From a virus (Duplodnaviria; Caudoviricetes), in the IMG/VR virus record IMGVR_UViG_3300027733_000013, positions 1 to 33,803 of that record: DNA of 33,803 nt. One strand, given 5' to 3'. Shown in pieces: positions 1 through 33,803 of this stretch. The notes beneath the pieces were generated by a model. The model saw only the letters and a list, made by a program, of their open reading frames with translations. It was not told where the DNA came from and made no database searches. The position numbers and the translations under genes are program-made. Numbering within the stretch: the first letter of the stretch is position 1; the number at the start of each line of letters is the position of its first letter.

Positions 1-127
1 GGTGTAGGTAATGCCACAGTTCGTACCATGTATGCTTCGGCAGGACAAGTGCAAGATAATACATTTTCTTATCTTACTAGCGTATCTGGCACAGACACAA
101 TTACTGCTTTAGCTTCTGTATCTATGA
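1..127 (+). repeat. 127-bp terminal direct repeat (copy 1), most likely assembly k-mer overlap
   Basis: 1..127 is identical to 33677..33803 and falls in the middle of a CDS. Confidence 0.95.
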
Positions 128-867
128 CTGCTTATGCAGCAGGTCAAGTATTTAGATTTATTGCAGCAGGTGCTAATACCACTACAAGCGTTACACTTAA
201 TATTAATAGTATTGGTGCTAAAGCCATTACTAAAAATGGTACTACTGCGTTAGCTATTGGTGATATACCAGCAGGATCTGTTGTTGTAGTTACTTATGAT
301 GGCACACAATTTCAAATATCTAACATAGCTTCAATATCTGTTTCATCTTTTACCGCAGGCACAACAGGTTTTACTCCTTCTACAGCAACAACTGGCGCAG
401 TTACATTAGCTGGCACATTAAATGTAGCTAATGGTGGAACTGGTGCAAGTACTTTAACTTCTGGTTCAGTTGTTGTTGGAAATGGAACAAGTGCAGTATC
501 TTTAGTAGCTCCAAGCACATCAGGTAATGTATTAACATCTAATGGTACTACTTGGACAAGTGCTGCTAATTCTAGTGTAGGTATTGGTCAAACTTGGCAA
601 TTACCTACAAGAGCATCAGGAACATCATACACAAATAGCACAGGCAAACCAATACAAGTATTACTAACTATTGGTCAATCACTTTCAGGTTCAGGTACAA
701 CTACTGTTGTTGTAGGTGGTGTCACTATAGTAAATAGTTCTTATGGTTCAAATGCTACAGGTAGTAACCAACCAATTTCATTTGCTTTTATTGTGCCTAA
801 TAGCACAGCATATACAGTTACTGTTACAAGTGGTTGTATTCTTAGTGTTTGGGCTGAATTGAGATAA
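1..867 (+). CDS. Tail fibre/spike protein, 3' part (ORF-track start at 28 is an internal Met)
   Basis: G/T/S-rich fibre segments; C-terminal GQTWQ...YTNSTGKPI domain; follows the ejection genes on the circle. Confidence 0.8.
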   Translation, partial: GVGNATVRTMYASAGQVQDNTFSYLTSVSGTDTITALASVSMTAYAAGQVFRFIAAGANTTTSVTLNINSIGAKAITKNGTTALAIGDIPAGSVVVVTYDGTQFQISNIASISVSSFTAGTTGFTPSTATTGAVTLAGTLNVANGGTGASTLTSGSVVVGNGTSAVSLVAPSTSGNVLTSNGTTWTSAANSSVGIGQTWQLPTRASGTSYTNSTGKPIQVLLTIGQSLSGSGTTTVVVGGVTIVNSSYGSNATGSNQPISFAFIVPNSTAYTVTVTSGCILSVWAELR

Positions 868-870
868 TTT

Positions 871-1077
871 ATGGACAATATAAACCCAGTATCCTATGGC
901 AAACTTATAGGCAAGGTAGAATCTTTAGAACATAAAGTAGAAAGCCTTGAAAAAGATATAAAAGAGTTATTAGAGCTTGCTAACAAATCTAAAGGTGGCC
1001 TATGGACTGGTATGATGATCGCATCATCTATCGGTGGTTTTATAGGTTACTTTATGCACCTGTTTTCTGGCAAGTAA
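871..1077 (+). CDS. Small coiled-coil protein with C-terminal TM helix (holin/antiholin or XhlA-like)
   Basis: Heptad KVESLEHKVESLEKDIKELL followed by a hydrophobic C-terminus; start of the lysis region. Confidence 0.55.
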   Translation: MDNINPVSYGKLIGKVESLEHKVESLEKDIKELLELANKSKGGLWTGMMIASSIGGFIGYFMHLFSGK

Positions 1078-1422
1078 ATGTGGATTACAGAGGATTCTAT
1101 CGCAGCTTTGTATACCGCATTTATACAAATAGAACCCTTCGCATCTATGCCATTTCCACCTGCCAAGCGTGTAGAATTTGTGGTATGTAACAATCCTGAT
1201 CTATACGGACAATACGAACCAGAACCACACACAATAACAATCTCACTAGGTAAATGTAGTCATTTAGATACTGTTATAAAGACGCTTTTACATGAGATGA
1301 TTCACCAAATCATTTACATCAAATATCCCAAATCAGAAATATACTTATCCCATAAAGGCGAATTTAAACGCATGCAACATAAGGTTGCTAAACAATTTGG
1401 ATTTGATCCGTTAGAATTATGA
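1078..1422 (+). CDS. SprT-like zinc metallopeptidase
   Basis: TLLHEMIH (HExxH) and downstream HKGEFKR, matching the SprT H-x-x-x-F pattern. Confidence 0.75.
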   Translation: MWITEDSIAALYTAFIQIEPFASMPFPPAKRVEFVVCNNPDLYGQYEPEPHTITISLGKCSHLDTVIKTLLHEMIHQIIYIKYPKSEIYLSHKGEFKRMQHKVAKQFGFDPLEL

Positions 1423-1532
1423 AAATACTAGAAAAACTTAAAGAATTATTTGCTAAAGGCCCTACAAAGCCTAAACCTAAAACTGACACACCTGAATTAC
1501 ATCATCACAATCATGGGAGTTCAACAACATAA
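1419..1532 (+). CDS. 37-aa cationic amphipathic peptide with His-rich tail (not in ORF track)
   Basis: MKILEKLKELFAKGPTKPKPKTDTPELHHHNHGSSTT; ATGA overlap upstream and TAATG overlap downstream fill the gap exactly. Confidence 0.7.
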   Translation: MKILEKLKELFAKGPTKPKPKTDTPELHHHNHGSSTT

Positions 1533-1915
1533 TGGGTAGCTTAATCTCACTTATATTACCAGCATTAGTTCCTGCATTTACAGATGGCGTTAGAGGTATA
1601 TTTGCCAAACTAACAGGCGGAGCTGGTGGCCAACCACAAAACATGCAAGAACGCATATCTCTTATACAAGCTGAAACAGAACGCTTAAAAGCATTAGCTC
1701 AATTAGACACACCTAATGGCGAACCTTCTAAATGGATTATTGATCTTAGAGCTTGCTATAGATACGTTATCGTATCATTTATACTAATTGCCACTATTTT
1801 TGTTATCTACTCACCTAGCGTTTCTGTAGCAGTCGTAAGCGTATTCCTAGACATGACCGGTGCGTGTATGAGCTTCATTATTGGCGAAAGAATGTACTTA
1901 GCTATAAAAAGATGA
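1532..1915 (+). CDS. Putative holin (GTA 3TM-holin-like)
   Basis: N-terminal hydrophobic helix plus two C-terminal TM helices ending FIIGER; directly upstream of the endolysin. Confidence 0.7.
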   Translation: MGSLISLILPALVPAFTDGVRGIFAKLTGGAGGQPQNMQERISLIQAETERLKALAQLDTPNGEPSKWIIDLRACYRYVIVSFILIATIFVIYSPSVSVAVVSVFLDMTGACMSFIIGERMYLAIKR

Positions 1916-2301
1916 AATTACGATTAGAGAGGTTTGAATATGGAAGCACTTATACTATCGGCAAATTCTACATTGATGGTGTTTATCATAGTTTTTCTTT
2001 AGAGGATGTCGTAAGAAAAGGGGAAAAAGTAAATGGACAAACAGCTATTCCAACTGGCACTTACCCTGTCATTATTGATCTTTCTGCTCGTTTTGGTAAG
2101 CAACTTCCCCATGTATTAAGTGTGCCTGGCTTTGAAGGCATTAGGATTCATCCTGGAAATACATCTAAAGACACAGAGGGATGTATCTTACTTGGTACAG
2201 CATGGACAGGTGGAGATTTTATAACCAATTCTAAAGTAGCCTTTAATACTTTTTTTGACAAATTAAAGGAAGCTCAAACTGCCACATTACTTGTATGTTA
2301 G
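1912..2301 (+). CDS. Putative endolysin, DUF5675 family (L,D-transpeptidase-like)
   Basis: MKLRLERF...TIG...SLED...TAIPTGTY...IRIHPGN...DTEGCILLG; start reassigned to 1912 (ATGA coupling with the holin stop). Confidence 0.75.
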   Translation: MKLRLERFEYGSTYTIGKFYIDGVYHSFSLEDVVRKGEKVNGQTAIPTGTYPVIIDLSARFGKQLPHVLSVPGFEGIRIHPGNTSKDTEGCILLGTAWTGGDFITNSKVAFNTFFDKLKEAQTATLLVC

Positions 2302-2402
2302 ATTATTTACTTTGTAGTTTGCTTTGTGCAATAGATCATTTAAAATATGTTATTGCAATCTTAATTATTCTTATAGTGTATAATAATGTAACTCAACACT
2401 AG
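2295..2402 (+). CDS. 35-aa membrane peptide (not in ORF track)
   Basis: MLDYLLCSLLCAIDHLKYVIAILIILIVYNNVTQH; overlaps the endolysin stop and ends at the RBS of the next gene. Confidence 0.45.
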   Translation: MLDYLLCSLLCAIDHLKYVIAILIILIVYNNVTQH

Positions 2403-2411
2403 GAGAGTAAC

Positions 2412-3149
2412 TTGAAGATTTTGCTCATAGATATAGAAGTAGCACCAAACACAGCTCACGTCTGGGGTATCTTTGACCAGAACATCTCAATCAATCAATT
2501 ACTAGAATCATCCTACACTTTATGCTATGCCGCTAAATGGTATGGCAATCCCAAAATTATGTTTGACTCAGTTCAAAAGTCAGGCAAAGATAAAATGCTT
2601 GCTAATGTCCATGCTTTATTAGATCAAGCTGATGCAGTAGTACATTACAATGGCAGTCGTTTTGATATTCCCATTTTAAATAAAGAATTTCTTTTGAGTG
2701 GTATGCCACCACCAAGTCCAGCTAAACATATAGACTTATTACAAGTAGCTCGTAGACAGTTTAGATTTGTTTCTAACAAACTAGACTATGTATCACAGGC
2801 TTTAGGTTTAGGTGCTAAAACAGCACATGAGGGCCATACGCTATGGTTAAAATGTATGAATGATGATCGTAAGGCTTGGAAGATCATGGAAGAATACAAT
2901 AAAAATGACGTTATATTACTTGAAAAGGTATATAACAAGTTTAAAGGTTGGATCAAATCACATCCTAATCATAACGCATATTCTCCTGATGTATGTTGCC
3001 CAAATTGCGCATCACGCAAATTACAAGCTAGAGGAACGCAAAGATCAAGAGTTGCTGTATATCAGCGTTTTCAATGTCAAGAATGTGGTAGCTGGTCAAG
3101 GTCAATTAAAGCTGAGAAAAAAAGTAAAGAATCGTTAGTAACTATTTAA
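2412..3149 (+). CDS. DEDD/RNase_H_2 (YprB-like) 3'-5' exonuclease with C-terminal Zn ribbon
   Basis: LIDIE, HYNGSRFDIP, YNKNDV motifs; CPNC...CQEC; TTG start with AGGAG. Confidence 0.85.
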   Translation: MKILLIDIEVAPNTAHVWGIFDQNISINQLLESSYTLCYAAKWYGNPKIMFDSVQKSGKDKMLANVHALLDQADAVVHYNGSRFDIPILNKEFLLSGMPPPSPAKHIDLLQVARRQFRFVSNKLDYVSQALGLGAKTAHEGHTLWLKCMNDDRKAWKIMEEYNKNDVILLEKVYNKFKGWIKSHPNHNAYSPDVCCPNCASRKLQARGTQRSRVAVYQRFQCQECGSWSRSIKAEKKSKESLVTI

Positions 3150-3157
3150 GGACTAAT

Positions 3158-3340
3158 ATGGCAATCACAGCACAACAAATATGCGATCACCTTGTAGGTA
3201 AAACTGTTGTGTCAGCCGAATTAGACTATGGCGATAATATTATTATCTTAGAACTTTCAGATTCATCATACATAGAAATAAGCGGTGAAGAACTATCTAT
3301 ATACGCTGAACTTAATCAAGATGATGATACTATTCACTAA
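3158..3340 (+). CDS. Hypothetical acidic protein
   Basis: AAGGA RBS; last gene before the terminator. Confidence 0.7.
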   Translation: MAITAQQICDHLVGKTVVSAELDYGDNIIILELSDSSYIEISGEELSIYAELNQDDDTIH

Positions 3341-3342
3341 AT

Positions 3343-3372
3343 AAAAAAAAGGGCTTAAACAGCCCTTTATGT
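3343..3372. terminator. Bidirectional intrinsic terminator
   Basis: AAAGGGCT-TAAAC-AGCCCTTT with an A8 run on the left and TTTATGT on the right, between convergent operons. Confidence 0.85.
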
Positions 3373-3377
3373 ACGTT

Positions 3378-3473
3378 TTGAGTACCGTTAAGCCTACGTT
3401 AGAGGATGTAATAAGTTTAGTGTTTTTAGGCTTTCTACTAAACGTGTAGTAATTACCAAATCTAGGTACTTAA
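3378..3473. ncRNA. Candidate structured RNA with loop-bulge pseudoknot
   Basis: Nested helices 3381-86/3465-70, 3400-03/3461-64, 3408-12/3452-56, 3415-21/3437-43, plus crossing pair AAGCCTA 3390-96/TAGGCTT 3427-33. Confidence 0.5.
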
Positions 3474-3751
3474 TCATCTGCCATTTCAATACGCTGCAAT
3501 TGAGCATCAATTTCTGGTGGATTAACAGCCACTTCATCCCTTGTAGCTTCTAATAGCTTATTCTTATACCAATCAGACTTTTCTAAATCTTGCTCTGGAT
3601 GATCTTTAAACGGATAACGTAAGTCATATTTAAGCTTACATCCCTTTAAATACCCAATATATTCTTCTTTAGTTAAACGACTTTTAATAACATCAATTGC
3701 TTCAATCCCACCCACCAAGTAATGTGGCGGTCTATTTACCATATCAACCAT
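3470..3751 (-). CDS. DUF3310 protein (T7 gp1.7-like putative nucleotide kinase)
   Basis: DMVNRPPHY..GGIEAIDVI...GYLKG..LKY..R...K...EQDLEKSDWY. Confidence 0.85.
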   Translation of the reverse strand: MVDMVNRPPHYLVGGIEAIDVIKSRLTKEEYIGYLKGCKLKYDLRYPFKDHPEQDLEKSDWYKNKLLEATRDEVAVNPPEIDAQLQRIEMADD

Positions 3752-3869
3752 GATGACTCCTTATCAATAAAAGATTAATTAATTCATACAACCCAACAAG
3801 CAAACCGATTATACCACCAAATATTAATATCCATACAATCCATTCAAGTATTTTTTCAAAAGTACTCAT
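3744..3869 (-). CDS. 41-aa single-TM peptide (not in ORF track)
   Basis: MSTFEKILEWIVWILIFGGIIGLLVGLYELINLLLIRSHHG; ATGA-coupled to the upstream gene. Confidence 0.7.
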   Translation of the reverse strand: MSTFEKILEWIVWILIFGGIIGLLVGLYELINLLLIRSHHG

Positions 3870-4099
3870 AGACCATTCTCCGCTTCAGTTAAACGTTTAC
3901 TATCATACTTACTTAATCCTTTGTATTCTTCTACTGGACTGCCTGCTACCAAAGGTGTTATTTTAATATGGTGAGTCGTATTCTTGAGATCATTAAGATA
4001 AGATAACTGATTAGGATGAAATGACCATAAATAAGACTTTAACAAGTCACCTGATTTAACATCATATTCTTCGTATAGGTAAGCCAAAATAGTTTTCAT
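3866..4099 (-). CDS. Hypothetical protein
   Basis: Likely start MKTILAY at 4099 by ATGA coupling. Confidence 0.65.
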   Translation of the reverse strand: MKTILAYLYEEYDVKSGDLLKSYLWSFHPNQLSYLNDLKNTTHHIKITPLVAGSPVEEYKGLSKYDSKRLTEAENGL

Positions 4100-4329
4100 T
4101 TTATATTCTTTTCCGCCCACATCATATCAGACTCTAATTGATTGTCATTATACTCTGGTTTAGTAGCATTATATATACCTACTAATTTTTGGCTCATAAG
4201 CTCTCTAGGAACTTCTGGAATATCTCTGTATCTTGCAGGCCTAACAATAAACCTAGCATTATGTTTATAAACAGCTACTGGTTCTGCATGTCTATGTATA
4301 AATCTTGATACTCTTTCAAAGCTCATCAT
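4096..4329 (-). CDS. Hypothetical protein
   Basis: AAGGAG RBS; operon context. Confidence 0.7.
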   Translation of the reverse strand: MMSFERVSRFIHRHAEPVAVYKHNARFIVRPARYRDIPEVPRELMSQKLVGIYNATKPEYNDNQLESDMMWAEKNIK

Positions 4330-4336
4330 ATACTCC

Positions 4337-4717
4337 TTAATAAAATATCATCTTACCTATTTTTGTTTTCTTGCGTTTGCCAAACCATTGAGCTTTTGGC
4401 GCAATAGAATCATCATGGAAATATAAAGCATTTGCAACTGGGTTAGCATGTTTATGATAAACAATCGTATCAATAACCAAAAGTTTAGTCTCCAAATACG
4501 CCCTTTCATCAACTGGATCGTGGGACTCATCTTGCACAGCAAACTGATTATTAGCATAAACGACAGAACATACAGAATAACCCCAGCGACCAGTATGCAA
4601 CCTATTGCGAATAACATTGATAACCCCTACCTTTTCTTCTAATGAACGAGTATTTACTTCGTGATAAACAGCAGTAGCATAGCAAGCTATATCTAATTCT
4701 AAATTTGTCATATCCAT
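4337..4717 (-). CDS. SleB-like cell wall hydrolase (Hydrolase_2)
   Basis: C.ATAVYHE...V.NVIRNR...SVCSVVY...QF...ALYFH...KIGKMIFY. Confidence 0.85.
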   Translation of the reverse strand: MDMTNLELDIACYATAVYHEVNTRSLEEKVGVINVIRNRLHTGRWGYSVCSVVYANNQFAVQDESHDPVDERAYLETKLLVIDTIVYHKHANPVANALYFHDDSIAPKAQWFGKRKKTKIGKMIFY

Positions 4718-4749
4718 ATATTACACAGCCTTCTTTAATGGTTTTACTG

Positions 4750-4804
4750 TTACCCCAAAATGAGTAGCAGCGTATAATGCACATATAAATCTAAAGAAAG
4801 GAGA
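4750..4804 (+). promoter_or_regulatory. Putative sigma70 promoter and RBS of pqqA
   Basis: Perfect TATAAT at 4773-4778; weak -35 TTACCC 17 bp upstream; AAAGGAG before the ATG. Confidence 0.55.
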
Positions 4805-4811
4805 ATAGACC

Positions 4812-4883
4812 ATGTGGACTAAACCTACTGCTACAGAAATGCGTTTTGGCTTTGAAGTAACCATGTATGTAATGAATAAATAG
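4812..4883 (+). CDS. pqqA: Pyrroloquinoline quinone precursor peptide PqqA (23 aa; not in ORF track)
   Basis: MWTKPTATEMRFGFEVTMYVMNK: W-x-x-P leader, R-x-GFEVTMY core with the E-x3-Y pair, strong RBS. Confidence 0.96.
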   Translation: MWTKPTATEMRFGFEVTMYVMNK

Positions 4884-4889
4884 TTATAA

Positions 4890-4933
4890 ATGATAAGGGA
4901 GACACCATTAAAATGGAACGTCTCCCAAGTCAT
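4890..4933. terminator. Stem-loop between convergent pqqA and ssb-like gene
   Basis: GGGAGAC 4897-4903/GTCTCCC 4920-4926 with inner CCAT/ATGG; U-rich tail on the minus strand. Confidence 0.6.
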
Positions 4934-5183
4934 CTTCAACATCTGCACCCTTAGCAGATTCTTCTTGTATTCTTGGCTGCGCTTGTTTGCCAATAGAAAA
5001 CTTTTTAAACTCACGACCTTGAGCTGTAAGCCTATTACTAATGTTTACATAGTAAGGCGTATTAGGTAAAATATCTTCTGGTGTAATTAACACACCACTA
5101 TAATCAGCATGCCAATCTTCTACTTTTTTATCATTAGGAAAAAGATTACAAGTGCCTGGTTTAGGTATAAATGATTCTGCCAT
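4908..5183 (-). CDS. Putative single-stranded DNA-binding protein
   Basis: Acidic tail EDDLGDVPF; follows the SSAP and exonuclease. Confidence 0.65.
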   Translation of the reverse strand: MAESFIPKPGTCNLFPNDKKVEDWHADYSGVLITPEDILPNTPYYVNISNRLTAQGREFKKFSIGKQAQPRIQEESAKGADVEDDLGDVPF

Positions 5184-5186
5184 ATA

Positions 5187-5735
5187 TTACTCCTTAGTAT
5201 AAATTGGTTTACGTTTCCATCTTGTTGGTTCTACATCTGTTTCTACAAACTCCATAAATTCTAACAACAAAGGCGTATACCAGTCAAGCCATTTCTCATC
5301 TTTCTTTACAAGCTCAACTGTAATGCTATTAGGTGTCCATACACTAAACCATCCTTGATCTCTACCGGTGCAATGTATTTGCATTTGTACTTGATAATAA
5401 TAACGATCAGGCATAGTAGGATAAAACTCCATGCTAAAAGGGCATTTAAGCTCTACAGGATCATCATTAAAGTAAGCATCAGCACTAGCACCCATAGGCA
5501 AACTATCATGCACTATAAGTTTATTGCCAGGCATACAAAAGTCACCCATTTCTTTTTCAAAAGCTGACAAAGCATCACGTTCATGTAAATTACCCCACGC
5601 AGTAGCTTCGTTACCTTCAAATGGTGGTTCACGCATAGTCATCTGACGCCAGAGCTTTTGTCTTTCATTAACAGAAGCCCAAGCATTAGATGCTGTTACT
5701 ATGTTATGCCTACGATTGTCTAGTAGGTGACTCAT
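5187..5735 (-). CDS. YqaJ/lambda-exonuclease-like recombination nuclease
   Basis: R...VTAS, WG..HE, GASADA, ELKCP, YYYQVQMQ. Confidence 0.9.
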   Translation of the reverse strand: MSHLLDNRRHNIVTASNAWASVNERQKLWRQMTMREPPFEGNEATAWGNLHERDALSAFEKEMGDFCMPGNKLIVHDSLPMGASADAYFNDDPVELKCPFSMEFYPTMPDRYYYQVQMQIHCTGRDQGWFSVWTPNSITVELVKKDEKWLDWYTPLLLEFMEFVETDVEPTRWKRKPIYTKE

Positions 5736-6250
5736 GCAGACTTTTTAAGATCATTAGCATATTCACGCAATTCTTCTTGAACTGCTGGTGTTAAAGCAAA
5801 AAATGCTTCTTTAAGTTTGCCTTCTTTACTAGCATCTAAAAGTTTGTTTTTAGCAACTGTTAAAGCAGCTTCAGTAACCACTTCTTTAACTGGATTACTT
5901 TGTTGGTGAATAGCATTAACCACTTCATTAGCTGAAGCAAACTCAGTACCACCAATACCAAGACAAGCCAAAGCCCTACCGATAGCAGAAGTTTCACAAT
6001 TTTCCACATAAGATGTGCCATTGATTTGACTTGCTTTACGAAACTCTTGTGCATGGCCAGTAGCAAATACATGATTCTCTCCATTAGCTTGGTGTTGGCC
6101 AACATAGGCTTTAATAATACATTGGTCATCATCAATCTTTACAATTTCAGTAGTAAGAAAGTATGTAGGGAATTTATCTCTAAACTCCGCAACTCTAAGA
6201 GCTACTGTTTTATATTCTTTACCTTTGATATTTACGATTCCGTTACTCAT
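5732..6250 (-). CDS. Single-strand annealing recombinase (Rad52/Sak-like)
   Basis: IKGKEY..VA.RV..FR, ATGHA.E, ENCETSAIGRALA.LG.G; coupled to the exonuclease. Confidence 0.7.
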   Translation of the reverse strand: MSNGIVNIKGKEYKTVALRVAEFRDKFPTYFLTTEIVKIDDDQCIIKAYVGQHQANGENHVFATGHAQEFRKASQINGTSYVENCETSAIGRALACLGIGGTEFASANEVVNAIHQQSNPVKEVVTEAALTVAKNKLLDASKEGKLKEAFFALTPAVQEELREYANDLKKSA

Positions 6251-6423
6251 TCACATTCTCCTTTACATTTACCGCAACAGATTCTAACATCTCCAGTTCT
6301 TGCATCACTTGTTGGTAAAACATCATCTGATCCATATTTAGCATCCATCCTATCGTTATGATCTTTTAAATCTTGGTTGATTAATTGTAACTGTTTTAGT
6401 ATTTCTGATATAGGCTTTAACAT
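6247..6423 (-). CDS. Hypothetical protein with Cys-rich C-terminus
   Basis: Start reassigned to MLKPISE (GGAG RBS); ends CCGKCKGECE. Confidence 0.6.
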   Translation of the reverse strand: MLKPISEILKQLQLINQDLKDHNDRMDAKYGSDDVLPTSDARTGDVRICCGKCKGECE

Positions 6424-6488
6424 ATAATTCTCCATGCAAAGTATGCTACAAACACAATCATAAAGCAAACAATATATTTAGTCATCAT
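6417..6488 (-). CDS. 23-aa hydrophobic peptide (not in ORF track)
   Basis: AGGAG RBS; MMTKYIVCFMIVFVAYFAWRIIC. Confidence 0.6.
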   Translation of the reverse strand: MMTKYIVCFMIVFVAYFAWRIIC

Positions 6489-6588
6489 GTTTCTCCTGCT
6501 GATCTAATAAATGTTCAGCTAACTGTTCTTGTTGTTCAAGACGTTCCATATCGTCTAAATAAGCATCAGGATCTAAATGTCTTTCCAT
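6478..6588 (-). CDS. 36-aa acidic peptide (not in ORF track)
   Basis: AGGAG RBS, TAATG coupling; MERHLDPDAYLDDMERLEQQEQLAEHLLDQQEKHDD. Confidence 0.75.
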   Translation of the reverse strand: MERHLDPDAYLDDMERLEQQEQLAEHLLDQQEKHDD

Positions 6589-6683
6589 TATATTGCTCCT
6601 GACAATTTACCAATTACATATAGGCATAATGCCACATAACACCAAAACGCTATTGCTGTTACTATCATTGTTTTTATACTCAT
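6588..6683 (-). CDS. 31-aa single-TM peptide, first gene of the left operon (not in ORF track)
   Basis: AGGAG RBS; MSIKTMIVTAIAFWCYVALCLYVIGKLSGAI. Confidence 0.75.
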   Translation of the reverse strand: MSIKTMIVTAIAFWCYVALCLYVIGKLSGAI

Positions 6684-6717
6684 GTAATTCTCCTAAGGGT
6701 TAAATGTTGCAATACCC

Positions 6718-6745
6718 ATATTAATGGCATTTTGAACCATGTCAA
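6718..6745 (-). promoter_or_regulatory. Leftward early promoter
   Basis: TTGACA-16 bp-TAATAT on the minus strand. Confidence 0.65.
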
Positions 6746-6778
6746 GCATTATTTAATAAATAATAGAAATAAAATAGT

Positions 6779-6807
6779 TTGCATATAGAATTTAACTATG
6801 CTAATGT
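6779..6807 (+). promoter_or_regulatory. Rightward early promoter
   Basis: TTGCAT-17 bp-TAATGT with an extended TGn motif. Confidence 0.6.
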
Positions 6808-6814
6808 TTTTCAC

Positions 6815-6991
6815 ATGGATTATCTGCGCTTTATTATATTAGATGAATTTGATGGCAAACCGCTTAGAGCCTTTAGTAATAGGGCATCTGCAAAATGGTT
6901 TCTTGAGAATAGGCCTAATTGTAAGCTGCAGGTTATTCCTAAAGCAAAGTCTGTGCCAATCACAGAATTATATGAAGAATGTTTATTTTAA
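6815..6991 (+). CDS. Hypothetical 58-aa protein, first rightward gene, possibly leaderless
   Basis: MDYLRFIILDEFDGKPLR...; ATG about 7 nt after the -10 box, no RBS. Confidence 0.6.
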   Translation: MDYLRFIILDEFDGKPLRAFSNRASAKWFLENRPNCKLQVIPKAKSVPITELYEECLF

Positions 6992-7000
6992 GGAGTTTAC

Positions 7001-7621
7001 ATGAAATACAAAGTTAAGAACTGGGATAAATTCCAACATTACAAACCAAAGACTCATGCAGATGAAACTAAAAAAATGCCCTGGTTCAAACTATACGGAA
7101 TTGACTTATTAGAAGATTTTGAATTTAATGCAATGACTCACGATCAACAAGCTATTTTAATCAAATTATGGTGTTTAGCTAGTCAATATGATGGTTATTT
7201 ACCTGAAGATCAGGCCATTGCTTATCGGTTAAGATACCCTATAGAATTTATAAATTCTGTAATAAAATCATTAAGTAAGTGGATAATAGAGTGTGACTAT
7301 ACAAAGTCTATACTAGATAGAGATAGAGATATAGATAGAGATAAAGATATATATGTGTTGTCCAGAAGTAGTTTTATAGAATTTTGGGACATATATCCAA
7401 CTCGTAAAATATCTAAAACTAAATGTGAAGAAAAATGGCGTAGTAGAAAATTATATGAGATCAAAGATGAAATACTTGACCATATTAAAAAAATGAAAGA
7501 TACTAAGTCATGGAAAGAAGGTTATGTGCCAGCCACTACAACTTATATTAATCAGTCTAGGTGGAATGATCCTGTGGAAGAAACTGTTAAAACTAAAAAC
7601 GCATGGGATAACGCTAAATGA
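7001..7621 (+). CDS. Replication initiator (lambda O-like architecture)
   Basis: N-terminal NWDKFQHYK..PWFKL; low-complexity linker; C-terminal FIEFWDIYP...P.ATTYINQSRWND; upstream of the helicase. Confidence 0.75.
   Translation: MKYKVKNWDKFQHYKPKTHADETKKMPWFKLYGIDLLEDFEFNAMTHDQQAILIKLWCLASQYDGYLPEDQAIAYRLRYPIEFINSVIKSLSKWIIECDYTKSILDRDRDIDRDKDIYVLSRSSFIEFWDIYPTRKISKTKCEEKWRSRKLYEIKDEILDHIKKMKDTKSWKEGYVPATTTYINQSRWNDPVEETVKTKNAWDNAK
7295..7354 (+). repeat. AGATAN hexamer tract inside the initiator; candidate replication origin
   Basis: Six AGATA(G/T/A) units at 7315-7350, preceded by GACTATAC/GTCTATAC. Confidence 0.5.
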
Positions 7622-8532
7622 ATCTTGACCAAGTTATGAATAAGCTAACTGTAAGCAAGCAAATTATTACTGATTATTACAACTCAGGATATGCTACAAG
7701 TGAGTTTAAAGTAAAAGACAGCTCTATCTTTGCTGATGACGTTGTTAAATACTTTGCTCAAGAGATTAATTCAGGATTTTCTTTAGGGTGGGTAAAGACC
7801 GAAGGTGATTTTAGAGTCAGGCCATCTGAGGTAAGTGTTGTAACCGGAATATCATCTCATGGCAAATCGCTATGGCTATCACAAGTAATATTATCTCTTA
7901 TGGGACAAGGTGCTAAATGCCTAGTAGCGTCTTTAGAGATGCGACCTGTTTTAACTTTATCTCGTATGATTCAACAAACTTTAAAGACTACAGATCCAAC
8001 AGAGGATTATATCAGAAAATTTTGTAGTCGTGCAGCTGACAAACTGTGGATTTACGATCAGACAGGTAGCACAACTAGCACCGATATGATAGCAACTATG
8101 CACTACGGTAAGCATATACTTGGAATTGATGTATTTGTAATTGATTCACTAATGAAACTATCAGATGTTTCAGAAACGGAATATGAGCAACAAAAAAACT
8201 TTCTTGACAGATGTGCTACAACGTGCAGGGATTTAAATGTTCATTTATTTTTAGTGTGTCACACCAGAAAAATGTTGAATGACGAAACTATCCCAGATGC
8301 TACCAATATTTTAGGCAGCTCTCATATTCGTAATTTATGCGATAATATTTTGTGTGTTTACAGATGTGTTTCTAAACAACGTGACATAGAGAGCGGTAAA
8401 AAAACATTAGATGAATTAAAGGGAGTTCCTGATTGTGTAGTATATTTGCAAAAGCAACGTAATTATCCAGCAGAAGGAAGTTGGGGATTTTATTTTGACC
8501 CTAAAGGATTACGATACAAGGAGTCACCATGA
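7618..8532 (+). CDS. DnaB-like (SF4) replicative helicase, no primase domain
   Basis: Walker A GISSHGKS, SLEM, FVIDSL, LVCH.RK, GSS, KQRN. Confidence 0.9.
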   Translation: MNLDQVMNKLTVSKQIITDYYNSGYATSEFKVKDSSIFADDVVKYFAQEINSGFSLGWVKTEGDFRVRPSEVSVVTGISSHGKSLWLSQVILSLMGQGAKCLVASLEMRPVLTLSRMIQQTLKTTDPTEDYIRKFCSRAADKLWIYDQTGSTTSTDMIATMHYGKHILGIDVFVIDSLMKLSDVSETEYEQQKNFLDRCATTCRDLNVHLFLVCHTRKMLNDETIPDATNILGSSHIRNLCDNILCVYRCVSKQRDIESGKKTLDELKGVPDCVVYLQKQRNYPAEGSWGFYFDPKGLRYKESP

Positions 8533-8720
8533 AATATGAAACTACAGCCTGGTATAAGTATTTAGATTTAGATGAGGAAGGAAACTTAAAATCTCCTACG
8601 CATTGGAAAGTAACATTACCTAACGGAATAGTTTATAAAAGCAAAGGATACGATAATGCTGAAGTGGAATTTAACAAAAGACAACCTAGCAAATCTAACT
8701 ACAAAATTAAGATCACTTGA
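8529..8720 (+). CDS. Hypothetical protein
   Basis: AAGGAG RBS and ATGA coupling. Confidence 0.6.
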   Translation: MKYETTAWYKYLDLDEEGNLKSPTHWKVTLPNGIVYKSKGYDNAEVEFNKRQPSKSNYKIKIT

Positions 8721-9012
8721 TTGGACTAAGCATTGGCGTGTTACTGTAGTTGAAGCAAAAGCTAACAGAAGCCTAGAGCAAAATTTACGCCTGTGGGAAT
8801 TGTATACAAGCATTGGCAATCATCTAGGTATTGAAAAAGACAAAATCCATGATCTTATGGGATATAAGTTTTTAAGATACCAAACAGAAATTGCTGGTAT
8901 GCCTGTAGAGTTAGTCAAGTCTACGACAAAGCTGGATACTCAGTCCATGTCAGAATATCAACACCAAGTAGAAATTTGGGCGCAAACTATGGGATGGGAA
9001 TGGGATCTATGA
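8656..9012 (+). CDS. ninB: NinB/Orf-like recombination protein
   Basis: RSLEQN.RLW, STTKL....MSEY...VE.WA. Confidence 0.8.
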   Translation: MLKWNLTKDNLANLTTKLRSLDWTKHWRVTVVEAKANRSLEQNLRLWELYTSIGNHLGIEKDKIHDLMGYKFLRYQTEIAGMPVELVKSTTKLDTQSMSEYQHQVEIWAQTMGWEWDL

Positions 9013-9299
9013 ACTATAGAAACCCTAAACTACTGAAATTAGCAGATGGCGCACCATGTATGATGTGTTCTATGCAAGACGGTACTGTAGTGGCCGCACA
9101 TAGCAATCAATTAAGAGATGGTAAAGGCACAGGTATAAAAGCCCACGACCACCGTATAGCGTTTCTATGTCATCAATGCCACCATATGATAGATAATGAC
9201 AAATCATTAGATAAACATGATAGAATAGCAGCATGGGAAGAAGCGCACAGAAAAACAATAGGATGGTTATTTACTAACAACCATTTGGGGGTAAAATGA
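9009..9299 (+). CDS. DUF1364-like Zn-binding putative nuclease
   Basis: YRNPKLL..A...PCMMC....TVVAAHSN...GKG.G.KA.D...AFLC..CH..ID; start at 9009 by ATGA coupling. Confidence 0.8.
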   Translation: MNYRNPKLLKLADGAPCMMCSMQDGTVVAAHSNQLRDGKGTGIKAHDHRIAFLCHQCHHMIDNDKSLDKHDRIAAWEEAHRKTIGWLFTNNHLGVK

Positions 9300-9406
9300 A
9301 ATATTTAGTAGGATTTATAGGTATATTATTTTTACCTTTTGCAATAGTTTTTGTGGCCTTTGAAGCAGCTTGTGTTTATGTAGCTAATGCTTGTAACAAG
9401 GATTAA
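9296..9406 (+). CDS. 36-aa membrane peptide (not in ORF track)
   Basis: MKYLVGFIGILFLPFAIVFVAFEAACVYVANACNKD; ATGA coupling. Confidence 0.7.
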   Translation: MKYLVGFIGILFLPFAIVFVAFEAACVYVANACNKD

Positions 9407-9408
9407 TT

Positions 9409-9621
9409 ATGGCCACTAAAAATGATATAACAGGTGATGTATTACAATCACGCATGAATAGTAAAGAATTTGAAAAGAATTTTGATCGTATATTCCGACA
9501 ACGCATTAATGAACAAAAACTTAGCAATGATGATATGTTACCTGAATATGAATTAAACAAATCCACCGGAGAAGTCCAGAAAGTAGACAATGGCAACAAG
9601 TCCGACTCAACTGAGTCTTAA
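9409..9621 (+). CDS. Hypothetical protein
   Basis: MATKNDITGD...NFDRIF; AAGGA RBS. Confidence 0.65.
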   Translation: MATKNDITGDVLQSRMNSKEFEKNFDRIFRQRINEQKLSNDDMLPEYELNKSTGEVQKVDNGNKSDSTES

Positions 9622-9907
9622 ACTTTTAAGAGATCAGGGATATACCGTTGCAATAGTTGAACATTGGAACGCATTTGCTAGAATACGTCAGGATTTATTT
9701 GGGTTTATAGATATATTAGCTTTAAAGGGTAAAGAAGTATTAGCAGTACAAACCACCACAGCAAGTAATATGTCAGCAAGAGTTAATAAGATTGCCAATA
9801 ATGAATATGTAGGTGCAGTTCGTGATGCTGGATGGACTATTCATGTACATGGATGGCATCAAGACGATAAAAAGAAATGGCATTGTAAAGTTAAGGATGT
9901 CAGTTGA
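9590..9907 (+). CDS. PD-(D/E)XK-type nuclease / possible Holliday junction resolvase
   Basis: L...GY.V, DLFGFIDILAL, AVQTT. Confidence 0.6.
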   Translation: MATSPTQLSLKLLRDQGYTVAIVEHWNAFARIRQDLFGFIDILALKGKEVLAVQTTTASNMSARVNKIANNEYVGAVRDAGWTIHVHGWHQDDKKKWHCKVKDVS

Positions 9908-10284
9908 AATTTCAATCAGAGCAATACTATTACCAATACAAAGATGCAGTAATGGAAACAATAGGCGAGGATAAAATGACTTGCCAAGATATGTCTTTAA
10001 AATTAGGTGTACATTACAACAGAATTAAATGGGTTATGTATAGGCTTAGGAATGAAGATCACCTTTCATCATACAAATACAATGACATTACATATTACCT
10101 AAAGCCTAAACCACATCCGTTACAATCTATATTTGGCCATGAAGTAAAGTTTACAGAAGATCAAATAAAAAGCTCACAAGTTTATAACGAAAAAGATGCA
10201 AAACATAATTTAAGATTTAACCCAGATCAAGATTCATTTCATGGTAGTTCTATAGTAGGTGAAGGAGTGAAAATAGGAACATGA
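9904..10284 (+). CDS. Winged-helix DNA-binding protein
   Basis: MTCQDMSLKLGVHYNRIKWVMYRL HTH-like segment followed by a beta wing. Confidence 0.55.
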   Translation: MKFQSEQYYYQYKDAVMETIGEDKMTCQDMSLKLGVHYNRIKWVMYRLRNEDHLSSYKYNDITYYLKPKPHPLQSIFGHEVKFTEDQIKSSQVYNEKDAKHNLRFNPDQDSFHGSSIVGEGVKIGT

Positions 10285-10403
10285 CGCAAGAAGATATTAT
10301 TGCTATATATAAAAAAGTATTTCCAACAGGTTACGAGCCAGTTAGCGTAGAACGCATGGTAAGGTTTGCTAGACTTATAGAGGAAAAGGTTAAAAATGCT
10401 TAG
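10281..10403 (+). CDS. 40-aa hypothetical protein (not in ORF track)
   Basis: MTQEDIIAIYKKVFPTGYEPVSVERMVRFARLIEEKVKNA; ATGA coupling. Confidence 0.7.
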   Translation: MTQEDIIAIYKKVFPTGYEPVSVERMVRFARLIEEKVKNA

Positions 10404-10728
10404 TATGGATCGTTTATTATGTATATGCGAGGATTGGGCTTTATACATGAAAGCACATGATAGTCATAAGCTAGGCTTTCCCAAAAAAGCAGTAGGCTTT
10501 AGCTCAGGTGGCGAAAGTACTGCAGACGCTTTTGAGGACATGGTTAGTGCGCAAGATTTAAAAAATGTCCATACTTTGGATAGTATCATTCATTCATTGC
10601 CTAAGGAACAACAGGAAGCTATCTATACACGCTTTTTAAAGACTAGGAAGCCATTTGCTTATGAATTTAAGTTAGAACTTGCTATGGACAATCTTATGAC
10701 AATTGCAGGCAGACGTATAAATGCCTAA
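10396..10728 (+). CDS. Putative late antiterminator Q-like regulator
   Basis: L...EDWA.YM, LDSIIHSLPKEQQEAIYTRF; last early gene, followed by a promoter and terminator. Confidence 0.55.
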   Translation: MLSMDRLLCICEDWALYMKAHDSHKLGFPKKAVGFSSGGESTADAFEDMVSAQDLKNVHTLDSIIHSLPKEQQEAIYTRFLKTRKPFAYEFKLELAMDNLMTIAGRRINA

Positions 10729-10755
10729 AATAAAATACACAAGTATAGTCATTTT

Positions 10756-10764
10756 TGATATAAT
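10756..10764 (+). promoter_or_regulatory. Late promoter (pR'-like), extended -10
   Basis: TGaTATAAT downstream of the Q-like gene. Confidence 0.65.
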
Positions 10765-10801
10765 CGAAGTTGTGGGATAATTGTATCTATATGTTCCGCA
10801 T

Positions 10802-10829
10802 AAGCTCACTTAAAACGTGGGCTTTTTTT
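10802..10829 (+). terminator. Intrinsic terminator (tR'-like)
   Basis: AAGCTCAC-TTAAAAC-GTGGGCTT followed by a T run. Confidence 0.85.
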
Positions 10830-10851
10830 ATATCATTACATAGGGAATCAA

Positions 10852-11007
10852 GTGAAAATCACAGTATGCCAAGATTGCGGAGACGTGTATGACTACACCG
10901 GATACCCTACTTGCCCTGAATGTATTAGAGATGGTGATACAACCAAAAAAGAAATACCCAAATTACTCCAGAAAGAACAAGATGCCTTACTCAGCCAAAC
11001 AGAATAA
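10852..11007 (+). CDS. 51-aa Zn-ribbon protein (not in ORF track)
   Basis: GTG start; MKITVCQDCGDVYDYTGYPTCPECIRD...; two CxxC motifs. Confidence 0.7.
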   Translation: MKITVCQDCGDVYDYTGYPTCPECIRDGDTTKKEIPKLLQKEQDALLSQTE

Positions 11008-11143
11008 GCTTTTTAGAGCCGCAGAGCATAATCCTGCTATTGCTAAAAAAGTAGGCATACCACAAGCAACAGCCGCAAAGATGGCAGCAGAAGGTGTAAA
11101 GAAAGATCCCCATAAACTAGCGCAAGCCCTAATGAGTAAATAA
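10982..11143 (+). CDS. Small basic protein
   Basis: Start reassigned to MPYSAKQNKLFRAAEHNP... Confidence 0.65.
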   Translation: MPYSAKQNKLFRAAEHNPAIAKKVGIPQATAAKMAAEGVKKDPHKLAQALMSK

Positions 11144-11144
11144 T

Positions 11145-11477
11145 ATGATCGGTTCACCAGAAAACAATTTCAATACTATGCAAAACCAACAGCCTAGAAA
11201 TCAAATGTTAGGTAATGCTTTGCGTAATACATCTAACTACAGACAACCTAACCCAGCACAACCAAGCATGTTACCAGCAAGCCAATACGGTAACCCTACT
11301 CCACAGATGAGTAATATGCAGATGCCACAATCAAACGCATCATTTAACATGCAACCACCAATACCTAATATGAACCAAGCACCACAAGGCCCTATGGGTA
11401 TGGGACAATCACAAGGCCAAAACAGATTTGGTGTAGGATTAGCCAAACCAATGCCACAAATGACACAGGTATCTTAA
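11145..11477 (+). CDS. Q/N/P/M-rich low-complexity protein
   Basis: Composition; tight spacing to both neighbours. Confidence 0.7.
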   Translation: MIGSPENNFNTMQNQQPRNQMLGNALRNTSNYRQPNPAQPSMLPASQYGNPTPQMSNMQMPQSNASFNMQPPIPNMNQAPQGPMGMGQSQGQNRFGVGLAKPMPQMTQVS

Positions 11478-11478
11478 T

Positions 11479-11835
11479 ATGAATGAATTTATAGCCACAT
11501 TATTTTTAGCTAGAGAATTAGCACATAGATACCATTTATCTACTAAAAGCTATTCACAGCATAAAGCTCTACAAAACTTCTACGAAGATCTATTAGACTT
11601 AACAGATGATCTAGCAGAAATCACACAGGGCGCACATGGTCTATTAGATATACCTATCCTTACAGAGAAGAAAACATACAAAGAACCTTTATACTGTATC
11701 GCTGACAAATTACAATATGTAGAAACTAACCGTTATAAAGCATATAGCAAGAATGACACAGCTCTACAAAACAAGATAGATGAAATCGTAGCAACATTCC
11801 TAACAGTAATCTACAAGCTAGAAAACCTAAAGTAA
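11479..11835 (+). CDS. Ferritin/Dps-like four-helix protein (DUF5856-like)
   Basis: AHRYHL.TKSYSQHKAL..FYE.L.DL.D.LAE..QG, YKLENLK. Confidence 0.75.
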   Translation: MNEFIATLFLARELAHRYHLSTKSYSQHKALQNFYEDLLDLTDDLAEITQGAHGLLDIPILTEKKTYKEPLYCIADKLQYVETNRYKAYSKNDTALQNKIDEIVATFLTVIYKLENLK

Positions 11836-11836
11836 C

Positions 11837-12721
11837 ATGGCAAGCGTTAGGGACACACTAGCTAACCTTGTAGAACAATATAAGGCAGGTGATACCCCAC
11901 TAGCAAACTTAATGCGTGGTGACACAGAGGGTGCTAAACAATCAGTAGCAAATGCACTACAACAAGCCACACAAGATCCATACTCAGGATTAAATGTATT
12001 AGGCACTACAAAGCTAGTAGGTAAAACAGCTCAAGAATTAGCACATGCAACAGCTCAAAAGAACGCTGCAGAAATGTTAGGATTACATCCTGAAAACACA
12101 GCTATGGAAAGAGCTAAAGCTATGGGGTTTGATATAGAAAATCCTGTATATCATGGTACAAGAACTAATATTGAAAAAATAGATCCATCAAAATTTGGTA
12201 AATCAACAGAAACATATTCTGGTGAATCTGGATTTTGGACTTCTAGTGATCCACATACAGCAAACAGTTATGCTAATTATGCAGCATATCATGCACCAGC
12301 AAATAGACTTGGAATAGGAAGTCAAGAGGTAAAAAATGCCCTTCCTAATAGAAAACAAAATATTTTGCCATTATATCTTAATAAAACAAATTTATTAAGT
12401 ATGGATGCAAAAGGTAAGTCATGGGGTGATTATTTAGATAATCCTAATTTAGACACACAATTAACTAATTTTTTAGATACAATTAATCAAAAAAACGCTA
12501 TAGGCGAAATTAAAAATTTTGATGATGTAGCTTCTTATATGCAACCTAAAGTAGCTCATCATTATGTTACCCCTGATCCATCACTTGTTAGATCACGTTT
12601 TGCAGCATTTGATCCAGCAAGAGCAAACGAACCAGATTTATTAGCAGGTGCTATGGCATTACCAATAGCCACAGACAAAGAAAAACGTAATAAAATAATA
12701 GAATTACTTAAAAACAAATAA
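11837..12721 (+). CDS. Protein with putative ADP-ribosyltransferase (ART-PolyVal-like) domain
   Basis: PVYHGT...GFWTSSDP..ANSYA...NILPLYL, framed by RAKAMGFD and RSRFAAFDP. Confidence 0.6.
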   Translation: MASVRDTLANLVEQYKAGDTPLANLMRGDTEGAKQSVANALQQATQDPYSGLNVLGTTKLVGKTAQELAHATAQKNAAEMLGLHPENTAMERAKAMGFDIENPVYHGTRTNIEKIDPSKFGKSTETYSGESGFWTSSDPHTANSYANYAAYHAPANRLGIGSQEVKNALPNRKQNILPLYLNKTNLLSMDAKGKSWGDYLDNPNLDTQLTNFLDTINQKNAIGEIKNFDDVASYMQPKVAHHYVTPDPSLVRSRFAAFDPARANEPDLLAGAMALPIATDKEKRNKIIELLKNK

Positions 12722-12747
12722 CGAGGAATTGGGCTACCCCAATTTTA

Positions 12748-13041
12748 GTGAAAATGAATGAAAACAAAGATTTAGAGGTTGAATCAACCGTAAACAAAGG
12801 TGGCGCACCTAAGGGTAATAATAACGCTGCTAAAGCTAAGATATGGACAGACGCAGTAAGAAAAGCTATTACTCAAGGTGAAAACATAAACCTATTAGCT
12901 CATGCTCTTATAGAGAAAGCTATGGCTGGTGATGTATCAGCACTTAAAGAGATTGGTGATAGATTAGAAGGTAAGGCCACACAGCAAATAGACCAGAATA
13001 CAGAACATAGTGGTGAAGTCATTTACACATGGAAGAAATAG
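12748..13041 (+). CDS. terS: Terminase small subunit
   Basis: GGAPKGNNNA, A..GDV.A.KEIGDRLEGK..Q; directly upstream of terL. Confidence 0.75.
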   Translation: MKMNENKDLEVESTVNKGGAPKGNNNAAKAKIWTDAVRKAITQGENINLLAHALIEKAMAGDVSALKEIGDRLEGKATQQIDQNTEHSGEVIYTWKK

Positions 13042-14360
13042 TAATACCCTATACTCCACGAGAAGCCTTCAACCCATTACACGATACAAACAAAAGATGG
13101 GCTGTAGTAGTGGCGCATCGCCGGGCTGGTAAAACCGTAGCTTGTGTTAATCATCTCATAAGAGAAGCACTTATGACAGAACGCACAGACTTTCGTGGTG
13201 GTTATATAGCACCTTTTTATAGACAAGCTAAATCAGTTAGCTGGGATTATTTTAAATACTTTTCAAGGTCTATACAAGGCACTACAATAAATGAATCAGA
13301 AATGCGTATAGATTTTGCGCATGGTGCAAGAATACAATTATTCGGTGCAGACAATGCAGATAGCCTTCGTGGACTATTCTTTGATCTGTTAGTCGCTGAT
13401 GAATATGGTGACTGGAAACCGTCAGTATGGAATTACGTTATACGCCCAGCGTTAGCCGATAGACAAGGTAAAGCTATTATTATTGGCACACCTAAAGGTC
13501 GCAATCAATTCTGGGAAGTGTATAACAGGGCTACTACAAGTAGCGAATGGTTGGCACTCAAGATCACTGCATCAGAAAGTAATATACTTCTGCCTAGCGA
13601 GTATGACTCCCTAAAAAGAGAAATGACCGAAGATGCTTGGCGACAAGAGATGGAATGTGATTTTGATGCTGCTATACCTGGTGCAATATGGGGTAGAGAA
13701 TTATACCAAGCCGAACAAGAAAACAGAATCACAGAAGTTAAGTATGATAAAGAAGTGCCTGTACACACAGTATGGGATCTAGGATATAGTGATGATACTG
13801 CTATATGGTTCTACCAAGTCATTCATGGAGAAGTCCATGTCATTGACTATTATGCTTCAAGTGGTAAGGAAATAGCTCACTATGCTGCGCAAGTGCTTAC
13901 CAAACCTTATAATTTTGGATTGCATCATCTACCGCATGACGCTAAAGCTAAAACTCTAGCATCCGGTGGTAAATCTATTGTAGAACAGTTAGCTTCTCAC
14001 TTTGAGTGGAAGAACATGCGTATCACTACTAACCTATCTATTATGGATGGTATACAAGCTGCAAGACTTATGTTTCCAAGAGTATGGATTGACAAAGAAA
14101 ACTGTGCAGACGGTATAGAAGCTTTAAAGCAATATCAACGTGAGTGGGATGAGGATCGCAAGATATTCAAAGATAAACCTAAACACGATTGGACATCACA
14201 TGCTAGTGATGCCTGGCGTTACCTTGCTGTATGTTGGCAAGAAGAAGCTAAGATAGAGAAGAAAGACGATAAGCCTAGAGGATTACATGTAGGCAAGACA
14301 GAAGTAACATTAAACGAATTATGGGAATCAGCCCCTAAAACACAAGGTAAAAGGATATAA
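13029..14360 (+). CDS. terL: Terminase large subunit
   Basis: HRRAGKT, LRG, VADEY, IGTPKGRN, WDLG..D, HDWTSHASDAWRY. Confidence 0.95.
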   Translation: MEEIVIPYTPREAFNPLHDTNKRWAVVVAHRRAGKTVACVNHLIREALMTERTDFRGGYIAPFYRQAKSVSWDYFKYFSRSIQGTTINESEMRIDFAHGARIQLFGADNADSLRGLFFDLLVADEYGDWKPSVWNYVIRPALADRQGKAIIIGTPKGRNQFWEVYNRATTSSEWLALKITASESNILLPSEYDSLKREMTEDAWRQEMECDFDAAIPGAIWGRELYQAEQENRITEVKYDKEVPVHTVWDLGYSDDTAIWFYQVIHGEVHVIDYYASSGKEIAHYAAQVLTKPYNFGLHHLPHDAKAKTLASGGKSIVEQLASHFEWKNMRITTNLSIMDGIQAARLMFPRVWIDKENCADGIEALKQYQREWDEDRKIFKDKPKHDWTSHASDAWRYLAVCWQEEAKIEKKDDKPRGLHVGKTEVTLNELWESAPKTQGKRI

Positions 14361-14361
14361 C

Positions 14362-14637
14362 ATGGCAGGCACAGTACAAAACGTAGGTGGATATAAACTA
14401 TTAACAACAACAGCTAACGTATCACCAGTAGGTGCTAGTTTATTAGGTATATTCGTATCAGGATCAACAGTAGGTACAGTTACTATCTATGATAGTGCTA
14501 CTACTACAACAACAGCTAAAGTTATCGACACATTTACAGGTGTAGCAGGTACATGGTATCCAATACCAGTATCTACAACAGCAGGTATCTATATCGTAGT
14601 TAGCGGTACATTATCAGCTACTGTGGTATTTGCATAA
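14362..14637 (+). CDS. Small beta-rich virion protein
   Basis: T/V/G-rich; located between terL and portal. Confidence 0.6.
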   Translation: MAGTVQNVGGYKLLTTTANVSPVGASLLGIFVSGSTVGTVTIYDSATTTTTAKVIDTFTGVAGTWYPIPVSTTAGIYIVVSGTLSATVVFA

Positions 14638-14639
14638 GC

Positions 14640-16847
14640 ATGACTAAAGTCGAGTTATATCTCAATACTGTTACGCAGTATGACAAAGAGTTTGCTAAAT
14701 GGTCTGGCCGCACAGATAAGATATTGCGCAGATACAGGGATGAACGCCAAGTTAATTCCATGCAATCACGTTATAACATGTTATGGGCTAACGTACAGAC
14801 TTTAAAAGCTGCTACCTTTTCACGCATGCCTAAACCGGATGTGTCACGCAGATTCAAAGACAATGATCCAGTAGGTAGAGTAGCATCCATGATCTTAGAA
14901 AGAGCAATGGACTTTGAGATTACTCACTATGAAGATTTAAAACATTGTTTAGAAGCGTCAGTATATGACAGATTCTTAGGTGGTCGTGGTACAGCATGGG
15001 TTCGTTATGAGCCTAAGATTGAGTCACAAGACTATGCAGTATCAGAACAAGATGAAGAATCAGAAGAAGCAGCAGAATACTTAGATTCAGAAGCAGCTCC
15101 AGTAGACTATGTACATTGGAAAGACTTTGGACATGAGCCAGCTAGAACATGGGATGAAGTAAATAGAGTATGGCGTAAAGTTTATATGACACGCCAGGCT
15201 TTAACAGAACGATTTGGTGAAGAACTAGGTAACAAAGTACCATTAGATTCATCACCTGATGACCAAAAATATAAAGACTCAGATGGTATAGGCAAAAAAG
15301 GCTTAGTTATTGAGCTATGGGATCGTGAAACTAAAAAGGTTTTATGGATCTCTAAATCATTAAACGAAATCTTAGATGAAAGAGCTGATCCTTTAGAGCT
15401 AGAAGAATTCTTCCCATGCCCTAAACCACTCTATTCAACAATTACTAATGAATCATTAGTACCAATCCCAGACTTCACATTATATCAAGATCAAGCTAAT
15501 GCTTTAGATATACTCTCTACACGCATTTCTGGACTCATAGACGCATTAAAAGTTCGTGGTGTATATGACGCATCAGAACCAACATTACAACGTTTATTTA
15601 CCGAAGGTGAAAACAATACACTTATCCCAGTTAAGAACTGGCCTGCTTTCTCTGAAAAGCAAGGTCTTAGAGGTGCGATTGATATTGTTGATATTACACC
15701 TATTGCTATGGCTCTCAAGAATGCTTATGAAGCTATGGCTCAGCTTAAACAAGAAATCTACGATATTACTGGTATATCTGACATTATTCGTGGTCAATCT
15801 AATGTTATAGAGACTGCAACATCAGCTCAGATCAAGAGTCAGTTTGCATCACTACGTTTAAAAGAATACCAAGACGCTGTAGCTTGCTATGCTTCACGCA
15901 TTTTAAAGATTAAAGCACAAATTATCTGCGGACAATTCCAACCAGAGACACTAATGAAGATTGGTGGCGTTGAACAGTTAAGCCCAACAGATCAAGCATT
16001 AGTACCACAAGCTATTGCTATGCTAAAAGACAATCCTATGCGTACATTCCGTATAGAAGTTGCTACAGACTCCATGCTTTACCAAGATGAACAGCAAGAA
16101 AAGGCTGATCGTGTAGAGTTCTTAGGTGCTGTAGGTACATACTTAGAGAAAGCTGTACAAGCTGCACAAGCTATGCCAGCAGAAGCAGTACCACTTATCA
16201 TGGACTTGCTCAAGTTTGGTGTTACAGGCTATAGAATTGGTAGAGTAATAGAAGGTGAGTTTGATAACGTGGCAGATGCTATAAAAGAACAATCTAAACA
16301 ACCTAAACAACCTAAACAAGATCCAGAAATGATTAAGATTCAGATGGAAGCACAAGCTAGACAAGCTGAACTACAAAATGAAACACAAATGCGTGAACAT
16401 GAAATACAATTAGAAGCTCAAAAACAAGAAGCTCAGGCACAAAACGACATGAAAGAACGTCAGCACAAAGCAGAGCTAGATCAAGCTTTAGAAAAACAAA
16501 GATTAGAGTTTGACGCTTGGAAAACTAAGCTAGACAATGAAACTAAAATGGTTATTGCTGAACTTCAAGCTAAAACAACACTCAAACAACAATACATGCA
16601 AGCTAATCCTTTAGCTGATCCACTTGTTGATATTGACATGAACGGAAATATGCACTTAACAGATGAAATCTCTGGTGTATTGCATGCAGTTAATACAAAC
16701 GTGGCAGAACTTATCCAAGCTAACCAAATGCACAATCAAGAATTGGCTATGAAACAAGAAATGGCACATCAAGCACTTGTTGAACACATGACTAGACCTA
16801 AGACAATTGTTCGTGATGCGAATGGTAAGATTATAGGGGTTAAATAA
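14640..16847 (+). CDS. Portal protein with long C-terminal coiled coil
   Basis: 735 aa after terL; DITGISDIIRG, ETATSAQIK; Q/E-rich barrel-like tail. Confidence 0.85.
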   Translation: MTKVELYLNTVTQYDKEFAKWSGRTDKILRRYRDERQVNSMQSRYNMLWANVQTLKAATFSRMPKPDVSRRFKDNDPVGRVASMILERAMDFEITHYEDLKHCLEASVYDRFLGGRGTAWVRYEPKIESQDYAVSEQDEESEEAAEYLDSEAAPVDYVHWKDFGHEPARTWDEVNRVWRKVYMTRQALTERFGEELGNKVPLDSSPDDQKYKDSDGIGKKGLVIELWDRETKKVLWISKSLNEILDERADPLELEEFFPCPKPLYSTITNESLVPIPDFTLYQDQANALDILSTRISGLIDALKVRGVYDASEPTLQRLFTEGENNTLIPVKNWPAFSEKQGLRGAIDIVDITPIAMALKNAYEAMAQLKQEIYDITGISDIIRGQSNVIETATSAQIKSQFASLRLKEYQDAVACYASRILKIKAQIICGQFQPETLMKIGGVEQLSPTDQALVPQAIAMLKDNPMRTFRIEVATDSMLYQDEQQEKADRVEFLGAVGTYLEKAVQAAQAMPAEAVPLIMDLLKFGVTGYRIGRVIEGEFDNVADAIKEQSKQPKQPKQDPEMIKIQMEAQARQAELQNETQMREHEIQLEAQKQEAQAQNDMKERQHKAELDQALEKQRLEFDAWKTKLDNETKMVIAELQAKTTLKQQYMQANPLADPLVDIDMNGNMHLTDEISGVLHAVNTNVAELIQANQMHNQELAMKQEMAHQALVEHMTRPKTIVRDANGKIIGVK

Positions 16848-19396
16848 TGGCTATAACCATTAAACATGCCAAGACGGATAGTATAGCGGATTGGACTCAA
16901 GCTGATTTAGATGCACAGATTGCATTAGGTAACTTTCCACCTGGCACACTATTAGCTAACATTGTATTACCTTCTGATTGGAATAACGATCATACAGTAT
17001 CAGGTACAATTGCTATTGCTAATGGTGGTACAGGTCAAACTACAGCAAATGCAGCTATTAATGCTTTATTGCCTAGCCAAACAAGTCAATCAGGTAAAGT
17101 ATTAAGCACAAACGGTACAGATACATCATGGATTGCAGTAGGCGGATCAGGAACAGTTACTTCTGTTACAGGAACAGCTCCAGTATCAGTAGCTACAGGT
17201 ACAACTACTCCAGTTATATCTATGGCAGCAGCTACAAGCTCTGTAAACGGATACTTAACATCTACTGATTGGACTACGTTTAATAGCAAAGGTAACGGTA
17301 CAGTAACATCTGTAGCATTATCTGCACCATCTATATTTACCGTGTCAGGAAGCCCAATAACATCTTCTGGCACTATTTCGCTTACATATTCAGGAACAGC
17401 ATTACCAGTATTAAACGGTGGTACAGGCGTTACTACATCAAGCGGTGCTAATTCTGTAGTATTAAGAGACGCCAATGCAAATATAACAACAAATTGTTTA
17501 TTTGAAGGTTTTACTAGCCAAGCTGCTGGAACATTAATTACTTTAACTGCTTCATCTGTTCAAAATTGGAATATTACAGGTTCAGGTGGTCAAACAATAA
17601 AACTACCAAATGCTACTACATTGCCTAATGGTGCATTATTTACATTTAATAATAATCAGTCATCAGGCGCAATTACTGTTCAAAATAATTCTAGCACTAC
17701 TGTTGATACATTACAATCAGGTGCTTTTAGCACAGTAACTTTATTAGATAATTCAACTGCTGCTGGAAATTGGGATAGACATAATCAATCACCATCTAAC
17801 GTATCATGGTCTACAAATACATTTGATTATGCTGGCTCTATAACATCAGCCACATGGAATGGTAATGCCATAGCATTAAATCGTGGTGGCACAAATGCTA
17901 ACTTAACAGCAGTAAATGGTGGTGCAGTATATTCTACAGGATCAGCATTAGCTATTACTGCAGCAGGAACAAGCGGTCAAGTATTAACATCTAGTGGTGC
18001 AGGTGCGCCAACATGGACAACACCTACTACAGGAACAGTTACAAGCGTTACAGCTACTAGCCCAGTCACAAGCACAGGTGGAACTACACCAGTTATAGCT
18101 ATGCCAGCAGCTACTACATCTGTAAATGGTTATCTTACAAGTACAGACTGGACTACCTTTAATAATAAGGGTTCAGGAACAGTCACAAGCGTTGCAGCTT
18201 TAACATTAGGCACAACAGGTACAGATTTAAGCTCAAGCGTAGCTACAGGAACAACGACACCTGTTATTACTTTAAATGTACCTACAGCATCAGCTACAAA
18301 TCGTGGTGTATTGTCATCTGCTGATTGGACTACGTTTAATAATAAGGGTTCAGGTAGTGTAACTTCTGTAGCTTTAACAGCACCATCTATATTTACTGTA
18401 ACTGGTAGCCCTGTAACAACGTCAGGAACTTTAGCTTTAACATATTCAGGTACAGCTTTACCAATCCTTAACGGTGGAACAGGACAGACTACAGCTTCAG
18501 CAGCATTTAATGCTTTAAGCCCATTAACCACAGCAGGTGATGTACTTTATGGTGGCACAAGTGGTGCAGGTACTAGATTAGCTATAGGTACAGCAGGACA
18601 AGTATTAACAGTAAATGCTGGTGCAACAGCTCCACAATGGTCTACGCCAGCAACAGGTACAGTAACATCAGTATCAGTAGCATCAGCTAATGGATTTGCA
18701 GGAACAGTAGCTACAGCAACAACTACTCCAGCTATTACTATTTCAACATCTATTACAGGTATCTTGTCAGGTAACGGAACTGCAATATCAGCAGCAACTA
18801 CTACAGGATCAGGCAACGTAGTATTAGCAACAAGCCCTACATTAGTAACTCCAACATTAGGTGTAGCATCTGCAACATCTATAAACAAGGTTACAGTAAC
18901 AGCACCGGCTACTAGCTCAACATTAACAATTGCAGACGGATCTACTTTAGCTACTTCAGGTGCATTTAGTACAACACTAACTGCAACAGCTACAACAAAC
19001 ATAACATTGCCTACAACAGGCACATTAGCTACATTAGCTGGATCAGAAACATTTACTAATAAGACGCTAACTAACCCTACAATAACAAACTACACAGAAA
19101 CACTATATACAGTAACTGGTAGTGCAACATTAGCTCTAACAAACGGTACAATACAAAAAGTAACAACATCTGGCTCTACTACAATTACATTGCCAGCAAG
19201 TGCAACAGGTAAATCATTTACTGTAATCGTAAGTTATGCAGCAGCAGACTCTATTACATGGGCTGGTGGTTCTACAATTAAATGGGCTGGTGGTACAACA
19301 CCAACACCTACATCAGCAACTGGTAAAATTGATATATTTAATTTTTATCAAGATGGCACTAATACTTATGGATCTATCTTCGGACAAAATTACTAA
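16847..19396 (+). CDS. Long fibre protein with internal repeats
   Basis: Repeated GTVTSV, DWTTFN(S/N)KG and NGGTG motifs; T/S/G/A-rich. Confidence 0.75.
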   Translation: MAITIKHAKTDSIADWTQADLDAQIALGNFPPGTLLANIVLPSDWNNDHTVSGTIAIANGGTGQTTANAAINALLPSQTSQSGKVLSTNGTDTSWIAVGGSGTVTSVTGTAPVSVATGTTTPVISMAAATSSVNGYLTSTDWTTFNSKGNGTVTSVALSAPSIFTVSGSPITSSGTISLTYSGTALPVLNGGTGVTTSSGANSVVLRDANANITTNCLFEGFTSQAAGTLITLTASSVQNWNITGSGGQTIKLPNATTLPNGALFTFNNNQSSGAITVQNNSSTTVDTLQSGAFSTVTLLDNSTAAGNWDRHNQSPSNVSWSTNTFDYAGSITSATWNGNAIALNRGGTNANLTAVNGGAVYSTGSALAITAAGTSGQVLTSSGAGAPTWTTPTTGTVTSVTATSPVTSTGGTTPVIAMPAATTSVNGYLTSTDWTTFNNKGSGTVTSVAALTLGTTGTDLSSSVATGTTTPVITLNVPTASATNRGVLSSADWTTFNNKGSGSVTSVALTAPSIFTVTGSPVTTSGTLALTYSGTALPILNGGTGQTTASAAFNALSPLTTAGDVLYGGTSGAGTRLAIGTAGQVLTVNAGATAPQWSTPATGTVTSVSVASANGFAGTVATATTTPAITISTSITGILSGNGTAISAATTTGSGNVVLATSPTLVTPTLGVASATSINKVTVTAPATSSTLTIADGSTLATSGAFSTTLTATATTNITLPTTGTLATLAGSETFTNKTLTNPTITNYTETLYTVTGSATLALTNGTIQKVTTSGSTTITLPASATGKSFTVIVSYAAADSITWAGGSTIKWAGGTTPTPTSATGKIDIFNFYQDGTNTYGSIFGQNY

Positions 19397-21738
19397 TGTT
19401 TAGTGCAGCAAAATCAGGCACAGTACCATCAGCATTTACTGTAAATAACTCTTTAAGATTTAGAGCTAGTGCATCTGCTTATCTTAATAGAACACCAGCA
19501 AGTGCTGGGTCAAGAACTACTTGGACAGTATCATTTTGGGCAAAATTAGGAGCTTTAACAGGAACTACTAATTTATTTTGTGCTGGTCCAGCAGGGGTAG
19601 AAACAGAATTAAGATATGGATACAATACAACAAGCACATTTTCATTTTCAGTAAATGGAACTACTACTTTTATTGCTACAACTGCATTATATCGTGACCC
19701 ATCTGCTTGGTATCATATTGTTGTTGTTGCAGACACTACAAATGCTACATCTACAGAAAGATTTAAGTTATATATAAATAATACATTACAAACATTTACT
19801 ACAGCAACACAGCCATCTCAAAATACAGCTATGAGTTGGAATAATAATGTATTACACTACATTGGTCGTAGAGTTGGAGCTTCTGATTATTATGATGGAT
19901 ATATTTCAGAATTTTATTCTATTGATGGTCAAGCCCTAACACCATCATCATTTGGCTCTACAAACGCAACCACAGGTGTATGGCAACCAGCTAAATACAC
20001 AGGTACTTATGGCACTAACGGATTCTACCTAAACTTTAACAGCATAGCCCTTACTTCAGGTTCTAACACAGGTCTTGGTAAAGACAATTCAGGTAACGGA
20101 AACTATTTTAATACTAACAATATATCTGTAACTGCTGGCACAACCTATGATGCTATGACAGATGTACCTACGCTAACAAGTGCTACTGCAGCTAATTATT
20201 CTGTATTAAATCCTATAGATTCTTCAGGAAAAGTTATAGCTGGGGCAAATTTAAATTTTTCTGGTACAGCTAATGGTATTGTAAAAGCATCTATTGGTAT
20301 GTCTAGTGGTAAATGGTACTGTGAAGTTACTAACAATGCAGCTAATGATACTATGTTGGGTATTTGTACACAATCTACAGCACCAACTATAGCTTATTTA
20401 GGTACAAATACTACAAGTTGGTCATATCGTAGTGGTGGAACTAAATTTACCAATGCTACAAGTTCTGCTTATGGTTCATCATATACAACTAATGATATTA
20501 TTGGTATAGCTTTTGATGCTGATGCAGGTTCACTTACATTTTATAAAAATAATGTATCACAAGGAGTTGCTTTTTCAAGTCTAGCTGCTAATACTTATGT
20601 ATTTGCTGCTGGTAATAATGCGGCAACAAATGACTGTTCATTTAATTTTGGACAACGACCTTTTACTTATACACCACCTTCAGGCTATGTAGCACTAAAC
20701 ACATATAACCTACCTGATAGCACTGTTGTAAAAGGTAATAGTTATATGGATGCAACGCTATATACAGGAAACAATACAGGGCAAACAATTACTAATGCAG
20801 GAGCATTTAAACCTGATTTAGTGTGGGTAAAAGTTAGAAGTACTTCATATAGTAATACTTTAGTAAATTCTGTTATGGGATTGGGAAATGCTTTATTTTC
20901 TGACACTACAGGTGCAGTTACTGCCACAAGTGAATATACAAGTTTTAATGCAAATGGATTTACTTTAGGCGCAACAGGCTCAACTGCATCTAATGTAAGT
21001 GGAGCTACTTATGTAGCATGGCAATGGCAAGCTGGTCAATCTAGTGGAGCATCTAATACTTCAGGCTCTATAACATCTACAGTGTCTGTAAGCGCAACTG
21101 CTGGGTTTAGTGTGGTGACTTATACAGGAACAGGTGCTAATGCAACAGTAGGACATGGGTTAGGTGTTGCACCAAAAATGGTTATTATAAAAAGAAGAAG
21201 TGCTGTTGAATCATGGGTTGTATATCATGCAAATTTAACTTCAGCAGCTTACAGATTAGTATTAAATGGAACAAATGCAGAAGGTTCAGTTCCAGCAGTT
21301 TTTAATAGTACAGCACCTACTTCATCTGTATTTAGTATAGGAACTGATACAAGCACAAATGGTTCTGCAACTACTTATGTAGCTTATTGTTGGTCAGAAA
21401 TAGCAGGATTTAGTAAATTTGGTTCTTACACAGGAAATAGCTCTACAAATGGAACTTTTGTATATACAGGTTTCAGACCTAAATTTATTTTGATAAAAAG
21501 AAGTAGTGCAATAGAGTCTTGGATAATCATTGATACATCAAGAGATACATATAATGTGGCTTTTAAACGTCTTATTCCAAATAGTTCTTCTGCAGAGAAT
21601 ACTGCAGATACAACAACAGTAGATATTTTATCTAATGGTTTTAAATTAAGAAGTGTTGATACAGCAACAAATAGTAGTGGAACATATATATATGCTGCTT
21701 TTGCAGAAAATCCATTTAAAAACGCTAACGCAAGATAA
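19396..21738 (+). CDS. Concanavalin A-like (LamG) / SPRY multi-domain adhesin
   Basis: TWTVSFWAK, WYHIVV, SSGKWYCEV, IGIAFDADAG.LTFYKN, repeated YTG.G modules. Confidence 0.8.
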   Translation: MFSAAKSGTVPSAFTVNNSLRFRASASAYLNRTPASAGSRTTWTVSFWAKLGALTGTTNLFCAGPAGVETELRYGYNTTSTFSFSVNGTTTFIATTALYRDPSAWYHIVVVADTTNATSTERFKLYINNTLQTFTTATQPSQNTAMSWNNNVLHYIGRRVGASDYYDGYISEFYSIDGQALTPSSFGSTNATTGVWQPAKYTGTYGTNGFYLNFNSIALTSGSNTGLGKDNSGNGNYFNTNNISVTAGTTYDAMTDVPTLTSATAANYSVLNPIDSSGKVIAGANLNFSGTANGIVKASIGMSSGKWYCEVTNNAANDTMLGICTQSTAPTIAYLGTNTTSWSYRSGGTKFTNATSSAYGSSYTTNDIIGIAFDADAGSLTFYKNNVSQGVAFSSLAANTYVFAAGNNAATNDCSFNFGQRPFTYTPPSGYVALNTYNLPDSTVVKGNSYMDATLYTGNNTGQTITNAGAFKPDLVWVKVRSTSYSNTLVNSVMGLGNALFSDTTGAVTATSEYTSFNANGFTLGATGSTASNVSGATYVAWQWQAGQSSGASNTSGSITSTVSVSATAGFSVVTYTGTGANATVGHGLGVAPKMVIIKRRSAVESWVVYHANLTSAAYRLVLNGTNAEGSVPAVFNSTAPTSSVFSIGTDTSTNGSATTYVAYCWSEIAGFSKFGSYTGNSSTNGTFVYTGFRPKFILIKRSSAIESWIIIDTSRDTYNVAFKRLIPNSSSAENTADTTTVDILSNGFKLRSVDTATNSSGTYIYAAFAENPFKNANAR

Positions 21739-21746
21739 GGAAAAAC

Positions 21747-22232
21747 ATGTTTTATTCATCAACAGACGGACAATATATACAGCCAGGCAATCAATTTGCG
21801 ATTGATGGCGTAGAATATCCATCTAATTGGCTTAATCTATCTACACCAGAAGAAAAAGCTGCTATTGGATTGGAAGATGTAATAGCTACAAATAGTCCAC
21901 AGTCAGATGTTTACTATTGGGTATCTACAGAGCTAGATAAAGCTACTTTAACTTATGTAAATACTCCTAAAGAGTTAGCAAGCGTAAAAACTAATGCTAT
22001 TAGCCAAATTAACGCTACAGCTTATAGTTTATTATTTCCTAGCGATTGGATGGTAGTAAAAGCCTTTGAAACATCTACAGCTATTCCATCCACATGGAAC
22101 ACATGGCGTGCTACAATTAGAACTCAAGCTCAAAGTGCTATTACAGCTATAGAAGCTGCAACTAATGTAGACGAAGTAGCTACCGCTGCACAAGTGCAAT
22201 GGACTTCTAATCCTGATGCACCGATTGTTTAA
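21747..22232 (+). CDS. Fibre assembly chaperone-like protein
   Basis: LL.PSDWMVVK...W.TWR..IR; follows the fibre/adhesin genes. Confidence 0.55.
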   Translation: MFYSSTDGQYIQPGNQFAIDGVEYPSNWLNLSTPEEKAAIGLEDVIATNSPQSDVYYWVSTELDKATLTYVNTPKELASVKTNAISQINATAYSLLFPSDWMVVKAFETSTAIPSTWNTWRATIRTQAQSAITAIEAATNVDEVATAAQVQWTSNPDAPIV

Positions 22233-22241
22233 GTAACATTT

Positions 22242-22625
22242 ATGTATTACTCTGGCTTTCAAAGTAATGCGTTTCAAAGTAATGCGTTTCAGATCGTATC
22301 TAATGTTACGCCACCACCAATTACAATTGTTTCTAAAGGTGGATTTAAGAAAGAACGTACACATAACAGATCATTTAAGCAAACTGTAAAAGAATCGCTT
22401 AGAGAACTATTAGATGATCCTGTAGCAGTAGAACAAGTAAAAGATATAGTAGCACCTTACTCTAATTCTAAAACGCTTACAGCAAGCTCTATAGACTTTA
22501 AATTACTGTCACAAAATGTAGCTGCAGCAGAGCGCATTATCATGCTTGCACAGCAATTACATTATGAAAGATTAGAAGCGCAACGTGAAATGGAAGATGA
22601 AGAAGCAATACTGCTTTTAATCTAA
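22242..22625 (+). CDS. Hypothetical protein with N-terminal FQSNA repeat
   Basis: FQSNAFQSNAFQ; C-terminal EDEEAILLLI. Confidence 0.65.
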   Translation: MYYSGFQSNAFQSNAFQIVSNVTPPPITIVSKGGFKKERTHNRSFKQTVKESLRELLDDPVAVEQVKDIVAPYSNSKTLTASSIDFKLLSQNVAAAERIIMLAQQLHYERLEAQREMEDEEAILLLI

Positions 22626-22632
22626 GGATAAT

Positions 22633-22959
22633 ATGATAAATTATATTTGGACTGTTACAGCAATGTATACACTACCTATGGTAGAAGGTTATACAGATGT
22701 TGTAGTTATTGCAGACTGGACACTAACTGGTATTAGTGGTGAATATTCATCATATAAAAGCGATAGCACTCAATTTAATTTACCACAAGGTGAAAACTTT
22801 ACACCTTATGAAGATTTAACAGAAGTACAGGTAGTAGGCTGGGTAAAAGAAACTATTGGCTCAACAGCTATAGAACAATACGAAGCTAAGATTGCTAATG
22901 ACATCTATCATCAAGAGCATCCGCCTGTAACAGCTATGAAACAACCATTACCTTTTTAA
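22633..22959 (+). CDS. Hypothetical phage protein
   Basis: FTPYEDLTE.QV.GWV, ends PLPF; AAGGA RBS. Confidence 0.7.
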   Translation: MINYIWTVTAMYTLPMVEGYTDVVVIADWTLTGISGEYSSYKSDSTQFNLPQGENFTPYEDLTEVQVVGWVKETIGSTAIEQYEAKIANDIYHQEHPPVTAMKQPLPF

Positions 22960-22960
22960 T

Positions 22961-23242
22961 ATGGCTAGATATATACAAGATCCAGTAACACATAAACTTA
23001 TTCCTGCTGACGAATACTATACACAGGAATCTAATTCACATTACATTATGGCTGATTATCAACCATATCAGTCTATGGTGACAGGTGAGATGATAGAAGG
23101 TCGTAAAGCACATAGAGAGCATTTAAAACGTCACAATCTAGTAGTGGCGGAACAGAGTTCAGCAAGACCACAGAAGCCTGACGGTGGTCAGTTGAAAGAA
23201 CAGTTGGCACGTCAGGTATATGAAAAACTACGTTATAAATAA
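22961..23242 (+). CDS. Hypothetical phage protein
   Basis: D.QPYQSMVTGEMI.GR..HREHLK. Confidence 0.7.
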   Translation: MARYIQDPVTHKLIPADEYYTQESNSHYIMADYQPYQSMVTGEMIEGRKAHREHLKRHNLVVAEQSSARPQKPDGGQLKEQLARQVYEKLRYK

Positions 23243-23252
23243 GGAGCAATAA

Positions 23253-23618
23253 ATGACAACAACAGTAAATTTAATGGGTAGTGGTAGCTCTGGTCTAAAC
23301 GCTGAAGCAATCACAGGTATTATCTCACTAGCACAAACAGCATCAGGATCTGCACAAGGTTCACAAACAATGCCTACAGACATTGTAGTATATTCTACAT
23401 CTACAGCATCTTATGGCCCAACTTTATCATCTACAGCACAATCAGGTGACAGTTTTATCGTTATAAACAATACAGCTAACTCAATCAATGTATGGCCACC
23501 AGTAGGTTATAAAATTGGTACAGGCTCTACAGATGCTGCTAAAGCAGTTGGTGCAGGTAAAGTTTGTACATTCTATGCTTTAGGTGATGGAAACTACGCA
23601 GCACTATTATCAGCATAA
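23253..23618 (+). CDS. Putative virion decoration protein
   Basis: AAGGAG RBS; S/T/G/A-rich; just upstream of the scaffold gene. Confidence 0.55.
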   Translation: MTTTVNLMGSGSSGLNAEAITGIISLAQTASGSAQGSQTMPTDIVVYSTSTASYGPTLSSTAQSGDSFIVINNTANSINVWPPVGYKIGTGSTDAAKAVGAGKVCTFYALGDGNYAALLSA

Positions 23619-23642
23619 TTTAATAACAATTAGGAGTAACAA

Positions 23643-24632
23643 ATGGATAACCAGACTACTCTGGAATCACCATCTTTGCGTGACCAAATAGAAAGTGCAG
23701 TAGAAACAGTATCAGAAGCACCAGAAGTTGTAGAAACGGAAATATCAGATAAGCCAAGAGACGAATCTGGTAAGTTTAAAAGCACTAAAGAAGTGACAGA
23801 AGAAACACCAAGTGAAGTCCAAGAAGAAGTCTCATTAGAAGCTAAACCTGCTAAACCAAGACCATCTTCATGGAAAAAAGACTATGAAGAATCATGGGGT
23901 AAATTAGATCCTACATTACAGGATTATATTTCTCAACGTGAATCAGACTTTGCTAAAGGTGTTTCTACTTACAAAGCTCAATGGGATCAAGCTCAACCTA
24001 TTTTAAATAGTATTGAAAAGTTTGCTCCTGTATTACAACAAAATGGTGTTGATCCAGCACAATGGATTAATAGCTTAGGTACTGCACATCAAACTTTGGT
24101 ATTTGGTAATCCTGACCAAAAATTACAGATGTTTGCGCAATTAGCAAACGATTATGGTGTTGATCTAAATGGATTGTTAGGCGGTGGACAACAAACTAGC
24201 CCACAATTCTCTATGATCGCACAGGAATTAAGCCAGATTAAAAATCAATGGCAACAATTCCAATCGCAACAAGAACAAATGGAACAAACCCAATTAAAGG
24301 GTGAAATCGAATCTTTTAGTAAGGACAAACCTTACTTTGATGACGTCAGAGAAACTATGGCTGGACTACTCCAAAACAATATGGCTTCTGACTTGAATAC
24401 TGCTTACGACAAAGCAATCCGTTTACATGATGACATTTGGCAAAAGGTACAGTCTGAACAGACTAAATCTAGCCAAACAGAGCAGAAAAGTAAACTTGCC
24501 CTAGTCAAAGCTAAGGCTATATCCCCTAAGTCAAGCTCGCCTACAGCGAATGTGAGTCTAGGTGGTAAAGGCAATAATCTTCGTGACCAATTAGCGTCTA
24601 TTGTAGACACTTTTTCCAGCGAAAATATTTAA
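23643..24632 (+). CDS. Capsid scaffolding protein
   Basis: Acidic N-terminus with RDESGKF, P.SWKK, Q-rich helices; precedes the MCP. Confidence 0.75.
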   Translation: MDNQTTLESPSLRDQIESAVETVSEAPEVVETEISDKPRDESGKFKSTKEVTEETPSEVQEEVSLEAKPAKPRPSSWKKDYEESWGKLDPTLQDYISQRESDFAKGVSTYKAQWDQAQPILNSIEKFAPVLQQNGVDPAQWINSLGTAHQTLVFGNPDQKLQMFAQLANDYGVDLNGLLGGGQQTSPQFSMIAQELSQIKNQWQQFQSQQEQMEQTQLKGEIESFSKDKPYFDDVRETMAGLLQNNMASDLNTAYDKAIRLHDDIWQKVQSEQTKSSQTEQKSKLALVKAKAISPKSSSPTANVSLGGKGNNLRDQLASIVDTFSSENI

Positions 24633-24656
24633 TTAAACTAACAAAGGAGTTTTACT

Positions 24657-25652
24657 ATGGCATTTGCCAATTCTTCAGTTAGTGACATTATCGCTACCAC
24701 CATTCAATCTCGTTCTGGTGAATTAGCTGACAACGTAACTAACAATAATCCGCTTCTATTAAAATTGAAGTCAAAGGGTAATGTACGCCCATTTTCAGGC
24801 GGTAACGTCATTTTAGAAGAAATCATGTACAATGATTCTTCAACAAACAACACTAACTCATATAGTGGCTTTGAAACATTAAACATTTCTCCAAATAGCC
24901 CAATTTCTGCAGCTCAATTCAGCATTGCTCAATACGCTTCAGCAGTTACTATTTCTGGTCTTGAAATGTTACAAAACTCTGGTAAGGAAGCAATCATTGA
25001 CTTACTAGAAGGCCGTATCAAAGTAGCAGAAGCACAATTAGCTAACCGTATCAACCTTGACCTTTATGGTAACGGTACTGGTAACGGTGGTAAGAACCTA
25101 ACTGGTTTAGCAGCAGCAGTTGCTGATAGCCCATCAAGCGGTACTTACGGTGGTATCAATCGTGCTACATGGACATTCTGGCAAAACCAAGCGTTTTCTG
25201 GCGTGACTAACGGTGGTGCAGCAGTTTCAGCAGCTAACATTCAATCTTACATGACTCAATTAGCTATCAAGCTAGTTCGTGGTACTGATAAGGCTGACTT
25301 AATCGTTGCAGATAACAACTACTACAACCTATATGTAAATAGCTTACAAGCAATCCAACGTGTAACTGATCCAGAAATGGCCGGTTCAGGTTTCGCTTCA
25401 CTCAAATTCTACGGTGGCGGTACATCTGCTGACGTGGTACTTGGTGGCGGTATTGGTGCGCAAGAACCAGCTAACCACATGTATTTCTTAAACACAGACT
25501 ACATTTTCTTCCGCCCACACAAAGACAGAAACTTTGTGCCAATCGGTGGTGAACGTCAATCTGTAAATCAAGACGCAATCGTTAAATTAATCGGCTGGGC
25601 AGGTAATCTTACTACTTCAGGCGCACAATTCAACGGTGTGTTAACAGCTTAA
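24657..25652 (+). CDS. Major capsid protein
   Basis: 331 aa; strongly biased codons; LADNV..NNPLL, SGG..I, GTYGGINR, YFLNT.Y, WAGNLT; AAAGGAG RBS. Confidence 0.88.
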   Translation: MAFANSSVSDIIATTIQSRSGELADNVTNNNPLLLKLKSKGNVRPFSGGNVILEEIMYNDSSTNNTNSYSGFETLNISPNSPISAAQFSIAQYASAVTISGLEMLQNSGKEAIIDLLEGRIKVAEAQLANRINLDLYGNGTGNGGKNLTGLAAAVADSPSSGTYGGINRATWTFWQNQAFSGVTNGGAAVSAANIQSYMTQLAIKLVRGTDKADLIVADNNYYNLYVNSLQAIQRVTDPEMAGSGFASLKFYGGGTSADVVLGGGIGAQEPANHMYFLNTDYIFFRPHKDRNFVPIGGERQSVNQDAIVKLIGWAGNLTTSGAQFNGVLTA

Positions 25653-25670
25653 TTAAAGGGAGAATATAAC

Positions 25671-25964
25671 ATGGCTTTTTCAGTAACCCCTTTAGTGGGA
25701 ATTGATCTAACTAACACAGTTACAGCAGCAGCAATTACTGCTGGACAACAAGTTGCAAACCAATTATTAGGTGTGCAAGTTTGGGGTTCAGACGGTTTAC
25801 GTTATGTATTTGCTAAGGCTAATGCTACTATCACAGCATCAACAACTGTTTGCGATATCAACACAACAACTTTCTTAGTTGCAGCTTCAGGTGGTTCTTA
25901 TACATCTCCAGCTACATCTATGGTATCAGGTGACTATGGTTGGTTTAGCAAGGCTTCAGTATAG
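25671..25964 (+). CDS. Capsid cement/decoration protein
   Basis: Follows the MCP and precedes the terminator; GSDG.RYVFA, GDYGWF. Confidence 0.6.
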   Translation: MAFSVTPLVGIDLTNTVTAAAITAGQQVANQLLGVQVWGSDGLRYVFAKANATITASTTVCDINTTTFLVAASGGSYTSPATSMVSGDYGWFSKASV

Positions 25965-25972
25965 TATTAAGT

Positions 25973-25998
25973 ACTCCCCTAGCAATAGGGGGGTTTCT
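25973..25998 (+). terminator. Intrinsic terminator after the capsid genes
   Basis: ACTCCCCTA-GCAA-TAGGGGGGT then TTCT; GNRA loop. Confidence 0.75.
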
Positions 25999-26052
25999 CA
26001 AGTCTATTCATGGTGAGTAGGCTTGACAAACCAAACTACTTTGGAGAATTAA

Positions 26053-26652
26053 ATGTCAGACACAGGCGCACTAGCAGTAAGATTTTATAGTAAGGAACTA
26101 CAAAACGATTTTCTAACCAATAAAGAAGGCAGACCAATTAGCTACATGGCCGACTTTGTTAGAATTGAAATACCAGGCAATCAACTAAGTATTATTGATA
26201 CTTTTGTGAATAACTCACATAAATCACAATTTCCTACACAATGGTCTATGTATTTAAACGAAAAGGCAGATGGCAACCATAATCCTGATAACGTGCAAGG
26301 CACAATATTAAGAGATTGGCCTATCCTTAACTCAGCACAAGCGACAGAATTAAAACACTTTAAGTTCTACACTGTAGAACAAGTGGCAGCAGCTTCAGAT
26401 CAACAACTTATGGCAATCGGTATGACAGCAGGTATGTCACCATTAGCATTAAGAGATAAAGCTAAAGCGTTCTTAGAAAACGCTAAAGACTCATCATTTG
26501 TACAAAGACAGGCAGACGAACTTAAATTAAGAGAGCAAGAAATTGCTGATCTTAAAGATCAGATGACTAGATTAGCAAAAATGGTAGAGGAAAAGTCTAA
26601 ATCTGATAAGCCTGAAGCCAAACTAGAAACGAAAGAACCCAAAAAGGACTAA
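26053..26652 (+). CDS. Conserved-looking hypothetical morphogenesis-region protein
   Basis: GRPI...DFVRI.IPG, F.TVEQVAAASD; C-terminal coiled coil. Confidence 0.7.
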   Translation: MSDTGALAVRFYSKELQNDFLTNKEGRPISYMADFVRIEIPGNQLSIIDTFVNNSHKSQFPTQWSMYLNEKADGNHNPDNVQGTILRDWPILNSAQATELKHFKFYTVEQVAAASDQQLMAIGMTAGMSPLALRDKAKAFLENAKDSSFVQRQADELKLREQEIADLKDQMTRLAKMVEEKSKSDKPEAKLETKEPKKD

Positions 26653-26655
26653 CTA

Positions 26656-27558
26656 ATGGCATCAACTCTTTTACAACTCGTACAACAAGCAACAGGGGAA
26701 ATGGGATTAAACCAACCTACGCAAGTTGTCGGTAATTCTTCATCTGATGTAATCCAAATCTATTCACTTATCAATAGTGTTGGGTACGAAGTTCAAAGAG
26801 ATCACAATTGGGAAGCCTTAGACAAAGAGTATAGATTTTATACTGTCTACACAACACTTACTTGTACACTTGTGGAAGATTCTGTCAATGTAACAACGGT
26901 AGAATCAACCACAGGGTTAAGTAACCTATATATCGTAACAGGCACAGGTATCAATCAAGATACTTATGTTAATACTGTAACAGGTGCTAATTCATTAACA
27001 TTAACACAAGCTGCTACAACAAGCGGTGTATATACACTTTACTTTTCACAAGCTAAATACCCATTACCAAGCGATTGGGATAGACAAGTAGATCGTACAC
27101 ATTACGACAAGTCTAAACGCTGGGAAATGTTAGGCCCTACAGATGCTCAACAATGGCAATTCTTAAAGTCTAGCTATATTTCAACAGGCCCTAGAATCCG
27201 TTATAGAATTTTAGGTGGATACTTCCAAGTATGGCCTGCTATGAATACGGATGAGTATTTAGGTTTTGAATACATGAGTAACCAATGGGCTACAAGTTCA
27301 GCAGGAGTGACACAATCATCATTCTTAGCAGACTCAGATACTTGTATATTCCCTGATCGTTTAATGGTTACAGCGTTAAAAAAGAAATACTTTGAAATTA
27401 AAGGTTTTGATTCAACAGCATTTACGAGAGATTACTTACAACAATTAAGCTTTGCTAAAGCCAACGATTCTGGCTCTGCTACATTAAGCTTTGCTCCAAC
27501 ACCTGGTGCAATCTTAATAGGCTTTGAGAATATCCCTGACGCTAACTACGGACAATAA
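26656..27558 (+). CDS. Head-tail adaptor (tail tubular protein A-like)
   Basis: Position; TLLQLVQ, W.AL, YPLPSDWDR. Confidence 0.65.
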   Translation: MASTLLQLVQQATGEMGLNQPTQVVGNSSSDVIQIYSLINSVGYEVQRDHNWEALDKEYRFYTVYTTLTCTLVEDSVNVTTVESTTGLSNLYIVTGTGINQDTYVNTVTGANSLTLTQAATTSGVYTLYFSQAKYPLPSDWDRQVDRTHYDKSKRWEMLGPTDAQQWQFLKSSYISTGPRIRYRILGGYFQVWPAMNTDEYLGFEYMSNQWATSSAGVTQSSFLADSDTCIFPDRLMVTALKKKYFEIKGFDSTAFTRDYLQQLSFAKANDSGSATLSFAPTPGAILIGFENIPDANYGQ

Positions 27559-27563
27559 ATAAT

Positions 27564-29096
27564 ATGTTTCCAGTAAAGAAAAAATCGTCAGGAAGCGTAT
27601 CATTACCAGCACCGGTCGGTGGATGGAACGCAAGAGACAGCTTAGGAGATATGCCTGCAACGGATGCAGTCTATCTTACTAACTGGTTTCCTGCTACTAC
27701 AGAGCTATTACTTAGAAGCGGCCATACACAATGGGCTACAGGTATTACAGGTCAAGTAGATACTTTAATGGCTTACGAAAGTGGCTCTACATCTAAACTA
27801 TTTGCTATTGCAGGTGGCTCTGTATATAACGTCACTAATCCAGGAGCTGTAGGGGCTGCAGTATTGTCAGGTTTAAATAACTCACGCTGGCAGTATTGTA
27901 ATATCACTACATCTGGTGGATCATTCTTATATATGGCTAACGGTACTAATACGCCTTATCTATATAACGGTACTACATGGACAAGCATTACAGGTGCTTC
28001 TACACCGGCTATTACAGGCGTTACTACTACATTACTTAATAACCCTATTGTATTTAAAAGCAGAGTATTCTTTACAGAAGCTCAATCTTTAAGAGCATGG
28101 TACTTACCTACATTAGCAGTAGGTGGAGCTGCACAATCTATAGATATTAGTGCGTTTGCTTATAAAGGTGGCAATATTGTACAGCATGCAACATGGACAA
28201 TAGATGCTGGTTATGGTGTTAATGATTACTATGTTCTTTATACATCTAAAGGCCAAGTAGTCGTATATTCAGGCACAGATCCTTCATCATCTACATCATG
28301 GGCTATGGTAGGTGTATGGGATTTAGGTACTCCAGTAGGCACTCGCTGTATGTACAAATACGGTGGTGATTTACTATTATTAGGTAAAGATGGACTTACA
28401 CCATTAGCATCAGAATTACAATCATCTAGGCTTGATCCTAGAGTAGCTATTACAGATAAAATACAATCGGCTGTATCAGAAGCTATTACAAATTATGGTT
28501 CAGAATTTGGATGGCAAATGTTGTTTTATCCAGAAGAAAATCAATTATGGTTAAATGTACCTAATTCTGTAGAAAAAACACAGTTTGCTATGAACACCAT
28601 TACAAAAAATTGGTGTAATTACACAGGCTGGAATGCTACATGTTGGGAAATATATAACGATCAACCTTACTTTGGTGGCAATGGCTTTGTAGGTAGAGCA
28701 TGGTATACTAACTCAGATAATGGATCTAATATTAATGCTACTGCATTACAATCATTTTCAGCATTTGAAAGCCCAGGACAGTTAAAACGATTTACAATGG
28801 CTAAACCTATATTTAGAACATCTGGTAGCCCAGCTATCTATGCAAACGTAAATATAGACTTTAATTTAGATGTACCTACTACAACACTTAACTTTACGCC
28901 TACCACATCTGGAACATGGGATAGTGCTAAATGGGATATAGGTGTTTGGGGTGGTGGTTTATACATTCTACAACAATGGCAAGGTTTAAATGGTGTTGGC
29001 TACTATGGCGCACCTGTTGTTAAAACATCTTCACAAGGTATTGACGTAAGATGGGTTTCTACAGATTTAGTTATTGAAAAGGGTGCAGTACTATAA
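27564..29096 (+). CDS. Tail nozzle / packaged-DNA stabilisation protein (tubular B or P22 gp10-like)
   Basis: PAPVGGWNARD; beta-propeller-like composition; position after the adaptor. Confidence 0.7.
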   Translation: MFPVKKKSSGSVSLPAPVGGWNARDSLGDMPATDAVYLTNWFPATTELLLRSGHTQWATGITGQVDTLMAYESGSTSKLFAIAGGSVYNVTNPGAVGAAVLSGLNNSRWQYCNITTSGGSFLYMANGTNTPYLYNGTTWTSITGASTPAITGVTTTLLNNPIVFKSRVFFTEAQSLRAWYLPTLAVGGAAQSIDISAFAYKGGNIVQHATWTIDAGYGVNDYYVLYTSKGQVVVYSGTDPSSSTSWAMVGVWDLGTPVGTRCMYKYGGDLLLLGKDGLTPLASELQSSRLDPRVAITDKIQSAVSEAITNYGSEFGWQMLFYPEENQLWLNVPNSVEKTQFAMNTITKNWCNYTGWNATCWEIYNDQPYFGGNGFVGRAWYTNSDNGSNINATALQSFSAFESPGQLKRFTMAKPIFRTSGSPAIYANVNIDFNLDVPTTTLNFTPTTSGTWDSAKWDIGVWGGGLYILQQWQGLNGVGYYGAPVVKTSSQGIDVRWVSTDLVIEKGAVL

Positions 29097-29509
29097 TAGT
29101 TCAAGGTCAAGAAGTTGGCGAGTGGGTATGTGAAAAGGCAGGTGGCCAATGGAATCCATTATGTCAAGCTATTGGTCAAGTTAGTGATGGTAAATTTGTT
29201 ATAGGAGTACTTTATAACGGTTATACAGGCAGTTCAATATCAATTCATTCAAGATGTGATATACCAGCAAAAGTTTCAAGAGAATTTTATTGGGCGATAT
29301 TTAATTACCCATTCAATGTATTAAAAGTCAAACGCTTAACAGGATTAGTCTCTACAGCTAATTTAAAAGCACAAAAATTAGATGAACATTTAGGTTTTGA
29401 ACGTGAAACAGTAATAAAAGATTACTTTCCTGATGGTGATGGGATTGTTTATATTATGCGACCAGAAAACTGTCGCTTTTTAAAACTCGGAGATAGATAT
29501 GCAAAGTAA
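29093..29509 (+). CDS. GNAT-family acetyltransferase, 138 aa, no canonical start (not in ORF track)
   Basis: Open frame ...WAIFNYPFNVLKVKRLTGLVSTANLKAQKLDEHLGFERE... fills the gap between nozzle and ejection genes; putative ATA start. Confidence 0.85.
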   Translation: MIVQGQEVGEWVCEKAGGQWNPLCQAIGQVSDGKFVIGVLYNGYTGSSISIHSRCDIPAKVSREFYWAIFNYPFNVLKVKRLTGLVSTANLKAQKLDEHLGFERETVIKDYFPDGDGIVYIMRPENCRFLKLGDRYAK

Positions 29510-30395
29510 GTTAGCTAGATTATTAGATCCACTTTATAGATGGATTACAAATTACATGGGTGATTGTGGTTTTATACTATATGGTATTGGTAAAGATGAT
29601 CCACCACCAGCACCAGACTATGCTGCCGCAGCTAGAGAAACAGCACAAGGCAATATAGATGCAGCTAGAGTAGCTACAGCAGCTAACCGAGTAAATCAAG
29701 TTACACCTTATGGTAATCTAACTTACAAACAAACAGGCACAGATTCTTATGGCAATCCTACTTGGACTGCTACACAAGAACTATCTCCAGCACAACAAGA
29801 AATTGCAGACAAACAAGCAAGTTTATCATCAGGACTTTTAACTACAGCTCAATCAGGATTAGATTACGCTGGTAATGTCATTGCAAAACCAGGTATAGAT
29901 CAATCTAAATTACCTTCTACAGGATTTGATCCAGGTCAATCATATCAAGATGCTATATTAAAAAGACTTTCTCCACAACTTGATCGTGAAAATCAATCAT
30001 TTGAACAAGAAATGGCTAATAAAGGTATTGGCGTAGGTACTCAAGCATATAATACTGCTAAACAATTATTATCTCAAAATCAAAATGATAGACTTACTTC
30101 AGCTACAGTACAAGGTATTAATACAGGTCTTACAGCTAATCAACAAGCATTTAATCAAGCTGGTTACAATCAAATGCAACCAATTAATGTTATTAATGCT
30201 TTAAGAACTGGATCACAAGTTTCCACTCCAAACTATGTTAATCCAGCATTACAATCTACAACACAAGGCCCTGATTTATTAGCTGCTACTACTAATAAAT
30301 ATAATGCACAATTAGGTGCTACTAACGCAGCAAATGCCAATACAGCAAACTTTACAAGTGGTTTGATGAATCTTGGCGGACAAATTTTCGGATAA
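29499..30395 (+). CDS. Internal virion / DNA ejection (pilot) protein
   Basis: PPPAPDYAAAA..TAQGN, NRVNQVTPYG; Q/A/N-rich. Confidence 0.65.
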   Translation: MQSKLARLLDPLYRWITNYMGDCGFILYGIGKDDPPPAPDYAAAARETAQGNIDAARVATAANRVNQVTPYGNLTYKQTGTDSYGNPTWTATQELSPAQQEIADKQASLSSGLLTTAQSGLDYAGNVIAKPGIDQSKLPSTGFDPGQSYQDAILKRLSPQLDRENQSFEQEMANKGIGVGTQAYNTAKQLLSQNQNDRLTSATVQGINTGLTANQQAFNQAGYNQMQPINVINALRTGSQVSTPNYVNPALQSTTQGPDLLAATTNKYNAQLGATNAANANTANFTSGLMNLGGQIFG

Positions 30396-30404
30396 GGATA
30401 AAAC

Positions 30405-31856
30405 ATGGCATTTTTCCCACAAGATGATACACAAGACGTTAGTGGAATACCAGCTAATGATGTAATGGCTCAACTTGAGCTACAACGTAAACTTAAAATA
30501 GCTGATGCACTTAAAAATGCACAAGCACCACAAGGTCAGATGATTGGTGGTCATTATGTAGCTCCAGCATTTACACAGCAGTTAGCTAATGCTTATGGTA
30601 TGTATAAAGGCAAAAAATCAGAAGAAGAAGCCATTAAAAAATATGGTGAATATACTGCTGGTAAAGAACAAAAAATGGCTGAAGCTCTTAAAAGACTTGG
30701 TGGCGCATTTGAACCTAAAACTGTTACTAATACAACAATGCAAACTCAAGATGTTCCATTAACAGAAGGTATGAATGTTGGTACATCACCATTTGGCACA
30801 ACAGATCAAGTATCTCAAGTTGCTCCTAAATTTGGTATGGATACACCTGCACCACAAAATATGGCAGGTACAACTACACAAATGAATCCTGTAACATCTA
30901 CATCTACAGTTCAACCTACAACATCAGATATAGAAAAAGCATTTGGACAATACGCATCAGATGTTAAAGATCCAAAAATGCTTGCATCTATTCTTACTGG
31001 TCGTTATGAAAAAATGGTTAAAGCTAATGAACCAGTTAAACTTGGTGCTGGCGAAACTGTATTTTCTTCTACAGGAACTAAATTATTTGGCAATCCTAAA
31101 GAAGGTAAAAAATATACAGACATTCAAACAGACAAAGCTGGTAATACATTTGGACTTAATACAGAAACTAATCAGTTTGAACGGTTGCCTGGTGCTAAGA
31201 TGGCTACAGAAAATTGGTCAGAACCTTACAAAGTTGGCGGAGAATTTTTACAAAGAAATGCTAACACAGGTGAAGTTAGAAAAGCCTATGGCACTACTGA
31301 TGGCGATAAACCACCATTAGGATTTGGATTTGTTAAAGATGCTAATGGCAATAAAAAATTAGATGTTAATGGCAATCCAATATTAACAAATCTTACTGGT
31401 GGGCCTGCTGATAAATCTTTAAATCCAAACAAAGAACAGTCTGATGCTTATACATATTCTACAAGAATGGAATCTGCTGATAAAATTATTAATAGTTTAG
31501 AAGGTAAATATGATCCATTTAGTATCAATATTAAAACATCAGGAAAAACAGCATTAATACCTGGTGGCGAAACTGTTGCAAATAAATATTTATTAAATGC
31601 AAACGATCAGAAAGCAGAACAAGCACAGCGTAACTTTATCAATGCTGTATTAAGACGTGAATCTGGTGCAACAATTCAACCTAGTGAATTTGATAGTGCA
31701 AATCAACAGTATTTTAATCAACCAGGTGACAGTCCAGAAGTTAAAGCTCAGAAAAAAGCTAATAGACGTGAAGCTATTGAAGGTCTTAAACGAGCAGCAG
31801 GCCCAACAGGTAATAAATCAACAGAATCAACAGTCATAGACTTTAAGGACTTATAA
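30405..31856 (+). CDS. Internal virion / ejection protein
   Basis: Position; FINAVLRRESGA.I..SEF. Confidence 0.6.
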   Translation: MAFFPQDDTQDVSGIPANDVMAQLELQRKLKIADALKNAQAPQGQMIGGHYVAPAFTQQLANAYGMYKGKKSEEEAIKKYGEYTAGKEQKMAEALKRLGGAFEPKTVTNTTMQTQDVPLTEGMNVGTSPFGTTDQVSQVAPKFGMDTPAPQNMAGTTTQMNPVTSTSTVQPTTSDIEKAFGQYASDVKDPKMLASILTGRYEKMVKANEPVKLGAGETVFSSTGTKLFGNPKEGKKYTDIQTDKAGNTFGLNTETNQFERLPGAKMATENWSEPYKVGGEFLQRNANTGEVRKAYGTTDGDKPPLGFGFVKDANGNKKLDVNGNPILTNLTGGPADKSLNPNKEQSDAYTYSTRMESADKIINSLEGKYDPFSINIKTSGKTALIPGGETVANKYLLNANDQKAEQAQRNFINAVLRRESGATIQPSEFDSANQQYFNQPGDSPEVKAQKKANRREAIEGLKRAAGPTGNKSTESTVIDFKDL

Positions 31857-31858
31857 AA

Positions 31859-33484
31859 ATGGATGTAAGATTACCTGATGGCACTGTCATTAACAATGTT
31901 CCTGAAGGAACTACTAAGGCTGAATTAACCGCTAAACTTACTGCTAAAGGTTATAACTTACCTGCAGATAATGCATCTGCTCAACCACAAGTAGAGCAAC
32001 CTAAATCTTATTCTACTATGGGTGCTTTAGGCACAGGAGCATTAAATCTTATACCTAGCACAGGTAGATTATTAAAAGGTGCTGCTCAAGCTGTAATACA
32101 TCCAGTAAATACTATGGAAAGTTTAATACAAGCTACTTCCGGTGGTTTATCAAAAGTATTGCCTGAATCTGTTATGCAATATGCTGTTCCTGAAAAAAGA
32201 CAAAAAGCAGAACAATTAGCTAACGCATTAGGTGAAGATTATTCTAAAAAATACGGCTCTTATGAAGGCTTTAAACGTTCTTTTGCAGAAGATCCAGCAT
32301 CTATATTAGCTGACGTATCTACAGTATTAACAGGTGGCGGTGCTGCATTAAAAGCAGGTAATCTTACTAAAGCAGCAGATGTAGTTAATCAAGCAGCTAA
32401 AGTAACTAATCCATTATATGTTGGTGGAAAAGCAGTTCAAGGTATAGCATCTATTCCTAGCAATCTTACTAAAGGTACATTAGGAGTAACTACTGGAGTT
32501 GGTAGAACGCCTATAGAAGAAGCTATTAAAGCTGGTGAAGCTAACGTATTAAAAGGCACAACAACATTTGCTGAAAATTTACGCAATCCACAAAGCACAG
32601 ATGCTTTAGACATTGCTAAACAAGCTGTAAATAATTTAAAACAAAACAAAAGTCAGCAATATCGTAGTGGAATGGTAGACCTTTCTCAAGATAAAACTGT
32701 TTTAGATTTAGCTCCAATAGATGAAGCCATTTCTAATGCTAAAAAAGATTTTGCTGAATATAAAGGCGTTACTCATAATGCTGAAATTGCAAAAGTTCTT
32801 GATGGAGTTAAAGCAAAAGTTAGTAATTGGAAAAATTTAGATCCTGCTGAATTTCATACGCCAGAAGGATTAGATAAACTTAAACAAAGTATTGGTCAAG
32901 ACTTACAAAAAATTCCTTTTAATGAAACAGATGCTAGAAAAGCTGTAGGTCAAATATATAATGCTACCAAAGATACTATAAATACTCAAGCTCCTGCTTA
33001 TGCAACTATAATGAAAGATTATAGTCAAGCCAGTGATCTTATAAATGAAATTGAATCTGGATTATCTTTAAAATCTAGGGCTGGAAAAATTAATGCTGAT
33101 ACTGCAATGCGTAAATTGCAATCAGTGATGCGTAACAATGTTAATACTAATTATGGTCAAAGAGCTAGATTAGCAGAAGAACTTGTAAAAGCAGGTGGAA
33201 CAGAATTAATGCCAGCATTAGCAGGTCAATCTATGAGTGCTATATTACCTAGAGGATTAGGTGGTCAATTAGAAACTTATGGTGGTGGAGCTGCCGCATT
33301 GATGAATCCTTCAGTATTACTTGGCGCACCATTAGCATCACCAAGAGCTATGGGTGAAGTATTATACAAATATGGTCAAGCTAAAGGTTTAGGTAAAAAA
33401 GCATTAAATCAAGTGCCTTTATCAGTAGATCAAGCCAATAAAATTGGCACACTTTTATATCAAATGAATCAGAACAAGGAGTAA
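31859..33484 (+). CDS. Internal virion / ejection protein
   Basis: MDVRLPDGTVI.NVPEGTT, SPR.MGE; A/G-rich helical. Confidence 0.6.
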   Translation: MDVRLPDGTVINNVPEGTTKAELTAKLTAKGYNLPADNASAQPQVEQPKSYSTMGALGTGALNLIPSTGRLLKGAAQAVIHPVNTMESLIQATSGGLSKVLPESVMQYAVPEKRQKAEQLANALGEDYSKKYGSYEGFKRSFAEDPASILADVSTVLTGGGAALKAGNLTKAADVVNQAAKVTNPLYVGGKAVQGIASIPSNLTKGTLGVTTGVGRTPIEEAIKAGEANVLKGTTTFAENLRNPQSTDALDIAKQAVNNLKQNKSQQYRSGMVDLSQDKTVLDLAPIDEAISNAKKDFAEYKGVTHNAEIAKVLDGVKAKVSNWKNLDPAEFHTPEGLDKLKQSIGQDLQKIPFNETDARKAVGQIYNATKDTINTQAPAYATIMKDYSQASDLINEIESGLSLKSRAGKINADTAMRKLQSVMRNNVNTNYGQRARLAEELVKAGGTELMPALAGQSMSAILPRGLGGQLETYGGGAAALMNPSVLLGAPLASPRAMGEVLYKYGQAKGLGKKALNQVPLSVDQANKIGTLLYQMNQNKE

Positions 33485-33487
33485 CAC

Positions 33488-33803
33488 ATGGCAAGAAATG
33501 GCGCAGGAACGTATACCCTACCAGCCGGTAACCCAGTCACCACAGGAACAACCATATCATCTACATGGGCTAATAATACCCTAAACGATATTGCATCATC
33601 TTTAACAGCATCCCTTGCTTATGATGGTCAAACAGCTCCTGTAGCTAACTTACCTATGGCTACTTATGCTCATACTGGTGTAGGTAATGCCACAGTTCGT
33701 ACCATGTATGCTTCGGCAGGACAAGTGCAAGATAATACATTTTCTTATCTTACTAGCGTATCTGGCACAGACACAATTACTGCTTTAGCTTCTGTATCTA
33801 TGA
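33488..33803 (+). CDS. Tail fibre/spike protein, 5' part; continues across the origin to 867 (351 aa in total)
   Basis: AAGGAG RBS, ATG at 33488, MARNGAGTYTLPAGNPVTTGTTISSTWANNTLNDIA...; in frame with 1..867 after circularisation. Confidence 0.85.
   Translation, partial: MARNGAGTYTLPAGNPVTTGTTISSTWANNTLNDIASSLTASLAYDGQTAPVANLPMATYAHTGVGNATVRTMYASAGQVQDNTFSYLTSVSGTDTITALASVSM
33677..33803 (+). repeat. 127-bp terminal direct repeat (copy 2)
   Basis: Identical to 1..127. Confidence 0.95.

Follow-up and report, generated by a model that had tools for sequence, protein, structure and literature searches.

The window, by which we mean the whole stretch of 33,803 nucleotides analysed here, is a complete 33.8-kb phage genome with a 127-bp end repeat (class direct terminal repeats, 100% complete), and profile searches revealed terminase, portal, capsid, helicase, and YqaJ genes in it. 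Within a block of minus-strand genes, between an SSB-like ORF and a cell-wall hydrolase, a 72-bp ORF runs antisense at 4812-4883(+), and its 23 intact codons translate as MWTKPTATEMRFGFEVTMYVMNK*. The features of the locus are listed below.

4337..4717, minus strand: left flank, cell-wall hydrolase (Hydrolase_2; PF07486 E 5e-16; phrog_938)
4719..4890, plus strand: indel cassette, approximate extent, from alignment with the empty alleles L262 and L269; antisense to the surrounding genes
4735..4751, plus strand: degenerate Methylophilaceae PQQ-gene box, 37 nt before the -10; putative activator site
4773..4778, plus strand: TATAAT, putative -10 element; YATAAT in 21/21 distinct syntenic upstream sequences
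4797..4803, plus strand: Shine-Dalgarno AAAGGAG; Shine-Dalgarno core before 109/112 viral pqqA copies
4812..4883, plus strand: pqqA, 23-aa PQQ precursor peptide (E15-x3-Y19), from profile matches and codon analysis
4897..4926, no strand assigned: hairpin that runs into the 3' end of the minus-strand ORF 4908-5183, whose terminator it likely is
4908..5183, minus strand: right flank, SSB-like ORF, a label suggested by position and the acidic C-terminus
5187..5735, minus strand: YqaJ-like exonuclease of the recombination module (PF09588 E 5e-16); pqqA-independent bait for relatives

The ORF encodes PqqA in a bona fide viral genome

The initial annotation of the ORF as PqqA was borne out by both curated family models, since the peptide exceeded the cut-offs of TIGR02107 (39.3 bits, cut-off 20, E 4e-10) and PF08042 (40.7 bits, cut-off 21.1). 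The codons of Glu15 and Tyr19 lie at 4854-4856 and 4866-4868, respectively, and the core E15-V-T-M-Y19 was unchanged in 21 distinct syntenic CDSs, with the length of ~23 aa and the W-x-x-P leader also present. A peptide identical to the window's PqqA was found in 2 of 116 bacterial-genome loci, suggesting that processing of the phage peptide by PqqB-E is likely. The TATAAT and AAAGGAG motifs reported near the ORF were both located (4773-4778 and 4797-4803). A shadow ORF of 97 aa lies antisense over pqqA at 4721-5014(-), similar to those in Melnitz and ctXG6705, in which gene callers placed spurious antisense ORFs over pqqA (L125:3961-4056(-) and L126:2067-2195(-), respectively).

Searches for PqqB, PqqE, PqqC, and PqqD found no match anywhere in the window genome. 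The absence of pqqB-E, claimed from the outset, thus holds for a complete genome; the PqqC search was silent in control genomes too, so that this negative is weak taken alone. With phage genes flanking it on both sides, pqqA stands alone in a viral context and is not host contamination. The right-flanking ORF 4908-5183 had no family match of its own in Pfam, PHROG, and a further family search; its positional counterpart is an annotated SSB in ctXG6705 and matched PHROG SSB families in L040. Among the 54 regions of the window scanned with Pfam, no integrase or repressor families were found. Elsewhere in the genome, a DUF5856 gene (11479-11835) and an ART-PolyVal gene (11837-12721, ADP-ribosyltransferase-like, match below cut-off) come before the terminase genes.

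The possibility of a chimeric assembly had also been raised, and it found no support, as independent contigs span both junctions. The left junction was crossed by contigs of other public runs, X2 (4637-4858) and X3 (4652-4858), with 0 differences, and the right junction by X5 (4836-5435) and X16 (4832-5230, 0 differences); the identical CDS occurred at the same site in three IMG/VR contigs. A 399-nt contig in RNA runs matched 4832-5230 exactly, and being unstranded it could be DNA or a minus-strand transcript. Depth peaks over the CDS were rejected as a sign of expression, because they were summed contigs of other organisms. When 87 viral loci (80 long pattern-selected and 7 reference loci) were compared with 80 host pqqA neighbourhoods, no proteins were common to both except pqqA shadows. 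A further sample comprised 120 viral loci, of which one had host-like genes; the PqqB motif was absent from all of them.

pqqA is maintained by selection yet dispensable

Relatives were collected via the neighbouring YqaJ gene, which gave 45 loci; the 40 at no less than 59% identity were examined, of which 5 ended too early and 35 were informative. This set was used for the dN/dS analysis because loci selected by a peptide pattern have residues fixed by the pattern, which would be circular. Of the 35 relatives, 33 had an intact pqqA, free of stops and frameshifts and antisense in the corresponding position, and the other two (L262 and L269) had a clean empty site. A third empty allele was seen in a contig of run X15, in which 43 other nucleotides separate 4718 from 4940. 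L262 and L269 were placed separately among carriers on the YqaJ tree (2 changes), which fits two separate losses or replacements of pqqA.

Across 21 distinct CDSs from 34 loci, dN was 0.035 and dS was 0.79, giving a ratio of 0.045 (codon bootstrap 0.009-0.13). Within the 23 loci of one promoter type the ratio was 0.035, and codons 9-19 were without amino-acid change. The other reading frames over pqqA gave ratios of 0.24-3.5, compared with 0.045 in the plus frame. Neutral decay of the homologues, which the initial annotation had named as evidence against a function, was therefore not what the relatives displayed. Purifying selection together with the relatives that have empty sites indicates that pqqA is maintained yet dispensable, and the low ratio could partly be inherited through re-acquisition from hosts. 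As an intact, host-derived metabolic homologue under purifying selection, pqqA is a candidate auxiliary gene.

The hairpin at 4897-4926 does exist (-20.1 kcal/mol; z -5.1 and -4.8 on the two strands), but as a dedicated pqqA terminator it did not stand. Its loop and right arm fall within the final codons of the minus-strand ORF 4908-5183, the U-rich tail lies on the strand opposite to pqqA, and comparable hairpins are found in both pqqA-less relatives L262 and L269 (z -4.0 and -2.8). Since it is also present in the empty alleles, the hairpin belongs to the neighbouring minus-strand gene, of which it is likely the terminator; it is possibly used in both directions and at most shared with pqqA, and, judging from the empty alleles, it is older than the cassette. 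Similarly, the span first given for the cassette (4750..4933) marks a real locus, but the cassette starts earlier, with the box at 4735-4751, and does not include the hairpin. A moron is a self-contained inserted unit. The cassette resembles one in being absent from the same site in L262 and L269 and in its conserved, putatively active promoter elements, but it lacks a terminator of its own.

A box shared with the host PQQ genes

A freshwater Methylophilaceae host is suggested by three lines of evidence. Among the first 80 bacterial-genome matches, 69 were named Methylophilaceae or Methylophilales, 9 had higher-rank names, and 2 came from one Acidovorax-labelled MAG; the best cultured match of the helicase was Venkman (44%); and the runs in which this phage is best represented were freshwater.

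In this family, pqqA was found in 61/61 genomes with 1-12 matches each, and pqqB gave a single match in 39/41 genomes; 3-12 pqqA copies have been reported for Methylophilaceae (PMC4109929). By these gene counts, the hosts amplify only pqqA among the pqq genes compared. Orphan Methylophilaceae pqqA copies are like the phage's in standing alone and in having the same peptide and the same box, and their peptides are processed in trans by one pqqBCDE operon (PMC4109929).

The host box has the consensus YTMATGAWWWTCATKAG, a TMATG-N5-CATKA dyad. It was found in 102/129 host pqqA upstream regions, on which the matrix was trained (shuffled 0.6), and in 73/176 viral pqqA upstream regions (shuffled 1.5). 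The three pqqA copies of Methylopumilus universalis all have the box upstream, and so do its pqqB and the gene for a TonB receptor that matched PqqU best among the families (E 6e-82, with a partial protein far under the model cut-off). Across the family, it lies before 18/22 PqqU-like receptor genes (shuffled 0.2) and before 30/30 pqqB loci, with pqqA in between in 27 and no adjacent pqqA in 3. No box was found upstream of the methanol dehydrogenase (MDH) genes, including xoxF, in three genomes. Judged by its sites, the box set is an apparent PQQ synthesis-and-uptake regulon comprising the pqqA copies, pqqBCDE, and the PqqU-like receptor, but not xoxF. Palindromic box sites were seen at G001:C1 416025, 457622, 576378, 580839, and 1186146 and at loci L482-L533. 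A full-text search, with most subscription journals outside its coverage, found no published description of the box or of a PQQ regulon.

OxyR and LysR sites follow the T-N11-A rule. OxyR was considered as the regulator and not supported, as the dyad does not have the T-N11-A layout, oxyR is convergent, and exact-match boxes in Methylopumilus were at pqq rather than peroxide genes. The spacing of the two host sites does resemble LysR promoters. One host pqqA copy was convergent to oxyR in several Methylophilaceae genomes (L134, L138, L146, L151, L160, L161, and L178).

The phage promoter carries a single, weak box

In host pqqA promoters, a strong box lies 60-61 nt upstream of the -10 and is followed after 23 nt by a weaker half-site (59/102), and TATAAT is rare, whereas the phage has a single box at 37 nt and TATAAT. 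The phage layout is nearer to that of the PqqU-like receptor promoter in the hosts, where one box stands at 38 nt. Consensus TATAAT occurred in 41/112 viral and 1/116 host pqqA upstream regions. Because this hexamer occurs 31 times in the genome, it is no evidence alone; its conservation in the relatives is. A generic sigma-70 scan made no call at the pqqA promoter, which has no good -35, and returned 4 sites in the window vs 5.0 expected; a generic terminator scan gave one terminator-like site (4941-4959) vs 0.6 expected.

On the pqqA-trained matrix, the window's box scored -0.4 bits, which is weak. A composite model of box plus -10 was trained on host receptor promoters alone, using 19 of the 22 PqqU-like promoters after L496 (no site) and both L486 and L490 (best match judged out of register) were dropped. 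With it, the window site ranked 3 of 67,514 positions with a score of 13.2, and two other genome positions scored slightly higher (13.6 and 13.5). The model was passed by 17/21 syntenic, 110/177 viral, and 3/6 named-phage regions (shuffled 0.3, 3.1, and 0.0, respectively), and was not passed by 4/21 syntenic and 3/6 named-phage upstream regions. The 37-nt spacing from box to YATAAT was found in 17/21 distinct syntenic upstream sequences and exactly in 34/85 viral promoters having YATAAT, and 4736-4778 is the sole such arrangement in the window genome. Conservation of the box columns was 0.96, compared with 0.79 for the spacer and 0.68 for upstream DNA (15 distinct sequences), a comparison that is partly circular as the rows were chosen by the 5' half of the box. 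The L274-L281 group kept pqqA with no scoring box. In five cultured phage genomes, the exact box-plus-10 pattern matched just the pqqA promoter of MEP301, giving no sign of a phage-wide regulon.

The box is centred ~42 nt upstream of the putative start and there is no good -35, an arrangement that would suit an activator site. Since the box precedes host genes for PQQ synthesis and for a PqqU-like importer, but not xoxF, the activator may answer to PQQ demand.

Leaders differed among viral loci. Many viral pqqA leaders (L002, L013, L038, and L285) carry, between the -10 and the Shine-Dalgarno sequence, a short inverted repeat adjoining the former, which is possibly a 5' stabilising hairpin and is absent from the window. 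The T4-like loci L010, L020, L022, and L028 had nearest sizeable ORFs and leaders unlike the single-box type, and in L020, L022, and L028 the box lay ~150 nt upstream, which suggests a long leader, perhaps a structured RNA.

pqqA is widespread and unannotated in methylotroph phages

Extrapolation put the number of IMG/VR stretches (rather than species) with pqqA at 770 under a strict pattern and at ~2,200 under a looser one. The start and M(x)W-x-x-P were present in 113/113 distinct viral copies, the leader having been left free in the search. The neighbours of viral pqqA included T4-type regA, gp32, Hsp20, GroEL, a capsid gene, and Erf, and these differences indicate that unrelated phage types carry the gene.

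Among 50,697 GenBank phage records, tblastn matched 12. Nine of them are cultured Methylophilales phages of several lineages (Venkman, MEP301, P19250A, MEP401, MEP402, and four records of Melnitz), whose PqqA was 77-96% identical to that of the window; the remaining ones were one uncultured spring phage and two weak matches labelled 'Acinetobacter phage MD-2021a' (E 0.06). None of these GenBank records annotates pqqA. NCBI taxonomy also lists MEP431-434, HIM624-A, pHIMB624-A, Venkman EXVC038S, MG-MTP1, and RSA-MFP1, which were not among the matches, where absence from the collection and absence of the gene look alike.

Where both neighbours were visible, pqqA was antisense to both in 29/66 viral and 10/68 host loci, and co-directional with both in 21/66 viral loci. 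In Venkman (L121), MEP301 (L122), and ctXG6705 (L126), it lies antisense right after YqaJ/Erf/SSB genes, as in the window (4812-5735); this slot after distantly related recombination genes suggests a common slot or an old insertion. In a 72-kb viral contig (L347:1057-2379), pqqA is flanked by a thioredoxin-like ORF on one side and, on the other, by a 239-aa ORF resembling genes that adjoin pqqA in host loci L163, L172, and L196.

Proposed role and alternatives

One PqqA peptide is consumed per PQQ, the enzymes are catalytic and reused, and the PqqE/PqqD step is established. From the make-up of the locus, we consider it fairly likely that this intact pqqA with its own promoter elements serves as an extra precursor copy, probably switched by the host regulator, providing PQQ for MDH during infection. 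The host's PQQ regulator would switch on the phage pqqA, phage DNA replication would add template, and host PqqB-E would convert the phage peptide into PQQ. The cofactor would then supply holo-MDH during infection, and more PQQ may result in a larger burst size. An extra copy is the simplest reading because hosts multiply pqqA alone and xoxF was the most abundant transcript in OM43 (PMC5120137); by analogy, precursor supply would fit the hosts' many pqqA per single pqqB. On the other side, pqqA is absent from two separate relatives, and the hosts already have ~3 copies. OM43 culture medium contains 1 nM PQQ (PMC9004378) and could thereby mask any effect of phage pqqA.

The precursor copy may be real and its promoter constitutive or phage-driven, the box being a relic of a captured host promoter. 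Phages that strengthened the promoter would be expected to display the viral excess of TATAAT, and both the degenerate window box and the boxless L274-L281 group point the same way. We nevertheless regard a relic as unlikely, given the (partly circular) conservation of the box columns, the recurrence of the 37-nt spacing in unrelated phages, and the lack of a good -35. It is less probable still that extra PQQ serves another purpose, such as antioxidant protection, a second PQQ dehydrogenase, or excretion. A second PQQ-dehydrogenase-family gene does occur in Methylopumilus and another streamlined genome, one host pqqA copy adjoins oxyR, and a peroxiredoxin-like gene neighbours pqqA at a T4-like viral locus; but that oxyR is convergent, not divergent, the box is without T-N11-A, the exact-match boxes in Methylopumilus mark pqq rather than peroxide genes, and MDH is the obvious sink with xoxF as the top OM43 transcript (PMC5120137).

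The antisense position, seen in the window and in 29 of the 66 viral loci and recurring after the recombination genes of Venkman, MEP301, and ctXG6705, would also be expected of a decoy or brake, in which the peptide titrates PqqD/PqqE, the boxes titrate the activator, or antisense transcription damps downstream phage genes. A decoy need not stay a substrate, whereas the entire core with E15 and Y19 never varies and matches that of the hosts; selection acts on the plus-frame protein and not on the other frames, and 21 of the 66 loci are co-directional on both sides, which makes such a role very improbable. We give the least credence to a passenger, attachment site, or assembly artefact, that is, a conserved multicopy host pqqA that was simply picked up. 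In metagenome assemblies, the 72-bp CDS attracts numerous contigs from other organisms, which makes chimeras conceivable, and pqqA adjoins a recombination module. Contigs of other runs nevertheless cross both junctions, the identical CDS recurs in three IMG/VR contigs, the dS of 0.79 places the conservation at the protein rather than the DNA level, and neither an integrase match (54 regions, Pfam) nor a PqqB motif at viral loci was found; this explanation is already largely refuted.

Taking the favoured reading of an extra, host-switched precursor copy further, we put forward, as a possibility that may well fail, that pqqA is near-universal and invisible to annotation in Methylophilaceae phages, and that most copies plug into an undescribed host PQQ regulon whose sensor decides the timing of precursor supply.

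Relation to earlier reports and significance

The initial annotation had allowed that viral pqq genes might already have been noted, and this was correct. PqqA was published in 2020 in the Lake Baikal population VP_266, a predicted Methylophilaceae phage (Coutinho et al. 2020, Microbiome 8:163; PMC7678222). Like the window, VP_266 encodes PqqA with a proposed boost of methanol oxidation; it differs in being T4-like and also encoding methanol dehydrogenase, whereas the window phage has 33.8 kb and pqqA alone, and the passages on VP_266 contain no analysis of synteny, selection, promoter, or prevalence (PMC7678222). A 2026 study of reservoir sediments describes virus-encoded pqqA, pqqD, and pqqE as auxiliary genes (PMC13188868). 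In its relevant passages, viral pqqA is read as phosphate solubilisation, with no locus anatomy, and is missing from the genes for which transcription is reported (PMC13188868). A PqqA-like family co-expressed with defence systems has also been described (PMC11118758). The main texts on Melnitz, MEP401/402, MEP301, Venkman, and two MAG phages do not mention phage pqqA, and a full-text search with most subscription journals outside coverage found no papers on viral pqqA prevalence. Viral pqqA has thus been known since 2020, and the window is a well-supported further example, not the first. We did not find in print the ~2,200 IMG/VR stretches, the copies left unannotated in 9 cultured Methylophilales phage records, or the operator link.

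Of these results, the operator link and the overlooked copies in cultured phages deserve further work. They make the question testable, as cultured phage-host pairs (Venkman, Melnitz, MEP, and P19250A) carry the gene, natural empty alleles exist, and the box points to a host PQQ regulator of which we found no description in the literature. Cyanophage psbA supports photosynthesis. Should the benefit prove real, this 72-bp gene would by analogy act like psbA but supply a consumable substrate instead of an enzyme, and pqqA would mark Methylophilaceae phages in viromes. If the wider proposal is true, PQQ precursor supply would be among the chief constraints on phage production in pelagic methylotrophs.
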